IMG/VR virus record: IMGVR_UViG_3300046513_000134 | Span: 1-64,000 of that record | Reading direction: 5' to 3' (one strand) | Source of the DNA: a virus | DNA: 64,000 bases | In this document: positions 1 through 64,000 of the stretch, piece by piece | Layout: each line of letters starts with the position of its first letter | Numbering within the stretch: position 1 is the stretch's first letter | Notes under the pieces: generated by a model | Database searches by the model: none | Told to the model about the DNA's origin: nothing | What the model saw: only the letters and a program-made list of their open reading frames with translations | Position numbers and translations under genes: made by a program

Positions 1-802
1 AGTGGGTGGACACCATGTAATTTATCGGCACGCCCTTTTTGTGTAGCCCCGAGCCAGCGAACCCTTTCTGGAACAGTTCGACCACGTCCTGAAAGTTCCT
101 CACGGACGTCGTACGCCCGGCAAACAGCACGTTCAGCCCCTTGGATACATCTTTTGCGTTGTTCGAGAGCCGCGTCAATTTCACGGGCACGGCTTCCTTC
201 ACCTTCGATTTCAATCGAATGACCTCGGAGGGCACCAGATAGTCCCTCGCGATCTTGTTCAAGAAGGGCCAAGACCAGAGATTGTTCATCACCACCCCCA
301 GTGAGGATAAGTATGCGGCCAAGCTGACGATGTCCATGTTGCCACAGATCGCCCAGCTCACCGTCTTGCGGAAGGAGAACATCGGCATCTCCTCCAGCCC
401 GATGATCCCCTTGTAAGTCCCCTCGTAGAACGGCACCTCCCGATGCAGGTGCGCCCGCATGTTTGGGATCTGGCCGATCCTCGACGTCAGGATGAAGTCG
501 TAGTCCCAATAGGGCGAGTAGCCGGGTGACAAGACGTCCAAGAGGGGGTCGGTAAGCTTGAACAATTCTTCCACTCGGTCGCCAGTGACATACGGATAGG
601 GGATGAGTTTGACCCTGTCCGGGAACTTGTTCAGCCATGCCATGTCCTCCTCGTTCTCTTCGGCTGACTTCGGGTAAAGCATGTAGAAGAAGGCGCTTGG
701 ATCGACGGCACTGATGTCGGCAATCAGCTTCTGAAACAGGAAAGCCGTCGAACAACGCGACGGCCTAGCTGTGTAAACTGGATCAAGGAGGAACTTGGTC
801 AT
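1..802 (-). CDS. Putative GT-B (GT4-like) glycosyltransferase, 5' part; runs off the window edge
   Basis: Not in the ORF track. ATG at 802 overlaps the upstream stop (ATGA), and the frame is open to base 1: MTKFLLDPVYTARPSRC...DFILTSRIG...LNVLFAGRTTSVRNFQDVVELF. The last segment resembles the start of the GT-B C-terminal domain (ILFVGRL..KG...LIEAF). Lies next to nucleotide-sugar genes. Confidence 0.6.
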   Translation of the reverse strand, partial: MTKFLLDPVYTARPSRCSTAFLFQKLIADISAVDPSAFFYMLYPKSAEENEEDMAWLNKFPDRVKLIPYPYVTGDRVEELFKLTDPLLDVLSPGYSPYWDYDFILTSRIGQIPNMRAHLHREVPFYEGTYKGIIGLEEMPMFSFRKTVSWAICGNMDIVSLAAYLSSLGVVMNNLWSWPFLNKIARDYLVPSEVIRLKSKVKEAVPVKLTRLSNNAKDVSKGLNVLFAGRTTSVRNFQDVVELFQKGFAGSGLHKKGVPINYMVSTH

Positions 803-1011
803 CGGGGCATCCCGTCAATCATATGGCGAACCATTTCCATCGCCTGATTATAGTCGAAAAGATTGGTCCCAACGGGTTCTGCCTTCCTTGGCCAAGGCGT
901 GTTCTCATTGAACGTCTTCTGGAAGCTGATGCCGCCATCGGGGTTAAAGTTCTCCGGCAGCTTCCAACGCAGAAACTGTTCGGCCATGTGTTTGATCTGG
1001 TCTTCAGTCAT
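799..1011 (-). CDS. Hypothetical phage protein
   Basis: Translationally coupled on both sides. Confidence 0.7.
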   Translation of the reverse strand: MTEDQIKHMAEQFLRWKLPENFNPDGGISFQKTFNENTPWPRKAEPVGTNLFDYNQAMEMVRHMIDGMPR

Positions 1012-1217
1012 TCGAACTTACCCTTGTAGTGTTCGAGGGCTTGCCGGCCTTCGAGGGTGATTTGGCTGTGGAGGAGGTGGGCACGCTGGATCAGCTTGTT
1101 GCCAGACAGCCACGTGTAATGATTGGCCCTGATCTTCAGGGCCTGCTCATTGTGGGCTATGCCGTCCGCGTATTTCTTCAGGGCGGCGTAGCGTTTCTCG
1201 GTCATCGCCCCCTTCAT
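1008..1217 (-). CDS. Hypothetical protein
   Basis: Coupled ORF within the operon. Confidence 0.65.
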   Translation of the reverse strand: MKGAMTEKRYAALKKYADGIAHNEQALKIRANHYTWLSGNKLIQRAHLLHSQITLEGRQALEHYKGKFE

Positions 1218-1218
1218 G

Positions 1219-2310
1219 TCAGTCGAGCCCCAGAATGAAGCGTTCGATGGCAGACTGCGACCAGCCGGCCATGCTCTCGTGCAGCGGCAGGCAGATATGG
1301 CCGAAGGCGATCTTCAGGGCGTTCGGGTACTGGTTATCGTCGGCAGCGTTCCGTCGCAGCCCTAGCGCCACGTCGAGCTGATCCGTGCGGGCGTAGACCT
1401 TGCCCACCTGTCGCTTGGCCTTGAAGTCGGCGTCCACGATGTAGCGATACCAGTTGGTCTCGTCCCATGTGACCAGCGGTTCCACGATCTTGGCCAGCTT
1501 TTCCGCGACGATGGCGCGCTGGGCCATGATGGTGTCTAGGGCTCGAAGCTGATGTAGAGCGACGACGGCCGTCCATTCGTCCATACGGAAATTAAAACCT
1601 TCGCCGTATTGGATGACGTCCCACCCGAAGGGGCTGGTGGCGTCGCGGAACTTGCCGTAGTTGCGGAACTCGCGAAGGAACGCCGCGTGATCGACGTCAT
1701 CCGTGACGACAATACCGCCTTCGCCTCCCGGAACTGCCTTCGTCGGATACAACGAAAAAACAGTCGGGCCAAACTTACCGAGGGTTCCTCTTCCGACGCC
1801 AAGGGCATGGGCTCCATCCGTGACGAATTTGAGGTGATGATTACTGGCAATCGACGCCGCGTCAAGATAGTGGGCTTGGTCAAAACCGCCGCCGACTGGC
1901 GTGTAGGCCAGTACCCGGGTCATGGAGGCGAGGGTCTTGTCCTTCAGCAGTTTCTCGGTGTGCTTGAGATCGAGGCAGAAGTTCTGCGGGTCGGCGTCTG
2001 CGAGGATTACCGAGTGCTTTGCTTCCTTGGCCATGGCCCCGGTGGCGAAGAAGGTATTGATCGGCACCAGCGCCGCCTTGTGGGGCAGGTTGAGGGCGCG
2101 GTAGACGGCGAACAGGGCAGTGCCGGCCGAGTTGAAGGCGATCGCCGGGACGCCATACAGCTTCTCGACTTCCTCCTCCAATAAACGGACAAAGGGGCCT
2201 TCAGTGAAGACCCCGCTGTCCAATACCCTTTGCCAGTCCTCGTGAATGGCCTTGTGATTGGCTGTTATCGTAAGCATCTCATACCTTGTGTGAGTAAAAA
2301 CGCATTGCAT
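1219..2310 (-). CDS. DegT/DnrJ/EryC1/StrS family PLP-dependent sugar aminotransferase
   Basis: NSAGTAL, DGAHA, FSLYPTK (catalytic Lys)-GGEGG, GFNFRMDE motifs; true start may be ~2277. Confidence 0.92.
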   Translation of the reverse strand: MQCVFTHTRYEMLTITANHKAIHEDWQRVLDSGVFTEGPFVRLLEEEVEKLYGVPAIAFNSAGTALFAVYRALNLPHKAALVPINTFFATGAMAKEAKHSVILADADPQNFCLDLKHTEKLLKDKTLASMTRVLAYTPVGGGFDQAHYLDAASIASNHHLKFVTDGAHALGVGRGTLGKFGPTVFSLYPTKAVPGGEGGIVVTDDVDHAAFLREFRNYGKFRDATSPFGWDVIQYGEGFNFRMDEWTAVVALHQLRALDTIMAQRAIVAEKLAKIVEPLVTWDETNWYRYIVDADFKAKRQVGKVYARTDQLDVALGLRRNAADDNQYPNALKIAFGHICLPLHESMAGWSQSAIERFILGLD

Positions 2311-3223
2311 TGTCCAAGTGCTCGGATGGGAGCTGGATCATGTAGTTGATCGTGGCCCGCACCGAAGCGGCGAAGTCGTATTCCGTGGTCATCCCGACGC
2401 TGTCCCAATAGTCCATATTGGCGACGAGATTGACCCCCTCCTTTTCCCCATTGCGCATCTTGACATTGTTGATCCGCACCGGGGGTTCTCCGAGGACGCG
2501 GGCCACTTCGTCGCGGATGACGACGGCCGCATCATTGCAAGATATTGCACGGCCAGAGCCGAGGTCCACGATCTTCTCGGACCGGCCGAGGTGGCGGATG
2601 GCGTGCACCGTGAAGCGGGCCAGATCGCGCGTGTCAATCGGGTCGATGGTCTGGCTGCCGTCGCCGTAGACTTCGAGGTCCTTGCCGTACATCGCCAGCA
2701 TGATCATCATCGGCAGGAACTTGCGGACCGGGTAGAGATGCTGGTACGGGCCGACCGCGTTGAGCCAGCGCACCGTCGCCACTTCCATACCGTATTGCTG
2801 CTGGTAGAGCTGGCCGAGCAGTTCCCCCGAGTGCTTGGTCAGGGTGTAGCTGTTCTCGTAGTAGCCGTCGAAGTGCGGCTTGGCTACGTTGTAGACGCGC
2901 TTGACCTTCGCATGGCGGCAGGCGTCGAGGACGTTATTCGCACCAACGATGTTGACGTCACAGGCGAGGGACGAGATTGGAATGAGTTCAGATGTGCCGA
3001 GGATACCGGCCAAGTGGTAGACTTCATCACAGCCCTCGAAAGCAGCCAGCAGGGAGTTCAGGTTGCGGATGTCGGTGTAGATGAACTTGGTGTTCTCGCC
3101 CATCGACGCCTGTGGCGGAACCACGTCCACGATGACGATCTCCGTCCCGGGCTCCTTGTTCTGTAGGTACAGCATAAGGTTCGTCCCTATGAAACCAGAT
3201 CCGCCTGTGATTGCGACGCGCAT
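2279..3223 (-). CDS. NAD-dependent nucleotide-sugar epimerase/dehydratase (extended SDR)
   Basis: ITGGSGFIG Rossmann motif, YHLAG, YTLTK (YxxxK), VYGDGSQT. Confidence 0.92.
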   Translation of the reverse strand: MRVAITGGSGFIGTNLMLYLQNKEPGTEIVIVDVVPPQASMGENTKFIYTDIRNLNSLLAAFEGCDEVYHLAGILGTSELIPISSLACDVNIVGANNVLDACRHAKVKRVYNVAKPHFDGYYENSYTLTKHSGELLGQLYQQQYGMEVATVRWLNAVGPYQHLYPVRKFLPMMIMLAMYGKDLEVYGDGSQTIDPIDTRDLARFTVHAIRHLGRSEKIVDLGSGRAISCNDAAVVIRDEVARVLGEPPVRINNVKMRNGEKEGVNLVANMDYWDSVGMTTEYDFAASVRATINYMIQLPSEHLDNAMRFYSHKV

Positions 3224-3226
3224 GTG

Positions 3227-4396
3227 TTAGCCCTTTTTCCAAAGAAACTGGCGGAGGTCATAGAGTTCGTGGACGTCCGCCATTACATCCCACGTCAGTT
3301 TGCTATAGGTCTCTTCCGTGAGACCAGCAATCTCTGATCGCGCCATCGTATAGGCGATTTCCTGTTTGACAATGAGCTTATTCACACCTTCGTCGGCTAT
3401 CCCCAAGTCTGGTGACACCATAGATGCATCCTTGAAGAAGGTAATCGCCCCGAGGGCCTTCTGGATCTTGCCGTTGTCGATCCCGTAGGGCTTGAACAGT
3501 TCCTGCATCTTGTCGGTCTTGGCCCAGCGCAGCAGCGCCGAGCGGCCAATCGACGTGTGCTGGTCGAGGGCGCAGTTCGGGACCGTCGTGTAGACATCCT
3601 CGAACTGGTTGATCATGCGGGTTTCCAGCGGCTCAGTCTGCGGTGGGGTTAGCGGTATCATGGTGTAGCCCGCGCCGAGGCACATCTGGGCGGTGATGAT
3701 CTGGCCGAAATGGATGTCGTCGTTCTGCCGTTCAAAGACGATCGCCGCTGCCAGCCCCATCGCCTTGGTCTCGAAGCTGTCCTTGAGGATGCGGATCACC
3801 GTCTTCAGCAGTTCGACGTTGCCGTGCCGGCACTTCTTGCGCAGGGTCCGCAGCGCGGCGAACTGGTAGTGGGGGGCAGCATGCGTCAGCATGTCGGTCA
3901 GCACCTTGTCCGGGTTCTCGACAGAAGTCGCGTCCATCTTGAGGACATCGACGTAGACGTTCAACTGGCAGCCGAAGCGGTTCTTCGGGGAGCGGGCCAG
4001 CCGGGCGATCAGCCCCCGGGCCAGTGTCAGCTCGTTGATCTGGATCTGCTGGCGGAAGGTCTTCAGGCACATCATCAGCGCCAGAGCGGTCATCTCCAGC
4101 ACCGGAAAGCCGATATCCTCCCCGGCGACGAGGGCGAGGCAGTCGAAGGCCTTCTTGTCGTCCTCCATGTACATCCGCTGGAAGTGGCTCCACGCCAAGG
4201 CGGGCAGTCCACGGCGCATGCACTTCTGGAAGGAGGAGCGGTGGATCTCCCAGTCGAACGGGCCGTCCGCGATGTTCTCAGCCCCCGACAGTTTCATGTT
4301 GAAGGCAGAAGACCATGCATGGGCCTCGGCTATCCAGTTCTGGATGATCAGCCGCGATGAGCTGATTTCAGTGGCGGCGTTAAACATGTCGGTCAT
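3227..4396 (-). CDS. Protein with RarA/MgsA C-terminal-like helical domain, no ATPase motif
   Basis: SSFQKCMRRG...GEDIG and ALDQHT..GR resemble RarA-C signatures; no Walker A seen. Confidence 0.5.
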   Translation of the reverse strand: MTDMFNAATEISSSRLIIQNWIAEAHAWSSAFNMKLSGAENIADGPFDWEIHRSSFQKCMRRGLPALAWSHFQRMYMEDDKKAFDCLALVAGEDIGFPVLEMTALALMMCLKTFRQQIQINELTLARGLIARLARSPKNRFGCQLNVYVDVLKMDATSVENPDKVLTDMLTHAAPHYQFAALRTLRKKCRHGNVELLKTVIRILKDSFETKAMGLAAAIVFERQNDDIHFGQIITAQMCLGAGYTMIPLTPPQTEPLETRMINQFEDVYTTVPNCALDQHTSIGRSALLRWAKTDKMQELFKPYGIDNGKIQKALGAITFFKDASMVSPDLGIADEGVNKLIVKQEIAYTMARSEIAGLTEETYSKLTWDVMADVHELYDLRQFLWKKG

Positions 4397-4722
4397 AGGG
4401 CTCGATGCTCGATCTTGGCTTGGATGTTGAAGTCAGAGAGGCGGTCGCGCAGCAGCTCAGCCAGCGCCACGCTCCGGTGCCGGCCCCCGAAGCAGCCAAA
4501 GGCCACGGTCAAGCCACGTCGGGCGGCTTTCTCGCCCAGTGCCAGCAGGGGTGGGGTTAGGTCAGACTTCCAGACGAAGTCCTGCACCATCTTGTTCTTG
4601 CCGGTCTGTTCCCGCAGGTGGTAGACGCTGTGGGGGTTGGGCAAGTTTCGGCAGTCGATGACGACGTCGGCGTCCTCGGGTACTCCGGTGTATTTGTAAG
4701 AAAAACTGATAATCGAGATCAC
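4393..4722 (-). CDS. Stand-alone RapZ/YvcJ C-terminal domain-like protein
   Basis: ISFSYKY.G.P.DAD.V.DCR.LPNP and VAFGCFGGRHRSVALAE match the RapZ C-terminal domain pattern. Confidence 0.85.
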   Translation of the reverse strand: MISIISFSYKYTGVPEDADVVIDCRNLPNPHSVYHLREQTGKNKMVQDFVWKSDLTPPLLALGEKAARRGLTVAFGCFGGRHRSVALAELLRDRLSDFNIQAKIEHRAL

Positions 4723-4763
4723 TGCAGCCCTCCGTGGTTGTCGGTGATTTGGGGAGTGATCCG

Positions 4764-4791
4764 ATTATAAAGGGTAGACCTTGTAGTACAA
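4764..4791 (-). promoter_or_regulatory. sigma70-like promoter of the sugar/glycosyltransferase operon
   Basis: TTGTAC-N16-TATAAT upstream of GGAGG and the 4722 start. Confidence 0.6.
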
Positions 4792-4806
4792 GGGTTTTCG
4801 CGCTGT

Positions 4807-5100
4807 TTATCGCACGCCCAAGATGCGGTCGGCAGCCAGTTTCGAGCGGCTGTGGGCATCGGTAAAGATGGAGTTCTGGCGGTTCATCGCCTCTTTCTTG
4901 TTCTCGGCCGTGATCGCGTCCAGCTCGTAGCCCAGAACCTGAAGGATGGTTTCCACGATCTCAATCGCGACGCCTGCATGGCCGTCCTCCAGCTTGCGGA
5001 GGGTCGAGCGATTGATCTTGGCATACGACGCCAGACGGCGTTGCGACATGCCCTGCGCCTCGCGCAGTCCCTTAATCAGTTGGCCCCAAAAGCTTGCCAT
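4807..5100 (-). CDS. XRE-family HTH protein
   Basis: IKGLREAQGMSQRRLASYAKINRSTLRKLEDG. Confidence 0.85.
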   Translation of the reverse strand: MASFWGQLIKGLREAQGMSQRRLASYAKINRSTLRKLEDGHAGVAIEIVETILQVLGYELDAITAENKKEAMNRQNSIFTDAHSRSKLAADRILGVR

Positions 5101-5599
5101 GTTCTGCCCCGGTTTCGCCTAGATCGATAACGTACCGGTAAGTGGCCAGCGAGGCGTGGCTGCGGTCGAGAATGTCGATCAGGACGTCATCATCCGCAGG
5201 CACGTCGATAAAGAGTTCGGAGCAGCCGAACCGTTCCAAGTAGGCTTTCGCTTCCTTAAAAAGCATACCGAAGACGCCAAGTTTGCGACTGCTTGGCTCG
5301 ACGTAGATCAAGGTGATCTTCGCCGCTTCGGCAAACCCAAGAACGGTGTAGGTCATGAGCCCAATCACTTCGCCCTTGCCGGTGACCGCGTAGAATGCCG
5401 CCGACGAGTTTGCCACGGTAGACAGAAACTGGTGATCGATTGACGATAGGACACCCTGAGCCACGGCTTCAGCGAACAGCCCTTTTGCGTCGCTGGTAAG
5501 CACGTTTGCTGCGTGTCTGATCGTCACTTCAAGCACCGAGACCTCCATGTCCTGCTGTGCAATAAATTGCACCGCATTCCGGTTTTGCATAATGAGCAA
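5072..5599 (-). CDS. GNAT family acetyltransferase
   Basis: ITLIYVEPSSRKLGVFGMLF acetyl-CoA motif A; start uncertain. Confidence 0.8.
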   Translation of the reverse strand: MLIMQNRNAVQFIAQQDMEVSVLEVTIRHAANVLTSDAKGLFAEAVAQGVLSSIDHQFLSTVANSSAAFYAVTGKGEVIGLMTYTVLGFAEAAKITLIYVEPSSRKLGVFGMLFKEAKAYLERFGCSELFIDVPADDDVLIDILDRSHASLATYRYVIDLGETGAEHGKLLGPTD

Positions 5600-5649
5600 T
5601 CGGTGAATGCGGTGCCAAAGTCAATGGGTATAAATCCGTCACCAACAGA

Positions 5650-6000
5650 CTAATTTATCGTTGGCCCAGTAGGGAACCCGGGGGTTTTTCCGTCCAGTGC
5701 CAAGTGTGTCAATAATCCCACATAGTCGGACAGTGCCGCATGCGACATCTCCAGATCGTCGTCGGGCTGCAACCCCTTGTCAGGGAACACCAAGGCTGCC
5801 GCCACGGTCAGCAGCAGCGCGTGGATCACTTCGTTCTGGGTCATGTCGAGGGCGTTGACGGCGCTGGCGATTGACGCCCCTAGCGCGGCGGTCACAGCGG
5901 TGCGGCGTTCGGCCTCATCACCGATGCTGACCTGCTGGATGATCGGCGCGAGGGCCATCAGTTCGAAGGCCAGCTTCTGGCCGTGGTACTGCTCTGTCAT
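5650..6000 (-). CDS. Hypothetical protein
   Basis: ORF with phage-like codon usage. Confidence 0.7.
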   Translation of the reverse strand: MTEQYHGQKLAFELMALAPIIQQVSIGDEAERRTAVTAALGASIASAVNALDMTQNEVIHALLLTVAAALVFPDKGLQPDDDLEMSHAALSDYVGLLTHLALDGKTPGFPTGPTIN

Positions 6001-6168
6001 TTACAATGCCTTTTGCGTGAGTTCGTGGACGGGGGATAGTGCGTTCTGGGCCGTTGAATGGACCCCTGTCCAGAAACCCTCCGTGGTTTTCAAGATAGGA
6101 GATCAGAATATCGGTCGAACTGCAGGAAGACAATCGGATTGTTCAGGATTTACCAGTTAATCGGGTAA

Positions 6169-6648
6169 TCACCGCCGCGATGAAAAGGAGAGCACCAAGC
6201 GCTTCGATGGCTTTGAAGGCGTAGGCTTCGGCTCGGGCACGGGGGCTGCTACGATCCGTGGTGCCGGATAGTCGATCCCAAGCGACGCCTTGGCCAGCAG
6301 ATTGGCCGCGCCCCTGATCCGGTCGGGCATCTTGTCCCATTTCAGGGCGAAGCCGGTTCCAGCTTTCAACTGCTTTCTGTCCACGTAGCTCTTGTGCCAA
6401 TGGTTTATCCTCGAAAAGTTTTCGTCCAACTCGAAGCAGATGCGATCGTACATGGCGTCCGACAGAATGGAAACGTCGCGGACGTAGTAGAGATAGCTTG
6501 CCATCAAATACCACGGAACCAGCAGGTTCTCGGAGCGCTTGATATCGGATCGAGCCATGTCATCAAGGTTGGCGGCTCGGCCCTCCGTGTCCGGTGTCGG
6601 CGCTGGAGGGGCTACGGGGGTAACGCGCGGCTTAAAGATAAGTTTCAC
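6169..6648 (-). CDS. Stand-alone NAD+-dependent DNA ligase domain Ia-like protein
   Basis: YLMASYLYYVRDVSILSDAMYDRICFEL matches the LigA subdomain Ia pattern YY..D...SD..YD.L..EL. Confidence 0.75.
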   Translation of the reverse strand: MKLIFKPRVTPVAPPAPTPDTEGRAANLDDMARSDIKRSENLLVPWYLMASYLYYVRDVSILSDAMYDRICFELDENFSRINHWHKSYVDRKQLKAGTGFALKWDKMPDRIRGAANLLAKASLGIDYPAPRIVAAPVPEPKPTPSKPSKRLVLSFSSRR

Positions 6649-6917
6649 TTTTGTGTCCTATAAGTCTTAAAACGTGAGATCGCCACGATGTCAATGGCGT
6701 CCCGGTTGACGGAGCGTTCCTCTTCCCGACTGACGATCAGGGCCTCGGGGTCCTGTGGGTCGATGGTGGCGTATAGGCGGATCGCGGAGATTGCGTCGTT
6801 CTCTTTCAGGTGTTTCAAGACCTCTTCCACCGTATTGAATGGCAGCCTGAAATTGCCAAAATAAGGCGTCCCGCGAAACGGGTCGAGCTTCTTGAACCTG
6901 ATATAAAAAAGTGCCAT
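6645..6917 (-). CDS. Hypothetical protein
   Basis: Coupled to the downstream ORF. Confidence 0.65.
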   Translation of the reverse strand: MALFYIRFKKLDPFRGTPYFGNFRLPFNTVEEVLKHLKENDAISAIRLYATIDPQDPEALIVSREEERSVNRDAIDIVAISRFKTYRTQK

Positions 6918-7041
6918 GGGTCCAGCCTTGCTGATTTGATTGTAGGTCAGGGGTTTTTACCCCAAAGCCGGCCTACGACTGAAGTCTTCATTTCCATAGC
7001 GGTCGTCGCACCGGTCCATGCCGATGCAACATGTTGCACGT

Positions 7042-7476
7042 TCAGTGGCGGGTCGGCAGGCTGGCTTGGGCCTCCAGCATCTCCATGGCGACCTCCATGT
7101 CAGCTTCCTCGTCCTCGTCGTCCTCGTCATACTCGTCCAGCGCCCCTTCCTCCTCAAGGAAGCCGAAGAGCTTGCGGTAGTCGGCGGCACGCAGCGAGAG
7201 GAAGGTGTTGCCCTTGGCCTGTTCGATGTAGGCGTCGGGGAGGATGCCGTAGAGGCCGTCCCACGGGATGCCTAAGCACTCTCCGGTGGGGTAGACGCCC
7301 TCGACCATCGGGAGCTGGTCAGGGTGCCACGGCTTCTCGTCATAGGCCATGATGATGACGTAGCCCTCGGCGGTGTGTTCAACGCAGCAATCGCAGGGGG
7401 CGTAGGTGACAAACAGGGATCGATCGACCCCCTTCATTTCGGCGCACCAGTAGCAGAAGCGGTTAGGTTGCGGCAT
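7042..7476 (-). CDS. Hypothetical protein, two CxxC motifs, acidic tail
   Basis: CYWC...CDCC; D/E-rich C-terminus. Confidence 0.7.
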   Translation of the reverse strand: MPQPNRFCYWCAEMKGVDRSLFVTYAPCDCCVEHTAEGYVIIMAYDEKPWHPDQLPMVEGVYPTGECLGIPWDGLYGILPDAYIEQAKGNTFLSLRAADYRKLFGFLEEEGALDEYDEDDEDEEADMEVAMEMLEAQASLPTRH

Positions 7477-7542
7477 GACAGGCCCTCTTACAAAGCACTA
7501 GGGAGAGAGTATCCACTCTCGCACGGGAGAAAAGCGACAACT

Positions 7543-7824
7543 CTATGACTGGCTCTTCTTGTACACCGTCTTGTCTTTGGAGACCGGGCTGTACTGGCCG
7601 CAGCGGGCGTCTGGGGGCGTCCAGCAGGAGTTGTGGGTGCAGAACCGCAGTTCCTTGTCCTTGAGCGCTACGGGCAGCGCACGGTCGTACCATTTCATGC
7701 AGGTGTTGCACCGGCCTTCGGGTACGGCGGGTTTCGACTTCTTGAAAAAGAGGAGGGGCTTGTTGACCCTCCTCTCTTCCTGAGCCGCTGCTGAGGGAGA
7801 TTTAAGCGGCAGCTTCAGCTTCAT
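7543..7824 (-). CDS. Hypothetical Cys-containing protein
   Basis: Start MKLKLPLK at 7824; CNTC...C...C. Confidence 0.6.
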   Translation of the reverse strand: MKLKLPLKSPSAAAQEERRVNKPLLFFKKSKPAVPEGRCNTCMKWYDRALPVALKDKELRFCTHNSCWTPPDARCGQYSPVSKDKTVYKKSQS

Positions 7825-8227
7825 TGTCAGGGCTTTCTGCGGAGAGTGAACGCACGACCGTCTGTACCACCGTCTTGTGCTTGTCGGAAAGACCATTGAA
7901 GGTGGTGGCCAGTCGCAGTGACCGGGCATCCAGTTGGGCGGCGATGCTGCCAGCCGGGGGCCGTCCCTCGACTGCATGGGCTCCGTCGAACAGGTCGGAG
8001 ATCTTGACCCCGAGGCATTCGCTGATCAGCAGCAGCTTCGACGCCGACACCCGGTTGGTGCCCTTCTCGTATTTCTGTACCTGCTGGAAGGTGATGCCGA
8101 GGGCGTCGGCCAGCCCGGTCTGGCTCATCCGCGCCGTGGTGCGATAGCGCCGCAGGTTTTCCCCGACCTTGCGATCGATGGCGCTCTCGCGGCTGTCTGT
8201 GGAAACGGTCTTAGGCATAGTCCTCAA
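7802..8227 (-). CDS. XRE-family transcriptional regulator (alphaproteobacterial type)
   Basis: MSQTGLADALGITFQQVQKYEKGTNRVSASKL signature. Confidence 0.92.
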   Translation of the reverse strand: MRTMPKTVSTDSRESAIDRKVGENLRRYRTTARMSQTGLADALGITFQQVQKYEKGTNRVSASKLLLISECLGVKISDLFDGAHAVEGRPPAGSIAAQLDARSLRLATTFNGLSDKHKTVVQTVVRSLSAESPDNEAEAAA

Positions 8228-8502
8228 TGCTCCTTTGGTTTGAGGCTGTCGCAGAGGACGGTGGTTCCGACCTCCAGTTTAAGGCCGTGCACGCCGGGGA
8301 CCGGTAATTCGGTCGCGATCCGCGTGCTCAGCAATTCGTCGGTGGGCGCATCCACGGCGTGGAACCAAAGTTCCCATCCACCACCCCGGGTGCAGATGAC
8401 TTCGAAGCCGGGCGGCATGTGGGATAAGGCCGTTTTCGGGAGGCGATCGGTGGTGACATAGAGATCACCGGACCCGTGGCCCAGTCTGATTTCATCGCCC
8501 AC
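8224..8502 (-). CDS. Hypothetical protein
   Basis: AAGGAG SD; coupled ORF. Confidence 0.65.
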   Translation of the reverse strand: MGDEIRLGHGSGDLYVTTDRLPKTALSHMPPGFEVICTRGGGWELWFHAVDAPTDELLSTRIATELPVPGVHGLKLEVGTTVLCDSLKPKEH

Positions 8503-8617
8503 TAGGTCACTCCTTGAAGTAGAGGGGATTGGTATAAGTCATATTGTCTAGGTAGCAACCCGAAGTCAATCAGGTCGAGCAGATTTATCTGAGGGCTGTG
8601 CCTGAAAAGCAAGCGGG

Positions 8618-8738
8618 GGCCACCGGACTAGCCTGCCGGGGACCCCCTTTTGATAAACGGGAGTTGAACCCGTTCCGATCGATCTCAAATCGATTGCTCC
8701 ACCGTAGAGCTTTTATCGAGCACGTCCGTCTTTCGGCC
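8618..8738 (-). ncRNA. Y RNA-like element enclosing a complete degenerate tRNA cloverleaf (8649-8719, anticodon-position TGA)
   Basis: 5' GGCCGAAAG (GNCGAANG motif); closing helices GGCC/GGCC and GGAC/GTCC; inner fold TCGATAA-AA-GCTC TACGGTG GAGC-A-ATCGA TTTGAGA TCGAT-CGGA-ACGGG TTCAACT CCCGT-TTATCAA-A; no CCA. Confidence 0.65.
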
Positions 8739-8743
8739 TGTCC

Positions 8744-8885
8744 CGCCCCCGCGAGTTTGAAGGGACCCACGCTCTACCACTGAGCTAACCCCCATCAGTC
8801 CAAACGTAAGGTGTTTGGCTGGGGGTGCTGGGATCGAACCAGCGCGCAAGGCTTAAGGTTTTGGAGGCGACTATCCTATTCGACG
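8744..8885 (-). ncRNA. YrlA-like Y RNA (circularly permuted tRNA mimic)
   Basis: 5' CGTCGAATAGGAT, then T arm GCTGG TTCGATC CCAGC (8827-8843), acceptor stem ACCCCCA/TGGGGGT closed by hairpin CCAAAC/GTTTGG, then D arm GCTC AGTGGTA GAGC (8771-8785); 3' GTCC-C-TTC...GGCG pairs back to the 5' end. Confidence 0.75.
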
Positions 8886-8904
8886 TCTGAGGTTGTTAAT
8901 CTTG

Positions 8905-9098
8905 CAGGGCAAAACAGCAAAGTTAACACCTTAGTTCATGACACCTGCGGGTTCAGTGTCCCGCTTCGTAAGTTTAAATTTGGCCCTGTGGGAGGGTGCG
9001 GAGGGAGGCCCTGATGGGTCTCACCTCAATTCGAGATCGGGGAGGCTGGCCAGCCTCTGGCGTTTCTTGCCCAGAACGCCCCGCGTTGCCGCGACCCA
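8905..9098 (-). ncRNA. Structured RNA 5' domains (multibranch junction, long bulged duplex, pseudoknot)
   Basis: TGGGTC/GACCCA encloses CGCG-GCAA-CGCG, GGCGTT/AACGCC and GAGGCT/AGCCTC; CAGGGC[C]AAA/TTTGCCCTG encloses GCGGG/CCCGC, whose ACAC loop can pair with downstream GTGT. Confidence 0.5.
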
Positions 9099-9112
9099 AT
9101 GGCGGTGTTCTA

Positions 9113-9859
9113 TCAGAGCGCCAGTAGCGTGGCAATCAGTTTCGCGCTGATTTCCTCGTTACCCACGTCCTGCAAGTTGGCGCGCATCCGTGCCTTCTTG
9201 GTGGCCGAGATCAGCTTGTCGAGGTTGCCGAGCACCGTAGCCTTCTTCAGCGGCGTCCACATGCCGGAGCGGTGGATCGTGGCGATCTTGGCGACGTTCT
9301 TATCGACCGTGTATTCTTTGATCTGCGCCGGGTGCTTGTCGGTCGCCTCGTAGAGGACCTTGTGCTCGTTGAGCTTTTCAGTCTTCAACTGTTCGGTCTG
9401 GGCCGAAACGAAGAAGCCTTCTCCGGCACCATCGTCCTTGTTCCAGACCGCGCCCGGGGCTAGCGTCGGGATCGCTGCGAGCATTTCCCGCAGACCCGAG
9501 AGCTTCTGTTCCAGACCGAGCAGGTAGATGCCCGGCAGGTCCTTGGCCAGCGTCGTGCCGTCCACGATCAGGTCAGCCTTGGCCGACTGGTTGGCGACGT
9601 CCTTCTGCAGTACCGCGTCGAGATACTTGCCGAAGTGCTTCAGCGCGTAGTCGAGACGGGCATCGACGCTGGTGACCACCGGCTTGGTTTCCGAGGTGTT
9701 TTCGCCCGAGCGGCTGTCCTCGAAATAGGTGGTGGTGCGCGTCTGACCAAGAAAGTGGTCAGGCTTCTTGGCGAAAGTGTTCGCCGCGTCCGCAATCATA
9801 GCTGCCGACGTCTTGAGCAGGTCCTGCTCGACTGCGAGAAGTTCGTGAAGTTTCGCCAC
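9113..9859 (-). CDS. Conserved uncharacterised alpha-helical protein (248 aa) upstream of the ncRNA cluster
   Basis: GTG start after GGAGG; KLHELLAVE...LLGLEQKL...IPTL...EATDKHPAQI...SG...KKARMRAN resembles an uncharacterised phage/actinobacterial family (recalled, not searched). Confidence 0.85.
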   Translation of the reverse strand: MAKLHELLAVEQDLLKTSAAMIADAANTFAKKPDHFLGQTRTTTYFEDSRSGENTSETKPVVTSVDARLDYALKHFGKYLDAVLQKDVANQSAKADLIVDGTTLAKDLPGIYLLGLEQKLSGLREMLAAIPTLAPGAVWNKDDGAGEGFFVSAQTEQLKTEKLNEHKVLYEATDKHPAQIKEYTVDKNVAKIATIHRSGMWTPLKKATVLGNLDKLISATKKARMRANLQDVGNEEISAKLIATLLAL

Positions 9860-9993
9860 CGTTGATCCTCCGTGATCCTGATTGTGTGTCGATGAGAGAG
9901 AAGTATTTGGAGAGCAGCCGTTAATCAAGAGGGTTTTTTCGGTTTTGAACTATATTATGCGAAATCCCTGATTTTTAACGCAAAAAGGCGGTT

Positions 9994-10197
9994 TTATGCG
10001 GCTTTTATGCGGAAATCGTAGTTCGGGCAGCCCGGCTTGCCGTGGCAGGGGTTGCCGTAGACGTGCTGGCAGAATTTGCATTCGCTCGGCTCGTGCTGGC
10101 ATTCGCTGTGGGCAACGTGAATTGGCACGCTGGCAGCGGCGGAAATGACTGGTTTTACGGGGTCTGGGAGCTTTTTGGGCGGGATAATGAGCTTCAT
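9994..10197 (-). CDS. Small Cys/His-rich putative metal-binding protein
   Basis: MKLIIPPKK start; CKFC...C.G..GCPN. Confidence 0.6.
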   Translation of the reverse strand: MKLIIPPKKLPDPVKPVISAAASVPIHVAHSECQHEPSECKFCQHVYGNPCHGKPGCPNYDFRIKAA

Positions 10198-10199
10198 GA

Positions 10200-10442
10200 T
10201 TAGGCTTTCCCGGCTTTCGTGCCATGGACGTCCACCCAAATGACAGCCGCGTAGGCTTTCTTGCTGTCCTTGTCTGGATCGTTGTTGTTGATTTGCCGTG
10301 CCGCCAGAATGGCCTCGCCCTTGTACTCAAAGGTGGCGTTGTTCAGACTGAGCAACAGCTCGTTGGTGGTGACCGGGAACCCCGAGGTGTCGAGAACCTT
10401 GCCATCTCGGATGATCCCGTATCGCCGCATTCTTCCGCGCAT
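10200..10442 (-). CDS. Hypothetical protein
   Basis: AGGAGG SD. Confidence 0.65.
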   Translation of the reverse strand: MRGRMRRYGIIRDGKVLDTSGFPVTTNELLLSLNNATFEYKGEAILAARQINNNDPDKDSKKAYAAVIWVDVHGTKAGKA

Positions 10443-10657
10443 GAAAGCCTCCTTGCTTAACTGCTTGGAAGGCTTACGCGAACTTCACTTCTGCTTCAAG
10501 GCGTCTGCGAGGGCGGAGAAGTCCTTAACCACAGGTTTCGTCTTGGGCTCACGTAGCGGCCGCACTGGATTGCCGGCGTGGACGACCCTATCCTCCATTT
10601 TGGGAGGCTCTGCTGTCGTAGAGGCCGTCCCCGGCCACCACCTGTCTTTCATTCCGA

Positions 10658-11158
10658 TCATGCATACACCTTCAGCCCCGCGATTGGGGGCGTCTCCTTG
10701 TCGAAGACGACGTAGGCCACGTCTTCTTTGGCCATGTAGGCGAAGACCTCTTGCAGGTCTACCGGTACATTCTCGAATTGCGGGTCGAAGGGCAAGAGCA
10801 CCTTGAGCAACGAACTACCGTGTCCGACCAGCGTCAGGCTGAGCAGCGACACGTGCGCGGTCGAGAGGATCGCCATCTTGTGGCATTCATACTCGGGCTC
10901 GGGTGGGGAGTAGTTGGCGGCAAGCCTCTCGCCCAGCAGCCACTGGTATTCCTCGAAGGTGCGGGCCTCGAACACTGGCACGTAGCGCAGCTCTCCGACA
11001 TAGTCCTTGAAATTATGCGACCGGACGTGCGGCGGGGTGGCGGAGCGTGTCACCGTGTGCGGGATGTCACGCAGCTTGTCGCGCATCAGCGCGTCGTACA
11101 GGGTCCGCTCATTGGCGAAGGATCGCGGGACGAAACGCCGTGCAACATGTTGCATCAC
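10658..11158 (-). CDS. Hypothetical protein
   Basis: Coupled ORF. Confidence 0.7.
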   Translation of the reverse strand: MMQHVARRFVPRSFANERTLYDALMRDKLRDIPHTVTRSATPPHVRSHNFKDYVGELRYVPVFEARTFEEYQWLLGERLAANYSPPEPEYECHKMAILSTAHVSLLSLTLVGHGSSLLKVLLPFDPQFENVPVDLQEVFAYMAKEDVAYVVFDKETPPIAGLKVYA

Positions 11159-11508
11159 TGCTTGCCCCCGTAGTGTGGGAGCCTCGCGAGCAGGACCTTC
11201 TCAAAGTCCATCAACTCGTTATGGGCGTTCTCCATCCGCCGCATGTCCCCGGCCGTGGGTTCCATGCCCTCGTCCAGCGTCCCCATGATCGCCGTGTAGA
11301 AGTGCAAGGCTCCGGCCATGAAGGCTGCCTCCATATCCTCGACCTGCTGCTGTGGGGCGTCCTGTGGCAGCCAGACCTCCCTGAGCCCGATCCATCCGGC
11401 TCTGATCAGGTGGCCGTCGTTGGCCAGCTTGCGTTGCAGGTCGAAGCACAGCCGTTCGAACTCGGTCATGGCTTCTCTGGCCTTCTGGCGGTTCTTCGCC
11501 TCACCCAT
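11155..11508 (-). CDS. Hypothetical phage protein
   Basis: MGEAKNRQK start; AAFMAGA motif common in phage ORFs. Confidence 0.7.
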   Translation of the reverse strand: MGEAKNRQKAREAMTEFERLCFDLQRKLANDGHLIRAGWIGLREVWLPQDAPQQQVEDMEAAFMAGALHFYTAIMGTLDEGMEPTAGDMRRMENAHNELMDFEKVLLARLPHYGGKQ

Positions 11509-11743
11509 GCTTGTGTAATCCTTCTGCTTCAATGGTCATGGTGACCCACTCTTCGAGCCGCAGGACACGCTTCTGTAGATCGATGAGCGCGGCCTGTTGT
11601 TCGCATCGGACGACGCCGACATGGGTCTCCAAAAGGTTAATGATAAACTGGTTGACGCTGCGCCCCTGCTTGGTGGCAAGGTTCGCGAGCTTTCCCTTCA
11701 GGTCAGGGGTTATGCGCAGGACGAGTGGTTCGCTGTTTGGCAT
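11501..11743 (-). CDS. Ribbon-helix-helix (Arc/HicB-like) DNA-binding protein
   Basis: LVLRITPDLKGKLANLATKQGRSVNQFIINLLE. Confidence 0.8.
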   Translation of the reverse strand: MPNSEPLVLRITPDLKGKLANLATKQGRSVNQFIINLLETHVGVVRCEQQAALIDLQKRVLRLEEWVTMTIEAEGLHKHG

Positions 11744-11840
11744 ATCCGATCTCCGTATCGGTCAATGCCAGAAGTCTAATATAGTTGCAACCTTATATCA
11801 ATGTGTCCCTATGGTAGGTACACGCCTACCGGTAGTCGCC

Positions 11841-12116
11841 TTAGTCGGGAAGAGCTTCCAAAGCTGCAATCACAATCTGAGTATCGGAGATGGTTTTGCG
11901 CAGCCTAGCGATGTACTCTGCCTTTCCGGTATCACCGTCAGGCTCAAGCTCCCGCAGGAGAGCCAAGGCCGTCGTATCACCGCCTTCGTTCTGTAGCCAC
12001 TCGTCGGCCTTCCGCGTTGCCCAACCGTGGTCCGCGTACTGGTCTACCAGATGGGCGTAGTCCCCACCTGCGTAGGTCTTCAACATGGTCTTCTGGAACT
12101 CATTCAACTTGGTCAT
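11841..12116 (-). CDS. Hypothetical protein
   Basis: AGGAG SD; start MTKLNEFQK. Confidence 0.65.
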   Translation of the reverse strand: MTKLNEFQKTMLKTYAGGDYAHLVDQYADHGWATRKADEWLQNEGGDTTALALLRELEPDGDTGKAEYIARLRKTISDTQIVIAALEALPD

Positions 12117-12571
12117 AGTCTTTCTCCTGCTGCTGCGTAACTCTTGGCTTCCAGTTCCCAGTAGGTGCCGGCCATGCCGAGGCTGTTGGCCAGCACGAGG
12201 GCGAGGGCTTCTACCTTGCCGACCAGCACGTGGCGATCGCGCGCCCGCTTGAAGTCCTTGGTCAGCAGGTCGTGCTGGAAGCTGACGATCCACAGCCACG
12301 CAGTGATCGCCGTCCGGTCGAAGATCCAGCCGTCCGGTGCCTTGACCTCTCTGACGCCGAGGATCGTATCGACCTTCAGCCATTGGTAGTCGCCCTTGGT
12401 TGCAGCCGGGGGCATCTTCTTCGGGGCCAGATCGAGCGAGGCCAGACGCCAGCCTTTCTGCCATTCGCGGCGGACGGCGGTATTGACCGGATACGGGCAG
12501 CTATCGATGCTGCGTCCGTGGCGCTTGGCAACGTAGCCTTCCTGCTGCACAGGGCTCATTCCCGGTCTCAT
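12113..12571 (-). CDS. Protein with N-terminal ribosome modulation factor (Rmf)-like domain
   Basis: EGYVAKRHGRSIDSCPY......REWQKGWR compared with Rmf RGYQAGIAGRSKEMCPY.....RSQWLGGWR. Confidence 0.65.
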   Translation of the reverse strand: MRPGMSPVQQEGYVAKRHGRSIDSCPYPVNTAVRREWQKGWRLASLDLAPKKMPPAATKGDYQWLKVDTILGVREVKAPDGWIFDRTAITAWLWIVSFQHDLLTKDFKRARDRHVLVGKVEALALVLANSLGMAGTYWELEAKSYAAAGERL

Positions 12572-12795
12572 TTCTGCATTCTCCGTTCGAGTTCTTTCCG
12601 GCATTCCTTGAAGCGATTGCCCCATGCCTTGGCCTGCTTGCCGCTGTGCGCGCCGTCTTCCCACGAGTAGGCTGTCAGCATCTGCTCGATCAGGGCGTCG
12701 TTCGACAAGGCTGGAACGTCCATCGCCCGAGGCATTATGTCACCGTCGCTCACGTCTGGTCCTTTGGGTCCGAGGATTATAGGCTTGGGCATCAC
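12568..12795 (-). CDS. Hypothetical protein
   Basis: Coupled ORF. Confidence 0.65.
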   Translation of the reverse strand: MMPKPIILGPKGPDVSDGDIMPRAMDVPALSNDALIEQMLTAYSWEDGAHSGKQAKAWGNRFKECRKELERRMQK

Positions 12796-13202
12796 TTCTT
12801 TCTCCCGCGTTTTCGCTCGACCTGTGCCATCGTCTTGAAGGCCTTTTCCGAGGGAGCTTCGATGTCCTTCATGCCGTGCTCGGCCGCTTCCGCCCCGGAG
12901 GCAAATACCGGGACGTCGGTCTCATACTGGAAGGTCTCGGGTTGGACCAGACGAGAGTGCAGCCGCATGGCCAGCAGTTCCACCGGGCCGTGGCAGGCCA
13001 GCCAACCAGAACACAAGGCGTTGTTCTTCTGGTGGCAGAGGAACAGCCCGGTCGCGCCGTTCAAGGCTTGGTCAAGGATCTCGCCGTCGTAAGCCTTCAG
13101 CTTCTCGTATTCGTGGGCTTCCCAGACCCCCGAGGCCACGTCCTTTCTGTACGGGCATGACTTGCAGGGGGCGGCGAGGGCGTGGTGTGGTTCGTCACTC
13201 AT
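12792..13202 (-). CDS. DUF6283-like Cys/His protein
   Basis: PCKSCPYRKD..SGVW...EY.KL..YD...F.CHQ....CSGW. Confidence 0.65.
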   Translation of the reverse strand: MSDEPHHALAAPCKSCPYRKDVASGVWEAHEYEKLKAYDGEILDQALNGATGLFLCHQKNNALCSGWLACHGPVELLAMRLHSRLVQPETFQYETDVPVFASGAEAAEHGMKDIEAPSEKAFKTMAQVERKRGRKK

Positions 13203-13612
13203 ACCTGCTCCACGTCGAAGTGAGGGTGGCATCCTTCGTCGCCGGGGAATTTACCCGCCTTGTCGGGGAGCATCACCTGCAGGACGTCGTAGTCCTCGGT
13301 GTCGAAATACTGGCCGGCCTGAATGGTGAAGTCGGTCTTGGCCTTGGGACCCGCCTTCCTGATTTTCACCAGCACGCTCCAGTCCATGTCGAACTCTCCT
13401 TCCGGCAAGGGCGAGCCGCGTTCCCGCATGATCTTCGCGAGGTCGTTGAGGGCCATGCCAAGGAGGTGATTGTCGAAGTTGCCGACGATCAGCAGCTCCG
13501 GCAGTTTGTCTTTCTGCAGACCGATCGTGTAGGCAAAGCCCGGCACCCCGACGACCGAGTGGCCGTGCGTCCCGATGGCCCGCGTGATGTTGTCTTGAAT
13601 AAGGGATGGCAT
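13199..13612 (-). CDS. DUF4262-like protein
   Basis: FAYTIGL....PELLIVG...LQVMLPDKAGKFP; AAAGGAG SD. Confidence 0.75.
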   Translation of the reverse strand: MPSLIQDNITRAIGTHGHSVVGVPGFAYTIGLQKDKLPELLIVGNFDNHLLGMALNDLAKIMRERGSPLPEGEFDMDWSVLVKIRKAGPKAKTDFTIQAGQYFDTEDYDVLQVMLPDKAGKFPGDEGCHPHFDVEQV

Positions 13613-13665
13613 CTCGAAACTCCTTTTCGATTGATGTCTTATCGTATCCCGGTGGCTACCGTGGT

Positions 13666-14223
13666 TCAATGGTCTTGCAGACAGGTTTCTACCTTCTGCT
13701 GAATTTGTTCGGCACTGAGTTCCATCCCGACGACTATCGTGTCCGCCATACCTTCAACGACGTAGGAGAGGGCGCGGCAGTGTTCTCGTATCTCGCCGGC
13801 CGTGCAGTCTTTAAACTCCTTGCCGTTGATCATCGGTAGGGTTGCCACGAAAGCGATGGCCTTCTTGATCTTCTCGATCTGAGGTGCAACCTTTTCGTTT
13901 ATCTGCTCCTTGATCTCGTTCTTACTCGGCGTAGCCGCCACGTTTGTGGGTGGAATTTGCTGTGGCTTAGATACTGTCGTATCGGGTTTTGGCGTTGAGA
14001 GAACGATCAACGACTGAAGATTGTTCTGGAACCAAACAGCAATGACGTCTTCCAGCAGGTCGATGTTCTCTTCTCGCATCAACTCCTTGGCGAAGGCACG
14101 TTTAATTTTGCCTTTGTCTACCACGAGGTCGCGATCGGTTGCCGCGTCGAACAACAGTTTGCGAGCCCCTTTGGCCCACGACAAAAGAGGCTGCCCGTAC
14201 TTTGCCATCTCCAACAGTTTCAT
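13666..14223 (-). CDS. Hypothetical protein (AT-richer insert)
   Basis: AAGGAG SD; atypical codon usage. Confidence 0.7.
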   Translation of the reverse strand: MKLLEMAKYGQPLLSWAKGARKLLFDAATDRDLVVDKGKIKRAFAKELMREENIDLLEDVIAVWFQNNLQSLIVLSTPKPDTTVSKPQQIPPTNVAATPSKNEIKEQINEKVAPQIEKIKKAIAFVATLPMINGKEFKDCTAGEIREHCRALSYVVEGMADTIVVGMELSAEQIQQKVETCLQDH

Positions 14224-14234
14224 CGACTATCTCC

Positions 14235-14636
14235 TTACAGTTCGATGCCTAGTTCTTTAAGTTTCTCGATAGCGTATTCAGCCTTGGCTCTGCGCTCTCG
14301 CTGTTCTGCGTTGCGTTTATCTCTGTTAGCTATCTCGTAATCTTGTCTTATTTCGGGGTGTGCTTTGCGATGCAGCTTGGCTCTGTACGCGATTTCTTCT
14401 TTATGGGCTTTATGATAAGCCCTGTTGAAAGCCCTACATTTATCTAAGTTAGCTTCCCTGTATTTTGCAGTGGCTTTTCTACGTTTAGCTGCCACATCAG
14501 GGTAACGCGCTCGGTGCTCCCTAGCCATCGCCGTTTCTCGCGCCCTAGAGCACACGACTGAACAAGATATCTGTGCCCGGATTGCATCGAAGTCTGCCCC
14601 GCAGATTACGCAAGTCTTTAACATCCCGATCTCCAT
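14235..14636 (-). CDS. Zinc-finger/basic coiled protein, resembling the N-terminal part of HNH nucleases
   Basis: CVICG...CSVVC, then a K/R-rich helix; low GC; no HNH motif. Confidence 0.6.
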   Translation of the reverse strand: MEIGMLKTCVICGADFDAIRAQISCSVVCSRARETAMAREHRARYPDVAAKRRKATAKYREANLDKCRAFNRAYHKAHKEEIAYRAKLHRKAHPEIRQDYEIANRDKRNAEQRERRAKAEYAIEKLKELGIEL

Positions 14637-14648
14637 ATCGACGGTGTT

Positions 14649-14810
14649 CTATCGTTTGATTGCTTCGGCCTGTACGGTCTTCAGCAAGTGGACGATCTCA
14701 CCATTCAGTGTTCGGTCGCTAGCCGTAGCACATGCCACGATCCAGTCCTTCAGCTCTGCCGGGAGGCGTATCTTCATCTGCGCGTCGTTCTTTAATTTCG
14801 TCGGTTCCAT
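14649..14810 (-). CDS. Arc family repressor (53 aa)
   Basis: Below the ORF-track cutoff: MEPTKLKNDAQMKIRLPAELKDWIVACATASDRTLNGEIVHLLK; AAAGGAG SD. Confidence 0.85.
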   Translation of the reverse strand: MEPTKLKNDAQMKIRLPAELKDWIVACATASDRTLNGEIVHLLKTVQAEAIKR

Positions 14811-14904
14811 CGTTCGAACTCCTTTCGAATGGATGTCTTATCATATGAAAAAGGCCACCCCCGATCAAGAGAGTGGCCGACGATTGTCCCCAACCCGGGA
14901 CGTG

Positions 14905-15099
14905 TCATTTCTTCTTTTTCTTCGGTGCCGGCCCCGGGCCAAGCATGTTCTCGATCTCGCAGTGGTCGATCCCGCTGGACGTCCGCCGCGTCAGTATGGT
15001 CGATACCTTGTGGGTCTTCGCCGCCAGTTCCTCCTCCAACGACCGGTGCTTCGGCGTCGTAGAGTTCGGGGTCGATACGTAACGTGACGTCTTGGTCAT
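14905..15099 (-). CDS. Hypothetical basic protein
   Basis: Short ORF followed by a hairpin-T terminator. Confidence 0.45.
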   Translation of the reverse strand: MTKTSRYVSTPNSTTPKHRSLEEELAAKTHKVSTILTRRTSSGIDHCEIENMLGPGPAPKKKKK

Positions 15100-15117
15100 T
15101 GCCTGTCCTTCCAGTAT

Positions 15118-15241
15118 GGGCGTAGCCCCGCGAAATTTGGTTCCACCTCTTTGCTCTCGGGGCGATCCTTAAACAGCACCCGGGGTCTGTCAATAGCCTT
15201 AAGGACCTTAAGCTCCTCTCGGGCGTAGCCCCGCGAAATTT
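15118..15241. repeat. 21-bp direct repeat GGGCGTAGCCCCGCGAAATTT x2
   Basis: Identical copies at 15118-15138 and 15221-15241. Confidence 0.9.
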
Positions 15242-15437
15242 CGATGAGCGATCTGCAAGGGTGCTCCAGTAGAGAGACATTATTATAGAATTTTCTAAAA
15301 ATTATGGCAGCCTTTACCAGAGACAAAAAGGTGGCGTACCGTGGCGTAGCACGTGCCAGCAGCGCGCGCCGGCAGGGGAGGGGTGGCACAGAATAATAGC
15401 TCTGCAACCACCCTTCTCTTTTATATCTATCCTATGG

Positions 15438-15647
15438 CTAGACGCGGGCGACGATCGCAGCGTGCTCTATACTCATAGCACCACTGTATATGACGAGGCC
15501 TAAGATGAACCCCATCATGACTACCTGAATGAGACGGAGAAGGCGCTCCCCCGAGGACGGTGCGAGGGCCATGAGATACAGGTATCCCAGCGTCAGGGCG
15601 GCCATACCGAGGGAGAAGAGGAAGAGGGGGCTGAACATGGGGGACAC
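15438..15647 (-). CDS. Small membrane protein (2 TM)
   Basis: Two hydrophobic stretches. Confidence 0.6.
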   Translation of the reverse strand: MSPMFSPLFLFSLGMAALTLGYLYLMALAPSSGERLLRLIQVVMMGFILGLVIYSGAMSIEHAAIVARV

Positions 15648-15650
15648 TCC

Positions 15651-15983
15651 TTAGCGGCAGATGATTACGTCAGAAACGCGGAGGCCGAGGAACCACAAGG
15701 CCCTACGGACTGCATGCCAGTACCGCTCGGCACCCTGTACCGGGATCTCATAGACGTCACCGCCCTTGACCCGGAGGATGACGGTGGTGACCGACGCGGC
15801 GATCCGCTGCTTCTCGGCGTCGGCATCGTCCCAACCCTTGAGGAACGACGCGCGGTCCTTCTCCAGCGTGGACATCATGCCGAAGTGGCACCCGTAGTAG
15901 CGCGGCTGGTTTAGGCAACGCGCGAGCGCGCCTGCGCCGTAAGAGTGGCCTTGGCTCTTGAGCATTTCGACTGTCTGCGGCAT
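15651..15983 (-). CDS. Hypothetical protein
   Basis: GGAG SD; start MPQTVE; own promoter. Confidence 0.7.
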   Translation of the reverse strand: MPQTVEMLKSQGHSYGAGALARCLNQPRYYGCHFGMMSTLEKDRASFLKGWDDADAEKQRIAASVTTVILRVKGGDVYEIPVQGAERYWHAVRRALWFLGLRVSDVIICR

Positions 15984-16018
15984 CTTGCGAACTCCATTTC
16001 GCGTTGAAGACAACGGCA

Positions 16019-16046
16019 ACACTAGCGCTGCCACCCTGACCGTCAA
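16019..16046 (-). promoter_or_regulatory. Class-2 promoter TTGACG-N16-TAGTGT
   Basis: Shared consensus CTTGACS-N16-TAGYGTTG with 16633 and 17344. Confidence 0.65.
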
Positions 16047-16082
16047 GCTGTTTGTGCAATTTGTTGCACTCGCGACAAACAG

Positions 16083-16103
16083 AAAAAGGGGGCCGAAGCC
16101 CCC
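16083..16103 (-). terminator. Intrinsic terminator
   Basis: GGGGC TTCG GCCCC hairpin plus T tract after the 16111 ORF. Confidence 0.8.
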
Positions 16104-16110
16104 TGACTTG

Positions 16111-16560
16111 CTACAGGTCCTTGAGGAACACGAACCCCTCGACGTGCTTTGACGCGTCGTACGTGCCCGAGATGTACGCTTCCATCCCACGGTGTTGGAC
16201 CTCAGACCGGGTGACCACCACCTGCTTCGCGGTGTAATTCCAACCCGGGATCTTTGTCAGGTCGAACCAGCGTTCGCGCCCGTTGAACTTCGGGGCAATC
16301 AGCCACTTGGCCGACTTCTTCAGTTTCGGGTGCGCGCCCGAGGTGCGGGTGGCGCTTTCCAGATCCAGAACCACCAGCTCATCCATGCGGTTGGAAACCG
16401 GAGTTTCGACCACTACCGGAGTTTCGTCAGTCTGGCCAGTTGCGCCTTCCAGAACCGTGCCGGCATTTGGGTCGATCGTTTCGACCGGGGCGATCGGGGC
16501 GATCGTGCCAGATGCGAGCATTGCGGATACGATTGGGAGAGTGACGTTTTTCTTAGACAT
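16111..16560 (-). CDS. Hypothetical protein, paralog of 23769-24227
   Basis: MSKKNVTL...KWLIAPKFNGRERWFDLTKI. Confidence 0.85.
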   Translation of the reverse strand: MSKKNVTLPIVSAMLASGTIAPIAPVETIDPNAGTVLEGATGQTDETPVVVETPVSNRMDELVVLDLESATRTSGAHPKLKKSAKWLIAPKFNGRERWFDLTKIPGWNYTAKQVVVTRSEVQHRGMEAYISGTYDASKHVEGFVFLKDL

Positions 16561-16632
16561 GGGAGAAATCCTTTCGATCCCAAAACCGGCTTGCCCCGGT
16601 CGGCCCCGTTCCTGTTTGGTCCGGTAGATCCA

Positions 16633-16660
16633 ACGCTAAGGATTTCCACATGTTGGTCAA
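16633..16660 (-). promoter_or_regulatory. Class-2 promoter TTGACC-N16-TAGCGT
   Basis: Consensus match upstream of 16560. Confidence 0.65.
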
Positions 16661-16911
16661 GAAGAAAAATGCGAGGGCTTGCTGTTTTTTTTCGCCGCAC
16701 GAGCACGCGCACGCGCCGCAGGCGCTCAGGTCCGACGACCACGACAACTGGTTTGACGGGCCGCCACTGCTCACCACCGCAATCGAGGGGCAAAGGTGGA
16801 TAATGATGACCGAGGCCCTGACAGCCCGAGTACAAACGCGCATGCGCGACACACGCACGCACGCAAAGAACCCCGGCAACTGCCGAGGCTCCGTGCAACA
16901 TGTTGCAATGA

Positions 16912-17118
16912 TTACGCGACGTCCTCCAGCTCCTCGACCCCCCGGATCGACCACACCACCCACGTGCCATACTCCAGCTTGACCGTGTACATCTTGCCGC
17001 GCGACCCATAATCATCGACCTTGATGACCTCGAACACCGGCTCCATCTTGCTCCGACCACAGGTGGCCATCCACTCCTTGCTGACCTTGATCCGCATCTC
17101 AATAACCCTCCCACTCAC
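16912..17118 (-). CDS. Hypothetical protein
   Basis: Coupled ORF. Confidence 0.6.
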   Translation of the reverse strand: MSGRVIEMRIKVSKEWMATCGRSKMEPVFEVIKVDDYGSRGKMYTVKLEYGTWVVWSIRGVEELEDVA

Positions 17119-17305
17119 AATCTGGCCCCGACATCACGGCGACGAAAGTGACCTTGACGCCGTAGAAATTCTCCAGCCGCTTCATGTTGCGGCGACCGAA
17201 CGGCCGACCTGCTGCCGTATGGGCGACTGCATCCTCATAGGCCAGCCAATCATTCAGGCCCTCGACCTGAAAAAACTGGCCATGCGTATTCGCGAAAACA
17301 AACAT
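17099..17305 (-). CDS. Hypothetical protein
   Basis: AAAGGAG SD; start MFVFANTH. Confidence 0.65.
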   Translation of the reverse strand: MFVFANTHGQFFQVEGLNDWLAYEDAVAHTAAGRPFGRRNMKRLENFYGVKVTFVAVMSGPDCEWEGY

Positions 17306-17343
17306 CGGAAACTCCTTTTCCTCGGCGGGATGCCGTGCCGCCA

Positions 17344-17371
17344 ACGCTATGCAGTGGCACTTGGCCGTCAA
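17344..17371 (-). promoter_or_regulatory. Class-2 promoter TTGACG-N16-TAGCGT
   Basis: Consensus match upstream of 17305. Confidence 0.65.
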
Positions 17372-17593
17372 GCTAAATCGACCGCCCCAGTGCAATTTGT
17401 TGCACACGATGAACGCACGCAGATACGCAACCGACGTGCCAGATGCAACGACCACCGCGACTTTCGCACGGCCACGCGCGCGCAACCACAACCACCACTG
17501 CGCCACCACCACTGCACTGCGACGCGCACAACGACCACCACAACTGCGGCCACGACCACGACTGGCGCATATACAGTTGCGGACCAGCATATA

Positions 17594-17818
17594 CTATTTG
17601 GCTTTGGCCTTCCGCTTGTCGCGCCACCGCTTCTGGATTTCCGCCTTGCTCAGCTTCACTTCTTTGACCTGACCACCCCGTTTGCGCTTGGCCACCACCA
17701 CTGGCGCGGCCACAACAACCACCTCTTCTACGACATGCTGACTAGCATATACCGTTTGCTTCAGCAGTTCGGCCTGTATCTTCTTGAACTCTTCGAGGGC
17801 TGAACCCATCACTCTCAC
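17594..17818 (-). CDS. Small basic hypothetical protein
   Basis: AAGGAG SD; LSKAEIQKRWRDKRK C-terminus. Confidence 0.65.
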   Translation of the reverse strand: MRVMGSALEEFKKIQAELLKQTVYASQHVVEEVVVVAAPVVVAKRKRGGQVKEVKLSKAEIQKRWRDKRKAKAK

Positions 17819-17823
17819 TCCTT

Positions 17824-17926
17824 ATTCAACATCTACATGGTAGGGTATTCAACATCTACACTTTGGTATTCAACATCTACATCTACAGCATTCAATATCT
17901 ACACGCAATAGCATTCAACATCTACA
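17824..17926. repeat. Five iteron-like 14-bp repeats ATTCAA(C/T)ATCTACA
   Basis: Starts at 17824, 17847, 17868, 17890, 17913 (period 21-23 bp). Confidence 0.92.
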
Positions 17927-18077
17927 CACCAGAGCCGCCACCTAAACCAAATTATGTAATGATTACCGTCCCTTACGCGCGCGGAAGCAACTGCACTTGC
18001 CAGTCTACAACGGCTACTAGGCGGCTTAACAGCGGATTTTGGGTTCGGACCTATGATATTACTAGCTTATATAAGGT

Positions 18078-18184
18078 GTCCCCGCGATTTTAAATTGGGT
18101 CCCCGCGACTGCTATTGATACCACAGGGATAATGGGGGATTTACTACTGGTGTTTTGGGGGGTGTTTTGAGCGTGTCCCCGCGA
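18078..18184. repeat. GTCCCCGCGA x3 in an AT-richer non-coding region
   Basis: Copies at 18078, 18099, 18175. Confidence 0.8.
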
Positions 18185-18295
18185 TTGTCCACGTGGACAT
18201 GGGGGACGTGCAATATGTTGCACAGGGACGATTACGTCTGTCCTTGACGATTACAGGGGCAACGGGGGTTCGGACCCCATTGAAACCCTTGTTCT

Positions 18296-18595
18296 TCAGG
18301 CCTCCACGATCTCCTGTGTCTCGACCATCAGGACTTGGTCACCGTCCTGCCTGAAGGCGATGAATGTCCCGGGTGTGGCCTCATCGACGTAACCGTGGAA
18401 CAGTTCCTTCGGCATCCATACCTCATCTGGAGTGGCGTACACCCGACCGTACTCCATGATCAGCCATACGTCCGGGTGCATCGCGAGGACGTTTGCCAGA
18501 AGCTGTGGGTTGGTGGTCCACTCTGCCAACGGGTGCTTGCCCTCGACCTCGGTGATCCCCTGCAACTTGGTCTGAATGATATTGACGTGTGCCAT
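18296..18595 (-). CDS. Hypothetical protein
   Basis: SD and codon usage. Confidence 0.7.
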   Translation of the reverse strand: MAHVNIIQTKLQGITEVEGKHPLAEWTTNPQLLANVLAMHPDVWLIMEYGRVYATPDEVWMPKELFHGYVDEATPGTFIAFRQDGDQVLMVETQEIVEA

Positions 18596-18607
18596 GATTG
18601 GTCCCCT

Positions 18608-18799
18608 TCAGGCTTTGCTGGCTTCGTTGATGACGTGGTTGACGTACTCGTAAGTCGCGATCAACCCCTCGTCCCACATTTTCGTGTATTCCGTGATCCG
18701 CTTTGCGTACTCCATGTCGAGGGTCCGGGCCGCGTCATTGGTACGTGCGTCATCGAAGAGGGCCTGCACGCGATCGTGGATGGGGAGACATGCGTTCAT
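18608..18799 (-). CDS. Hypothetical protein
   Basis: AAAGGAG SD after a class-1 promoter. Confidence 0.7.
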   Translation of the reverse strand: MNACLPIHDRVQALFDDARTNDAARTLDMEYAKRITEYTKMWDEGLIATYEYVNHVINEASKA

Positions 18800-18828
18800 C
18801 AGATCAACTCCTTTGTTTCTGATTATTC

Positions 18829-18857
18829 ATTGTCCCATGGGAGCTACTTGGGATCAA
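18829..18857 (-). promoter_or_regulatory. Class-1 early promoter TTGATC-N17-GACAAT
   Basis: One of about 10 same-geometry promoters with a conserved GTNGY in the spacer. Confidence 0.7.
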
Positions 18858-19087
18858 TCGTCCCACTCAAAATAAACGTCAGTCTTGAGCACAAAGCTTG
18901 GAACGTCCACGTTCTTGAAGCCACGGTTTTCCAGTTCCGTCCTGATAGAGTGACGAAAACTATCATCGTGATAGATACGGAGATAAGCCCCGTTACCACT
19001 GCGATTGTTTCTGACCGCATACGCGATGCGATCGTCCAGTTCATCCATGTTACCGCGACGGGCGTCATCGGCTGTGAACCTAGCCAT
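18854..19087 (-). CDS. Hypothetical protein
   Basis: AAGGAG SD. Confidence 0.7.
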   Translation of the reverse strand: MARFTADDARRGNMDELDDRIAYAVRNNRSGNGAYLRIYHDDSFRHSIRTELENRGFKNVDVPSFVLKTDVYFEWDD

Positions 19088-19379
19088 TGATATACTCCTT
19101 GTAAGCCATCGCGAAGAACGCCGACCGCGTCATACCGTGGGCCTCGCAATAAGCGTCGATCGCTTTCAGGAGGATCGGATCGATACTAATGTTGATGCGT
19201 TTGTGCTTAGACATCGGGGCAATCCTCATCGGCTACCTTTTCCCGGGCTGCGGCCAACAACCTCTGGACCACCACAGCATCGCCAACCAACCGCGTCTTG
19301 CTGCACCACAACTCGACCTGCCGGCGACCACGCTTGGTGAAATACAGTTCCTCATACGAGAGCATATACATTTCGGCCA

Positions 19380-19619
19380 TTACTTGAACCTCCCTGATTG
19401 GTGCCACCCCGAGGACGTGTGGTGGGCGAAGGCATAGTTGACCCTCGCCTCGACCAGTTCGTCAATCATCTCCATGAGCTTACGACTGTGGTGGTCGAGG
19501 TGAGGATCGTTACCATCACCAAAGGCCAGCAGCGCCTCATAGAGGTCGTCGCGGGCTACGTTGACCGCGATCGCCTCATTCGGGTGCTTGTCTGTATCGA
19601 TGTCGATACTGTCAGCCAT
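19380..19619 (-). CDS. Hypothetical protein
   Basis: Coupled ORF. Confidence 0.65.
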   Translation of the reverse strand: MADSIDIDTDKHPNEAIAVNVARDDLYEALLAFGDGNDPHLDHHSRKLMEMIDELVEARVNYAFAHHTSSGWHQSGRFK

Positions 19620-19818
19620 GACGCTGGACCACCCTGTCGCTGTTGAGTTTGGCCATGACCGAGGTCAGGTCGCCTTCTACCATGCACGTGATGTTGTTCA
19701 TGAGGTACAGCCGCGTGAACCGCCGTGGTTCATCCACGTCTGGTCGGGCGGTGATAACCATGTCGGAGTTGACCAAGACGTTCTCGTGCTTGGTGACGTC
19801 GAGCAGCATGACGATCAT
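19612..19818 (-). CDS. FlbD/SwrD-like small protein
   Basis: VLVNSDMV....TRLYLMNN....VEGDLTSVMAKL pattern. Confidence 0.45.
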   Translation of the reverse strand: MIVMLLDVTKHENVLVNSDMVITARPDVDEPRRFTRLYLMNNITCMVEGDLTSVMAKLNSDRVVQRHG

Positions 19819-20108
19819 CGGTCCAGTACCTCCGCCCCGATACGGTAATGATCACCGTCACGGAAGTGACTGTTGCGGAGCTGGGACGACGATTGGGGTG
19901 GGACCCGCGTCAAGGCCAGACAGTAACCGAGGTGGGGTGGGAACTTGGCGTAGAACTCGGTGTAGGCCGCGTGGGCCTCCTCCAGCGAGATCTGCTCACC
20001 GAGGTAAGCCTTGAAGTAGAACGCGTGGCCACTGCCATGCTCGCGTTCCCATGTGTCCAACGTCTTCTTCAGCTTCGAGACGTTGATGTAATAGCCACTC
20101 TGGATCAT
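19815..20108 (-). CDS. Hypothetical protein
   Basis: Coupled ORF. Confidence 0.65.
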   Translation of the reverse strand: MIQSGYYINVSKLKKTLDTWEREHGSGHAFYFKAYLGEQISLEEAHAAYTEFYAKFPPHLGYCLALTRVPPQSSSQLRNSHFRDGDHYRIGAEVLDR

Positions 20109-20338
20109 GCTCCCCTCCTCATCAGTTCGGCATGCAGAGCGTTGTAGATCAGCTCGACGTGCCCCTTGGCGTTTTCCTTGGTGACCGTGCGGCCGCTCAT
20201 CTGGGCAACCCCGGCGATCAGATCATCGACCATACCCGGGCAGGTCATTGCTGCCTTCACCCGGTTCTTGGTCAGCTTCAACTGCGGAACGGACATCTTC
20301 CGTATCTTCTGCTGCAGGATACGTTGTGCCTCGTTCAT
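20105..20338 (-). CDS. Hypothetical protein
   Basis: GGAGG SD; coupled. Confidence 0.65.
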   Translation of the reverse strand: MNEAQRILQQKIRKMSVPQLKLTKNRVKAAMTCPGMVDDLIAGVAQMSGRTVTKENAKGHVELIYNALHAELMRRGA

Positions 20339-20586
20339 AGCGAGCCCTCCGTGATACGGGGTGGGAATTCAGCAAACGACGTGGCGAATTTCTGGATGAC
20401 TTCGCCGGCCCCGGGTGCGGTGTAGATCGACCACGAGGGCGCGAAGCCCCAGTCCCTGAGTGCAGCCATCACCGCGTCACGCTGGTCCTTGCCTTGGACG
20501 TGTTCGTGCGTTTTCATGGTCGCCGGCAAGTTGCCCATCATGGTCTTGTAATTGACCTCGACCACGTAAATCAGGTCTTCAGACAT
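20335..20586 (-). CDS. Hypothetical protein
   Basis: Start MSEDLIYV after GGAGG. Confidence 0.6.
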   Translation of the reverse strand: MSEDLIYVVEVNYKTMMGNLPATMKTHEHVQGKDQRDAVMAALRDWGFAPSWSIYTAPGAGEVIQKFATSFAEFPPRITEGSL

Positions 20587-20812
20587 CACTGCCCTCCTCA
20601 TAGTATTCGAAGCCCACGCCATTGTGGTCCTCAGCGTAACCCTCGACCCCGCCATTGTAGCGCCAGTCGATAATAGGAGACGCCGCGTCCGCCTTCTTGG
20701 TCAGGGGTCGCAACGTCTCCGCGATCGTATCGGCCGCACGGGCGTCGGCCAGTTCATCGTCCTCGACCTCGATCAGGATATCGACCGTGGCCATCATCAC
20801 CTTCAGTGCCAT
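20579..20812 (-). CDS. Hypothetical protein
   Basis: Start MALKVMM. Confidence 0.6.
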   Translation of the reverse strand: MALKVMMATVDILIEVEDDELADARAADTIAETLRPLTKKADAASPIIDWRYNGGVEGYAEDHNGVGFEYYEEGSDV

Positions 20813-20813
20813 T

Positions 20814-21158
20814 TCAGTAGTTCCTTGAGCTATGGGTTTCGACAAAGTACCTGTTGTTGAAGACGTGCCTCACCTCGGATACATAGGTGTTCCAGCAACC
20901 GCAGCAGTCATGCTCGTGCTGGCAGGAGGAGCCCCCGAGGGTGTCCCGGATGGCCTCACAGATCAACGACAGGGGCTGGGGCTCTTCCAGTTCGACCCGG
21001 ACGATCATCGTCGTCTTGGTGGCCTCACAATCATCCTCCTCGTCTACCTCGGTCTCGCGGCAACGAATGTCGAGGGAACCAATGTACTGGTGGGGGTCGA
21101 GGTAGGACCACCCGGCCACGTATGTGTGGCGATTGCGACGTTCAAGAGAGATTGCCAT
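20814..21158 (-). CDS. Hypothetical protein with CxHxHDCCGC motif
   Basis: CQHEHDCCGCW; AAAGGAG SD. Confidence 0.7.
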   Translation of the reverse strand: MAISLERRNRHTYVAGWSYLDPHQYIGSLDIRCRETEVDEEDDCEATKTTMIVRVELEEPQPLSLICEAIRDTLGGSSCQHEHDCCGCWNTYVSEVRHVFNNRYFVETHSSRNY

Positions 21159-21190
21159 CAGTCGAACTCCTTTTCTGATCTGATAATAGG

Positions 21191-21219
21191 AGTGTATCCC
21201 GGGGACCACTTTGGATCAA
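21191..21219 (-). promoter_or_regulatory. Class-1 early promoter TTGATC-N17-TACACT
   Basis: Near-duplicate of the 22500 module including the flanking CCCCGGG. Confidence 0.7.
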
Positions 21220-21410
21220 TCCCCGGGCCTGACATCAGGGCGTGACCTTCAGAGTAGCCTCGACCGTGACGTCACCGTTGACGTAGCTGTCGTGGACACC
21301 ACGGTTGTGGTCGGCTTCGGCCTCCTTGACCGCCCGCTTGAATTTGGCCTCAGACGTGTAATGGACCACGTCGAGACCATACTTGCCATATGTGGCGACC
21401 CAATAGATTT

Positions 21411-21662
21411 TCATGGTTCGTCTCCTTGAACGAGATCAACCAGCTCAGCCGCCCCGACCGTCATGGCCGGCGACAGCGATACGTCAGGAAGATCGGGATT
21501 GTCGTAGTCGAGGCCACTGATGGGCAACTCCTCGTCGTCCTGCTCGGACAGCGTAAGGCAGGTGCCTTCAAGCCCTGCAATTATCATGGTCGCTTCGGCC
21601 GCGTCCTTGGCTTTCACATAGACGGTGGCGTGGATCAGTATGTCGGCGCTGTAGACGTTCAT
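21411..21662 (-). CDS. Hypothetical acidic protein
   Basis: Coupled ORF. Confidence 0.65.
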   Translation of the reverse strand: MNVYSADILIHATVYVKAKDAAEATMIIAGLEGTCLTLSEQDDEELPISGLDYDNPDLPDVSLSPAMTVGAAELVDLVQGDEP

Positions 21663-21946
21663 GGCAACTTCCTTTGCAGATACCGCAGGGTTTCGAGATC
21701 GGTGAGGACGGCGCGGTAATACGACGGTAACACCCGATCCACCAGCGTCAACGAGTGCAGCATGTAGGTGTTGTAGTCCTCGTGGGCGTTCTTGCCATAG
21801 AAGGCGTACTTGCCACCCATCTGGGCGATCAGCATGCCGTAATGCTTACCATTGACGGTGACGGGGTGGATCGTCGCCCGCCTATTCTTGGCCTGACAAA
21901 TGAGGAGCTTTAGGCTCTCGCGCAACGAAATGGGCTTAACCGTCAT
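21659..21946 (-). CDS. Hypothetical protein
   Basis: Start MTVKPISL. Confidence 0.6.
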   Translation of the reverse strand: MTVKPISLRESLKLLICQAKNRRATIHPVTVNGKHYGMLIAQMGGKYAFYGKNAHEDYNTYMLHSLTLVDRVLPSYYRAVLTDLETLRYLQRKLP

Positions 21947-22166
21947 GGTGGAAATCCTCGTAGCTATCGGACTGCTTGTCGATGCCACTGAAATCTTCTT
22001 CGGCCCACTCTTCCATATCAGAAACGGGCTCGGCCGACAGGTCGGTGCCCTGCTGCATCATCACCTCGAACTCGGGGAGAGCCGCCTTGAACTCGAAGAG
22101 GAAGTCCAGCGACAGATGGGTGTAGCCCGCCTTCAGGGCCATGGCTGTAAGCTTAGGAAACGGCAT
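21936..22166 (-). CDS. Hypothetical protein
   Basis: Start MPFPKLT after GGAG. Confidence 0.55.
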   Translation of the reverse strand: MPFPKLTAMALKAGYTHLSLDFLFEFKAALPEFEVMMQQGTDLSAEPVSDMEEWAEEDFSGIDKQSDSYEDFHHDG

Positions 22167-22167
22167 G

Positions 22168-22470
22168 TCAGAACTCCCCGTACATGGCGTTGATGACCGA
22201 GGTGATTTGGGGAACCAGTACGATCGGGCCACCCCGGACCTCAGTGACCTTGTCAGAGAGGTTGGCGTCCTCGACCCATTCCCGGACCACGTTGTTGCTG
22301 TAGGCCGTGACCCGCGAGTGGTGGCCTTCGGACTGGGTGTCGATGTCGAACCGCAGGGCCAGCTTGAGGAACAACTGATGAGTGGCCCCGCCACCACCGG
22401 TCGGGCAGACCGTGGCCAACGCGGCGACCAACATAGACATTTCATTACGGGTAAGGTCAATCTCAGACAT
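22168..22470 (-). CDS. Hypothetical protein
   Basis: AAAGGAG SD. Confidence 0.7.
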   Translation of the reverse strand: MSEIDLTRNEMSMLVAALATVCPTGGGGATHQLFLKLALRFDIDTQSEGHHSRVTAYSNNVVREWVEDANLSDKVTEVRGGPIVLVPQITSVINAMYGEF

Positions 22471-22499
22471 CGGTCAAACTCCTTTTAATCCGATGATCT

Positions 22500-22528
22500 A
22501 TTGTCTCCCGGGGACGACGGTTAATCAA
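22500..22528 (-). promoter_or_regulatory. Class-1 early promoter TTGATT-N17-GACAAT
   Basis: Consensus match. Confidence 0.7.
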
Positions 22529-22557
22529 TCCCCGGGCCTACCTTTAGCCATGAGCGG

Positions 22558-22800
22558 CTAGGCGTAGTACCGCTCAATGGAGTACTTGTCGCGCTTGCGC
22601 CTGTCGGCAATGCTCTCGGTCATGACCTTGAGGTATTCCTGTCGGCCGGCTCCGCCAAGGTTGGACAACGGGAACGTACACTCCCATACGGTGATGCCGT
22701 TCTCCTGTACCTCCTCCAGCGCCTCGGTGTTGCCGAGGTACAATTCTCCACGGTACGCGCGACCGTGCAGTTCTTGCTCGTGAACGTAGTCTGGGGTCAT
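22558..22800 (-). CDS. Hypothetical protein
   Basis: Coupled ORF. Confidence 0.65.
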   Translation of the reverse strand: MTPDYVHEQELHGRAYRGELYLGNTEALEEVQENGITVWECTFPLSNLGGAGRQEYLKVMTESIADRRKRDKYSIERYYA

Positions 22801-23036
22801 CGTTCGATTACCTCTGCCTTGAGTTCGTATCGGGTTCCCGCTCCACCACCGGGGGCGTTAACCAGATCGTGGTAGGCATCGACTAGTTCCTCGGCCTCAG
22901 CCCGTGTGGCGAATTTGGTGTAGGCCGACCCGATCGACATCCGTGACAGGAAAGGATCGGTCAACGACTTCCTCCGGTCCTTGAAGAACTTCGGGTAACC
23001 CTCGGGGTGGACCGGCGTGTATTGAACGTAGAACAT
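22797..23036 (-). CDS. Hypothetical protein
   Basis: AAAGGAG SD. Confidence 0.7.
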   Translation of the reverse strand: MFYVQYTPVHPEGYPKFFKDRRKSLTDPFLSRMSIGSAYTKFATRAEAEELVDAYHDLVNAPGGGAGTRYELKAEVIER

Positions 23037-23071
23037 GGGTAGAACTCCTTTTCATTCCCATTTACACGGGT

Positions 23072-23100
23072 AGTGTCTCCCGGGAACAACAGGAGATCAA
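23072..23100 (-). promoter_or_regulatory. Class-1 early promoter TTGATC-N17-GACACT, with a TGCAA-N4-TTGCA box 10 bp upstream
   Basis: Consensus match; box at 23110-23123. Confidence 0.7.
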
Positions 23101-23123
23101 GGGTCGGCGTGCAATATGTTGCA

Positions 23124-23405
23124 CTACTGGGCGAATTGATTGCCCATGAAGCCGCCGTAGCAGTTCTTGCCGTTGGGGTCACAGACCCGGGCCTGATTGT
23201 CCGTCATCTTGCAGAGACCCATACCGAGGGTGACGTACTTGTCGGGTTCGATACGGTGGCAGAGACTGTAGTCGCCACGTTCGACCTCGCCGGCTGAGGC
23301 ACAGACCATCATCAGCCCGTCCTTCTCGTCGGCCTTGGCCTTCGGTGCGAAGACGAGAAGACCTGCCACAAAGGACAGGCCGCAAACCAGAATGAACTTA
23401 TCCAT
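23124..23405 (-). CDS. Small exported Cys-rich protein
   Basis: Signal peptide MDKFILVCGLSFVAGLLVFAPKAKA; 5 Cys in the mature part. Confidence 0.7.
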   Translation of the reverse strand: MDKFILVCGLSFVAGLLVFAPKAKADEKDGLMMVCASAGEVERGDYSLCHRIEPDKYVTLGMGLCKMTDNQARVCDPNGKNCYGGFMGNQFAQ

Positions 23406-23461
23406 TAGCTACTCCCTAGAACGAAAAAAACCGGGGCATTCGCGCCCCGGCAAGTTGCTCT

Positions 23462-23695
23462 CTACCTCCGGCTTAACCCCGCCGTGGGGAACTGGTGAAC
23501 GGTGGCTGGCGCGTAATCGAGCGTCAGCTTGGTGATAGCGTATCCGAGGGTTCGGATACTGTGGGGCGTGAACGATCGCTGCTGTGCATCCTTGAGGGCG
23601 ACCAGCATTGCAGCCCGCTCGTCTTCAGTCAGGATGACCATGTGGACCTCGGCTGCTCGGCACTGCGCTTCCAGTTCTGCTACTGTCTTTGGCAT
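23462..23695 (-). CDS. Hypothetical protein
   Basis: AAAGGAG SD; followed by a terminator (23424-23450). Confidence 0.65.
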   Translation of the reverse strand: MPKTVAELEAQCRAAEVHMVILTEDERAAMLVALKDAQQRSFTPHSIRTLGYAITKLTLDYAPATVHQFPTAGLSRR

Positions 23696-23720
23696 GACAT
23701 TCGCTCCTTTGCTACTGGCA

Positions 23721-23747
23721 AAAGGGGAAGGCCCGAAGGCCTCCCCC
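23721..23747 (-). terminator. Intrinsic terminator
   Basis: GGGGAGGCC TTCG GGCCTTCCCC plus T tract. Confidence 0.75.
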
Positions 23748-23768
23748 GTTCTTGGGTGATGTCGAGGG

Positions 23769-24227
23769 TTACTCGACTACGGCATCCTTCACGATGAAGG
23801 CCTGCATGTCGCGCTGGACCGCTTCCTTGTAGGTGACGATGGCGTACAAGCCGTCGTCGTCCTTACCCCAGTTGTGGATCTTGGTCCGGTCGAACCAACG
23901 TTCGCGGCCCTTGAACATCGGCGTCCGTATCCACTTCGGCTCGCCCGAGGCCATCTTCGCCCCGTGTTCGTAGGTGCCTTCCGGCATCCGCAGCTTGACC
24001 AGCTTCTTGTCGTTGACCTTGTCGGCTGCTTCGACCACCGGGGTCTCCGTCTCCGTCGTGGGTTCGACCAGCGACTGGAGAACAGCCGGCGTTTCAGTCT
24101 GGGCGGTGAGGACCGTCATGGCCGCGTCGATCGCGTCGCCGTGAGGGGTATGGGACTTGGTTGCCTGAGCAGCCTTGGCTGCGCCGAGTGCGGTGAGCGA
24201 TGCGAGAGTGACAGTTTTCTTCGACAT
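23769..24227 (-). CDS. Hypothetical protein, paralog of 16111-16560
   Basis: MSKKTVTL...KWIRTPMFKGRERWFDRTKI. Confidence 0.85.
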   Translation of the reverse strand: MSKKTVTLASLTALGAAKAAQATKSHTPHGDAIDAAMTVLTAQTETPAVLQSLVEPTTETETPVVEAADKVNDKKLVKLRMPEGTYEHGAKMASGEPKWIRTPMFKGRERWFDRTKIHNWGKDDDGLYAIVTYKEAVQRDMQAFIVKDAVVE

Positions 24228-24412
24228 GGGACGAATTCCTTTCAAATCCCGGTTGCATTCCCCGATGTCTTCGTGATCACCGGATTGATTGAAGAATGTC
24301 AGGGTAGCGACCCTTTCTCAATAGGGTAACCTACTCTTTTTTCTCGACTATCTGCGGGGTGCCCGGGTTTTTGGGACACACACGAAGAACGCGCACGCAC
24401 GCGCGCTGGGCC

Positions 24413-24688
24413 TCACCTACCGGGCCACCTCCGCTTGACCAACTCAACTGTCAGACGTACCAGCTCAACCACCAGCTTGACGTACAGCATAGCGCACCAG
24501 CCCAACATGGCAACCAGCATCAGCACCAGCAACAACGGGTACATCGGCAGCCGCAGCACCTGCAACAGCCACGGCCGGGGCTTGGGGGCGCTGGCTAGCA
24601 TATACAGTTGCGCCCCGGCATCGCCACGGCCACTGGGGACGGAGGGGAGGGCGTCAGCCAGCATATACTCTTTTGTCTTATCAATCAT
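24413..24688 (-). CDS. Putative membrane protein
   Basis: Hydrophobic C-terminal half; coupled. Confidence 0.5.
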   Translation of the reverse strand: MIDKTKEYMLADALPSVPSGRGDAGAQLYMLASAPKPRPWLLQVLRLPMYPLLLVLMLVAMLGWCAMLYVKLVVELVRLTVELVKRRWPGR

Positions 24689-25398
24689 CGACGTTCACAA
24701 TTCTCTTTGTTGGTGGCTAGGGTGGCTTCGACCCCGCAGTGGGTGCAGACCGCAACTGAGGAACCGGTAATGACGTTGCCCGTGGTCCTGACGCCCCAGA
24801 TATGGGGCTTGCGACCGAGGTGGGCGATATGGTTATGCTCTGTCTGCGCGTCCCGCCATGAGGCTGGGAATTTGTTGGCGACCATCCCGTCTGATATTCC
24901 TCTGACCATCAGGGCCACGGCGCTCTCGGCATCAACCTCACCACAGCCGGTGCCCATACCGGTGAACAGGATGGACCTGATCTTGATTTTCCGGGTCACC
25001 CGGATGGCAGCCCGGGCCGCGAGGTAGATGGCCGTGGGGTCCACGATCTTGGTGGGGACCCGCATGGTCGGGGCCGAGATCAGCCACCGCCAGATAGGGT
25101 GTTCGGTGTATACGAAGTGGGCCTGACCGACGAGGAGTTCACCGTCGAAGTTGTGTTGGATGGCCGACTGCAGTCGCTGCATGATGTGCCAGCCGAGCTG
25201 GTCACTGATCCGGTAATCGACGTTGCCGTCCATGAAGCCGAAGGAGTTGGCCGGGGAAACGACGGCCTCAGCCTCGACGCTGAAGAGATCCCCGTGGGTC
25301 CCTCCGCCGCCCATCTTCTGGTTCCACGCATCAACGACGCGTTTGTCTGTGTCTGCTAGAAAGATCTGCACTTGAGCAATCCCGCTATGCGGTTCCAC
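24685..25398 (-). CDS. Macro domain (ADP-ribose binding/hydrolase) protein
   Basis: GDL..VEAEAVVSPANSFGFMDG.VD, LISAPTMRVP, FTGMGTGCG. Confidence 0.9.
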   Translation of the reverse strand: MEPHSGIAQVQIFLADTDKRVVDAWNQKMGGGGTHGDLFSVEAEAVVSPANSFGFMDGNVDYRISDQLGWHIMQRLQSAIQHNFDGELLVGQAHFVYTEHPIWRWLISAPTMRVPTKIVDPTAIYLAARAAIRVTRKIKIRSILFTGMGTGCGEVDAESAVALMVRGISDGMVANKFPASWRDAQTEHNHIAHLGRKPHIWGVRTTGNVITGSSVAVCTHCGVEATLATNKENCERR

Positions 25399-25477
25399 AC
25401 CTTGTGGAGTTCGCGTTCATTCTCTTCGAACTCTTCGATCATCGCCTTCAGGACAATGATCCGTTGTTGCCGCTCAG

Positions 25478-25807
25478 TCATGGCTCGTACCCCGCAGCCT
25501 TGGCTTTGGCGAGGGCGGCGTCGATCAGCTCACGGCACGCCAGTGCGTTATCCTCGTGCCATCTGTTTTTGGGCTCTACCCACGTCCTAGCTGACCCCAG
25601 CGCCGCCACCAGTTCGCGGATCAGGGCGTCCTTGGCGACGTCATTTGCGACCGCCTCCTCGGCCATTTGGCACCAGAAGCGCCATAGGTTACCTCCGCTA
25701 GTCAGCCCGTGCTCGATCTCGATGCTGTCGAGCGCCCGCTCCAGTTCTACGATGCGGGCATCCTTTTCTTCGTGCGTCATCGGTCTTGAATTTTCAGGGA
25801 CAGTCAT
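25478..25807 (-). CDS. Hypothetical protein
   Basis: GNLWRFW; DAALAKA phage-type tail. Confidence 0.65.
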   Translation of the reverse strand: MTVPENSRPMTHEEKDARIVELERALDSIEIEHGLTSGGNLWRFWCQMAEEAVANDVAKDALIRELVAALGSARTWVEPKNRWHEDNALACRELIDAALAKAKAAGYEP

Positions 25808-26016
25808 GGCTGTTTCTCCGTCACCCGGATGAGGCCGTACTGCTTCGGCATGAAGGTCCCGTTGACCTGCTGCTGCGCCCATCCCGCGTCGAGATCATAG
25901 GCGATGCAGTTGGGCAGATGTGTGTCGTCAAGGAAGACCTTGTCTACCTTGGCGATCGCCTGCTTGTTGTAGAACGGCGAGAGATGCGATGAGGATAGTC
26001 GGCGTGGCAGTCCCAT
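25804..26016 (-). CDS. Hypothetical protein
   Basis: Coupled ORF. Confidence 0.6.
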   Translation of the reverse strand: MGLPRRLSSSHLSPFYNKQAIAKVDKVFLDDTHLPNCIAYDLDAGWAQQQVNGTFMPKQYGLIRVTEKQP

Positions 26017-26022
26017 TGGTTC

Positions 26023-26295
26023 CTACTTGTCGTTGGCCGGCGTGCGGGGTGCTTCCGGTTTCTTTCCAGCGGTCAACTCAATGATGAAGTAGGTGAACCA
26101 CGCGACGAACAGACCGCCAAACTTTGCCCCAACCCCTTCCATCCAGAAGATGTTGTAAGCACAGACCATTCCGAACAGGCCAAGGGTCATCCACATCGCT
26201 GCCTTGAAGCAGCCCCGCCCTTCCGGCGTCATGGGTGATAGTTCGTACTTTCGTTCCTTGACGCCCTTGCCGATTTCCCGTTCACGAATGATCAT
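26023..26295 (-). CDS. Membrane protein (2 TM)
   Basis: AGGAGG SD; two hydrophobic segments. Confidence 0.7.
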   Translation of the reverse strand: MIIREREIGKGVKERKYELSPMTPEGRGCFKAAMWMTLGLFGMVCAYNIFWMEGVGAKFGGLFVAWFTYFIIELTAGKKPEAPRTPANDK

Positions 26296-26475
26296 TTTGG
26301 CCTCCTAGCCGGGGTTACGCCGCCTCCACTCCTTGGTTGGTCGGTGTTGTTGATCTGGTCAGAATATCCCGTGGAAACCGCTATGTGTCCAGAGGTAAAA
26401 TCAACCACTGAGAGCCTTGAGAAATCCGGCCCACCAAGGGGGTGGCAGTGGGCCGGTAATCTCAATGGCTACCGT

Positions 26476-27168
26476 TTAGTAGCCGCGAGATCCTTGTGAC
26501 CCACCGTTGTTCTTGGGTCCGTTACCGTTGTTGCCGGTGCCGTGGTTGCCGCCGCCTTGGCCGGGATTGGACGGGTCGGTGTTGTCGGGATCGTTACCGT
26601 GTCCGTTGTCGTCGTGACCATCCTTTGGCCCGCCAGTATCGTCGTCATCGCCACTAGGGTCGCTAGGATTGTCCCCCGAACCGTGGTGCCCATGGTGACC
26701 AGAATGACCGTGCCCGCCGTGATTGCCGTGATGAGAATGACCACCGCCATGGTGTCCTCCGTGATGCCCGCCCGGGTTCTCTGGACCTGTCGGGTCAGTT
26801 GGGTCTGCCGGGTCCGTAGGATCAGACGGATCTGTCGGGCCGGTAGGGTCGGTGCCGTGATCGTCAGGCGTGCCTCCGGGGTTGCCGGGGTTAGACGGTT
26901 CAGACGGCGTGGTTGGCGACGACGGCTGGCTCGGGTTGGATGAAGGGCTATCATCCTTGCCGCCATTGCTGGCCGGGGTGGAGGGAGATGATGGCTTGGA
27001 CGGCGCTGTCGCGGTCGCCGCACGACGATCCGGTCGGCTGCTGTCGCAATGGGTAGCCCTGAAGCCCCATGCGTTCACGCGGTCGTTGCAGGAGTAGTCG
27101 GCTGCGGCTGCCATCATAGTGGACGCCAGCAGGGAGGCGCTGGCCAATGCAAGCACTTTCACGTTCAT
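26476..27168 (-). CDS. Exported low-complexity protein with Pro/Ser, DPT repeats and a His/Gly tract
   Basis: Signal peptide MNVKVLALASASLLASTMMAAAA; (DPT)n; GGHHGGHHGGGHSHHGNH; DNGHGNDPDNTDPSNPG. Confidence 0.8.
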   Translation of the reverse strand: MNVKVLALASASLLASTMMAAAADYSCNDRVNAWGFRATHCDSSRPDRRAATATAPSKPSSPSTPASNGGKDDSPSSNPSQPSSPTTPSEPSNPGNPGGTPDDHGTDPTGPTDPSDPTDPADPTDPTGPENPGGHHGGHHGGGHSHHGNHGGHGHSGHHGHHGSGDNPSDPSGDDDDTGGPKDGHDDNGHGNDPDNTDPSNPGQGGGNHGTGNNGNGPKNNGGSQGSRGY

Positions 27169-27305
27169 GAGGTCTAACTTTCCTTTCGGGGATGCGGCTC
27201 CAAATAGCCGGATAAGGGTACAATCCCTTGTCGAGCCATTTGTGTTCCCCCGATAGATCAAAAGTATCGGGGGAGCAACGTCATTTCAAAGGATTTCTAT
27301 ACGAC

Positions 27306-27893
27306 CTATAGTGGATCTTCGTAGCGGGCCAGCGCCACTTCAATCCGGTAGAGCATGGTCTTTGTTACCGGCTCGGTAGGGCGCATCCTGACGAGCTGGT
27401 AGACCTCGGCCAGCAGCCCATAAACCCCCGTGATGGTCTCCCACGCTGCATAGGGGTCATCAGGCTCCCCGACCATCGTGGCGATCTTCTTCAGTTCACC
27501 CTCGGCCGTGTCCTCGTGCGCCTTATCGACCATCATGTTGGAGAGCTTGCTGATGGATTTCTCCAGTGAGGTGGCGATGTCGTCCCATTCCCGGAGCTTC
27601 GGGTCCCCCGTATCGGGCTCTGGCGCGCTCTGGAGAGGTTCTTGTGATTGGGATGGGTCCCAGATCGAATTGGCATGTCTGCGCGTGTCCTCGTGTTCCG
27701 TAGACCATGAAGCCAGACGGGCGCTCCGCCATTGCTGTTTCTCGGCGTCGGACCACGTGCGGCCTGACTTGGTCTCGAAGTCGATTGCCACGACCCCAGC
27801 CTCATAGCCCCGGATGAAGGCGACCTTCGCGTCGTTCGTAGGCCGGCCGGCGAACATGTCGGCCAGTTCCTGTTTGGCGTAGTCTGACATCAT
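27306..27893 (-). CDS. Hypothetical protein
   Basis: Coupled to the galE-like gene. Confidence 0.7.
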   Translation of the reverse strand: MMSDYAKQELADMFAGRPTNDAKVAFIRGYEAGVVAIDFETKSGRTWSDAEKQQWRSARLASWSTEHEDTRRHANSIWDPSQSQEPLQSAPEPDTGDPKLREWDDIATSLEKSISKLSNMMVDKAHEDTAEGELKKIATMVGEPDDPYAAWETITGVYGLLAEVYQLVRMRPTEPVTKTMLYRIEVALARYEDPL

Positions 27894-28876
27894 CAGATTT
27901 GCTCCCAATACTTCGAGCGTTCCCACTCGATCTGTGACCGCATGATTTCCTCAATGCTGGACTGGAGCGGCTTCCAGCCCGTGAGGTTGTGAAGGGTGCT
28001 GCCGCCAGACACCATGTAGTCCACGTCGCCCGCACGCCGGTCGAACGCCTTGATCGGCAGTGGCTTGCCGGTGATCTTCTCGGTGACGGTGATCAGGTCG
28101 TTGATGCTGTTGGGCGTCATGGCGGCGACGTTTGAGGTGAACTTGCCGCCCCGGTCCCGGCAATAGCGATAGCTCTCGACCACGGCGTCAGCCACGTCGA
28201 TCACATGGATATAGTCCCGAGTAGAGTGGCCGTCGCCATACAGGTTGAGGCTGTTGTCCCACCCGGCCGCGACCGACGCGATCCGCTTGGTGATGTTGCC
28301 TGCCATTCGGTTGTAGGGGCCGAGCTTCGAGCCGTTGGCCCCGCCGACGTTGAAGAACCGCAGGTTGGCATAGCAGAAGCCTTGGTGGGCGTTGGCGAAG
28401 TCCCTGACCAGTTGTTCTGCCATCAGCTTCGACCAGCCATAGGGCGAGGACGGGGAGAGCGCGGGGGCACCGGGATCTTGGCCCCAGAAGTCGTGGCCCA
28501 CGGTCTGGTTACCATAGACGGCAGCCGAGGAGGCGAGGACGAAGTTGGCCACCCCAAACTCGTAGCCCACGTGCAGCAGGTTGGAGGTCGAGACGACGTT
28601 GGTGTTGTAATAGGCCAACGGGTCCTTGAAGCTTTCCGGGACCGAGATCTTCGCCCCGAGATGGATGACCGTGCTGATCTGGTAGCTGCTGAACACGTCG
28701 TGCAGCACGTCGCGATCGAGCATGTCGTAGTGGTAGACCTCGGCCTTGCCCGGCATCGAGCGCCGGTAGCCCGACGAGAAGTCGTCCAGAATGACCACGA
28801 CGTGGCCCTCGTCAATCAGTTGGCGGACCACGAAGCTGCCGATGTAGCCAGCGCCGCCTGTTACCAGTATTGCCAT
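27893..28876 (-). CDS. galE: UDP-glucose 4-epimerase (GalE-like)
   Basis: ILVTGGAGYIGS, SVPESFKDPLAYYNTN, ASSAAVYG, PYGWSK, LRFFNVGGA, RDYIHV, RRAGD. Confidence 0.88.
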   Translation of the reverse strand: MAILVTGGAGYIGSFVVRQLIDEGHVVVILDDFSSGYRRSMPGKAEVYHYDMLDRDVLHDVFSSYQISTVIHLGAKISVPESFKDPLAYYNTNVVSTSNLLHVGYEFGVANFVLASSAAVYGNQTVGHDFWGQDPGAPALSPSSPYGWSKLMAEQLVRDFANAHQGFCYANLRFFNVGGANGSKLGPYNRMAGNITKRIASVAAGWDNSLNLYGDGHSTRDYIHVIDVADAVVESYRYCRDRGGKFTSNVAAMTPNSINDLITVTEKITGKPLPIKAFDRRAGDVDYMVSGGSTLHNLTGWKPLQSSIEEIMRSQIEWERSKYWEQI

Positions 28877-28877
28877 G

Positions 28878-29102
28878 TCATTCCTCTTGTTTTGGGAGCC
28901 CGCGCACGAGCCCCTTGTAACGTTCTTCGTAACGGCTGCGGGGTGGAGGTACCTCACCATCCAGCATCTTTTTCAGTTTGGCATGGACCTCGCGGATTTC
29001 GATGCTCTCGGTTCCGCTCTGGGCTCTGCGCTTCAGGTCTTTCCTAAACTTCTCGATTTTGTTGTATAGCTCTGCCATGTCTCGCATCCTCGCGTTGAAC
29101 AC
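28878..29102 (-). CDS. Hypothetical protein
   Basis: Adjacent to the galE start; 5' end unclear. Confidence 0.5.
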   Translation of the reverse strand: MFNARMRDMAELYNKIEKFRKDLKRRAQSGTESIEIREVHAKLKKMLDGEVPPPRSRYEERYKGLVRGLPKQEE

Positions 29103-29346
29103 ATCATGTGCGTAACGCGTATAAGTCCCAGCTTGTTCATTAAGCCGGCATAGTCAGGGTTGGGAAAACTTTGCGGAACATTAACGCCTCCGTGCGTATG
29201 ATGACCTGTCTATAAATGATTGTCCCCCAAATACAACCGGGGAACAAGAGGTCGGTGCAATAAATTGCACGCAAAGAAAAGGTGGGAAAAGCGCCAACTC
29301 CCCTCCCACCATGTCACGTTGCTGGTTGGACCCAGCCGCGTGGCAT

Positions 29347-29535
29347 TCAGATTTCGCGGATCGACAGGACCTCGACACCGAATTCGTCACAGACCTTGGC
29401 GTGGGTCGAGACGGGCATCTTGCCTTTGAAGATCGTCTCCATCAGCACCAGCCCGAGTTCACCCTTGCGGGGGCCGAACAGCTTCTTGCCCTCCGTCTTG
29501 GAGACGTCGATTTCGAGTTCCACTTTGAGCTTCAT
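29347..29535 (-). CDS. Hypothetical protein
   Basis: Start MKLKVE; coupled. Confidence 0.6.
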   Translation of the reverse strand: MKLKVELEIDVSKTEGKKLFGPRKGELGLVLMETIFKGKMPVSTHAKVCDEFGVEVLSIREI

Positions 29536-29777
29536 TCCACGTACCCCATGTTGCGCAGCATCTTGGCTACGAGGTTCCATACCGTATTGGTCTCGCGGTC
29601 ATGGTTCTTGACCTTGCCCTCGATCGCCGTGTGGACGAAGGCCGGGGCTGCCATCAGCTTGCCATCGTAGCTGATGACGTTGCCCTCGGTGGCAGTGCCG
29701 TCCGCCTCGATCCGCAGCTCCGCGAGTTTGACTGTCTTCTTGTTGAACGTCTTGCGCTCGATGGTCACGATGATCAT
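29532..29777 (-). CDS. Hypothetical protein
   Basis: Start MIIVTIE; coupled. Confidence 0.65.
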   Translation of the reverse strand: MIIVTIERKTFNKKTVKLAELRIEADGTATEGNVISYDGKLMAAPAFVHTAIEGKVKNHDRETNTVWNLVAKMLRNMGYVE

Positions 29778-29959
29778 GCCGGGACCACCCGGAACATGTC
29801 TTCCTGCCTCGGATACCATTTGCGGATGAAGCGTTCCGCGACTTCCCGGTTGGGGAACTCGTATGGCTTCTCCCCGGTCGGGTGAACCTTGCGCCATTCC
29901 CGCAGCGGGCCGCGATCATGGTTGCCGGGGGTGACGAGTTCGACTTCGACGTGGAACAT
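29774..29959 (-). CDS. Hypothetical protein
   Basis: GAGG SD; coupled. Confidence 0.6.
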   Translation of the reverse strand: MFHVEVELVTPGNHDRGPLREWRKVHPTGEKPYEFPNREVAERFIRKWYPRQEDMFRVVPA

Positions 29960-30047
29960 TCCTCTACTCCGTTAGAGGTGAGTGAATTGATGTCTTTTCT
30001 TCCCATAGGTGCGACAGGTTTTCAAGGGGTCAGTGCCGCTGGTCCCC

Positions 30048-33000
30048 TCAATAAACAGTCAGCTTCCGTACGATCCATGCGATGCCGTTCCAGACCTTCA
30101 ACGGGTAAATCCGCCATTCTGTTCCGGTCCAGACCTTGACGAGTGGCCCGACAAACTCCCCGAACTGGGCGCTGATCCAGAAGTAGATCGTCGTGGTCAC
30201 GTTCAGCGTCTTGGCCATGGCCTTGGTGGCCGTGACCCCGATGCCGGCGAGGACGGCTATAGGCTTGCTCAGAGCCTTCTTCAGGGCGACCGTCGTGCCC
30301 ACGGTGAGGTTGACGACGACCTGTTTGACCTTGATCCCAGAAGCGACGACCGTCCCCGTCAGGGTCATGGCGACCAGCTTGGCGATCAGCTTGAGGTTGG
30401 CGACCGATACCCCGATGTTGATGTTGGCCGTGGTGCGGGCCTGCTTGAGGGCGATCACGGCCGAGGCTGCTGCAATTGTCACAGTGTTTCTGGATTGCTT
30501 GATCAGTGTGACAGAGGGGCTGCAGGCGATGCTGACCGTCTTCAGGAACACCCGGATGGCGTTGGCGGTCTCGGTGACGGTTGCGCTGACGCTGACCTGC
30601 TTGGCCGCCTGCTTGGCCGAAGTTACCGCAGCCGTGGCCGTGGCATATACTTTCGTGCCGATCTGCTTGGAAGTCGTGATCACCGAGGTGGCCGCAATCG
30701 CCAAAGTCGGGCGAGCCTGCTTGCTGAGGCTGAGCGTGGCCGTTGCCGAGATTGCCACGGTCTTGAGGAACACCCTGATGGCGGCTGCCGTCTGGGTGAG
30801 CGCCGAGGTGAGGCTGACGCTCTTGGCGATTGCCTTCAGGGTCGTGATGGTTGCTGTGGTGGCGACGGTCAGTTTCGTGCCGACCTGTTTACCAACCGTG
30901 ACCGTGGAAGTGGCGGTGATCGCGAGGGTCTTCAGGAAAGCCCGGGAGGCGGCCGTGACGACCGTTCCGAGGGCAGTGATAGCCAAGGCCCGGTTCACCC
31001 TCTTCACGGCGCTGACGACGCTGCTGGCGGCGATAGCGAGAAGGCGGCTTGGTTGCTTGACGTTCGTGACCGTGGGGTTGGCCGTAAGGGTGATGGTCTT
31101 GCCGGCACGCTTGCTGAGGGCAATCGTCAGGGCAGCAGCGATGCTGACCGCCTGATCGAAGGTGGTGCTGCCGCCGCCTGCGTCGAGCAGCATAGGAGGG
31201 GCACTCTTGTAAGTATGGCCGCTGGGTAGCGACCCTTCGAGGCCGTTGTTCCAAGCGATGTACCCTTCGACAAAGGCGATGTCGTCGGCCGTCATGATCC
31301 CGAAGACCACGACCAGTTCGGCGTAGCGGGCCGTGGCATACCCTTCGCTGAAGGCGGCCGTGCCGAAGCCAAGGCGATCGATGTACGGCGTGTTGATCCC
31401 TGCACTGGCGGTACTGCCGGGTGTACCGTTATAAGCCGACCGGGCATGGGTGCTGTCGGTGGCGTAGCCTTCGAACAGAGCGGGGGTATCGGGCGTGTAG
31501 GCTATCGGCGCGCGGTTGAAGTCGTAGAAGTATTCGAACGTGTCGGTCCCGAAGTTCCAGATCGGGCCGCAGCCGCTGGTCGTGCCGAAGGCGTCATGTC
31601 CCCCCGGGGTGATAGCCGAGACGATGCGCAGGTTCGCGCCAGAGGCAAGCCGCAGGACGGCAAAGGCGTTGACCGGGACACCTGCCGGATAGACCATACC
31701 AGCCGCAGTGCGGAACGCCCCTGCCGCCGCGCTGTCCACGGTCGGGATGCCGGTGCCGAGGCCGGTGGCGTTGTAAGTGAGCGTGCCTTCCTTGACCAGC
31801 GTGCGGCCGTGGCCGGAGCGGTCGGTCCAGTTGGTGATCGCCGTACCGTTGTAGAAGTCCGAGCCGGGGGTAACGAAGCCATCCGGGTCAACCGAACGGT
31901 ACCAGCCTTCGAGGGTCACGGCGCTGCTGGAGAACCCGTCTGTGGGCTTCTTCAGGGCAGGTGCAAAGACGACGCCGATATAGATGCCCGGGTAATCGGG
32001 ATCGACCAGTTCTTGGTCGGTGAGGTCTGTGGACGTCGCCTTCTTGTAGACCAGAGCGTTTGCTGCGATCTGGAAGTATTCGTCGGGCTCGATCGCCGTG
32101 TAGTCGGCCCAGATCGGCTCGCGCCGGAACAGGAAGTCGAAGTCGCCAACCGAAGTCTTGGTCTTCAGGTTGACCAGCGGGGGTTCGCCAAAAGTCTCGG
32201 CATTAAAGATCAGCGTTCCGATGGCGACGCCAGATGCCGGGATGTCGAATGTCAGCGACGTGCCGTCGATGCCAAGCGGGGGATGGATCAGGCCAACCTG
32301 CGTCGGGACGAGGGCAACGCCCTTCAGGACGTGCGTCGATGTCACGCCCCAAACGTGAACGTCCCCCGGGTCGTCGGCGCAACTGATGGTGAGCGAACCG
32401 TCGCTGTTCGGGGTGTCGAGGGGCAGGACGTCGTTGGTATCAATCGGGGCCGTCAGAATGTAGATGCCGGTGCTGGCATCGATTGCGGTCGCGATGAACG
32501 GTACGTTGCTGGCGAGGTTTGTTGTTCTATAAGTGAAACCGCTAGCGCCAGTGACCGTGGATGTTACGGCCCTGATGATGATGGCAACGATACGGCCTTC
32601 AAACTCCGGCCCGACCTCTACATTGCGCTCGTCAACGTCCAAGGCCTCGTTGGCGGGCGTGTTATTGGAGTAGGTGACGGTAATGCCGTTTACCTTGGAC
32701 CCCCGCGGGTTCGGGTAGTGCAGGCCCTTGGCGACGTAGAAGTAGTCATCGTCGTCGGCATACTCATAAAAGAACTGGTAGTAGGCATTGGCGTAGTTGC
32801 CAGCGGTCGCGCCGAGAGCCTGATCGAACGTCGGGAAGTCGTCAGGGACGCCGACATTCGGGGTGCCGTGGTAGAGGGCGTATTTGACGCCAGACGCTGT
32901 GCCAGTCTCGGTGACGTCGGTCCAGAAGTCGTAGGGGGACGTTGTCAGATCCGCGAGCGCTGCGTCGGTCAGGATTATGCCGGCCCGGTGCGCATTTCTA

Positions 33001-35705
33001 TTGGTCGGGTAGCTCAGCGACTTCCACGTCGCCGCTGTTACCGGAGTGCCGTCTACGTTCCCGGAGCTGTCGCTCCCATCGACGCCAACCCGCACATGCG
33101 GCCGTGACGTGCGGTAGACCTGATAGATAAGACCAGCGGTATTGATCCATGCGGCCAGACTGGTTTCGCCACCGTTGGCGTAGAACTTGCCGTCTGTCGT
33201 TCCGAAGGTCGGCGTTGAGGTGTTGCCGTCAAACTCGATGCCGTCTTCCCGTGACGGGGCGGCTACGTGGCGGGTGCTGATGTCGCCTGTAGCGTAGGCA
33301 TGGATCAGCACCAAGTCGTTGGCTTGAAGAGGGTTGTCAAAGACGATCGGGTTAGCCCCGGCGACGAAGCCGTGCTCGACCAGCGTGATGTCACTGGCGG
33401 GGAGGGTCAGCGGTGCAAAGCTGACGGCAAAGCCTGTGTCCCCGACCCCGCTCCAGTTGTAGGCTAGATCGAGGTAGTAATAGCTGCCCTCTGCATGCTG
33501 GCTCTGGATGATGTAAGAGTTGCCCGCCCCGTCATAGTGATAATAGTCGTAGCGGTCGGGCGACCCGCCACTGGTGAGGACGTCAGATACGAAGTCGAAA
33601 TCATCGGCGCGGATGAAGCCGATAGAGACGCTGCTTTCGTCGGTGTAGGTGTACGGCTGCGCGGCGCTGTCTTCCGGCACATAATTGTAGTGCTCGACTA
33701 CATCTTCGACGCCCAGCATTTCGTGGGCCTGAATGATCTTGTGCGACGCCAGTCCTGTCCCCGCCAACACCAGATTGACGTTGGTCCCGGTCGGGACGGT
33801 GGCCGAGATGACGGTAATGCCGTCATACAGGTAGCCCGAGGTGCCGGGGACGGTGAAGACATTGGCCGTGATGCCGCCAAGCGTGGCGCTGGTGATGGTG
33901 ATCGGGGCGCTGCTGCCGTTGAAGGCCTGCACGATCACAGCAATGACGCGGTCGGTCGCGGCGTGGGCCGTCGCCAGCGTCGAGGTGGTGCCGGAGACGT
34001 GGCTCGCGCTCTCCAGATTTTGCTCGATCAGCCAGACTGGGCCGGTTGCCTTCGGATTGTAGGTCCCGGGCGTGGTGGTGGTAATGTCGGTGCTGACATC
34101 CGTGGTCAGCCCGGCTGCTACGGCCAGCTTCTTGCCAACGCTCTTGATTGCGGCGACGGTGGGGGAAGAGGCAACGGCCAGTCGCTTGGCAACCTGCTTG
34201 CGGGCGACGACGGCCGACGTGGCAGCAATGCTGGCAATCTTTCGCGCCTGTTTAGCAGCGGTAACTGTCGCGGTGGCTGCGATAGCGGTGGTCTTGCGCG
34301 CCTGCTTGATAGCAGCGACTGCAGAAGCCGGGGCGATCGCTAAGGTCCTGCGGGCCTGTTTGAGGGCGCTGACGACGCTGCTGGGTGCAATGGATGCAAT
34401 CTTGCGGGCCTGTTTGAGGGCGCTGACCGTGGTGGCTGACGAGATGGTAACGGTCTTGTTGGTGGTCGAGCCGCCACTGACGGCTGCTTTCAGTGCGACA
34501 AGGATCACCGACCACGGCGCGCCGATCCCGCCGTTACCGTTGGTCTGCGATATGCTGCCGCTCGCGCCTGCGGTCGCCTGCATCTTGTCAGCCGAATAAA
34601 TAAGACCGTCGTAGCGTTCAGTGAAACCGGTCGGCGGTGATAGTGTTCCCGTCGCGTTCCAATCGTGCGAAGACCAAACAAGCAGATCATTTGCGACTGT
34701 CGTCGTGACGCTTGGCGCTATGGTTGTTTGTGTGCCGCCCGGATCGTTAATTGACGCCTTCGAATAAACGTCAACGGGCGAACCGGACGTGATGCAGCCG
34801 GAATACGCACGCAACACGCCATTAGTGTTTGCTGTCGCATGCGTGAAAGTGTAGCTGCCGCTTTCGGACGCGGCACGTTTCCAATAAACGAAAAATCCGC
34901 CCCTGAACGTGTCGCCGCTTGCGTCAGAAACCGCCGTACTATCAATCAATGTGAAACCGGCTGGCGCGGTTGGGGTAACCAAACCGCCGGTGCTGTCATT
35001 GCGACCAGTGAAAATCTCGGCAATCAGAATGTCATCGTTCGCCAGCCCGGCAGGTGCTGTTAGAACGGTACTTGTGTGTGACGCTCCGTACGCAACGGTA
35101 GATAACGAACGGAATAGAATAAGCGGCAATTCCATAACTTCAACAGAAGTCACGATATAGTAAAGATCAGTGCCGCCGAGTGTGATGAAATTAGAAAGTG
35201 GCGCGGTCGTCACAACGCCGTTGCTGTCATGCCCGGCAATTTCTTGCGCCGAAACAATTGCCGACGTTCTGTTAGTGTATCCGGTCGGCGGGGTTTCCAC
35301 CGCCGTGTCAGTCGCCTTATGCGTAGCCATGCGCACAACCCAACTAGGGCCAAGGTTTTGCATGGTCGTTGCAGGATACGAAAGCAGCGTGCCGTCGTTG
35401 GAAAGAATGCTAGACCCGCCAACGACGAGTTTATAACCCGCCGTTGGTCGGTAAACCATGATAAGCAAACCGGTTGCGCCGGTCCATGTTCCCGACGCCA
35501 TGCTTGACGAAGTCGCAACTTGACGTGCAACTACAGCGCCGAACGTATTGACGGCGTTTGTCGCAATGGAGGTCCAACCGGCTGGCATGGTTGGCGGCGT
35601 CTGAACGCCTTCGGTCGAAGCGAACGCAATGAGTAGGTCACCCGCCTGATGCGTCGGCATGGTGACTGAGTTAGTACCAGTGGCCGATCCAACGTAGCTG
35701 GTCAT
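30048..35705 (-). CDS. Giant putative virion fibre/adhesin (1885 aa) with 18-aa tandem repeats and beta-rich domains
   Basis: Thr/Ala/Gly-rich; repeats such as SALKQARKIASIAPSSVV in two blocks; LamG-like W.DRSG..R; C-terminal KVWTGTEW/KVWNGIAW. Confidence 0.75.
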   Translation of the reverse strand: MTSYVGSATGTNSVTMPTHQAGDLLIAFASTEGVQTPPTMPAGWTSIATNAVNTFGAVVARQVATSSSMASGTWTGATGLLIMVYRPTAGYKLVVGGSSILSNDGTLLSYPATTMQNLGPSWVVRMATHKATDTAVETPPTGYTNRTSAIVSAQEIAGHDSNGVVTTAPLSNFITLGGTDLYYIVTSVEVMELPLILFRSLSTVAYGASHTSTVLTAPAGLANDDILIAEIFTGRNDSTGGLVTPTAPAGFTLIDSTAVSDASGDTFRGGFFVYWKRAASESGSYTFTHATANTNGVLRAYSGCITSGSPVDVYSKASINDPGGTQTTIAPSVTTTVANDLLVWSSHDWNATGTLSPPTGFTERYDGLIYSADKMQATAGASGSISQTNGNGGIGAPWSVILVALKAAVSGGSTTNKTVTISSATTVSALKQARKIASIAPSSVVSALKQARRTLAIAPASAVAAIKQARKTTAIAATATVTAAKQARKIASIAATSAVVARKQVAKRLAVASSPTVAAIKSVGKKLAVAAGLTTDVSTDITTTTPGTYNPKATGPVWLIEQNLESASHVSGTTSTLATAHAATDRVIAVIVQAFNGSSAPITITSATLGGITANVFTVPGTSGYLYDGITVISATVPTGTNVNLVLAGTGLASHKIIQAHEMLGVEDVVEHYNYVPEDSAAQPYTYTDESSVSIGFIRADDFDFVSDVLTSGGSPDRYDYYHYDGAGNSYIIQSQHAEGSYYYLDLAYNWSGVGDTGFAVSFAPLTLPASDITLVEHGFVAGANPIVFDNPLQANDLVLIHAYATGDISTRHVAAPSREDGIEFDGNTSTPTFGTTDGKFYANGGETSLAAWINTAGLIYQVYRTSRPHVRVGVDGSDSSGNVDGTPVTAATWKSLSYPTNRNAHRAGIILTDAALADLTTSPYDFWTDVTETGTASGVKYALYHGTPNVGVPDDFPTFDQALGATAGNYANAYYQFFYEYADDDDYFYVAKGLHYPNPRGSKVNGITVTYSNNTPANEALDVDERNVEVGPEFEGRIVAIIIRAVTSTVTGASGFTYRTTNLASNVPFIATAIDASTGIYILTAPIDTNDVLPLDTPNSDGSLTISCADDPGDVHVWGVTSTHVLKGVALVPTQVGLIHPPLGIDGTSLTFDIPASGVAIGTLIFNAETFGEPPLVNLKTKTSVGDFDFLFRREPIWADYTAIEPDEYFQIAANALVYKKATSTDLTDQELVDPDYPGIYIGVVFAPALKKPTDGFSSSAVTLEGWYRSVDPDGFVTPGSDFYNGTAITNWTDRSGHGRTLVKEGTLTYNATGLGTGIPTVDSAAAGAFRTAAGMVYPAGVPVNAFAVLRLASGANLRIVSAITPGGHDAFGTTSGCGPIWNFGTDTFEYFYDFNRAPIAYTPDTPALFEGYATDSTHARSAYNGTPGSTASAGINTPYIDRLGFGTAAFSEGYATARYAELVVVFGIMTADDIAFVEGYIAWNNGLEGSLPSGHTYKSAPPMLLDAGGGSTTFDQAVSIAAALTIALSKRAGKTITLTANPTVTNVKQPSRLLAIAASSVVSAVKRVNRALAITALGTVVTAASRAFLKTLAITATSTVTVGKQVGTKLTVATTATITTLKAIAKSVSLTSALTQTAAAIRVFLKTVAISATATLSLSKQARPTLAIAATSVITTSKQIGTKVYATATAAVTSAKQAAKQVSVSATVTETANAIRVFLKTVSIACSPSVTLIKQSRNTVTIAAASAVIALKQARTTANINIGVSVANLKLIAKLVAMTLTGTVVASGIKVKQVVVNLTVGTTVALKKALSKPIAVLAGIGVTATKAMAKTLNVTTTIYFWISAQFGEFVGPLVKVWTGTEWRIYPLKVWNGIAWIVRKLTVY

Positions 35706-35745
35706 TTGGGTTCCCTACTCAAGGCATATCTGGCAGTCAGACGCT

Positions 35746-36099
35746 TTACGCGAAAGTGGTGTTCATCGTGAAGGCGATGCTGTCACCAGACGCGAGGTTG
35801 ATCACCGTGAAGTCGGCATACATGTCCATGTTGCCGGCCGTAACGGCGTCGAACGCCCCGACTTCGGTGATGGCGCGTGTGGCCGATGCGGTGATCGTTG
35901 CCGTCAGCACCAGCTTGTCGTTGGTGACGGTCGTCGTGCCCTGTACCGGAGTTGCCGAGGAACGGGCCTCGCCCGGTGCCGTGACGTTGGATGCGGTCTT
36001 GGCGGCCGCCGAGCCCGTGCCCCAGCCAAGCCACCATGTCAAGGCAGCGAGGGAAGCGGTGATGCGCGCCAAACCGGCGTTCTGTACCTGTGAAGCCAT
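35746..36099 (-). CDS. Small virion fibre-associated protein
   Basis: ITEVGAFDAVTAGNM...INLASGDSIAFT motif typical of small phage fibre subunits. Confidence 0.7.
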   Translation of the reverse strand: MASQVQNAGLARITASLAALTWWLGWGTGSAAAKTASNVTAPGEARSSATPVQGTTTVTNDKLVLTATITASATRAITEVGAFDAVTAGNMDMYADFTVINLASGDSIAFTMNTTFA

Positions 36100-36102
36100 G
36101 GG

Positions 36103-36279
36103 TTAAGCCTTTCTTCCTTTGAGGAACTGCGTGACGCGCCAAGCGAGCTGCCGCAGCGGGTTTTTGTTGTAGTAAGCGATGGTGCCGAGGTCTTCGACCC
36201 GGCCATCTGCCCGAGTGATGACAGCAGTCAGTCGCGTTTCCTGCACGTCGGTCTGAGTTAAAAAGCCGCCCTTAATCAT
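36103..36279 (-). CDS. Hypothetical protein
   Basis: AVITRADGRVEDLG motif. Confidence 0.6.
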   Translation of the reverse strand: MIKGGFLTQTDVQETRLTAVITRADGRVEDLGTIAYYNKNPLRQLAWRVTQFLKGRKA

Positions 36280-36469
36280 TGGTATCGATCCATATGCTGT
36301 TAACAGTTGGGTTGAGCGGGGGTGTGGTCCCCACGTGGATGTCGAGAAGCGCAGCGGTCCCCGCTCCTTCGATCGAGCCCATTGCCCCGGTTTGCCCGGG
36401 GACGAGGACTTCAATGATCGCCGGGCTGGAGGACACTATGATTTCAATGATGGTGGGCTCAGTTGCCAT
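36272..36469 (-). CDS. Small structural-module protein
   Basis: IHVGTTPP.NP....IWIDT anchor-like motif. Confidence 0.6.
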   Translation of the reverse strand: MATEPTIIEIIVSSSPAIIEVLVPGQTGAMGSIEGAGTAALLDIHVGTTPPLNPTVNSIWIDTND

Positions 36470-36806
36470 TCAGACCTCCTGCAAGGGTGATGGGGCCATA
36501 AAGCAAGGTCTTCTGATCACTGAGGATGAAGCGCTCTATCTCGTAGGTCGCCCCGCCTTGGACGAGATTGTCGGTCAAAGCCGCCGTCTCGGCTGCTGTC
36601 AGGGTGACCGTGGCTTCACCATTGGCCGGATCAATATCCCATCCTGAAACGTCGCTGTCCTTGGTGATCGGGCTGTCCGCGCGGATGGTAAGGACAAGCC
36701 TAGAGCCCGTCAGATCAAACGGCGACCCGTCCGCGTTCTTGAAGCGAAAGCCAAAAGCTTCGGTGTTGCCTTTCCAGACGGATAGGGTCTTCTTCACGGG
36801 GGCCAT
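36459..36806 (-). CDS. BppU-N-like fibre attachment protein
   Basis: GNT..F.F...DGSPFDLTG....L.IR...TVTLTAAETAAL....YEIE. Confidence 0.65.
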   Translation of the reverse strand: MAPVKKTLSVWKGNTEAFGFRFKNADGSPFDLTGSRLVLTIRADSPITKDSDVSGWDIDPANGEATVTLTAAETAALTDNLVQGGATYEIERFILSDQKTLLYGPITLAGGLNGN

Positions 36807-36893
36807 GAGGGGTGCCTTCGATCGGTGCAATTCGTTGCACGCAGCCTTACGGCCCCCGCTTTTTTGGTCAAGCCCCCGTGGTTCGCTAGCGGA

Positions 36894-38519
36894 TCAGGTG
36901 TTCGCCGTGATCCACGCGATCATCGGGTTGTCCAGATGCGGCTGCCCACCCTTGCCGCCACCGGCTACGCGAGGGTGGGTCCCGTCGTCAGACATGTAGC
37001 CGACACCCGGAAGCGCCCAGTAGGTATCCCCGATCGCCTGTGCGTTGGTGAAGGCAGCGGTGACCGTCAGGTCGCCTGCGGTGTTGGTCGAACCCGCCTT
37101 GGTCGCGCCGATGTTGGCCCCGGTCAAAGGCTGCAGGACGCCGTTGGCGAAGGTGCTGTTGCCGGCGTTGTAGTTGGAAGTGAAGCGCGAGGTCGAGACC
37201 ACCGAGGCGACGGTGATAAGCTGGGCTGCAGGCAGCAGGCTATCCTCGCCGGCTACCAGCCAGCGGCCGCTGTCACGCGACGGTTCGCAGGCATCCGCCC
37301 ATTCGACATAGCCATCGAACACGCCGCCACGTACCCATGCGTTGAACAGGCCACGGGCCGAAGATCCCCCGGCTGCGAAGGAGGCGCTGAATGCAGTCAT
37401 CAGCCCGGCGACCAGTGTCGGTTTCCAAGCGGTGACGGTAATCGTCCCGGTGGCGGTAGGCGAGGCCGAGCCGGCGAACAGCAGGGTGATGGTGTTGCTG
37501 CCGGTGTTGATGGCGGTGCAGAACTTGGTACCGTTGTATTCGGTTTCGACGGCCCCGGCGACCGAGTAGAATTGGTTGACCGTGAACTTCGTCGCATCGG
37601 GCACCGTCATGGTGATCAGGGTTCCCGACGATGTGGTCGAGGACGCGGTGATGACCGTGGCGGAAGACGCAGTTCGCGGCAGCATGGTGATGTGGGCGTA
37701 GCGCATACCTGCCGTGCGGACCATGTCACGCGCCGTGGTCAGGTAGCCCTGCAGGGTGGAGAGGGTGACTGCCCCGCCAAAGTCGTTGGTGCCGAAGTTG
37801 GTCATAACCCAATCGACGCCGAGCAGGGCGCAGAGCGCCACTTGCTTGGTGAAGTTGGCCCCGGCGCTTGCCATGTAGGTGGTGGCCGTGGTGCCGGTGA
37901 TCGAGTTGAGGTAGGCAGGGCAGCGACCGGTGGCGGCGGTGATCAGCGAGCCGCCGTTGTTGGTCATGATGCTGTCGCCAAAGCCGCCGATCGCCTTCTT
38001 CAGCAGCGTCGATTTGGCGTAGGTGCGCAGCCCGGCGAAGCCGAGGTTGAGGATGTATGTGGCGGCGTTGGCAACGGTCGAGGCAGCGTTGACCTTGAAG
38101 GTTGCGCCGGCCGGGATCGGGGTCGAGAGGGTGATGTCGGAGGTAGCGACGTTGCCACCTGCGGTGACAGTGACCGCATAGGTGCCGACCTGTGTGCCGA
38201 CCGGGTATTCGATCGAGCCGGTGACGTCATAGGAGGCCGAGGCGTCGGTGGTGCCAGTGGTCCGCAGGGTCCAGCCTTGGAACACCACGGAGGCAATCGA
38301 GATCGCTGCCCCGGACAGGTTGACGAAGTTGGCTCCGTAGGTCTTGGAGGTGCCGTCCCCGGTCAGAGGTGCCGCTCCGCTGTTGTAGCCTGCCCCGTAA
38401 AGGGTGTGGGCCAGCCGGCGAACAAACCGGGGAGAGCCGCCGAGGAGAGGGTGGCCGATGAAGCTGACGCCACCCTGTGTCAGGACATTTCCGGGAATGT
38501 CGCCCCGAACCCGCACCAT
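36894..38519 (-). CDS. SGNH/GDSL hydrolase-domain virion protein (putative polysaccharide deacetylase)
   Basis: FGDSI (block I), NFGTND (block III), DDGTHP (block V). Confidence 0.8.
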   Translation of the reverse strand: MVRVRGDIPGNVLTQGGVSFIGHPLLGGSPRFVRRLAHTLYGAGYNSGAAPLTGDGTSKTYGANFVNLSGAAISIASVVFQGWTLRTTGTTDASASYDVTGSIEYPVGTQVGTYAVTVTAGGNVATSDITLSTPIPAGATFKVNAASTVANAATYILNLGFAGLRTYAKSTLLKKAIGGFGDSIMTNNGGSLITAATGRCPAYLNSITGTTATTYMASAGANFTKQVALCALLGVDWVMTNFGTNDFGGAVTLSTLQGYLTTARDMVRTAGMRYAHITMLPRTASSATVITASSTTSSGTLITMTVPDATKFTVNQFYSVAGAVETEYNGTKFCTAINTGSNTITLLFAGSASPTATGTITVTAWKPTLVAGLMTAFSASFAAGGSSARGLFNAWVRGGVFDGYVEWADACEPSRDSGRWLVAGEDSLLPAAQLITVASVVSTSRFTSNYNAGNSTFANGVLQPLTGANIGATKAGSTNTAGDLTVTAAFTNAQAIGDTYWALPGVGYMSDDGTHPRVAGGGKGGQPHLDNPMIAWITANT

Positions 38520-38524
38520 CTGGA

Positions 38525-38815
38525 TTAAGCCGGGTTGTAGGCAGTGAGGTTGCCGGTGATGACCTGCTGGACGTTGTTGACCTTGACGTTGGCCTTGATC
38601 TTCGCCCAGACCTGCGCGCCCGATGGGATGTTGGTGAACGGGAAGCTGTCGCCGGAGGCCAGCTCGATGGTGCCGACGATGTTGGCCGAGGTGTCCGCAA
38701 CGCCGAGAATGACGACGTTGGTGGTCGAGTTCAGGATCGTGGAGTTGACCACGCTCGACGCGACCGAGACCCAAGTAGCAGCATTGATGGTGGGATTGGT
38801 AACGAAGTTTGACAT
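38525..38815 (-). CDS. Hypothetical beta-rich structural protein
   Basis: Start MSNFVTNP after GAGG. Confidence 0.65.
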   Translation of the reverse strand: MSNFVTNPTINAATWVSVASSVVNSTILNSTTNVVILGVADTSANIVGTIELASGDSFPFTNIPSGAQVWAKIKANVKVNNVQQVITGNLTAYNPA

Positions 38816-38943
38816 GGTGAAGTCCCTCGAACTATGACCGTTAGCTGTGAGGGACGGTATAGCCGAGGGACTTCCAGTGTCAACGCAAGTGGGCTGCGGC
38901 GGGCACCGCCTGCGTTGCCGCTGTGTGCAACATGTTGCACCGA

Positions 38944-39135
38944 TTATTCCGGGCGCAGGACGGTGTCGAGGGCTGAAACAATGCGGTTGCGGACCTCGCG
39001 ATGCAAGATGTCCCGACTGGTATGGCATGACTGGTGGGCGGCGATCATTGAGGCGGCGATGGCCTTGATGGTGTTTTCTGCGATGGCGGCGACATGATGC
39101 TCAATCGCGCCCAGATTGACAGGTGCGTCTTCCAT
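38944..39135 (-). CDS. Hypothetical protein
   Basis: GAGG SD. Confidence 0.55.
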   Translation of the reverse strand: MEDAPVNLGAIEHHVAAIAENTIKAIAASMIAAHQSCHTSRDILHREVRNRIVSALDTVLRPE

Positions 39136-39185
39136 GACTTTACCCCTCTTAAAGTTCGGGAGGCTCGATGGCCCCCCGTTGCAAA

Positions 39186-39407
39186 TCAGATCATCCGTAC
39201 ATCGACCGGGCGCTGCAGATCGTCAAGCACCTCCAAGGCGGACTTAACAGCTTTGATCCGATTGCTGATCTCGATAGCCTCCACCGAAGATGGATACAGG
39301 TGGTTCTTGCGTACCTGAAGAGTGTGAAGGCGATGTGTCAGAGCATGGTGCTCGTTGGAGATGTTCAGCATGATTATCGTTCCCTTAGTTTTTAGACCGG
39401 TGCCCAA
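39186..39407 (-). CDS. Hypothetical protein
   Basis: Downstream of the class-1 promoter at 39462-39490. Confidence 0.5.
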   Translation of the reverse strand: MGTGLKTKGTIIMLNISNEHHALTHRLHTLQVRKNHLYPSSVEAIEISNRIKAVKSALEVLDDLQRPVDVRMI

Positions 39408-39508
39408 CGCGTGACATGGCGATTAGTTCCGTAGTCCGATCAACTCCTTCGATCTGGGTCTATAGTCCCATGGGAGCCACTATTCCGCAAGGGGTAATCC
39501 AGCGAAAG

Positions 39509-40168
39509 TTATAGGGCTCCGCGTTCAACCACGAAGCGACGAAACTGTAGTTTTGGGTCATAACGGTCCCAAACTTTCGCCCATACCGCGTATTCCGGGA
39601 AGTCTGGGTCCTTCAGCACGAGTTGCTTCTCGAATGTGACCACCGAAGGAGGTACGCCCACCAGATGGCATACCGTGGTAGCGTAAGGCATGACGGCCAG
39701 CGTTTCCATGATGTGGGTGCGGATCGGCTGGAACTGCTTGGCCACATCTACCGCAAACTCCTCCTTGAACGTGGGGTCGGTGTGTATATGATTGGTAACG
39801 TAGCCCCAGATCGTCTCGTACTGCTTCCAGTCGATGTTGACGCTGTAGCTCATCAGGTCAGGAGCGAGGCGTTCGACGTAGAACTTCGTGTTGAGGGCCT
39901 GCACCCAGATCGTCCAGCACCCCTTGGTATATTCCCATTGGTACACCAGCTTGAAGTAGTTGGACGGCGTCGTGGGTGAGACCGTGGCTGTCTTCAGCCC
40001 CGACAGCTCACTCTGCCATGAAAAGTTGGAGTTGTACCCTTCGATGGCCCGCTTCAGGATCGTTTGACGCTGCTTCAGATAGCACGTGGCAACGGCCGTC
40101 AGGAACTTTTTGTTGTAGCCGGAAACCTCTGGCCCCGGGGGTATCCCGCCGAGATCGAGTTCGGCCAT
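39509..40168 (-). CDS. Hypothetical protein
   Basis: Start MAELDLGG; coupled. Confidence 0.7.
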   Translation of the reverse strand: MAELDLGGIPPGPEVSGYNKKFLTAVATCYLKQRQTILKRAIEGYNSNFSWQSELSGLKTATVSPTTPSNYFKLVYQWEYTKGCWTIWVQALNTKFYVERLAPDLMSYSVNIDWKQYETIWGYVTNHIHTDPTFKEEFAVDVAKQFQPIRTHIMETLAVMPYATTVCHLVGVPPSVVTFEKQLVLKDPDFPEYAVWAKVWDRYDPKLQFRRFVVERGAL

Positions 40169-40731
40169 CAGCTCTTCTCCCCGCGCTTCAACCGCTCCAT
40201 GCGACCGAGGTAATCTTCGTCGTCTTCGAGGTGCTTCCAGCCGGCGACGTAGCGCAGATCGACGTCCGGGTGGTTGGGGATACCCGGCGTGTTGATGACG
40301 AACGAGTTCCGCACGCCGTCCCAATAGGTGATGATGGTGTGGCCAAGCCCAGTCAGCAGCAGGAAGCGTCGCAGGTGCTGCGGTGGGAAGCGATCGATCG
40401 AGAACCATGTCTCGTAGCGGGTGACGCGGTAGAACGGCGTCCCCTCGTCGGCCCCGTCAGGGGTGGTGTAGAGCCAGTGGTCGCGCAGGATGGTGCCTTC
40501 CTGCTGTTCCTCGGGCGGCAGCACCGCAGCCGGTTGCACGGTGATGATCGGGAAGTTGATGCCCCGCTTGACCGAGTAGCGGATCGGCTCCAGCATCCCC
40601 CACGTCCTGAGACCGAGGGTCAGGCCTGCAGCCCCTAGAGCCAGCCCATATTGACCGGTGACGGCCGCGATGCCGACGACTGATCCTGTGAGTACCATCC
40701 CGGCTTTGATAAGTGTTTTTTCTGAGAACAT
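40168..40731 (-). CDS. Membrane-anchored hypothetical protein
   Basis: N-terminal hydrophobic segments. Confidence 0.65.
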   Translation of the reverse strand: MFSEKTLIKAGMVLTGSVVGIAAVTGQYGLALGAAGLTLGLRTWGMLEPIRYSVKRGINFPIITVQPAAVLPPEEQQEGTILRDHWLYTTPDGADEGTPFYRVTRYETWFSIDRFPPQHLRRFLLLTGLGHTIITYWDGVRNSFVINTPGIPNHPDVDLRYVAGWKHLEDDEDYLGRMERLKRGEKS

Positions 40732-41177
40732 GCCTTCAGCCCTAATTCGATGATTTCTTCCAAACTTAACCCGGTGTCGCGGACCCGCGCAAACAGTTTA
40801 GCGTCGATGCTGGTCTTGACGTTCTTCGAGATGCGGCCGGGGGCCTCCCGCTTGGTGAAAGCGATCAGGTAGTCCCGTGCAATTTGTTGCAGATCGGCCG
40901 GGGTGATCTCCGCACCCGGCAGGGTGACCAATTCGAGCAAGGTCTCCTTGTGCATGTGGCTGTGGTATTGCAGCCCGAGTTTCTTCGCCGTGACGTCGGT
41001 CGGGGTGACGTTGTAGAACCGCCGCAGGGGCGCGCTCCAGTACGAGTTCCTGATCCTGATCAACGGACCTTTGTTCACGGCCTCCAGTACCCGGTACTCA
41101 GGCTTGGTGCGCCCATCCTTGTACCTCGGGTAGACCTTGCCGTTGCGCTTGCGCATGGGGACGACGGTGGCTGACAT
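40635..41177 (-). CDS. Hypothetical basic protein
   Basis: AGGAG SD; start MSATVVP. Confidence 0.6.
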   Translation of the reverse strand: MSATVVPMRKRNGKVYPRYKDGRTKPEYRVLEAVNKGPLIRIRNSYWSAPLRRFYNVTPTDVTAKKLGLQYHSHMHKETLLELVTLPGAEITPADLQQIARDYLIAFTKREAPGRISKNVKTSIDAKLFARVRDTGLSLEEIIELGLKACSQKKHLSKPGWYSQDQSSASRPSPVNMGWL

Positions 41178-41243
41178 GCATACTCCTAATGCAAAGACCA
41201 CCCCTAGCTGGGACTAGGGATGGCTGGCAAGCATATACTATTT

Positions 41244-41609
41244 TCAGTGGGCGTTTTCGCTGACCGTGCCGTTCGGGCCATGCTTGGTCGGGCCGGCCTT
41301 TAGGAACTTCGGCATGTCGCTGAGATCCATTTCGATCGCGCTGGTGATCTCGCTGTCGATCTGCTTCTCCAGCTCGGGGATCAGCGGTGCTTCGAGGTCG
41401 ATGGTGCCCTTGACCGGCGCGACATTGGCCGCATCGAGCGTGGCCTTGGCGGCCCGGAGCGATTGCAGTTTCAGCAGCAAGGACGCCTGCGTCGCATAGT
41501 CCTCGGTGTCTTTGCTGATGTGCTGCTGCAGCGCTTCCTTGACCCGCTGGTACGCTCGGTCGTTGACGAGACGGGCAAAGTTCAGGCTGGCAGTATTCGT
41601 CTGTGTCAT
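41244..41609 (-). CDS. Hypothetical protein
   Basis: Coupled ORF. Confidence 0.7.
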   Translation of the reverse strand: MTQTNTASLNFARLVNDRAYQRVKEALQQHISKDTEDYATQASLLLKLQSLRAAKATLDAANVAPVKGTIDLEAPLIPELEKQIDSEITSAIEMDLSDMPKFLKAGPTKHGPNGTVSENAH

Positions 41610-41953
41610 GCTTCTTCTCCGCGACGGCTGAGTTGATTGTATCCGGCCAAGGTCGTCGCACCAATGACAGGAAACAGGTGGGGCAGTCTGCTTGGGTCCA
41701 TTACCTCGTGGGGACGGAACAAGCTACCTTCAATCGTGATCGGGCGGGGAGTGTTGATCGTGTACCGGATGCCGTAGACGTGACCCGACCGATCGGCCAG
41801 ATACTTCTTTTCGGCCCAGCCGAGATCGACCAGATGGCCCATGGCGTATCGCTCTTGCGAACCGCCGTAACTGAGAGACGCGAAGTCTAAAATCAATTCT
41901 GGTTCTTCCAGCATTTCGCGTCTGATTTGTGCAAGCACTTCATCTCTGACCAT
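41606..41953 (-). CDS. Hypothetical protein (possible winged helix)
   Basis: HLVDLGWAEK...YGIRY. Confidence 0.6.
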   Translation of the reverse strand: MVRDEVLAQIRREMLEEPELILDFASLSYGGSQERYAMGHLVDLGWAEKKYLADRSGHVYGIRYTINTPRPITIEGSLFRPHEVMDPSRLPHLFPVIGATTLAGYNQLSRRGEEA

Positions 41954-42157
41954 CTTCGATCTCCATGACGCACACTCCTTGTTCGCTCATGATTATCAGT
42001 ATGTAGATGGTAGGTTGTAGACAACTCGGTGTCAAATATAAAAAAACGCCTCCGTCCCGTTGGCTCACTCGACACAAGGTCAGGTGCGGGAGGAGGCGTC
42101 TTTGGTCCCCGAAAGGAACAGTCTGGGTATAACGGGTCAGCTAAGTCCCGTCAACCC

Positions 42158-43354
42158 TCAAGCAGCTTCGTCTTCGTCCTCACCGACAGAGATGTTGATG
42201 GTCTCTTCGGGGAAGGCGTCGATCAGGGCCTGTGCCGCTTCCTGCAGGCCGAGGGTGGCCAACTGGTCCTTGAGCGGCGCTGGCTTGGTGGTCTGGCCCT
42301 TCTTGCCGGTTGCGCCGGAGTTGAAGGCGACGCAGATGAACTCAAGCGCCACGGTGTTGACGTCGGTCTTGGCTTCCGCCTTGGCCTTGTCGAGTGCCGC
42401 CTGAATGTTCTCCTTCTGGTCGCTATGTACCTTGAAGGCCATAGTGCTGATGACCTCGGAAGGCGGTGCCGAAAGCTGGGCAGTGACGTCTTCCTTGCCG
42501 GCAGCCTTGTAGGACTTGACCAGATTGATCAGATTGTCGATGCCGTTCTCGTTGGCCGTCTTGACCCAGCTCTCGACGTTGTCCGGGTTGATGACAGAGG
42601 CGATTTCCTTGAGCTTCGACCACTTGACCGAGGATACGTCCGAATACGGGACGCCGGAAGCGACGAGGTCCTTGTAAATCGCGATCTGGTACATCGCCTT
42701 GCGGTAGCCGAAGCTGTGGCGGTCTTCGATGAATTCGCGGAACGTCGAGAAGCCCTGATCCTTGTACCATTCCTCTTCCTGAATGCGGGAAAGCACCGCG
42801 CCCAGTTTGAACAGGGTCAGTTCGGACTGATCGACCAGCTTGTCAACGAGGTCGAGGGCGTCCTTCTGCTTCAGGTTCTCGATTTCCGAGACCGTGGTCG
42901 AGAACTCATCGGCCGAAAGGACGTCGCCGTGCAGGATGTGGGTGGTGGCGACCGCCGTGGACTTCTTGCTAACCTTGCCCTTGGACTTGGTGGCCGGCTC
43001 CTGCGGCAGTTCCTGCTCGACCTGTGCGACCGGGGCTTCTTCAACCGGGGCTGCGGCAGTTTCCGTGCCTTCGGTCTCGTCCTCTTCGCTGCCGAAGTTA
43101 GCCTTCAGCCAATCGACCTTCTGGTCCTTCTTCCACTTCTTCCACTCAGCCGGGGTCTCGATCCCCAACTCAGTGACAGTCTCATCGAGCTGCTTGGCCG
43201 TCATGTTCTCGATATCGAGGTTGACTTCCTCGGCGGCATCTTCGCTCGCCGCTTCCTCAACCGGTGCTGCCTCTACAGGCTCAGCAGGGGCGGCTGCTAG
43301 TTCGTCTGCCAGCGTCTTCTTCGACGCGGACTTCAAGGATGATAGTGCTGACAT
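42158..43354 (-). CDS. Acidic protein with a putative helical DNA-binding domain
   Basis: LGAVLSRIQEEEWYKDQGFSTFREFIE...GYRKAMYQIAIY resembles DUF3102/partition-type domains. Confidence 0.65.
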   Translation of the reverse strand: MSALSSLKSASKKTLADELAAAPAEPVEAAPVEEAASEDAAEEVNLDIENMTAKQLDETVTELGIETPAEWKKWKKDQKVDWLKANFGSEEDETEGTETAAAPVEEAPVAQVEQELPQEPATKSKGKVSKKSTAVATTHILHGDVLSADEFSTTVSEIENLKQKDALDLVDKLVDQSELTLFKLGAVLSRIQEEEWYKDQGFSTFREFIEDRHSFGYRKAMYQIAIYKDLVASGVPYSDVSSVKWSKLKEIASVINPDNVESWVKTANENGIDNLINLVKSYKAAGKEDVTAQLSAPPSEVISTMAFKVHSDQKENIQAALDKAKAEAKTDVNTVALEFICVAFNSGATGKKGQTTKPAPLKDQLATLGLQEAAQALIDAFPEETINISVGEDEDEAA

Positions 43355-43445
43355 GGTATGTTTACCCTCCGTGGTAACGCCCCATCGGTATCGGGGTCGA
43401 GTTTAGTGTATTTTCTAGTGCAACATATTTCAATAGTGAGGCCGA

Positions 43446-44015
43446 CTAATTCAGTTTTAATTGACCGGCGATCTCCCTCTGCTTGGCAGCCAGACCGTTG
43501 AGCGCGTGCAGGGAGCAAAGCCCCACCAAACTCAGGAAGAAGGCGTCGGCCATGTCGTCTGTCTTTGCCTCGTAGCCCATGTCGCCAGCCGCTTGGACCA
43601 TGCCTTCTTTTTTGGCCCCGCCGTTGCCGGTGGCGAAAATCTTCAGTTCTGCCGGGGTCGGTTCGACCCATGAATAGCCAGCCTTGCGGATCAGGTAGCG
43701 CAGCACCCCGCCGAGGGTGACCAGCGGCACCAGCGCCGTCTTGTTCTTCAGGTTGAGGCCGTAATATTCGATGGCGATGATATCCGGCTTGTGGAAGTCG
43801 ATGAAGGCGAGCGTCGTGTCCCACATGATGTGCTGGCGTTCAACGAGGGACAGCGTCGTCTTGGGCTTGACCAGCGTGTCCGCGATCAGTTCCGCTCCGG
43901 TGGATAGACTGCCGCTGAGCAGCACGAGGCCAGTGGATTTGGTGGACGGGTCGATGCCAAGGCAGGTCTTCGGCGCGTCGAGGCGCTTCTGCGTGGATAA
44001 GTTCAGCTTCGCCAT
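43446..44015 (-). CDS. RuvC-like Holliday junction resolvase
   Basis: LGIDPSTKSTG, IAIE, LKIFATGNGGAKKE, DDMADA. Confidence 0.88.
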   Translation of the reverse strand: MAKLNLSTQKRLDAPKTCLGIDPSTKSTGLVLLSGSLSTGAELIADTLVKPKTTLSLVERQHIMWDTTLAFIDFHKPDIIAIEYYGLNLKNKTALVPLVTLGGVLRYLIRKAGYSWVEPTPAELKIFATGNGGAKKEGMVQAAGDMGYEAKTDDMADAFFLSLVGLCSLHALNGLAAKQREIAGQLKLN

Positions 44016-44923
44016 TATTTCTTGTCCCAGTGATGGACTGCGGGGAAGTCGCCGCTAAAGCACGCCTTGCTTCGTGGGCAGGTCTTGGCTCTTGTATCGA
44101 ATGCCGTGTCACAAAGTCCAGAGGGCATTCCATGTTTTCCATTGCGAAAATCGAAGGCGACCTTGGCCCGGGCAGCCATCTCGTTGGTGGCCTTGTCGTC
44201 GCGGGTGACCTCGAATTCCTTGAACGGCGAGAAGTATTCGCCCATCCCCCACTGTCGCACCTCCATGTCGGAGACGCCATAGCCCCCTTTGGTGGTGTAG
44301 AGGATGCGGGCCTTCTTCGGGTTGACCTGCTTGGCGATCGGGTCGGTGCTCTCGCTGACGATGCGCAGGTAGAAGTTGGTGCGCAGCCGATGTTCGGCCA
44401 GCGGGGCGACCAGTTTCTTGAACTCGGTCGGGTCGATGGTCTTGATCTCCACGATCTCCCACGCGCCTTCGAACCATGCCAGCATGTCGGTGCCGCAGCT
44501 TGCGCCGTTCTTGGCCGAGACGAAGCGTGGTTCCTTCGGGGTGAACGAGGTGCAGCCGCATTGCCCGCATTCCGGGGGTCTACGCCCGTACTTGTAGAGC
44601 AGCCGGCAGTTGCCGTTGTCGCACACCCAGTTGGAGATGCCGATGCCGATCTCCGAGAAATACTCGACCAGCTTGTCCTGCCACAGTCGGCCGATCTCCC
44701 ACGTGGCGTTCTCCGAGGTGGTGGTGGACCTGTCCGGGAGCGTACCTTCGACCAGTGAGTTGATCGCATAAAAACGAGGGCAAATGCCCCCTTCCTTGGT
44801 CAGTTCCGAGGCGTGCACCGTATCGGTCCCACGGTGCGTGTCCATGGTCGAGAGGTGTTGGTGCAACCTATATTTTAGGCTGGTCTTCGGGACGACGTCC
44901 GAGAGCTTCTTAAGGAAGGTCAT
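44015..44923 (-). CDS. Cas4-like PD-(D/E)XK exonuclease
   Basis: HASEL....CPR, TD...VEIKT, C-terminal C...CP....C, internal zinc ribbon. Confidence 0.8.
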   Translation of the reverse strand: MTFLKKLSDVVPKTSLKYRLHQHLSTMDTHRGTDTVHASELTKEGGICPRFYAINSLVEGTLPDRSTTTSENATWEIGRLWQDKLVEYFSEIGIGISNWVCDNGNCRLLYKYGRRPPECGQCGCTSFTPKEPRFVSAKNGASCGTDMLAWFEGAWEIVEIKTIDPTEFKKLVAPLAEHRLRTNFYLRIVSESTDPIAKQVNPKKARILYTTKGGYGVSDMEVRQWGMGEYFSPFKEFEVTRDDKATNEMAARAKVAFDFRNGKHGMPSGLCDTAFDTRAKTCPRSKACFSGDFPAVHHWDKK

Positions 44924-45266
44924 CAACAATTTCTTTCATCAGAGCCATCGGCACGAGGCACCAGTCACCGTTCGGGATCGAGTGGCCGCTTTCGGTGGTG
45001 AAGCTGATTGACAGGATGGGGCGCTTGTTGGTGAACAGCGCCTCTTTGCTGATCTTGGCCAGCCAGTCGAACTTCAGTCCGAGGCTGTCGTTCTTGGTGC
45101 TCTTGTGTTCAAAGAGAAAATCCTTGACCCGGAAGTCCCCTTTCATCCCCTCAATTGCACCGGAGGCGGGGGTTTGTTGTCCCCCGAAGGATTTCGTCGT
45201 CCTCTTCTCAGAAACGCGTCCTGCGCGCCCTGATCCCCCCTGTCGTCGTTTCTCAAAGATATTCAT
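44910..45266 (-). CDS. Hjc-like PD-(D/E)XK endonuclease
   Basis: SEKR...PASGA...KGD......FEHKST. Confidence 0.75.
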   Translation of the reverse strand: MNIFEKRRQGGSGRAGRVSEKRTTKSFGGQQTPASGAIEGMKGDFRVKDFLFEHKSTKNDSLGLKFDWLAKISKEALFTNKRPILSISFTTESGHSIPNGDWCLVPMALMKEIVDDLP

Positions 45267-46354
45267 GGGGTCTCCCCCTCGTCATGTTCTGCCGCCAGCG
45301 AGGCCTTCTTGGTCAGGTCATCGATCAGCGCGTTCTTCAGGGTGGTGGCAAAACCGAAGTCACTCATCAGGGTCTGCTTGAAGGCGTCCTGCGTCGGGTA
45401 AGGCTGGTTGAGCACGAGCCAGCCGCCCTTCTCGCCCTTGACCCATTCGCCGCGTTGTTCCAGCAGCGCCTTGATCAGCGTATAGTCGTCGGCCTGTCCG
45501 ACCTTGAAGCCCTTGTGGGCGATGGTGGCCATCTGGAATTCGCCCGAGGCCGAGAAGATCGGCACCTTCCACTTCTTGATGACGAACTTGACTTCCTTCA
45601 TCACCGGCAGGTCCTGATTGACCTTGGCGTCGATGATGTTCTTGCCGTAGACGCGGACCCACATGGCGGTCTGGAAGCGCGGCAGGTTGCCGCCCGGCAT
45701 GGTCTCGGGGTCGCCAAACATGACGCCGATCTTGTGGCGGATCTGGTTGATGTAGATCAGCGACGGCTTGCGGCCGTTCTTGTCGGCTTCGCCAAGGGCC
45801 AGCGAGGTCTTGCGGCACAGCTTGGCGACGGGATTGGAGTTGCCAGCGACGACGGCCTTCTCACCGCTGCTCTCGAATTCGTTGGCGGTGACCATCGCCG
45901 CGAGGCTGTCGATGACGACGAGGCCGCAGTCGGCGGCGTGCAGCAGGGCTTCCGCGATATCGACCACCTGTTCGGCAAAGGTCGGCTGGACGATCTTCAG
46001 CTTGGTGATGTCCACCCCGAACTTCTTGGCGTAGCCGGCGTTGTACTCGTGTTCGACGTCGATGAAGCTGCAGACCAGTTTCGGCCAGAGCTTCTGATGC
46101 GCGGCGATCGCCAGATAGGCGAGGTTGGTCTTGCACGAGCTTTCCGGCCCGTAGATGATCGAGCACTTGCCCCGGGGGAAACCGCCCCCGGTGGCTAGGT
46201 CAAAGGCAAGGATGCCGGTCGGAATACGCTCAACGGACGGGATGGTCTTCTTGTGATCGGCAACGATTTCTGCGCCGTACTCCTTCTGAAAGGATTTTAG
46301 GAGAGCGTCGGTTTCGCCGCCGCCGTTTGCAGGCTTGAAGACCAGCTTCGCCAT
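45263..46354 (-). CDS. recA: RecA/UvsX recombinase
   Basis: IPTG...D.A.GGG.PRG, YGPESSCKT, VIDSLAA, INQIR.KIGVMFGDPET.PGG. Confidence 0.95.
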   Translation of the reverse strand: MAKLVFKPANGGGETDALLKSFQKEYGAEIVADHKKTIPSVERIPTGILAFDLATGGGFPRGKCSIIYGPESSCKTNLAYLAIAAHQKLWPKLVCSFIDVEHEYNAGYAKKFGVDITKLKIVQPTFAEQVVDIAEALLHAADCGLVVIDSLAAMVTANEFESSGEKAVVAGNSNPVAKLCRKTSLALGEADKNGRKPSLIYINQIRHKIGVMFGDPETMPGGNLPRFQTAMWVRVYGKNIIDAKVNQDLPVMKEVKFVIKKWKVPIFSASGEFQMATIAHKGFKVGQADDYTLIKALLEQRGEWVKGEKGGWLVLNQPYPTQDAFKQTLMSDFGFATTLKNALIDDLTKKASLAAEHDEGETP

Positions 46355-46358
46355 TGAG

Positions 46359-46622
46359 CTATTCGTCCTTCACAAATTCGACGGACATGTTGCCGTCGTC
46401 GTCCTGCGTGATGTTGATGTCGTAGACCGGAATGTTGTTGTGGTCTTCCTGCTCTTCGAACTGCTCGGAGTAGCCAGAGTATTCGATGTCGTTCTGGATC
46501 ATGCGAGCGCGGGCGTCGGTGATCAGGATCTGGCCGAGGATTTCACGGACCTCGTCGGGGTTGTCCTGCAACACATCGCGGGACACATAGACGCGCCCGG
46601 GTCGGTTCAGAATGTCTGACAT
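46359..46622 (-). CDS. Hypothetical protein
   Basis: AAGG SD. Confidence 0.7.
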   Translation of the reverse strand: MSDILNRPGRVYVSRDVLQDNPDEVREILGQILITDARARMIQNDIEYSGYSEQFEEQEDHNNIPVYDINITQDDDGNMSVEFVKDE

Positions 46623-46671
46623 AGCTTATTCCTTAATTTTCGGGGACGGTGGAGAAGGGCCGAAGCCCTCC

Positions 46672-47136
46672 TTATTCTGCTTCGGTTTCGAGGTAGCATT
46701 CCTGCAGCCGGGTATCGACCCAGTCCTTCAGGAAGCCGTAGGCCTCATCGATCTCGGCCGGCTCGATCGGCAGCGACAGGCCGATGTTGACGCGGGTCGA
46801 ATTGAAGTTGCCGAGGTTCTTGGTGAAGCCCCCGGAATACCACGCGACCGGGTTCTGCGTCTGGGCAGTCGGGTTGACGATCTTGCCGCTATCGACTTCG
46901 ACGGTCTCTTCCGACTGCGAGACGATCTCGCCGGTCTTGTTGTCAACCGTTTCCTTCTGCACCGTGCCGGTGGCCTTGGCGGTGGTCGCCTTGGTCGAGG
47001 CAGCCTTGCCAACGGTTTTACCGCCAGAAAGCTTGGTCTTCGAGGGGGCTTCGGCCTTGGCGACCGGTGCTTCCTCGACTACTTCCTTCTTGGCAGCCGC
47101 GACTTCTTTCGCGGATTTATGAAAGGTGATGGCCAT
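46672..47136 (-). CDS. Hypothetical protein
   Basis: AAGGAG SD; GFTKNLGNFNSTRVNI motif; terminator-like hairpin downstream. Confidence 0.75.
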   Translation of the reverse strand: MAITFHKSAKEVAAAKKEVVEEAPVAKAEAPSKTKLSGGKTVGKAASTKATTAKATGTVQKETVDNKTGEIVSQSEETVEVDSGKIVNPTAQTQNPVAWYSGGFTKNLGNFNSTRVNIGLSLPIEPAEIDEAYGFLKDWVDTRLQECYLETEAE

Positions 47137-47154
47137 CGTTCACTCCTTATTTGA

Positions 47155-48522
47155 TTAAGCCATTTCCACTACTTCAGCGCCGATGGACTTGTACCAATCG
47201 CGACGCTTATTCGCGTAGCCGAAGAAGACTGGACTATCGAGGTCCATGAAATCGAAGACTACGGGAAACTTCTTGCCCTCCCACTCGCGGCGGATACGGC
47301 CGGTCGCCTGTCGCACGTCGGAGCGCGGCATGGCGAAGGTGCACGTATCGAGCCAGTCGATGGAGGTCCCCTCATTCATCATGGCGTAGGTCGTGAAGAT
47401 GATCGGCTTGACCTTGACCCTCTCGCGCTCCGCCTTCTCTTCCTTGGTCGATGCCGACTTGTAGACCCCCATCATCTTGTACGGGATGCCGTGCAATTTG
47501 TTGCAAGCATCAAGCATCAGGTCGAGGTGTTCCAGCCGATTGGAGAAAATCACGTGGCATCGTTTGGCTTCATAGGCCTGATTGATGCACTCCACGATCT
47601 GCCTCGTGCGGATCGGATCGTTCATCAGAAAGGTTTCGATGTGAGCGGTTTTCCCTGCCGTATGGGGTATCTTCTTCAGGACTTTCTGTCCAGTCCCTTC
47701 ATCGAATGTCCACCGCGCAGGACAGTCCCATGCCGTCTGGTAGCGCAGCACTTTCGGCACCATCAGCTCGGCGTCGGCGGTGGCACGGATCGGCCCGACA
47801 TTGGTGTAGATCATCACCTCCTTGCCGTCCTTGCGGTCGGGGGTGGCGGACAGGGCGAGGCGAACCTTGGCCGGGAACATGGTGACGACGTTCTGGAAGT
47901 AGTCGGCCGGCATCCGCTGGCACTCGTCAAAGATCACCAGCCCGAAGTTGTCCACGATCCAGTCGGGGTACTTGCCTTCCTTGCACAGCGATTGCACCAG
48001 CGCCACGCAGAAGTCGGTGTCGATCACTTCGCACTTGTCGCCCCGGATATTGCCGATCCGCCACTTGGGGACGCCGAGGAATTCGTGCGCGCCCTTGATC
48101 CATTGCTCGTAGATGTCTTCCTTGGTGGTAATGACCAGCGTCTTCTTCTGCAGCGTATAGGCGGCGAGGAACCCCAGCAGGGTCTTGCCGAAGCCGGTAT
48201 AGGCGACCGCGACACCGGAGAGCTTCTGGCTGATGAACTCCTCGACGTCCTTGAACATCTTGCCCTGATGCGGCCGGGGCTGCGGCTTCTTCGGGAAGTG
48301 GACGTCCTGCCCATCAACCCGGGTGTCAGTCTCGCCTATCGGGCAGACGCCGCGTGGCAGATAGATGAACTCGTCATCCTTCTTGTACAGGTTGATCATG
48401 TCATCGAAGCGGGTGATGAAACGGAACTTGCGTTCCAAGGCATAGCTGTAGGGGTATTTGGCCATGCACCCGGTTTCGATGGGCTGCTCGGTCATCATGT
48501 ATTTGGCGATACCCGTGGACAT
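47155..48522 (-). CDS. Superfamily II DNA helicase
   Basis: PRPHQ, AYTGFGKT, DECQ, LSATPDRKDG, QATGRIRR. Confidence 0.92.
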   Translation of the reverse strand: MSTGIAKYMMTEQPIETGCMAKYPYSYALERKFRFITRFDDMINLYKKDDEFIYLPRGVCPIGETDTRVDGQDVHFPKKPQPRPHQGKMFKDVEEFISQKLSGVAVAYTGFGKTLLGFLAAYTLQKKTLVITTKEDIYEQWIKGAHEFLGVPKWRIGNIRGDKCEVIDTDFCVALVQSLCKEGKYPDWIVDNFGLVIFDECQRMPADYFQNVVTMFPAKVRLALSATPDRKDGKEVMIYTNVGPIRATADAELMVPKVLRYQTAWDCPARWTFDEGTGQKVLKKIPHTAGKTAHIETFLMNDPIRTRQIVECINQAYEAKRCHVIFSNRLEHLDLMLDACNKLHGIPYKMMGVYKSASTKEEKAERERVKVKPIIFTTYAMMNEGTSIDWLDTCTFAMPRSDVRQATGRIRREWEGKKFPVVFDFMDLDSPVFFGYANKRRDWYKSIGAEVVEMA

Positions 48523-48591
48523 GCAGTGCCTTTCAGATAGCAACGCCTCCCGTTGTTCAGACGAGAGGCGTGTTTCAGGACGGGTGAGGGC

Positions 48592-49494
48592 TTAGAGCTG
48601 GTTCTTCAGGTTGCCGGTATCGACGTTGCCGTTGTGCTTGGTGCCGACCCCGGTGAAGTTCTTGCCGATGCCAAGGTCGATCAGTTCTTCCGGCGACTTG
48701 TAGACGATCTCGGCATTGTAGTCGGCCGGCTGCACTTCGTCAGGCTTGAGGCTCTGCTCCTTGGCGAATGCGCCCCGGCTTTCCCACTGCAGGTCGGGGA
48801 TGAAGTTGTCACCGACTGCCGGGGTCTTGTCGCCGCCAGAGCGCGAGGCGTCGAAGGTCCAGCCGGTCAGGCCACCCTTCTTCGAGGCGATCTTCGACAG
48901 GATCTTGATCGTCCCCTGCTTGCACTTGAACAGCTTCTTCTGGTTCTGCACGGTGTTGCCGGCCTTGGCCCCCGACTTGATGGTGTAGGGCGTGTGGTCG
49001 ATCACCGTCATCAGCCCGACGAGGTAGCGCTTGTTGCTGATGGCGCAGAGCGGGCACGGCTGCGAGGTATCGACCTCGGCGGTGCAGACGTACTGATCGT
49101 AGCCCCCGGCCATCTGCAGGTTATGCTCGTGGTACATGGTGATGTTGAGAATGCCGTCCGGGCCGATGTCACCGTCGAGGAAAGTGATGCGACGTTCCTC
49201 GCCTTCCTTCATGCGGAAGTCGAACATCTTGCCCTGTTTTTCCTTGTTGGCTTCGATCTTCGCCTGTTCCTGCTTGAACATGGCCTGTGCGTCGGCCCCC
49301 TTCTTCAGGAAGCCCATGCCGCCGCCAGCGGATTTCTGCGGAGCGGGTTCGTCATCGGAGGACTTGGCTTGTGTGTGAGCGGTGGAAGACGCCGCGTTCT
49401 TGTTCAGCGACGACAGCCCTGTCTTCTTCGGGGCCTGTTCTTCGACTACTGCGCCCTTAGCTTCAGCAGCCTTCTTGAGAAAGCTCAATGCCAT
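48592..49494 (-). CDS. Single-stranded DNA-binding protein (gp32-like, Zn-binding)
   Basis: ITFLD...YHEH...YVC.......PCPLC; position in the replication operon. Confidence 0.7.
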   Translation of the reverse strand: MALSFLKKAAEAKGAVVEEQAPKKTGLSSLNKNAASSTAHTQAKSSDDEPAPQKSAGGGMGFLKKGADAQAMFKQEQAKIEANKEKQGKMFDFRMKEGEERRITFLDGDIGPDGILNITMYHEHNLQMAGGYDQYVCTAEVDTSQPCPLCAISNKRYLVGLMTVIDHTPYTIKSGAKAGNTVQNQKKLFKCKQGTIKILSKIASKKGGLTGWTFDASRSGGDKTPAVGDNFIPDLQWESRGAFAKEQSLKPDEVQPADYNAEIVYKSPEELIDLGIGKNFTGVGTKHNGNVDTGNLKNQL

Positions 49495-49580
49495 TTTCGT
49501 GCTCCAATGTTTCCCGATGTGTGCCAATGATCCTCATGGATCGATGTCGAGATTGGCACGGCGAGGACTTCTCGACAAGG

Positions 49581-50558
49581 TCAAATCGGTATGTGCGGGG
49601 CCAATACAGAGGCTATTTCACCGAAATTACAGGCCCCGGGGTCCTTGCGGTGCGGTGGTGGGACGACGTGGGTGATGACGTGGGTCTTGCCGAAAACCTT
49701 GTCGATCCGTTCGCGGCCTTTGTCGCCGCCCGTGCCGTGGTCGAAGAAGGTGATGAACTCGGAAACGTGGGCCATCCGCATCAGCTTTTCGATCGACGGA
49801 TTGGCGAAGAGCGGACTGGTGACGTTGTCGTAGACCGGCAGGGTGGCAGCCAGATCGAAGTAGCCTTCGACAATCACCACCGGGCGATCGGTATCGACCC
49901 AGTTCTCCCCGAGCCAGTATTGTGGATTGTTCTTGCCCTTGTACAGGTACATCCGGTAGCGCGGATCGATGTCGTCTGACATGGCGCGGCCGTGCAGCCC
50001 GATGTACTGTTCCTTGGTGTTGCGCAGCGGGCAGCAGACGCGGTTCTGGTGCGGGTCGTAGCGCAGCTCCAGATACTCGATCACGGCGGGCTCGATGCCT
50101 CGCTCCACGGTCAGGTACTTCATCGCCGCTGGCGAGTGGATGGCCAACGGGAAGGTCTCGACCCACCACTTGTCGAAGATCGTCACGTCGTTCTTGTTGG
50201 CCAGCAGCGCCTCTTCGTAATCGATCGGCTCGAAATCGAACACCACTTCGTCGTCGGCCTTGACGCACAGTTCCATGGCCTTCTTGAAATCGTATTCGCC
50301 GTGCGGTTCGCCAGCGTTGAAGTTGCGCATCTTCAGAACGAGGTCCGCGCCTGAACCGTGGTAGCCGCATGCGAAGCAGTTGCAGAAGGGGTCCCCCTGC
50401 TCCAGTCGCACACCAAAGACGTCGTCCCCTGACTTTCCGTCCTTGTGTTCCCATGCCTGTAAAGGACAATTAGAAACTACCCATTTAGCGCGGCCTTGGC
50501 TCTTCGGGACCTTGGCTCCAAGAGCGTCAAGGAATTCCATGACATCTGATTTCTTCAT
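49581..50558 (-). CDS. DNA primase (zinc finger plus TOPRIM)
   Basis: CP....H...CFACG, YL..ERGI, VIVEGYFD, FFDHG..GD.G. Confidence 0.9.
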   Translation of the reverse strand: MKKSDVMEFLDALGAKVPKSQGRAKWVVSNCPLQAWEHKDGKSGDDVFGVRLEQGDPFCNCFACGYHGSGADLVLKMRNFNAGEPHGEYDFKKAMELCVKADDEVVFDFEPIDYEEALLANKNDVTIFDKWWVETFPLAIHSPAAMKYLTVERGIEPAVIEYLELRYDPHQNRVCCPLRNTKEQYIGLHGRAMSDDIDPRYRMYLYKGKNNPQYWLGENWVDTDRPVVIVEGYFDLAATLPVYDNVTSPLFANPSIEKLMRMAHVSEFITFFDHGTGGDKGRERIDKVFGKTHVITHVVPPPHRKDPGACNFGEIASVLAPHIPI

Positions 50559-50743
50559 GACTTGTCCGAAACGTAGAAGATCCCTTCGTAGACGGCGACG
50601 GTCAAGACCCCGGCGAGAAGTACGCATGGGCCAATCGCGATCCACGGGACTGCTCCGAACCAGTTGTTCACGATGACCAGCATGCAGATGAAAATGATAT
50701 TGCTGAATATCGCAAACAGCGCCATCGCGGCACGTTCTCTCAT
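50555..50743 (-). CDS. Small membrane protein
   Basis: Two hydrophobic segments; coupled. Confidence 0.6.
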   Translation of the reverse strand: MRERAAMALFAIFSNIIFICMLVIVNNWFGAVPWIAIGPCVLLAGVLTVAVYEGIFYVSDKS

Positions 50744-51387
50744 GCTGGCACCTTCTCTTTCTTTACCTTTGGCTTCTTTAAAAATCTGCCGTCGTAGAAC
50801 TCGTCCTTGGGCCTCACCCACCAGACGCCGTCTTCGCCCTCGTAGAGAGCAGCCGGCACCATGCTTGCTTCGATATAGACACCCGTGTCCCGAAGCATGC
50901 GATACTTTCCCCCAGACTTAATATGCGTGTGGGTCCATTTGAACTCGACTTCAGACCCCCGCGATTGGGCTTGGGCCAGCTTGTCGGCAATTTCGTTGAA
51001 CTGGTTTCCGGCATGGCCCTTGACCCATTCGAAAGTGACCTCGACGCCGAGGCCCTGCTTCAGTTCCCAGAGCCGCTTCCAGTGCTCCTTGTTCTTCACC
51101 TGTGTGCCGTTCGACGTCATCCAGCCGTTTGACTTCCACGCATAGATGTAGTCGGAGATGCCTTGGACGACGTACTGGCTGTCACTGATGATGGTCAGCG
51201 GTTCGTCAATGTCCATGATATCGGTCAGGGCCATGATCGGCCCCATCAGCTCCATGGTGTTGTTGGTGGCCCCGTCTTCCTGCCCAGAGGCGGCGCGGAT
51301 CTGTTTGCCGTCCTCGACTACGACGTAGGCCCATCCGCCGCTGCCTTCTTTGGTGACAGCCCCGTCAACGTAAATGGAAAGGGCCAT
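50740..51387 (-). CDS. RNase HI fused to a DUF1653-like C-terminal domain
   Basis: IYVDG, TNNTMEL, SDSQYV, VKNKEHW, WVKGHAG..FNEIADKLA; then H.KSGGKY...LY.....WVRP..EF.DGRF. Confidence 0.9.
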   Translation of the reverse strand: MALSIYVDGAVTKEGSGGWAYVVVEDGKQIRAASGQEDGATNNTMELMGPIMALTDIMDIDEPLTIISDSQYVVQGISDYIYAWKSNGWMTSNGTQVKNKEHWKRLWELKQGLGVEVTFEWVKGHAGNQFNEIADKLAQAQSRGSEVEFKWTHTHIKSGGKYRMLRDTGVYIEASMVPAALYEGEDGVWWVRPKDEFYDGRFLKKPKVKKEKVPA

Positions 51388-51653
51388 CAGGGACGGAACC
51401 CCGCCAGTGTCTCGGACACCCGGCCCGGATTGACGTTGAAGAACTTGGCGATCTCGACCTGCGATGCCCCCGGGTTCTGCTTCTTGAAGGTGCGGATCTG
51501 TTTCCGCAGCTCTTCCGTCATCGGCACCGACTTGGCACGGGTGCGTTCCTTCGGAGAGCGACGTTCCAGTTCGTCGGCCAGTTCAAACAGCCGCTGGCAG
51601 CGCAGGTCGTAGGCCAGAGCGCGCAGCTCGGCGCGGATCTCGGGGATGCGCAT
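51387..51653 (-). CDS. HTH DNA-binding protein
   Basis: ASQVEIAKFFNVNPGRVSETL. Confidence 0.75.
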   Translation of the reverse strand: MRIPEIRAELRALAYDLRCQRLFELADELERRSPKERTRAKSVPMTEELRKQIRTFKKQNPGASQVEIAKFFNVNPGRVSETLAGFRP

Positions 51654-52058
51654 TCATGCCTCCTCTTCCGACGACATGGCCCCGGCGACGGTGACCTTCT
51701 TCGAGTAACCGGTGACGCCGAGACGGAAGGTCAGGAGTTTGCTGATCGGGGAATACGACATGTCGTGGCTGATGCCGACGATGATCTCGACCTTGCTGTT
51801 GGAGATGGCTAGATTGGAGCCGATCGCCTTGAGCACCGTGGCCATGATGGCGTTGCCGAGGTTGGACATGGTGATGTAGTCATCGAACTCCGTGTTGTAT
51901 TCACGGGGTGTCACGGTCAGCGTCACGTCGGGGTCCAACTGTGACTTGACGTCGGCCGGGCCGGGCCGGTTGAGGGTCAGAACCCGGACGCGGTCGGGGA
52001 CGTTCAATGCAACATATTGCACGACGCGGCGTCGAAAATCGAGATCGAGGTCAGTCAC
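51654..52058 (-). CDS. Hypothetical protein
   Basis: GTG start overlapping the upstream stop. Confidence 0.65.
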   Translation of the reverse strand: MTDLDLDFRRRVVQYVALNVPDRVRVLTLNRPGPADVKSQLDPDVTLTVTPREYNTEFDDYITMSNLGNAIMATVLKAIGSNLAISNSKVEIIVGISHDMSYSPISKLLTFRLGVTGYSKKVTVAGAMSSEEEA

Positions 52059-52561
52059 TTCTTTGCCTTCTCCGCTACGCCGGCCAACGTGATGTTGCGC
52101 TTGGTTTCCTCGACGGAGAGGCACAGCGCCTTTTCCTCCGGTGTCAGGTAATTGTCCACGGCAGTCAGCGGGAAGGCGCAGGCCCCGAGGAAGGCGTCCT
52201 TCTTCATCTTGCCGAAGATGTAGAGCATGTCGATGATGGTGCGCTTGATCCCGACCTTGCCGAGCTTCAGCTTGTTCTTCTTGCTCTCGACAAAGAATTC
52301 CTTGTCCTTGATCGCCACCTCGTCGGGATAGTGAACCGGCACCAGTGACATCAGGTCGGCTTCGAGCGGGGCCAGATCGACCTGCTTCAAGGTCAGTTCC
52401 TTGATCTGGGCCTTGATCGCCTCGTTGGCGGCGAGGGCGTCGTGGTACTTGTCGATAGCCTTGTGCAGGACGGTTTTGTCCAGCACCTTCGGGTCAACGA
52501 TCTGGGCCTGTTTCTCCGGCGCGATCACGCCTTTGGGGGTAGACTTGATGATGAAAGCCAT
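52055..52561 (-). CDS. Hypothetical protein
   Basis: GGAG SD; coiled-coil. Confidence 0.75.
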   Translation of the reverse strand: MAFIIKSTPKGVIAPEKQAQIVDPKVLDKTVLHKAIDKYHDALAANEAIKAQIKELTLKQVDLAPLEADLMSLVPVHYPDEVAIKDKEFFVESKKNKLKLGKVGIKRTIIDMLYIFGKMKKDAFLGACAFPLTAVDNYLTPEEKALCLSVEETKRNITLAGVAEKAKK

Positions 52562-52665
52562 GTGTCAATCTCCGTATTGATCTTCAAAAAGTATATCTGG
52601 AATGGGCTTCAAAACAAGGGTTTAGAGGTCCTTGTAGGCGTGTTTTGTCGTCAGTATTTTGGCCA

Positions 52666-53955
52666 TCACAAAAAGTTCAGCTCTTCTACGGTCGGCTCTT
52701 CGTACTGGCTGAAGTCCATCGAATTAAAATTCCAGTTGGTGGTGAACTGCCCGGTTTCGCCCTTGCGGCCCTTGAGGATGTCGATGACGCGTTGGACGAC
52801 GGTCTCGACGCTATCCTTCTGCATGATGCCGCAGACCAGCGAGGACACCTGCCCGATGGCGTCGGAGTACCCGATGTCCTCCAGATCCTTCTTCTGCGGT
52901 TCGCCCTTCTTGCCGCCCTTGTTCTTGTCGCGGGCGAACTGCCATGTCGCCACGGTCGGAGCGATCTCGGCCAGTTGCGATTTCATCAGGTCGGCGTTCT
53001 CGGCCACGCGCTGGTAACGGTCCTTGATGGTCGGATGCTTGGCGAGGTAGGCCCCGTCAATGCCGATGGCATCCGGCTTGAGCTGGCGGGCGATCATCCA
53101 CATGTCATCGACGGTCGCCGCGAGATTACCGTCCACGATCCAGAACGGCGCTCCAGCCATCTTGATCTCGGTCAGGCCCTCCTTCAGCTTCTTCTGGCCG
53201 CTGCTCGACAGGGTGGCCTTGTCGAGGTCGGAGTAGGGCATCGACAGCAGCATAGACGTCAGGCGTTGGGCAATCGGCAGCGGCTTCATCTCCATCGAGA
53301 ACAGCAGCCGGGACTGGCCCTGTTGCAGGATCTTGCCGTCCTCGTCCAGCGTGTCCTTCCAGCCGTGCATCATCAGGTACAGGAGCTGCCACGTCTTGCC
53401 CATCGCCGGTCGGCCGACGAAGCTGAGCATGTCGCCCTTGGCCAGTCCGCCTGACATGTCGTCAAGGAACGGCCAGCCGGTGAATAGCCGGTGGCTGTCG
53501 TCGCCGGTCATCTGCTGGACGTAGTCGCCCCAGACCATCTCGTAGGCCTCGCGGAAGTCCACGATCTGCTTGCCGAACTTGTGGGTGGTCAGCTCCATCA
53601 CCTTCTCGGTGACGATCTCCAGCGCCTTGTGCGGGTCGAGGTTGCCGCCGACCTGCAGGTACTTGTTGGCCTCTTGGAAGGTCAGGTTGAGCGCCTGCTG
53701 GGTGAAGCGCTTCAGCAGCTCGTCGTAGTAGTAGCCCGGGGCCTCCGGGGCGATCGGCAGTTCTTCCTTGGTGTGCAGCTCGACCGTGCCGATGGTCGGG
53801 ATCTTGCCGTACTTCTTGACGTGCTCCTTGACGAAGGCATAGGCCGGCAGCTCGTTGATCTTGAACAGGTGGGTGATGTCGCCGTGGTTCAGGAACTCGT
53901 ACGTGCTCCCGCCTTCGAGACATGCCGCCAGAAATTGGTGACCCATCGTCGCCAT
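52666..53955 (-). CDS. DnaB-like replicative helicase
   Basis: VGRPAMGKT, FSMEM, IDG.YL, TWQFAR, IGYSDAI.Q, KGRKG. Confidence 0.92.
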   Translation of the reverse strand: MATMGHQFLAACLEGGSTYEFLNHGDITHLFKINELPAYAFVKEHVKKYGKIPTIGTVELHTKEELPIAPEAPGYYYDELLKRFTQQALNLTFQEANKYLQVGGNLDPHKALEIVTEKVMELTTHKFGKQIVDFREAYEMVWGDYVQQMTGDDSHRLFTGWPFLDDMSGGLAKGDMLSFVGRPAMGKTWQLLYLMMHGWKDTLDEDGKILQQGQSRLLFSMEMKPLPIAQRLTSMLLSMPYSDLDKATLSSSGQKKLKEGLTEIKMAGAPFWIVDGNLAATVDDMWMIARQLKPDAIGIDGAYLAKHPTIKDRYQRVAENADLMKSQLAEIAPTVATWQFARDKNKGGKKGEPQKKDLEDIGYSDAIGQVSSLVCGIMQKDSVETVVQRVIDILKGRKGETGQFTTNWNFNSMDFSQYEEPTVEELNFL

Positions 53956-53958
53956 TGG

Positions 53959-54501
53959 TCAGTTACCCTTCATTTCGAGCGCGGAGTAGGTGGCTTGGAC
54001 GTGATTGGCGATCGCCGCGCCGTAGGCCGTGCGGAACTTGTCGATGTTGCTGACCTGCACCACGGTCTTCTTGCCCTTGGCAGCGCGGCGGACGAGGATG
54101 TCGTAGATCGCCGGCAGCTTCCAGTTCTGGATCACGTCTCCGTGGGCAGTGTGGTTGTAGAAGTTGGCGATGAACAGGCAGGTGATGTCGAACAGGTCTT
54201 CGTCGGCGTCGTGGTCGAGCAATTGCTGCAGCGTGTAGAACCGGGCGCGGATGAAGTTGCGGGTCAGCATCCCGGCCATCGCCATCATCTCCATCGTCGG
54301 GTCGCCCGATCCCACGAGGATCAGACCATTTTCGTCAGGCGCGATGAACTTGTAGCGGCTCAGCCACAACGCCTCTTGATCCGTGCAATATGTTGCACTG
54401 GAATACATGATCATCGACGGCGGGATGTTGGCGTCGAGGGCATAGCCTTCGATCCCCTTGATCAGCCGCTCGTGGATGACTGGGTCGAGAACGGACTTCA
54501 T
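53959..54501 (-). CDS. DnaC/IstB-like helicase loader with degenerate Walker motifs
   Basis: Sits between initiator and DnaB; GLILVGSGD, CLFIANF, IYDIL.RR....K.TVV..SN. Confidence 0.6.
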   Translation of the reverse strand: MKSVLDPVIHERLIKGIEGYALDANIPPSMIMYSSATYCTDQEALWLSRYKFIAPDENGLILVGSGDPTMEMMAMAGMLTRNFIRARFYTLQQLLDHDADEDLFDITCLFIANFYNHTAHGDVIQNWKLPAIYDILVRRAAKGKKTVVQVSNIDKFRTAYGAAIANHVQATYSALEMKGN

Positions 54502-54504
54502 GGC

Positions 54505-55449
54505 TCAGTCCCCCTTGAACACCTTCAGACCCTTCAGCGCGGCTGGCACGCCGTCGTCGGTCTTGACGACCTCGGTGGTCACCCCGGTGGTCTTGGTGAA
54601 GTGATAGGCGACGTGGCGGTGCTCGAAGAAGAACGCGAAGGTCGGCTGCGACGGAACCTTGCTGACGTGCGGGAACAGATCCCGGACCTTCTCGGTGAAG
54701 CCGACCCAGTCGGTGACCACGTCCTTGATCCGCTCGACCGGTTTGAACTTCGGGTCCTTGGTGCCGTGGACAAACATCTTCATCTGCCCGACCTGCTTGC
54801 CGCTGAAGTTCGGCTGGAACTCGCCGGTCTTCTCGGCACAGCGATCCCGCCATTCGGCAATGGCCTTGTTGAGCGTGGTGGTGTTGTTCGCCCCCTTCTT
54901 AGGGTTGAGCTTGCCAGAGATGACGTCTTCGACCGAATGGAGGAACTTGGGCATGTGTTGGTCCTCTGAATTTTTTCCCTCTCCCGAAAGGACTTCGGGT
55001 GATGGGGGTAGGGGGTTCTGCGAACCCGTCTTCGGGTGAGCCTTATCTAGTGTTAATTCTAGTGTAGTCTCTAGTGTACTATAAGGATTGTCCCCCGAGG
55101 GCTGTACTGGCGAGTGCTCCGAAGGGGTATCCGGGGTAGCCCCTAGACCGTCAATCTTGGCCTTGAATTCGGCCGTCAGCCGGGCGTAGGTGTGGCTGGC
55201 ATTCTTGAATAAATGGCTCTCGGTGACCACGGCCCCGATCTTGCGCAGGTGGGCAATCGAGCGGTTGTATTGCTTGCGGGTGAGGCCCGTATCCTCCATC
55301 CAGTCGATCGCCTGTTTGACGACCCAGACGTGGTCCCCGAATTTGATGCGCGCGTATTTCGACCAGTGCACGATCCGCAGAAGCAGGATGGCAGCCGTTG
55401 CGTCGCCGCCCGTCTCGGTGACGGCCAAGGAGAAGATATTGCTGGGCAT
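54505..55449 (-). CDS. Replication initiator protein
   Basis: AAILL..I.HW...W..K...W..DTGLT..Q..R.I..L...G N-terminal wHTH; linker LETTLELTL. Confidence 0.75.
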   Translation of the reverse strand: MPSNIFSLAVTETGGDATAAILLLRIVHWSKYARIKFGDHVWVVKQAIDWMEDTGLTRKQYNRSIAHLRKIGAVVTESHLFKNASHTYARLTAEFKAKIDGLGATPDTPSEHSPVQPSGDNPYSTLETTLELTLDKAHPKTGSQNPLPPSPEVLSGEGKNSEDQHMPKFLHSVEDVISGKLNPKKGANNTTTLNKAIAEWRDRCAEKTGEFQPNFSGKQVGQMKMFVHGTKDPKFKPVERIKDVVTDWVGFTEKVRDLFPHVSKVPSQPTFAFFFEHRHVAYHFTKTTGVTTEVVKTDDGVPAALKGLKVFKGD

Positions 55450-55547
55450 GGAAGGAAAACCCTTGTGATTATGAGTGAGCCAATAAAAACCCTCTACCCC
55501 GGTTAAGAGGCAGAGGGGAAGGCCCTTACGGGGTAATCCACAGGTTA

Positions 55548-56315
55548 CTAGCCGGGGAATTTAGTAACGTTGGTATCATCGTCCTCGGCTGTGTCTTCTT
55601 CGCCACTATCGGCGTCATCTTCGTCGTCTTCGAGATCATGGTCCGCGAACTCGTCTTCTGCGACGTCCTCGTCAGGGCTGTCGTCATCGTCTTCACCCGT
55701 GACGCCAATCTCGTCAGCCAGATCCCCGAGCGACGGTTCGTAACCAGCCGTGGCTGCTGCCACGCCCTGCCCTGCGGGGTTTCCACCTGACACCTTGCCA
55801 CCGTCTTGGTATTTCTGCGCGCACAGCCCTGTCCAGACCGCCAAGGTGGCCGGGTAGAGCATCGCCGCGATGTGTTGCTTGAAGTCGTCCAGCGTCGTCA
55901 GCCCGAAGGCGTCGTCCGGCAGGGTGACATGGGCAAGGATGCCTTCGTCCCAGATCTTCTGGGCCAGCTCGATCGGGTCGAGCCCGACCAGTTCGCCATC
56001 GTCGTTGATCGACGGGTCGATGTGCAGTCCCAGATCCTTGTGGAAGCTGGACCGGGTGTCGTCGGTCTGCGCCCACGCGCCGGGGAACAGGTCACCCGGG
56101 TTGGTCGGCTTCTCCGTTACCTCGTTGCCGGTGACGCGCTTGATGAAGTCGTCGGAGACGTAGGCTGCCCGGACCCGCAGATTGGCGTGCAGGTTGTTTG
56201 AGGTGAACCCTAGACCGGCGATTTTCAGCGACAGGACGGTATTGCCCTTGGCCGCGATGCCGATGTAGTCGAAATGCCCGCCTGTGCCTTTTACCATGAA
56301 TGGAAGCTTTGACAT
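55548..56315 (-). CDS. Hypothetical protein with a very acidic tail
   Basis: AAAGGAG SD; D/E-rich C-terminus. Confidence 0.75.
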   Translation of the reverse strand: MSKLPFMVKGTGGHFDYIGIAAKGNTVLSLKIAGLGFTSNNLHANLRVRAAYVSDDFIKRVTGNEVTEKPTNPGDLFPGAWAQTDDTRSSFHKDLGLHIDPSINDDGELVGLDPIELAQKIWDEGILAHVTLPDDAFGLTTLDDFKQHIAAMLYPATLAVWTGLCAQKYQDGGKVSGGNPAGQGVAAATAGYEPSLGDLADEIGVTGEDDDDSPDEDVAEDEFADHDLEDDEDDADSGEEDTAEDDDTNVTKFPG

Positions 56316-56375
56316 GTGAAACTCCTTTTTCCTGTCAATTCCCAGTTATCAGTCTAGTGGTTTACCACCCCGTTT

Positions 56376-57605
56376 CTAGGGTTTTTTCTTGAAAACGAGC
56401 TTTGGTTTCGCTGCCCCAAGCTGCTTGACGGCCTTCTTCACCTCGGCCTCGATCACGGCCGGCGTGGTGTGGTTTCCGTGCTTCTCGGTGATCACCAGAT
56501 CATAGATCTTGGCGTACATCATCTCATTGTCGCCGTGGCCGTACTGGGCCAGCACCTGCTTCAGGAAGGTCGTTGCTTCCTTCGGCGGCAGCGCGTTGAT
56601 CCGCATCACCTCGTCCAGTCGGCCCGGCCGGTAGAACTCCTTGGGGATGGCGCTGATGTCGTTGGTGGTGCAAATCGTCAGCACCTTGGTCGTGTGGGTC
56701 TGCATCCACCACAGCAGCACCGAGATCAGTTCCTGCGAGTAGTTGGATGAACCGGTGTTGATCACCTTCTCGACCTCGTCAATCAGCACGACGCACGGTT
56801 CCTGCTGGTCGAGGGTGTCGAGGTTCTGCTGCAGGAACTTGGCCGAGTTGCCGACGTATTTGTCCTGTGTGGTGGCGAGGTCCAGTCGGTACAGCGGCAC
56901 CTCGAACTGGCGGGCAATGTATTTCGCCGCCTCTGACTTGCCGGTTCCCGGTTCCCCGTCCAGCATCAGGCCCCTCGGCACCAGCCGGGTGTCGGTCTCG
57001 GTCAGGAAGAACTTCTTCTCGCGATCGACCCAATCCTTGAGGGCAGGGGCGGGCGTGTAGAGCGGTTGGTCGGTCAGGACGGGGTACAGGCCCTTCTGGG
57101 GCTTGAACAGCTCGTTGCGGCTCTGGGCGAGGCCGGCAGGGGTCAGCGAGCCGTAGACCGCCATCGAATAGCGGGCGATGTCGTTGGCCTCCTTCAAACT
57201 CAGACCGCCGAGGCAGTTGAGGGCGCTCTTCAGCAGCTCCGGGCTCTTGGCAATCGGCTTCAGCATGTTGGCCATCATTTCCTGCGGCACCGGGATCATT
57301 CCCGCCGACAGGGTCAGGTCGTCATTGTGCTGCGCGGGAGGATTGACGATCAGCAGCGAGCACGAGTTCTTCGGGTCGAGGAACTTGGTGCGAAGAAGGG
57401 CGGCACCTTCCGGGTCGCTGAACCCGCCGCCGACGACGTAATACAGGGTATCCTTGGTGATCGGCGCGGCCGGGCCTGCCCACTTCTCGATCTTCTTGCC
57501 CGGGAAGAAATGGGCCAGCGTTTCGGGGAGGTTGGTGACGTCGCGGGTGGTGCAGGCAATGAGCGGGACGCGGCCCTTGACGGCATTCTGAAGTTTGTTC
57601 GCCAC
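56376..57605 (-). CDS. AAA+ ATPase (Ycf46-like architecture)
   Basis: PRGLMLDGEPGTGKS, KYVGNS, VLIDEVEK, TTND, RPGRLD. Confidence 0.9.
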   Translation of the reverse strand: MANKLQNAVKGRVPLIACTTRDVTNLPETLAHFFPGKKIEKWAGPAAPITKDTLYYVVGGGFSDPEGAALLRTKFLDPKNSCSLLIVNPPAQHNDDLTLSAGMIPVPQEMMANMLKPIAKSPELLKSALNCLGGLSLKEANDIARYSMAVYGSLTPAGLAQSRNELFKPQKGLYPVLTDQPLYTPAPALKDWVDREKKFFLTETDTRLVPRGLMLDGEPGTGKSEAAKYIARQFEVPLYRLDLATTQDKYVGNSAKFLQQNLDTLDQQEPCVVLIDEVEKVINTGSSNYSQELISVLLWWMQTHTTKVLTICTTNDISAIPKEFYRPGRLDEVMRINALPPKEATTFLKQVLAQYGHGDNEMMYAKIYDLVITEKHGNHTTPAVIEAEVKKAVKQLGAAKPKLVFKKKP

Positions 57606-57637
57606 GGATAACTCCTTTATCTCTAGTGGTATGATCC

Positions 57638-57666
57638 ATCTTAGAAAGGAAAGGCCCCGAGTACAA
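57638..57666 (-). promoter_or_regulatory. Promoter of the replication operon, TTGTAC-N17-TAAGAT
   Basis: Upstream of AAAGGAG and the 57605 start; same -35 as the 4791 promoter. Confidence 0.55.
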
Positions 57667-57706
57667 GGTCTCAGGGCCGCATCATTTGGGTTTGTGCCTG
57701 ACGGGC

Positions 57707-58276
57707 TCAGCCCGCCTTGAGGAGACTTCGATCAGGGAGTTTGAAGGGGCCGATAGTTTGTCGGACGGGCCACAGCTTGTGCTTCGGCATGTGCGTAATC
57801 TCCACGAACCAAGACGAGAGAGGGGTCTCGCCAGCCCCTACGAGCAACCAGTTTCGCCAAACTTGGCAGCCTGTCGTTCGTCCAGACTTGATCGGTGTCA
57901 ACATCTCCAGACGGGCTGGGTCCATCATGCCATCGGGAGTGCCGAAGGCCACCTTCATAGACTGGAAGTCGTAGTCATGCGCCTTGCACAGGGTCCCTGA
58001 CAGCAGCAGCAGGTCTTTGCCGACCCACTGCTGGTCGAGGATCTGGAAGGCTGGATAGTTGGCCACGGTGGTCTTGCCGGTCGCGGGGTCGGTGATCTCG
58101 ACCGCTCGCGCCTCCAATGTTGGCATGACCCATTCCTGCAGGGTTTCGCCGGCCGTGGTGAAAGCCGCCGATCCGAAGGTGTTGGAGAATGCCAACGCCA
58201 CAGCAATCAGGAGAACAAGTCCCGTGTACTCCACAAACCGCTGTGTCGCGTAGTTAAACGATGCCCTGATCGTCAT
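57707..58276 (-). CDS. Membrane-anchored hypothetical protein
   Basis: N-terminal TM; end of the lysis cassette. Confidence 0.65.
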   Translation of the reverse strand: MTIRASFNYATQRFVEYTGLVLLIAVALAFSNTFGSAAFTTAGETLQEWVMPTLEARAVEITDPATGKTTVANYPAFQILDQQWVGKDLLLLSGTLCKAHDYDFQSMKVAFGTPDGMMDPARLEMLTPIKSGRTTGCQVWRNWLLVGAGETPLSSWFVEITHMPKHKLWPVRQTIGPFKLPDRSLLKAG

Positions 58277-58583
58277 TGCTGGGTCCCTTCTTAATCCGGC
58301 TCTCAATCAAATCGTAAAACCATCCTACGACAGCGACCCCACCTGCCCCCAACAGGAAACCGGAGAGTTCGAGCTTACCTTTCAAGGCCTCGGCATTGAC
58401 GACATTTCCAATAACCCACCGTAGAAGTTCAGGGCCTTCCGGCCCCAAGTATCTGGCAACGAGCGCCCCGGAAACCACGTTAATGACGAACTCCTTCCAG
58501 TCGGCCCGGTAGTAGAGCGACCGTAGAAGTCCACCTGCGGCTCCTGCCAGCGTGAGCTGAAGCATTTCCATAAGGGTGACCAC
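58254..58583 (-). CDS. Holin-like membrane protein
   Basis: AGAAGGLLR...VSGALVA.YLGP...GFLLG.GG pattern. Confidence 0.6.
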   Translation of the reverse strand: MVTLMEMLQLTLAGAAGGLLRSLYYRADWKEFVINVVSGALVARYLGPEGPELLRWVIGNVVNAEALKGKLELSGFLLGAGGVAVVGWFYDLIESRIKKGPSNDDQGIV

Positions 58584-58786
58584 GATTGTTATCCACTTGT
58601 TCTGGCCGAATAGATGCTGTCCACTCGACCGTTGTGATACGGCTTGAGATTATTGTCATTGACAAAATGCTGAGTGGATGAGGGGCTGGCCGGTAACGTG
58701 ATCCGGGGCTTAGGAGCCAAGACGAGAAAAAGCCCCACATCCGTGAGGCTCCTCCCAGCTCGTTATAGGTCTAAACACTTTAAATA

Positions 58787-59170
58787 TCAAGACTTCTTCG
58801 TGTCTTGGTCCCATTGCCAACAGGCGACGATGCGGTTGTTGGCTTTTGTCAATGCACCGTCAAGTTTGGTGATGACGACGCCGTTCGGGTCTGTGGATTT
58901 CACGTCCGATTGCACCCGGTACTGGCACCAGTCTGGCTTGACCGGCTGCGCCTTGTAGAGATCGATCACCTGATCCATCTGCTTCAGGCTGTCCTCCCGG
59001 GCGCTGGCCTCGGCCGCAGCCTTCTTGTTGGCGAAATACTGGCTATCGGTTGTTGTGCAGCTTCCTAAAAATATCAGTATCGATAACATCAACAGGGCAG
59101 TCAGGATGAGCCCGAGCAGCGGACTTGGCGCGCTCCTCAAGTTCTGCAATAAGTCGCGCAGTTTCTGCAT
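58787..59170 (-). CDS. o-spanin (Rz1-like lipoprotein)
   Basis: Lipobox FLGSC; overlaps the 3' end of the Rz-like gene in another frame. Confidence 0.75.
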   Translation of the reverse strand: MQKLRDLLQNLRSAPSPLLGLILTALLMLSILIFLGSCTTTDSQYFANKKAAAEASAREDSLKQMDQVIDLYKAQPVKPDWCQYRVQSDVKSTDPNGVVITKLDGALTKANNRIVACWQWDQDTKKS

Positions 59171-59501
59171 CGTCTTGGTCCTCTTGGGCTCTGGCCTTCT
59201 CCAGCGTGGCGGTTGCCTGCTGGGCGCGGTCCATCTTGGCCTTGTAGTCGTCGCTGGCCGCCTTGAAGCGGGCCGCCTGCCTCTGGCTTTCGGCTAGCTG
59301 GGCCTGCAGTTTCTCCTTCTCAGCCCCAGTCACCATTTCGTGGACGCGGGCCTCGACGGCCTTCTTCACAGCCGACGTCGTATCCCACCAGCCGAGACCG
59401 TACCACGCAGCTACGGCAGCCACGATCAGTCCCAGTGGCAGCGGGATCTGGATCTTGGCGATCGACCAGATGATCTTGAGCAGCGGCAGCAGGAAGGCCA
59501 T
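59043..59501 (-). CDS. i-spanin (Rz-like)
   Basis: N-terminal TM, coiled coil, C-terminal Cys. Confidence 0.75.
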   Translation of the reverse strand: MAFLLPLLKIIWSIAKIQIPLPLGLIVAAVAAWYGLGWWDTTSAVKKAVEARVHEMVTGAEKEKLQAQLAESQRQAARFKAASDDYKAKMDRAQQATATLEKARAQEDQDDAETARLIAELEERAKSAARAHPDCPVDVIDTDIFRKLHNNR

Positions 59502-59837
59502 TCATTCCTCCCATTCGGGCAGCGGCACGTCTTGGCCGGCCAGTGCATGAGTGCAGTCGGACAGGAACTTGATCCGACCCTCGGTGACGTAGGAGTGGCA
59601 GATATGCTTCTTGTCCTTGCTCTCGTCGTCAAACTCGCCCTCGACGTCGCTGGGTTCGTTCCATGTCACGAGGATAGACGGGAAGAAGGTCGGGCTAGCC
59701 GGCTGCTGATTATAGTCCCAGCGCGGGCCGGGGCCGGTGTCGATGTTGACTATGTGGCGTTCGTTGCATCCCGGGCACATGAAGGAAAGGCGGCCGGGGG
59801 TGAAGCAGCGGAGGACCTTGGAGAGAATGATGCTCAT
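59502..59837 (-). CDS. DUF6527-like Cys/His protein
   Basis: CPGC...H, W.YN.....PTF.PSI, CHSYV..G.I.FL.DCTH.LAG. Confidence 0.8.
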   Translation of the reverse strand: MSIILSKVLRCFTPGRLSFMCPGCNERHIVNIDTGPGPRWDYNQQPASPTFFPSILVTWNEPSDVEGEFDDESKDKKHICHSYVTEGRIKFLSDCTHALAGQDVPLPEWEE

Positions 59838-59839
59838 AG

Positions 59840-60454
59840 CTATAATCCTGAGACACAGAGTTCGGCTTCGCCCATGCGCTGGGCGTCACCCATCTCTCGG
59901 CGCACGACCAGTCCACGAACGATCTTCTTGCCTGCCTTGTTGAAGGCAGTCTGGGCTTCGCATGCCTGCCGGTAGTTGTGGGTGACGATCCACCGGGCCG
60001 CCGTGGATTTCTTCATGGCGAAGAGCCCGAAGTTGTAGGCCCCGGAGGTGGCGGCGGCTTGGACGCTGTCAGGGGCGAGCACGAAGTCAGCCACGCCATC
60101 GACCAGCGGCAGATAGTAGTCGTGGATCACCTCGTTGATCAGGCGGTCCTCACATTCCTTGTCGGTGGCGTAGTCGCCCATCTTGACGCCACTGGTCGCC
60201 CCGTAGCAGATCGTCGGAACCTTGACAATGTCGAGGTAGGCCTTGTTGGAGAAGCCCTCCCACGGTTTGATCAGCTTGTCCACAGCCAAGCGGACGGCCG
60301 GAGGGATGTAGCCCTTGGCCACCAGTTCGTGCACCTTGGCGGGGGTTGGATGGTCGTGCATCAGCGTGGCCCAGCCGCTGGTGAGGGCAAACAGCGCGGC
60401 GGCCGCAACGGCAGCGATCCCGCGCTTGCTCGACGTGATCTTATTCACTGGCAT
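59840..60454 (-). CDS. Endolysin, GH24 lysozyme with a SAR-like N-terminus
   Basis: E-x8-D-x5-T triad (WEG...AYLD.VKVPTICYG), YNFG, GLV.RR; Ala/Gly-rich N-terminal TM. Confidence 0.9.
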   Translation of the reverse strand: MPVNKITSSKRGIAAVAAAALFALTSGWATLMHDHPTPAKVHELVAKGYIPPAVRLAVDKLIKPWEGFSNKAYLDIVKVPTICYGATSGVKMGDYATDKECEDRLINEVIHDYYLPLVDGVADFVLAPDSVQAAATSGAYNFGLFAMKKSTAARWIVTHNYRQACEAQTAFNKAGKKIVRGLVVRREMGDAQRMGEAELCVSGL

Positions 60455-60683
60455 CGTCGTCTCCGAATTTCTGTTGAATGAAGCGGCCGAGATAAGCCAA
60501 GCTGCCCGACAGGCTTGCGCCGAGGAGGAGCCAGCGTTGGTCGATCGGGATGTAGTCGCCCATGAACGGGAGCACGGCTTGAGCACCGTCGAGGATCGTG
60601 AAGACCATGCTGAGTTCGATGAACCGGAGCGTTATCGACTTCTTCCAAGTCGTCTTGGCATTTTTGATGAGCTTCGGTGCCAT
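60441..60683 (-). CDS. Putative holin
   Basis: KLIKNAK..WK.S..R...RFIQQK; 2 TM; precedes the endolysin. Confidence 0.7.
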   Translation of the reverse strand: MAPKLIKNAKTTWKKSITLRFIELSMVFTILDGAQAVLPFMGDYIPIDQRWLLLGASLSGSLAYLGRFIQQKFGDDDASE

Positions 60684-60766
60684 GGGCCGCCCCCGTGCAA
60701 TATGTTGCAATTGGTATCGGAGGAGGGCGGCCTGCTGTCAACTCGGGCGGTCTAGCGCTGGAGCCG

Positions 60767-61411
60767 CTACTCCTCCGGGATTATCTCCACGAGGGTGAGG
60801 GGCGGCCAGTGGCTGTCGTCTTGATAATCTTCTGGAATTGGGTCGGCGTCTTTCAAGGTCCGGGCTGCGAAGATGTGGGCTTTCTTCCATGCCAAGGCGG
60901 TCTTTCCAAACGCGAACATCATATGGGCGTCCATGGCCAGCTTGGAGTTGTCGGCAGCGATCCATTCAAAGTCTTCGTCAGGATCGGCCCAACGCAGGTT
61001 GCCCTCTTCCGCCCCAGCCATAATCGCGGCCAAGGCGAGTGTCGCGGCTCCGGCGATGTCCTCGCGGTTGGCAGGTGCTGACTGGAATATCTTGCCGCCG
61101 AAGACGACGCCGATGCTGATCCGTTTGTCGCGCTCGACATCGACGTCAGAGGCGCTTGGGCCTAGTGGTTCAGGCTCTGGCTCCATACCCAAATCTTCAG
61201 GCTTAATGTACCCCCAGCGCTGCAGGGCGAAGTCAAACACCCGCAGATTACCGGGGTACTCGTCGGGAGGCGCGATGAAGGTGGCGTTGCTCGGCAGGAG
61301 CCACACACCTTCGTCCAGTTCAGCGGGGTTCTCCAGAGGGTCAGGGTCTGCATAGCCGAAGCCGATGAAGAACTTGTAGGTAGGGTCCACGTTATAGACG
61401 AGCTTGCTCAT
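60767..61411 (-). CDS. Tail fibre assembly / DUF4376-like protein
   Basis: ADPDPLE....WLLP.NAT..APP; VD.ERD.RI..G...FQS...F.WIAADN. Confidence 0.8.
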   Translation of the reverse strand: MSKLVYNVDPTYKFFIGFGYADPDPLENPAELDEGVWLLPSNATFIAPPDEYPGNLRVFDFALQRWGYIKPEDLGMEPEPEPLGPSASDVDVERDKRISIGVVFGGKIFQSAPANREDIAGAATLALAAIMAGAEEGNLRWADPDEDFEWIAADNSKLAMDAHMMFAFGKTALAWKKAHIFAARTLKDADPIPEDYQDDSHWPPLTLVEIIPEE

Positions 61412-61420
61412 GATGGCCTC

Positions 61421-62485
61421 TTAATAGCGAATGCAGGCGAGGAGGGCGACGTTACGCGGGCGGGTTTCCGCGCCACCGGCAGCGGCGATCGAGATGCCGG
61501 TTCCAGCCCCGTAGATGCCGATACCCGTACCCGCAGCGGCTGTACCTGCGGTAATGTCTTTACCGTAACCGGGGTTACCGTCGAGCGAACCGTTTCTGTT
61601 ACCGTCAACCAAATAACGGGTATAGTTGTGGGCGTGACCGGGGTCATAGACCGAGTGGGCATGCGTCGGGTCTGAAACGCCGTGGTTGTGGCTGGCGAAC
61701 AGATGGGCCTGCAGTGACCCGAAGACACGGGATGCATCCACGCCACGCGCGTCGTCCCAGCCGCGAATGAACTCGCCACGCAGATCAGGAACGTTGAAGG
61801 TCGTGCTACCGTCCCCGACGCCGTAGGTCGTTCCTACCTGTGTGTACAGGGCCGCGTAGGTGGTTCGGCTGATGGCTGCGCCGTTGCACTTCAGCCAGCC
61901 AGTCGGAGGCGTGCTACGGGCGAACCAAGCGACCTGTGACGGGTCGCCGGCCGATACCGGTGCCGCGAAGACGTAGGCGACGCCAGCATTATCCGTGACG
62001 ACAATGATCGTCTGCCCGGCAACAACCGCGAGGTTGGAGCCCGAGCCGGTGACGATGTTCGCACCATTGGTGATCGTCAGAGACCCGGAGAAGCGCACGT
62101 ACTTGACGGCGTTTGCCCGAGTGCCGAAGGACGAGATCGCGGTAGTCCCCGAAATTATCACATGCTCGGTAGTGGTCGCCATGATGTCGGTGGTCGTGGC
62201 CGAGGCGACCGTCGTCTCTGGCCGGTGGTTGGTCAGATCCGGTATCCACTTGTGCGTGGTCGGATCGACGGTGCCGAGCAGCAAGTCGGCTGCCCCGTCG
62301 TAGCTTTTCATCAACCACTGCGCCGCAGCCGTGTCCAGCCACGTCTGGCCGGTCTGGATGTAACTGGGTCGCGCGGTCCCCGAGTGCGTCGTAGCAAGCG
62401 CCGTCCTGAAGCTGCCAATGATAGCGGCCAGCGCGGTGCCGGTTGTCGTGGTGGGGTTGATAGTGCTGAAATCGTACTGGCTCAT
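61421..62485 (-). CDS. Tail fibre protein with collar domain
   Basis: PTGWLKCNGAAISRTTYAALY...GDGSTTFNVPDLRGEFIRGWD...ETRPRNVALLACIRY. Confidence 0.92.
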   Translation of the reverse strand: MSQYDFSTINPTTTTGTALAAIIGSFRTALATTHSGTARPSYIQTGQTWLDTAAAQWLMKSYDGAADLLLGTVDPTTHKWIPDLTNHRPETTVASATTTDIMATTTEHVIISGTTAISSFGTRANAVKYVRFSGSLTITNGANIVTGSGSNLAVVAGQTIIVVTDNAGVAYVFAAPVSAGDPSQVAWFARSTPPTGWLKCNGAAISRTTYAALYTQVGTTYGVGDGSTTFNVPDLRGEFIRGWDDARGVDASRVFGSLQAHLFASHNHGVSDPTHAHSVYDPGHAHNYTRYLVDGNRNGSLDGNPGYGKDITAGTAAAGTGIGIYGAGTGISIAAAGGAETRPRNVALLACIRY

Positions 62486-64000
62486 CTCTTCACTCCGTAG
62501 CCGACCGCCGTGTAGTCGAAGGTGCGGCTGATTGCCGTCCCGACACTGTTATAATAACGGATGGTGAAGCCGTTCTCCGACTTCGCCGTGATCGCCGCAC
62601 GGTCCCCGGTGGCCATGTCTTGGCTTGCCATCGAGAGACCCGTGAGGCCCTTAAACGGTGGGTCGAAGACGACGGTAAGCCCGCCTGTGGGAACCACTAG
62701 GTCATTTCCTGCTATGATGCGGTCAGGCATGTCAACGGTGACGTTGAGGGTACGGAGCACGGGCGTAACCGCAGGGTCGTACGAGATCAGCTTGGCGCGG
62801 AACTTGATCGCCCTGAAATTAACGTCGCGGGTGATGAACGGCACCCATTCAGACCACGTCGGCTGGGACGTGATTAGTTCGGCCGCCCGGGTTACCGTTG
62901 CCGTGGTGGTCGGAATGATCGACGTTGGAGTAAGCCCTGTCTCAAGCTGGTAGTCAGAGAGGCGGCAAGCAAGCAAGCCGACCGTCCCGGCGTAAGCCTG
63001 TGCGTTGGCTACGGCGCAAGGGAAAACCCCGACGCGGGTATTGTTGGCCGCGCCTCCGGGGGACGGAGTGCCGCTAACCCAACAACGGAATAGGCCGTTA
63101 CCTAGTTTCTGGACGCCGCATTGCCCGTTAGTAGCGGTACCCAGCGCTGTCTTGAACGTGACGGTAGGGTTGTTAGGGTCGGTCAAGTCAAAGTTGGCCG
63201 CGACTTGGTTGGATAAGATTTCGTCCCATATAAAAAGCTGAAACAGCTTTCGACCTTCGGGGTCGATGACGCAAGAGAAACAGCTCGCGATGTTGGATAC
63301 CCGTGAGATGTTGGCCGCATAGAGTGCTTTGCTGGCATTGGTTGTCGAACTTTCGGTGATTTCCATCATGTTGGTGACGCCGTCAACGCTCTTGCGCGTT
63401 CCTACGGCAAAGGTCGCCGTTGTCGATTGCTTAGTCCAGAAAGCATTGGTGAAATCCCTTGACCAGAGCATGTAGTTCGTCTTGGCCTGCTCATCCAACA
63501 GCACTGGTGCGGCCAGCAGGTCGGCAGGGTTGAAGTTGTAGCGCGGGGCGTTAGCGGCCGCCGTCTTCAGGATGCCATCGGCGTCGAAGTAGGTTCCGGT
63601 CGAAGTGCGAGTTACAACGGCAGTCGGACTGTCCAGTGTCGTGGCATATTCGAGGGCGAAGTTCCACGCGTCGGAGGAAGCCGTCGAGAGCGCGTCCACC
63701 GTGGACAGCGACGCCCACTTGTCGATCGTGTCGCGGCTGTCGAGGCCGAAGACTTCGATGGATGCCGTCAGGCGGGACGTGTATTCATCCCCAAGGTCCA
63801 CGACCGTCGCGAAACTATAAACGCCAACCCCCGGGAAAGCCCCGCCAAAGGGCGTCAATTGCAAGTCGCCCAGCACCACCTGTGAATTGCCCTTGGCTCC
63901 AGAGAAAGTGGGGGCTTCGATCAGATCGACCACGGCGTTGCGGGCGGCGGCGGTGACCGTGTTGATCACCATGGCGACGCCGTCCGAGTAGGTCCCGACA
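62482..64000 (-). CDS. Tail tip / host-specificity (J-like) protein, 3' part
   Basis: Frame open to the window edge; VDLG..YTSR, WSEW.PF......R..KFR, VDMPDR. Confidence 0.75.
   Translation of the reverse strand, partial: VGTYSDGVAMVINTVTAAARNAVVDLIEAPTFSGAKGNSQVVLGDLQLTPFGGAFPGVGVYSFATVVDLGDEYTSRLTASIEVFGLDSRDTIDKWASLSTVDALSTASSDAWNFALEYATTLDSPTAVVTRTSTGTYFDADGILKTAAANAPRYNFNPADLLAAPVLLDEQAKTNYMLWSRDFTNAFWTKQSTTATFAVGTRKSVDGVTNMMEITESSTTNASKALYAANISRVSNIASCFSCVIDPEGRKLFQLFIWDEILSNQVAANFDLTDPNNPTVTFKTALGTATNGQCGVQKLGNGLFRCWVSGTPSPGGAANNTRVGVFPCAVANAQAYAGTVGLLACRLSDYQLETGLTPTSIIPTTTATVTRAAELITSQPTWSEWVPFITRDVNFRAIKFRAKLISYDPAVTPVLRTLNVTVDMPDRIIAGNDLVVPTGGLTVVFDPPFKGLTGLSMASQDMATGDRAAITAKSENGFTIRYYNSVGTAISRTFDYTAVGYGVKR

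What the first reader, a model, noticed from the sequence alone, without database searches (positions are those of the whole stretch)
8618..8738. Second Y-like RNA carrying a normal-order but non-canonical 71-nt cloverleaf
Seen: GGCCGAAAG (an exact GNCGAANG, the YrlA Ro-binding-type motif) opens an element closed by GTCC...GGCC. Inside, 8649-8719 folds into a full cloverleaf with perfect D, anticodon and T stems. It has a 7-nt loop TTTGAGA (anticodon position TGA, Ser) but a short 4-nt variable loop, A at position 8, a C-A mismatch in the acceptor stem and no CCA. Intact stems with lost identity elements suggest selection for shape rather than decoding (inference). I do not know of a described Y RNA with a non-permuted cloverleaf; it could be an anticodon-nuclease decoy.
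Basis: partly seen in the sequence, partly recalled or inferred. Interest (0 to 1): 0.78.

Follow-up and report, generated by a model that had tools for sequence, protein, structure and literature searches.

The report
Acceptor-defective tRNA look-alike in phage RNA
The flagged 71-base cloverleaf is real, but it is neither a second Ro-binding Y RNA nor an ordinary tRNA: it fills a fixed slot in a phage non-coding RNA that always follows one unstudied gene (DUF7873), and it keeps tRNA shape while lacking what a tRNA needs to carry an amino acid.

Summary
On the minus strand, 8719..8649 folds as a cloverleaf (ARAGORN; Rfam tRNA 50.8 bits) with anticodon UGA, a 4-nt variable loop, A8, a C2.A71 mismatch and no CCA.

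The "second Y RNA" reading fails. The Ro-type motif occurs at chance frequency and is broken in both close relatives. The proposed closing helix loses to a mutually exclusive, covarying local hairpin.

The element sits in a fixed slot, 46-69 nt after a circularly permuted tRNA mimic, in a composite RNA found after nearly every DUF7873 gene examined (about 100 phage loci). Slot cloverleafs keep perfect D, anticodon and T stems but have frayed acceptor ends and no CCA. In an independent replicate, 4/19 had a perfect acceptor stem against 59/75 neighbouring tRNAs (p=5e-6), and 2/19 encoded CCA against 64/75 (p=1e-9). Anticodons differ between orthologues (UGA, UGU, UAU). In other loci the slot holds only a D arm plus anticodon arm, or a lone anticodon stem-loop.

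Best reading: a non-decoding, tRNA-derived module that displays an anticodon arm, possibly as bait for host tRNA-directed enzymes (inferred). This scan had already noted the DUF7873 composite RNA on other DNA; the slot's character is the new part.

The parts
8649..8719 (-). Slot cloverleaf: a 71-nt tRNA look-alike with anticodon loop UUUGAGA (UGA), 4-nt variable loop, A8/U14, C2.A71 mismatch and no CCA
   Evidence: ARAGORN; Rfam tRNA 50.8 bits; covariation with relatives
8720..8770 (-). 51-nt stretch between the D arm of the permuted module and the cloverleaf: the 3' strand of the Y-like closing region plus a linker holding GCCGAAAG (8737..8730)
   Evidence: 96% identical to TM16 but only 45% to Y1_11; motif not conserved
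8771..8844 (-). Circularly permuted tRNA mimic core: T arm, 3' acceptor strand, discriminator, CCA, linker hairpin, 5' acceptor strand, D arm
   Evidence: Own covariance model R1, 72.1 bits; 100% of cells paired and 13 of 16 pairs with double changes over 24 sequences; weak Rfam YrlA match over 8870..8740, 29.4 bits against a gathering score of 69
8615..8647 (-). Terminal 12-bp hairpin with 9-nt loop CAGGCUAGU (8635..8627), followed by a U-rich tail (8614..8605)
   Evidence: 89.6% paired, 7 of 12 pairs with double changes, 0 of 500 shuffles; loop invariant in window, TM16, Y1_11, L014 and L016; loops of the CAGG-N-A-N-G type end most loci
8870..8899 (-). Promoter-like site (TTAACA, 18 nt, GATAGT) just upstream of the permuted module
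   Evidence: Consensus scan; both hexamers kept in TM16. A consensus match only, not evidence of function
9113..9859 (-). DUF7873 gene, the invariable upstream partner of the RNA
   Evidence: Pfam PF25283, E 7.6e-74; permuted module found downstream of DUF7873 in all 46 loci of the first set and in nearly all of the 66 further loci searched

Best explanation
The cloverleaf is a tRNA-derived, non-decoding module. It fills a conserved slot in the 3' half of a composite phage non-coding RNA, whose order is: permuted tRNA mimic, about 50 nt, slot element, terminal hairpin. This RNA always follows the DUF7873 gene. Selection keeps the D, anticodon and T arms, that is the L-shape and a displayed anticodon loop. 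It does not keep the aminoacyl end: acceptor termini are frayed, G1 is absent and CCA is not encoded. It does not keep the anticodon either. The element most likely descends from a Thr(UGU)-type phage tRNA; in this phage one change (U36 to A, together with A37 to G) gives UGA on a class I body, which seryl-tRNA synthetase should not accept. The module is probably made as part of one transcript of about 260 nt. I infer that it works by offering a tRNA-shaped anticodon arm to a host factor that reads anticodon loops, either as bait or an inhibitor for an anticodon nuclease, or as a docking point for the DUF7873 particle. Shown: the structure, the fixed slot, the acceptor defect, anticodon turnover and the reduction series. 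Inferred: co-transcription, lack of charging and the bait function.
For: Cloverleaf. Fixed offset of 49-64 nt in 13 of 43 loci and 46-69 nt in 19 new loci. Across 13 slot cloverleafs the D, anticodon and T stems are 100% paired with many double changes, but the acceptor stem is 76.7% paired, with pair 1-72 failing in 7 of 13 and 2-71 in 6 of 13. First set: 13 of 13 have an acceptor mismatch and 0 of 13 encode CCA, against 7 of 8 perfect stems and 6 of 8 with CCA among neighbouring tRNAs. Independent replicate: perfect acceptor 4/19 against 59/75 (Fisher p=5e-6), CCA 2/19 against 64/75 (p=1e-9), G1 1/19 against 48/75. Orthologues carry UGA, UGU and UAU on one conserved body. Window against TM16: 16 of 71 differences, 6 in stems and all compensatory, while the neighbouring permuted core and linker are 95-96% identical. 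Reduction series: D arm plus anticodon arm only, or a lone 5-bp stem with a CUNNNAA loop; the anticodon arm is nearly invariant across L028, L032, L033, L035 and L037 while flanks diverge. Odd loops of 8 or 6 nt, G33, A34 and a UUA anticodon occur. The exact loop UUUGAGA recurs on a different stem in distant L138. It is the only tRNA-like gene in the 100.5-kb genome, and there is no special UCA demand. From established tRNA identity rules, bacterial SerRS needs the long variable arm.
Against: By Rfam score, slot cloverleafs (46-64 bits) overlap ordinary phage tRNAs (53-65 bits). This particular element has only one acceptor mismatch, a C.A pair that some tRNAs tolerate, and it keeps U33, a purine at 37, G18/G19 and a normal T loop. 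Host CCA-adding enzyme could supply the CCA. Most slot anticodons have U34 and would read A-ending codons that are rare in GC-rich hosts, which also fits codon supply. 4 of 19 replicate slot elements have perfect acceptor stems and 2 encode CCA, so some may be working tRNAs. A decoy would have to compete with abundant host tRNA. The DUF7873 fold gave no functional clue.
Confidence: 0.55

Rival explanations
1. It is a working phage tRNA whose anticodon has shifted between relatives (Thr UGU, Ser-codon UGA, Ile UAU) to supply rare A-ending codons or to replace host tRNAs cut by defence nucleases. It merely sits next to the Y-like RNA.
For: ARAGORN and Rfam both call it a tRNA. The elbow nucleotides, U33 and purine 37 are intact. 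Stems are kept by compensatory change, as in any functional tRNA. TM16's copy has a canonical loop and scores 64 bits. U34 dominates slot anticodons. Phage tRNAs with altered anticodon loops have been proposed to evade host anticodon nucleases (PMC10264068).
Against: A class I body with a UGA anticodon lacks the long variable arm that SerRS requires (established identity rule). If it still had Thr identity it would misread UCA. The acceptor stem is mismatched here and in 28 of 32 slot cloverleafs, against 17 of 83 neighbouring tRNAs. CCA is absent in 30 of 32. One body carries three different anticodons in three close phages with near-identical codon usage. Related loci keep only an anticodon arm.
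Confidence: 0.2
2. It is a processing signal of the mascRNA/MALAT1 type. RNase P cuts at the 5' end of the cloverleaf to make the 3' end of the upstream Y-like RNA, and the cloverleaf itself is a by-product, so its anticodon is free to drift.
For: It has a fixed short distance from the Y-like module. The anticodon is not conserved. It is not built for charging. M. smegmatis YrlA is a natural RNase P substrate (PMC4201824).
Against: RNase P reads the acceptor and T arms, yet these are the parts lost in reduced family members, which keep the D and anticodon arms or the anticodon arm alone. The frayed 1-72 and 2-71 pairs are the opposite of what accurate RNase P cleavage favours. The anticodon arm stays perfectly paired in 13 of 13, which a pure cleavage signal would not need.
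Confidence: 0.12
3. It is a tRNA gene in slow decay with no function of its own, kept only because it lies inside a conserved locus.
For: It scores lower than TM16's copy (50.8 against 64 bits). It has A8, a non-cognate anticodon/body combination and a C.A mismatch. Other loci show truncated versions.
Against: Against TM16, none of the 16 substitutions breaks a pair and 3 pairs changed on both sides. U8/A14 in TM16 becomes A8/U14 here, a coordinated swap at the two positions of a tertiary pair. D, anticodon and T stems are 100% paired in all 13. The reduced anticodon arms are conserved across diverged loci.
Confidence: 0.08
4. One reading: a second Y RNA whose GNCGAANG motif binds host Ro60/Rsr and whose ends pair (GGCC...GGCC) around a cloverleaf.
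For: There is an exact motif match in the window. Rhizobium etli is reported to have a YrlA next to its Ro60 gene (PMC4201824). Tandem Y RNAs exist in Salmonella and M. smegmatis.
Against: The motif is at chance density (56 against 53.9 expected). It is broken in TM16 and Y1_11 and found in the linker in 2 of about 100 loci. The closing helix is unsupported and competes with a covarying hairpin. No Rfam YrlA hit covers 8618-8738. The phage has no TROVE gene.
Confidence: 0.03

Closest known systems
YrlA / bacterial Y RNAs bound by Ro60 (Rfam RF02553; Chen et al. 2014, PMC4201824)
   Same: The neighbouring module (8844..8771) is a permuted tRNA mimic with T arm, acceptor stem and D arm, like YrlA and especially M. 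smegmatis YrlA with its 7-bp acceptor stem and CCA. Several tRNA-like units lie in tandem on one strand.
   Different: The flagged element is a normal-order cloverleaf with an anticodon arm, which YrlA lacks. It has no conserved GNCGAAN0-1G and no end-to-end closing helix. There is no Ro60 gene in the phage, and the constant protein neighbour is DUF7873. The Rfam score of the neighbour is well below the family cut-off.
Phage-encoded tRNAs, including those proposed to resist host anticodon nucleases (van den Berg et al. 2023, PMC10264068; Azam et al. 2024, PMC11555353)
   Same: It has a cloverleaf with a normal elbow, is phage-borne, and shows anticodon-loop changes relative to the canonical form.
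   Different: Those are working, chargeable tRNAs with intact acceptor stems. Slot elements are acceptor-defective, lack CCA, change anticodon between orthologues, and shrink to bare anticodon arms in relatives.
tRNA-like structures that are not decoders (mascRNA downstream of MALAT1; plant-virus 3' tRNA-like structures)
   Same: It is a tRNA-shaped element embedded at the 3' side of a longer RNA, kept for shape, with an anticodon loop that is free to vary.
   Different: Those come from different organisms and have different architecture. Those elements depend on the acceptor/T half (RNase P, CCA addition, charging), whereas this family preserves the anticodon and D half.
DUF7873-associated composite tRNA-mimic RNA noted earlier by this scan on other DNA (e.g. 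e1-5114463, e1-5968345)
   Same: Same gene-RNA pairing and the same order: leader, permuted mimic, second element, hairpin.
   Different: Here it is shown to be systematically unlike true tRNAs at the acceptor end and to vary from a full cloverleaf to a lone anticodon arm.

Membership tests
YrlA / Y RNA (RF02553) | GNCGAAN0-1G motif near the 5' end, conserved among members | tested here: not met
   Present in the window only. TM16 has GCTGAAAG and Y1_11 also lacks it. Chance density in the window. In the linker in 2 of about 100 loci.
YrlA / Y RNA (RF02553) | Long helix formed by the 5' and 3' ends enclosing the tRNA-like domain | tested here: not met
   The proposed helix pairs in 61.5% of cells against 55.8% in shuffles, and GGCC/GGCC in 50%. 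The competing local hairpin pairs in 89.6%.
YrlA / Y RNA (RF02553) | tRNA-like domain without an anticodon arm; covariance-model score at or above the gathering cut-off | tested here: not met
   The element has a full anticodon arm. No YrlA hit covers 8618-8738. The neighbour scores 29.4 against a cut-off of 69.
YrlA / Y RNA (RF02553) | Encoded next to a Ro60/Rsr (TROVE) gene | tested here: not met
   No TROVE match in the 100.5-kb genome, and the controls were positive. Host Rsr was not examined.
YrlA / Y RNA (RF02553) | Bound by Ro60/Rsr | not testable with these tools
   Needs a pull-down from infected cells.
tRNA (RF00005), decoding | Cloverleaf scoring above the Rfam cut-off, with G18/G19 and a T-loop elbow | tested here: met
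   50.8 bits against a cut-off of 29. D loop UACGGUG and T loop UUCAACU.
tRNA (RF00005), decoding | Fully paired 7-bp acceptor stem with a 3' CCA (encoded, or added later) | tested here: not met
   C2.A71 mismatch and AGG after the discriminator. Family-wide defect against neighbouring tRNAs. Post-transcriptional CCA addition cannot be tested here.
tRNA (RF00005), decoding | Body matches the anticodon's amino-acid class (long variable arm for Ser) | tested here: not met
   4-nt variable loop with a UGA anticodon. Genuine tRNA-Ser genes in related contigs are 84-94 nt long.
tRNA (RF00005), decoding | Anticodon conserved among orthologues | tested here: not met
   UGA, UGU and UAU at the same site in three related phages.
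tRNA (RF00005), decoding | Aminoacylation and use on the ribosome | not testable with these tools
   Needs charging assays.
DUF7873-associated composite tRNA-mimic RNA (undescribed in print as far as searched) | Lies downstream of a DUF7873 gene on the same strand, after a permuted tRNA mimic | tested here: met
   Pfam E 7.6e-74. Model R1 scores 72.1 bits at 8844..8771.
DUF7873-associated composite tRNA-mimic RNA (undescribed in print as far as searched) | Slot element starts about 46-69 nt after the mimic's D arm and is followed by a strong hairpin with a CAGG-N-A-N-G type loop | tested here: met
   Offset 52 nt. Hairpin 8647..8615 with loop CAGGCUAGU.
tRNA-like 3'-end processing element (mascRNA type) | Acceptor and T arms, the RNase P determinants, are the conserved parts across members | tested here: not met
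   Reduced members keep the D and anticodon arms or the anticodon arm alone. Acceptor ends are frayed.

The most novel reading that the evidence does not exclude
The slot is a swappable display site. A phage particle made of DUF7873 and the permuted tRNA mimic presents a non-chargeable anticodon arm, whose loop is retuned from phage to phage (UGU, UGA, UAU, UUU, UCU and others), to trap or misdirect host enzymes that attack tRNA anticodon loops. This would be an RNA-based anti-defence device of a kind not yet described.
Probability: 0.2. Interest if true: 0.85.

Novelty: new variant of a known kind. Interest (0 to 1): 0.55.

Why it matters
Annotation pipelines call these elements tRNA-Ser, tRNA-Thr or tRNA-Ile (GenBank does so for TM16 and Y1_11). 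The family comparison shows they are a distinct class: tRNA-shaped, fixed in place inside a larger phage RNA, and lacking a working aminoacyl end. That gives a concrete handle on what the widespread DUF7873 gene-RNA pair does: something that needs an anticodon arm but not an amino acid. It also offers a testable candidate for an RNA decoy in the contest between phages and tRNA-cutting host defences. Cultured phages with a known host (RHph_TM16, RHph_Y1_11) carry the same locus, so experiments are feasible.

Tried and rejected
2. The Ro motif as a signal was rejected: chance density and not conserved.
3. The 15-mer around the hairpin loop, scanned in viral contigs, gave 12 hits, of which only L014 and L016 were homologous; the rest look like chance.
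4. The permuted-module junction pattern re-found only contigs already known.
5. The metagenome and genome scans with DUF7873 gave 1 and 2 loci, so they added little.
6. DUF7873 function: the AlphaFold model is good (pLDDT 86.7), but Foldseek against PDB and BFVD gave no hit at E<=0.001. VIA-align's best Z was 8.2, to generic helical proteins. There is no PHROG, PADLOC or NCBIfam family and no paper naming DUF7873.
7. Codon-demand test: UCA, ACA and AUA are all minor codons, which is uninformative.
9. The 2021 jumbo-phage paper mentions only TROVE with a tRNA-like partner.
10. I looked by eye for pairing between the terminal hairpin loop and other loops and found none.

Full report
WHAT IS THERE

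Every feature lies on the minus strand. ARAGORN finds one tRNA-like gene in the window, and in the whole 100.5-kb viral genome, at 8719..8649 with anticodon tga. Rfam's tRNA model scores it at 50.8 bits against a cut-off of 29.
- anticodon loop UUUGAGA
- 4-nt variable loop
- A at position 8
- C2.A71 mismatch
- discriminator A followed by AGG, so no CCA

Immediately upstream, at 8870..8740, is a weak YrlA match (29.4 bits, cut-off 69). Its core, 8844..8771, is a circularly permuted tRNA mimic. Downstream, 8647..8615 forms a 12-bp hairpin with loop CAGGCUAGU, followed by a U-rich tail. The gene upstream, 9859..9113, is DUF7873 (Pfam E 7.6e-74). The genome has no TROVE/Ro60 gene.

THE "SECOND Y RNA" READING

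Chen et al. 2014 define the motif as GNCGAAN0-1G near the 5' end of YrlA and YrlB (PMC4201824). Three results count against it here.
- It occurs 56 times in this window, against 53.9 +/- 6.8 expected by chance.
- In the two related cultured phages, Rhizobium phages RHph_TM16 and RHph_Y1_11, the aligned site is broken.
- Across about 100 related loci it falls in the linker twice, which is the chance expectation.

The proposed closing helix (GGCC with GGCC, CGGAC with GTCCG) pairs in 61.5% of cells against 55.8% in shuffles. Its 3' strand belongs instead to the local hairpin. That hairpin pairs in 89.6% of cells, has 7 of 12 pairs with changes on both sides, and was reached by 0 of 500 shuffles.

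THE FAMILY CONTEXT

DUF7873 relatives were collected from IMG/VR (362 relatives exist, of which about 110 were fetched). I built a covariance model of the permuted mimic. Over 24 sequences, 100% of cells are paired and 13 of 16 pairs show double changes. The model hits downstream of DUF7873 in all 46 loci of the first set and in nearly all of the 66 further loci searched.

The mimic keeps a 7-bp acceptor stem, a discriminator and an invariant CCA joined by a linker to the 5' acceptor strand.

After the mimic's D arm, a cloverleaf starts at a nearly fixed distance: 49-64 nt in 13 of 43 loci and 46-69 nt in 19 new loci. Every locus then ends in a strong hairpin, mostly with a loop of the CAGG-N-A-N-G type. 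The flagged element therefore occupies a defined slot in a composite RNA.

A promoter-like site at 8899..8870, conserved in TM16, would put the mimic, cloverleaf and hairpin on one transcript of about 260 nt. This is a consensus match only.

WHAT KIND OF CLOVERLEAF

By Rfam score, slot cloverleafs (46-64 bits) overlap ordinary tRNAs in the same contigs. They differ at the aminoacyl end.
- First set: 13 of 13 have at least one acceptor mismatch and none encodes CCA. Of 8 neighbouring tRNAs, 7 have perfect stems and 6 encode CCA.
- Pair counts over the 13: D, anticodon and T stems are 100% paired with many double changes. The acceptor stem is 76.7% paired, with pair 1-72 failing in 7 of 13 and pair 2-71 in 6 of 13.
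- Independent replicate on new contigs, with one best-register rule applied to both groups:

| Feature | Slot (19) | Neighbouring tRNAs (75) | Fisher p |
|---|---|---|---|
| Perfect acceptor stem | 4 | 59 | 5e-6 |
| Encoded CCA | 2 | 64 | 1e-9 |
| G at position 1 | 1 | 48 | not tested |

Anticodons are diverse:
- UGU occurs 8 times, UGA 4 and UAU 3.
- UCU, UUU, UUG, CAU, GAU, AUA, AUC, CAG, AAC and GAC also occur.
- There is one UUA.
- Three loops have 8 or 6 nt.

Short, class I bodies with UGA recur in L106, L081 and L138. L138 has the very same loop as this window, on a different stem. Genuine tRNA-Ser genes in these contigs are 84-94 nt long.

ORTHOLOGUES

At the same site, TM16 has loop CUUGUAA (UGU) and Y1_11 has CGUAUAA (UAU, with G33) on the same body and acceptor sequence.

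Between the window and TM16, the permuted core is 95% identical, the linker 96% and the cloverleaf only 77%. All 6 stem substitutions form 3 compensated pairs and the other 10 lie in loops.

UGU is one step from both UGA and UAU and is the commonest slot anticodon, so a Thr-type ancestor is the simplest reading (inference).

Codon usage gives no reason for a Ser-codon reader: UCA is 10% of Ser codons, ACA 11% of Thr and AUA 8% of Ile.

REDUCTION SERIES

In other loci the slot holds less than a full cloverleaf.
- L059: a cloverleaf with a 4-bp acceptor stem.
- L028, L032, L033, L035, L037, L014 and L039: a D-like arm plus an anticodon arm.
- L057, L064, L062, L052, L054 and L034: a lone 5-bp stem with a loop of the CUNNNAA type.
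- Several loci: nothing recognisable.

In the L028-L037 group the anticodon arm is nearly invariant while the flanks diverge. The part that persists is the anticodon arm, not the acceptor and T half.

HOW IT MOST LIKELY WORKS

Shown:
- the cloverleaf shape is under selection
- its position is fixed
- the acceptor end is not maintained
- the anticodon turns over between orthologues
- relatives keep only the anticodon arm

It follows, with the established rule that bacterial SerRS needs the long variable arm, that this element is unlikely to be a Ser decoder. The family pattern also argues against decoding in general.

My best reading (0.55) is a non-decoding, tRNA-derived module of the DUF7873 composite RNA that displays an anticodon arm. 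The proposed use is inference: bait or inhibitor for a host anticodon-loop-directed enzyme, or a docking site for the particle. I give the specific anti-defence version about 0.2. It borrows from the idea that phage tRNAs answer host anticodon nucleases (PMC10264068; PMC11555353), but those are working tRNAs.

Rivals:
- a working, anticodon-shifted tRNA (0.2)
- an RNase P processing signal of the mascRNA type (0.12), weakened because reduced members lose exactly the arms RNase P reads
- a decaying pseudogene (0.08), contradicted by the compensatory changes

LIMITS

- The DUF7873 model is confident (pLDDT 86.7) but matches no informative fold or family.
- Slot elements from different loci may be different tRNA species rather than strict orthologues, so the family covariation shows a shared shape, not a shared origin.
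- 4 of 19 replicate elements have intact acceptor stems and may be real tRNAs.

NOVELTY

Earlier notes of this scan already describe the DUF7873 plus permuted-mimic RNA on other DNA; one called the second element a true tRNA. I found no paper naming DUF7873 and no Rfam family for the composite RNA. What this report adds is the character of the slot element. I rate it a new variant of a known kind (tRNA-like module, Y-like RNA), with interest 0.55.

Noticed in passing
window 8615-8647 (-); loci L014, L016, L036, L040, L045, L052 and others: The terminal hairpin loop is conserved far beyond what a plain terminator needs. CAGGCUAGU is invariant in five diverged loci, and loops of the CAGG-N-A-N-G type end most loci. 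In L016 the hairpin has no U tail and is followed by another tRNA-like unit. It is possibly a protein-binding site.
   Followed up: partly
window 8719-8723 with 8598-8603 (-): RNAalifold pairs GUGCU, just 5' of the cloverleaf, with AGGCAC, just after the U-rich tail, bracketing the cloverleaf plus hairpin. There is one double change in Y1_11, but only three sequences.
   Followed up: no
window 8870-8899 (-): A promoter-like site (TTAACA, 18 nt, GATAGT) lies directly upstream of the permuted mimic, with both hexamers kept in TM16. If real, the roughly 240-nt structured leader after DUF7873 is a separate 3' UTR or RNA domain.
   Followed up: partly
window 9113-9859 (-) and all DUF7873 loci: DUF7873 and the permuted tRNA mimic are linked in every locus of the first set and nearly all of the second. 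The protein has a confident alpha/beta model with no informative structural match.
   Followed up: partly
L075 (slot, offset 56); L049, L120, L088: One slot cloverleaf has anticodon UUA, which would read the UAA stop codon. Three others have 8-nt or 6-nt anticodon loops.
   Followed up: no
L002 (Y1_11) and L035: G replaces the near-universal U33 in the slot anticodon loop in two independent lineages.
   Followed up: no
L011, L013, L015, L017, L019: The 15-mer containing GGCAGGCTAGTCC also occurs just after gene ends in unrelated viral contigs that have no tRNA mimic nearby. It may be chance or a separate small motif.
   Followed up: no
window 8224-8502 and 7802-8227 (-): A 92-aa ORF of no known family and an HTH (Cro/C1-type) regulator follow the RNA locus. 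The same pair follows it in TM16 but not in Y1_11.
   Followed up: no
window 6169-6648 (-): A 159-aa ORF with only the N-terminal NAD-binding (Ia) domain of a DNA ligase (Pfam Nlig-Ia, E 7e-16).
   Followed up: no
L003 (Rhizobium phage TM30, 207 kb) 1496-1568: Large Kleczkowskaviridae Rhizobium phages carry the same DUF7873-type gene and permuted mimic, unannotated in GenBank, with an ordinary tRNA-Thr(UGU) about 480 nt downstream after a small CDS.
   Followed up: partly

What the first reader, a model, noticed from the sequence alone, without database searches (positions are those of the whole stretch)
8744..8885. Circularly permuted tRNA mimic (T arm, closed acceptor stem, D arm) with YrlA-type ends
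Seen on the minus strand: CGTCGAATAGGAT, a Trp-like anticodon-loop remnant CTCCAAA, a canonical T arm (8827-8843), and ACCCCCA-G-CCA pairing with a downstream TGGGGGT (8788-8794). The CCA is sequestered in a CCAAAC/GTTTGG hairpin, followed by a canonical D arm, and the 3' end pairs back to the 5' end around a large bulge. This order is the established hallmark of YrlA. The retained G-CCA and CTCCAAA suggest descent from tRNA-Trp (inference). Processing at the internal CCA could expose a chargeable end.
Basis: partly seen in the sequence, partly recalled or inferred. Interest (0 to 1): 0.8.

Follow-up and report, generated by a model that had tools for sequence, protein, structure and literature searches.

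The report
Phage tRNA-mimic RNA beside DUF7873
The flagged stretch is a real, conserved RNA shaped like a transfer RNA with its two halves swapped and no anticodon loop. It follows one unknown protein gene (DUF7873) in many phages and bacteria rather than Ro60, so it probably belongs to an undescribed RNA-protein unit.

Summary
On the minus strand, 8886-8722 holds, in order, a T arm, a 7-nt acceptor 3' strand, G-CCA, a hairpin, the acceptor 5' strand and a D arm, closed by pairing of the two ends. The window is a complete 100.5-kb Rhizobium-type phage.

My covariance model of the core finds the same element just downstream of a DUF7873 gene, on the same strand:
- 74 of 80 viral loci
- 53 of 80 bacterial loci

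Structure evidence:
- 98.6% of cells pair, against 68% when shuffled.
- N-CCA follows the acceptor strand in 62 of 72 distinct phage copies.

It has YrlA architecture but is not shown to be a Ro60 RNA:
- The phage has no TROVE gene, and 22 of 40 DUF7873-bearing bacterial genomes have none.
- The Ro-type 5' box seen in this window is lost in its two closest relatives.
- In genomes that carry both systems, the Ro60-adjacent RNAs have their own 5' box.

The proposed tRNA-Trp descent is not conserved. The most likely reading is the tRNA-like core of a DUF7873-partnered RNA that is processed at the acceptor end; binding and processing are inferred. Earlier notes of this scan report the same pair on other DNA (138 notes, at least 105 genomes). 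I found no paper on it.

The parts
9113..9859 (-). DUF7873 gene (248 aa; the ORF runs on to a TTG at 9928)
   Evidence: Pfam PF25283, E 7.6e-74. A 248-aa cluster representative is 100% identical. 1352 relatives, nearly all about 248 aa.
8893..9112 (-). Structured leader between the gene and the tRNA-like core, with no credible ORF. It includes CAGGGC[C]AAA 8988-8979, which can pair with UUUGCCCUG 8913-8905.
   Evidence: Conserved blocks in the three-phage alignment. A UUG(A/C)CCC..AG box recurs upstream of the core in distant loci. No minus-strand terminator lies between gene and core. The helix was read by eye only.
8871..8886 (-). 5' end of the closing helix: ACGUC 8886-8882 and the RRUAGG box (AAUAGG 8880-8875)
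   Evidence: RRUAGG is kept in all three phages (AAUAGG, AGUAGG, GGUAGG). RGUAR occurs in 32 of 67 5' flanks, against 15.8 in shuffles.
8863..8870 (-). Closing stem, 5' strand UCGCCUCC
   Evidence: Pairs with 8750-8743. Y1_11 has CUGCGGUC/GAUCGUGG, with compensatory changes at three pairs (read).
8853..8862 (-). Internal loop, 5' side (AAAACCUUAA)
   Evidence: Read from the sequence; unpaired in the three-phage consensus fold.
8848..8852 (-). Anticodon-stem equivalent, 3' strand (GCCUU, tRNA positions 39-43)
   Evidence: Pairs with UGGGU 8769-8765. Y1_11 has AUUGG/CCAAU. Family mean 4.19 of 5 pairs against 2.65 in the control.
8844..8847 (-). Variable loop GCGC
   Evidence: Read from the sequence. 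The final C can form the G15-C48 Levitt pair.
8827..8843 (-). T arm GCUGG-UUCGAUC-CCAGC
   Evidence: Four of 5 pairs covary; 99.2% of cells pair.
8816..8826 (-). Acceptor 3' strand ACCCCCA, discriminator G 8819, CCA 8818-8816
   Evidence: All 7 pairs covary. N-CCA is present in 62 of 72 distinct copies.
8795..8815 (-). Rest of the CCA hairpin (loop ACCUUAC, GUUUGG 8805-8800) and linker ACUGA
   Evidence: The hairpin is conserved in the Rhizobium-phage subgroup and in L011-type loci. Most other members have a short A/U-rich linker ending YUAU.
8786..8794 (-). Acceptor 5' strand UGGGGGU plus U8 A9
8770..8785 (-). D arm GCUC-AGUGGUA-GAGC plus G26
   Evidence: Invariant in the seed. 99% of cells pair, and 4 of 4 pairs covary across the family.
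8765..8769 (-). Anticodon-stem equivalent, 5' strand UGGGU
8722..8764 (-). 3' side of the closing helix: loop CCCUUCAAACUCGC, stem GGGGGCGG 8750-8743, GCCGAAAG 8737-8730, GACGU 8726-8722
   Evidence: YGAAAR occurs in 26 of 67 3' flanks, against 7.6 in shuffles. Flank duplex median z -1.8.
8649..8719 (-). Normal-order 71-nt cloverleaf directly abutting the mimic (anticodon UGA, short variable loop, U1-A72, C2.A71, no encoded CCA)
   Evidence: Rfam tRNA 50.8 bits; ARAGORN. The same body carries UGU in TM16 and UAU in Y1_11. A cloverleaf starts 42-62 nt after the core in 26 of 67 loci.
8605..8647 (-). Terminal hairpin GGGGG..CCCCC with loop AGGCUA, then GCUUGCUUUU
   Evidence: Terminator-like site. 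An AGGN(U/A)A loop on a stem is found in 38 of 67 loci by a crude detector that gives some false calls; no shuffle control was run for the stem-capped form, and the bare motif is not enriched (54 of 67 against 46.3 shuffled).

Best explanation
8886-8722 (minus strand) is the tRNA-like core of a longer non-coding RNA, running from about 9112 to 8605, that is transcribed behind the DUF7873 gene. It belongs to a large family of such RNAs that travels with DUF7873 in phages and bacteria.

The core folds as a tRNA elbow plus a 7-bp acceptor stem. The anticodon loop is replaced by a long closing helix formed by the RNA's own 5' and 3' sides.

Inferred steps:
- RNase P cuts 5' of the acceptor 5' strand (8795/8794), and 3' trimming exposes G-CCA (8816). 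This would give a two-piece, tRNA-like RNA, as happens with M. smegmatis YrlA.
- The conserved closing helix (RGUAR opposite YGAAAR) is the docking site for DUF7873.
- The particle acts on or imitates tRNA during infection. It works like Ro60-YrlA without needing Ro60.
For: - Structure and covariation.
- Linkage to DUF7873, same strand and downstream: 74 of 80 viral loci, median about 160 nt; 53 of 80 bacterial loci from many phyla, plus 2 upstream.
- In the 80 bacterial loci no other protein-coding neighbour is conserved; the largest flanking cluster covers 4 loci. The gene and the RNA therefore move as a pair.
- Ro60 is not required. There is none in this complete phage, none in 4 of 5 cultured DUF7873 phages, and none in 22 of 40 DUF7873 genomes. 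Those 22 include ten large isolate genomes that still carry the RNA.
- Within-genome controls. In Nonomuraea aridisoli and Rhizobium phage Y65 the Ro60-adjacent modules carry a 5' box (GGGUCGAA.. or GUUGCGA..) that the DUF7873-adjacent RNA lacks.
- N-CCA is conserved even where the linker forms no hairpin. This fits RNase P recognition of the 3' RCCA end (established knowledge) and the M. smegmatis precedent (PMC4201824).
- DUF7873 sits inside the tRNA gene clusters of cultured phages.
Against: - There are no transcript, processing or binding data.
- DUF7873 has no recognisable fold or RNA-binding domain.
- Gene adjacency can reflect shared transcription only.
- TROVE is present in 18 of 40 DUF7873 genomes, far above the roughly 5% of bacteria quoted in PMC4201824. 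It lies 5-8 kb away on the same strand in two Nonomuraea genomes and in phage Y65, so a functional tie to Ro60 is not excluded.
- R. etli, of the host genus, has Ro60 (PMC4201824).
- Actinobacterial DUF7873-linked copies have no CCA, so an exposed CCA is not universal.
Confidence: 0.6

Rival explanations
1. It is an ordinary YrlA-class Y RNA that uses the host's Ro60 (Rsr). The phage supplies the RNA, and DUF7873 is only a neighbour or an accessory factor.
For: - Full-length alignment to Rfam YrlA.
- True Ro60-adjacent modules in phage Y65 also score only 34-37 bits, so a score below the gathering threshold does not exclude membership.
- The window has GUCGAAU at 8884-8878, identical to the core of the Nonomuraea Ro box.
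- R. etli has Ro60 and a YrlA (PMC4201824).
- TROVE is enriched among DUF7873 genomes.
Against: - The box is not kept in TM16 or Y1_11.
- 22 of 40 DUF7873 genomes have no TROVE gene, and ten of them are large isolate genomes that still carry the RNA.
- Genomes with both systems keep two distinct RNA classes.
- The RNA follows DUF7873, not Ro60, in 74 of 80 viral loci.
Confidence: 0.15
2. It is a cis-acting element with no partner of its own: a tRNA-shaped 3' block that stabilises the DUF7873 mRNA and gives RNase P a site to separate the mRNA, the spacer and the downstream tRNA.
For: - No terminator lies between gene and RNA.
- A cloverleaf abuts the 3' end in 26 of 67 loci.
- The module lies in tRNA operons.
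- The 7-bp acceptor and CCA suit RNase P.
Against: - A processing signal would not need the conserved closing helix, its motifs, the anticodon-stem equivalent or all the tertiary-contact bases.
- The pair is kept across phyla with no other neighbour.
Confidence: 0.12
3. It is a free-standing tRNA decoy. The acceptor/CCA mimic, together with the neighbouring cloverleaf whose anticodon varies, soaks up host tRNA-targeting defence enzymes. DUF7873 is not part of the particle.
For: - Phages counter tRNA-cleaving defences with their own tRNAs (general knowledge; I did not check the literature here).
- The anticodon of the adjoining cloverleaf differs between close relatives (UGA, UGU, UAU).
- CCA is conserved.
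Against: - The family is also chromosomal in many bacteria with no phage context visible within the 2.5-kb flanks fetched.
- There is no link to any known defence or anti-defence family.
- This reading leaves the tie to DUF7873 unexplained.
Confidence: 0.08
4. It is a permuted tRNA-Trp gene whose transcript is circularised or re-joined and matured into a decoding tRNA, as in the red alga Cyanidioschyzon.
For: ARAGORN, with introns allowed, reads the rotated sequence as tRNA-Trp(CCA). G73 and CUCCAAA fit tRNA-Trp (from memory).
Against: - The call needs a 70-nt 'intron'; without introns nothing is found.
- The loop is one strand of a covarying helix.
- It is not conserved in TM16 (C at position 33) or Y1_11.
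- No family member shows an anticodon loop at the junction.
- Bacteria lack the splicing endonuclease used for permuted tRNAs (established knowledge).
Confidence: 0.02

Closest known systems
YrlA (Y RNA-like A; Rfam RF02553; Chen et al. 2014, PMC4201824), above all the M. smegmatis form
   Same: Same order: T arm, closed acceptor-like stem, D arm, with the ends paired in place of an anticodon arm. It has tRNA tertiary nucleotides and a 7-bp acceptor, and the M. smegmatis RNA is cut by RNase P and ends in CCA. The family also occurs in phages.
   Different: YrlA is defined by a Ro60 gene within 4 kb and a 5' GNCGAAN0-1G box. Here there is no Ro60 in the phage and the box is not conserved. The constant neighbour is DUF7873, the CCA is encoded, and the closing helix carries other motifs (RGUAR / YGAAAR). 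It scores 29.4 bits against a gathering score of 69.
Two-piece tmRNA from circularly permuted ssrA genes (alphaproteobacteria and others)
   Same: Permuted gene order: T arm, acceptor 3' strand with encoded CCA, an intervening segment that is removed, then the acceptor 5' strand. Local hits to this junction were found (beta_tmRNA 18.7 bits, tmRNA_permuted 14.8 bits).
   Different: It has a full canonical D arm and no tag reading frame or pseudoknots. ARAGORN finds no tmRNA, and the scores are far below the gathering thresholds.
Circularly permuted tRNA genes of Cyanidioschyzon merolae and some green algae
   Same: The 3' half precedes the 5' half, and the acceptor ends are joined by a linker that is processed away.
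   Different: Those mature into decoding tRNAs through a bulge-helix-bulge junction and a circular intermediate. Here there is no anticodon loop and no such machinery.
Viral tRNA-like structures (e.g. tymovirus 3' TLS)
   Same: Virus-encoded tRNA mimicry with a CCA-type end that is recognised by tRNA enzymes.
   Different: Those are 3' ends of RNA genomes with pseudoknotted acceptors. This is a DNA-phage non-coding RNA with true acceptor, T and D arms.

Membership tests
YrlA (RF02553) | Order T arm, closed acceptor-like stem, D arm, with tRNA-like conserved nucleotides | tested here: met
   U8, A14, G18, G19, G53-C61, U54, U55, C56 and A58 are all present.
YrlA (RF02553) | Reaches Rfam's gathering score | tested here: not met
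   29.4 bits against 69. Ro60-adjacent modules of phage Y65 also fail at 34-37 bits, so this is weak evidence either way.
YrlA (RF02553) | GNCGAAN0-1G box near the 5' end (Chen et al. 2014) | tested here: not met
   The window has GUCGAA-UA-G, with a two-base spacer. TM16 has GUCAAGUAG and Y1_11 has none. An exact GCCGAAAG lies on the 3' side instead (8737-8730).
YrlA (RF02553) | Encoded within about 4 kb of a Ro60/TROVE gene on the same strand | tested here: not met
   There is no TROVE match in the complete 100,506-base phage record.
YrlA (RF02553) | Bound by Ro60/Rsr | not testable with these tools
   Needs immunoprecipitation. Host Ro60 status was not tested; only R. etli is on record (PMC4201824).
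DUF7873-linked tRNA-mimic RNA (unnamed; not in Rfam 15) | Lies just downstream of a DUF7873 gene on the same strand | tested here: met
   The gene is at 9113-9859 and the core hit at 8854-8764. The same holds in 74 of 80 viral and 53 of 80 bacterial loci.
DUF7873-linked tRNA-mimic RNA (unnamed; not in Rfam 15) | Permuted core with a 7-bp acceptor and, in the phage branch, an encoded N-CCA | tested here: met
   101.6 bits on R1, though the window is one of the seed sequences. G-CCA is at 8819-8816, and N-CCA occurs in 62 of 72 copies.
DUF7873-linked tRNA-mimic RNA (unnamed; not in Rfam 15) | Closing helix with RGUAR on the 5' strand and YGAAAR on the 3' strand | tested here: inconclusive
   The window has AAUAGG (A where most copies have G) and CGAAAG. 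The motifs are enriched in the family but not universal (32 of 67 and 26 of 67).
Permuted tRNA gene (decoding) | The rotated sequence gives a cloverleaf with a conserved 7-nt anticodon loop | tested here: not met
   Found only with a 70-nt intron allowed, and not conserved in relatives.
Two-piece tmRNA | tmRNA detection, tag reading frame and degenerate D arm | tested here: not met
   ARAGORN finds none. Rfam scores are 14.8-18.7 bits against gathering scores of 47-84.

The most novel reading that the evidence does not exclude
DUF7873 and this RNA form a widespread, Ro60-independent ribonucleoprotein of phages and bacteria. Its RNA is cut by RNase P into a two-piece tRNA mimic with a free CCA end, and it intervenes in tRNA metabolism during infection. 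It might, for example, decoy or recruit enzymes that recognise the tRNA elbow and acceptor end, alongside a neighbouring cloverleaf whose anticodon changes between close relatives.
Probability: 0.35. Interest if true: 0.85.

Novelty: new variant of a known kind. Interest (0 to 1): 0.7.

Why it matters
YrlA-type tRNA mimics are known only as partners of Ro60, and their function is still unclear. A second, larger branch tied to a different 248-aa protein of unknown fold would show that the inside-out tRNA is a reusable RNA scaffold rather than a Ro60 peculiarity.

This branch sits inside phage tRNA clusters and is present in cultured phages of Klebsiella, Vibrio, Ralstonia, Gordonia and Rhizobium. 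That gives tractable systems in which to ask what such mimics do. It also gives the first functional lead for Pfam DUF7873, which has more than 1,300 members.

Tried and rejected
- Exact-pattern scans for the window's core: viral contigs gave 0 hits and metagenome contigs gave 0. A D-arm pattern gave two unrelated contigs.
- DUF7873 identity, nothing usable from any source:
  - PHROGs, 0 hits.
  - PDB by sequence and by profile, 0 hits.
  - Foldseek against PDB, E at best 0.02.
  - VIA-align wide search, best Z 6.9, on helical bundles only.
  - BFVD, one weak uncharacterised hit.
  - NCBIfam, noise only.
  - PADLOC, 0 hits.
  - Protein atlas, only DUF7873 clusters.
- Single-sequence MFE z-score: -0.19, uninformative.
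- A sigma-70-like site at 8899-8870 would start transcription inside the closing helix, so I set it aside as chance.
- Conserved protein neighbours in the 80 bacterial loci: none. A GNAT gene next to the Nonomuraea locus is not conserved.
- TROVE on Rhizobium plasmids: no hit. This says nothing about chromosomes, and I could not reach a Rhizobium genome handle.
- Literature:
  - 'DUF7873' is in 0 papers.
  - 'YrlA' with 'phage' finds only Ro60-linked work.
  - 'permuted tRNA' with 'phage' finds nothing relevant.

Full report
**What is in the sequence.**
- T arm: 8843-8827.
- Acceptor 3' strand ACCCCCA: 8826-8820.
- Discriminator G: 8819. CCA: 8818-8816.
- Hairpin CCAAAC/GUUUGG: down to 8800. 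Linker ACUGA follows.
- Acceptor 5' strand UGGGGGU: 8794-8788. U8 A9: 8787-8786.
- D arm: 8785-8771. G26: 8770.

A stem equivalent to the anticodon stem (GCCUU 8852-8848 with UGGGU 8769-8765) leads into an internal loop. An 8-bp closing stem follows (UCGCCUCC 8870-8863 with GGGGGCGG 8750-8743). Further motifs extend to about 8886 and 8722. All nucleotides that build the tRNA elbow are present.

**Standard scans.** At its gathering thresholds Rfam reports only a 71-nt tRNA at 8649-8719. In a permissive search of 1 kb the YrlA model aligns over its full length at 8740-8870. It scores 29.4 bits against a gathering score of 69, with E 4e-4. There are local hits to the acceptor junction of permuted tmRNAs. 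ARAGORN finds no tmRNA.

**Context.** The window is part of a complete 100,506-base virus record, and nearly all long ORFs lie on the minus strand. Its nearest cultured relatives are Rhizobium phages RHph_TM16 and RHph_Y1_11.

The gene just upstream (9113-9859) is a DUF7873 protein (PF25283, E 7.6e-74). The core T arm-to-D arm stretch is almost invariant in the three phages. The T stem, the anticodon-like stem and the closing stem change by compensatory substitutions.

**A large family tied to DUF7873.** DUF7873 has at least 1352 relatives, nearly all about 248 aa. Six viral contigs whose proteins are 46-49% identical all carry a YrlA-model hit of 37-43 bits right after the gene.

I built a covariance model (R1) of the core from seven sequences. 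Its hits fall as follows.
- Viral loci: 74 of 80 DUF7873 loci have a hit after the gene on the same strand, at a median distance of about 160 nt. Two of the six misses end at or 176 nt after the gene.
- Bacterial and archaeal loci: 53 of 80 have a hit downstream and 2 have one upstream. They come from many phyla, and actinomycetes often carry two tandem modules.

The structure is supported by covariation on the aligned hits.
- 98.6% of cells pair, against 68.2% in shuffles and 36-48% with partners slid.
- Double-sided changes number 368 against 94.
- All seven acceptor pairs covary, so the hits are not tRNA dimers.

The anticodon-like stem averages 4.19 of 5 pairs, against 2.65 when the 3' flanks are swapped between loci. 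The flanks pair beyond it, with a median duplex z of -1.8. They are enriched for RGUAR on the 5' side (32 of 67 against 15.8) and YGAAAR on the 3' side (26 of 67 against 7.6).

N-CCA follows the 7-nt strand in 62 of 72 distinct phage copies. This holds even where the linker is a short A/U-rich run that cannot pair with it.

**Is it a Ro60 RNA?** Chen et al. (PMC4201824) define YrlA by three features. These are the T/acceptor/D order, a 5' GNCGAAN0-1G box, and a Ro60 gene within 4 kb on the same strand. The first is met. The other two are not.
- The phage has no TROVE gene.
- The window's GUCGAA-UA-G has one spacer base too many. It is GUCAAGUAG in TM16 and absent in Y1_11.

Ro60 is also dispensable for the family as a whole.
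- Of 40 bacterial genomes with DUF7873, 22 have no TROVE match. They include ten large isolate genomes of Nonomuraea, Nocardia, Planotetraspora, Acrocarpospora and Actinocorallia that still carry the RNA.
- Four of five cultured DUF7873 phages lack TROVE.

Two genomes that carry both systems serve as internal controls. In Nonomuraea aridisoli, and in Rhizobium phage RHph_Y65, the modules just upstream of Ro60 each carry a box (GGGUCGAA.. or GUUGCGA..). The DUF7873-adjacent RNA has none.

Three cautions remain.
- The Y65 Ro60-adjacent modules also score only 34-37 bits on Rfam YrlA, so the low score does not discriminate.
- One of those modules also has U-CCA.
- TROVE in 18 of 40 genomes is well above the roughly 5% background. 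It lies 5-8 kb away on the same strand in two Nonomuraea genomes and in Y65. The two systems may therefore be functionally related.

**tRNA-Trp descent.** The rotated sequence is called tRNA-Trp(CCA) by ARAGORN only when a 70-nt intron is allowed. Without introns nothing is found. CUCCAAA is the 5' strand of the covarying closing stem. TM16 has C at the would-be U33, and Y1_11 has no such loop. The discriminator is U, G, A or C across the family. I treat the resemblance as chance.

**Surroundings.**
- No minus-strand terminator separates the gene from the RNA.
- A sigma-70-like site precedes the gene at 9978-9949.
- A terminator-like hairpin follows at 8647-8615.

The 71-nt cloverleaf abuts the mimic. 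Its body is the same in the three phages, but its anticodon is UGA, UGU or UAU. In 26 of 67 loci a type-I cloverleaf starts 42-62 nt after the core. Its acceptor stem is usually A/U-rich. Its anticodons include Ser, Leu and Tyr ones without the long variable arm, and some irregular loops. In other loci only a D arm plus an anticodon arm remains, or nothing.

In cultured phages DUF7873 sits inside tRNA gene clusters and is followed by an unannotated gap of 250-510 nt. In the 80 bacterial loci no other protein-coding neighbour is conserved. The RNA is the only constant companion of the gene.

**Mechanism.** Shown:
- a conserved, covarying, permuted tRNA-like fold with an encoded CCA;
- tight linkage to DUF7873;
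- Ro60 is not required.

Inferred:
- RNase P cleavage at 8795/8794 and trimming to CCA at 8816. The grounds are the 7-bp acceptor, the conserved RCCA that bacterial RNase P recognises, and the M. smegmatis precedent.
- DUF7873 docking on the closing helix.
- A tRNA-related role.

DUF7873 gives a confident model (pLDDT 87.6) of four long helices and a long beta-hairpin sheet. No match was found in PDB, BFVD, PHROGs, NCBIfam or PADLOC.

**Novelty.** I found no paper on DUF7873 or on Ro60-independent YrlA-like RNAs. One possibly relevant paper, Burroughs and Aravind 2016, is not held. Earlier notes of this scan describe the same gene-RNA pair on other DNA, and my own tests agree with them. I class it as a new variant of a known kind.

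Noticed in passing
window 8649-8719 (-); L001 4297-4367; L002 4130-4205: The cloverleaf after the mimic keeps one body but carries anticodon UGA, UGU or UAU in three close phages. Across the family these cloverleaves are all type I (69-78 nt), even with Ser, Leu or Tyr anticodons. They mostly start with a base other than G, and those I read end in CAAA rather than CCA. They may be a second tRNA mimic rather than decoding tRNAs.
   Followed up: partly
window 8605-8647 (-): The terminal hairpin has a loop AGGCUA. An AGGN(U/A)A loop on a G/C stem recurs in distant phages, for example GGAAGGUUAUCC. That is unusual for a plain terminator.
   Followed up: partly
window 8893-9112 (-): The leader between DUF7873 and the core is structured and has no ORF. 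CAGGGC[C]AAA (8988-8979) can pair with UUUGCCCUG (8913-8905). A UUG(A/C)CCC..AG box recurs upstream of the core in loci from other phyla, so it is more likely RNA than promoter.
   Followed up: partly
L179 5392-6580 (Rhizobium phage RHph_Y65): A 1.2-kb unannotated gap upstream of the phage's TROVE gene holds eight GUUGCGA boxes, five of them just 5' of a detected tRNA-like module. This looks like a tandem Y-RNA array.
   Followed up: partly
L175 3018-3155 (Klebsiella phage vB_KpM_FBKp24): The record annotates 'tRNA-Sup-TTA' at 3018-3097, overlapping the permuted tRNA-like core (R1 hit 3059-3155). The suppressor tRNA call may be an artefact of the mimic.
   Followed up: no
L169 and L171 (two Nonomuraea genomes): Ro60 with its own boxed Y RNAs lies 5.6-8 kb upstream of the DUF7873-RNA pair on the same strand. 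NUDIX and DUF5997 genes lie between them in L169.
   Followed up: partly
window 6169-6648 (-) and 5072-5599 (-): There is a stand-alone NAD-dependent DNA-ligase N-terminal (Nlig-Ia) domain protein of 159 aa, and a GNAT acetyltransferase a few kb downstream. Both have counterparts in the related Rhizobium phages.
   Followed up: no
L172 183-208; L173 61-86: Two soil metagenome contigs carry the same tRNA 5' half (GGGGGUUAGCUCAGUGGUAGAGCG) followed by a long unrelated insert. This may be an intron-containing tRNA.
   Followed up: no
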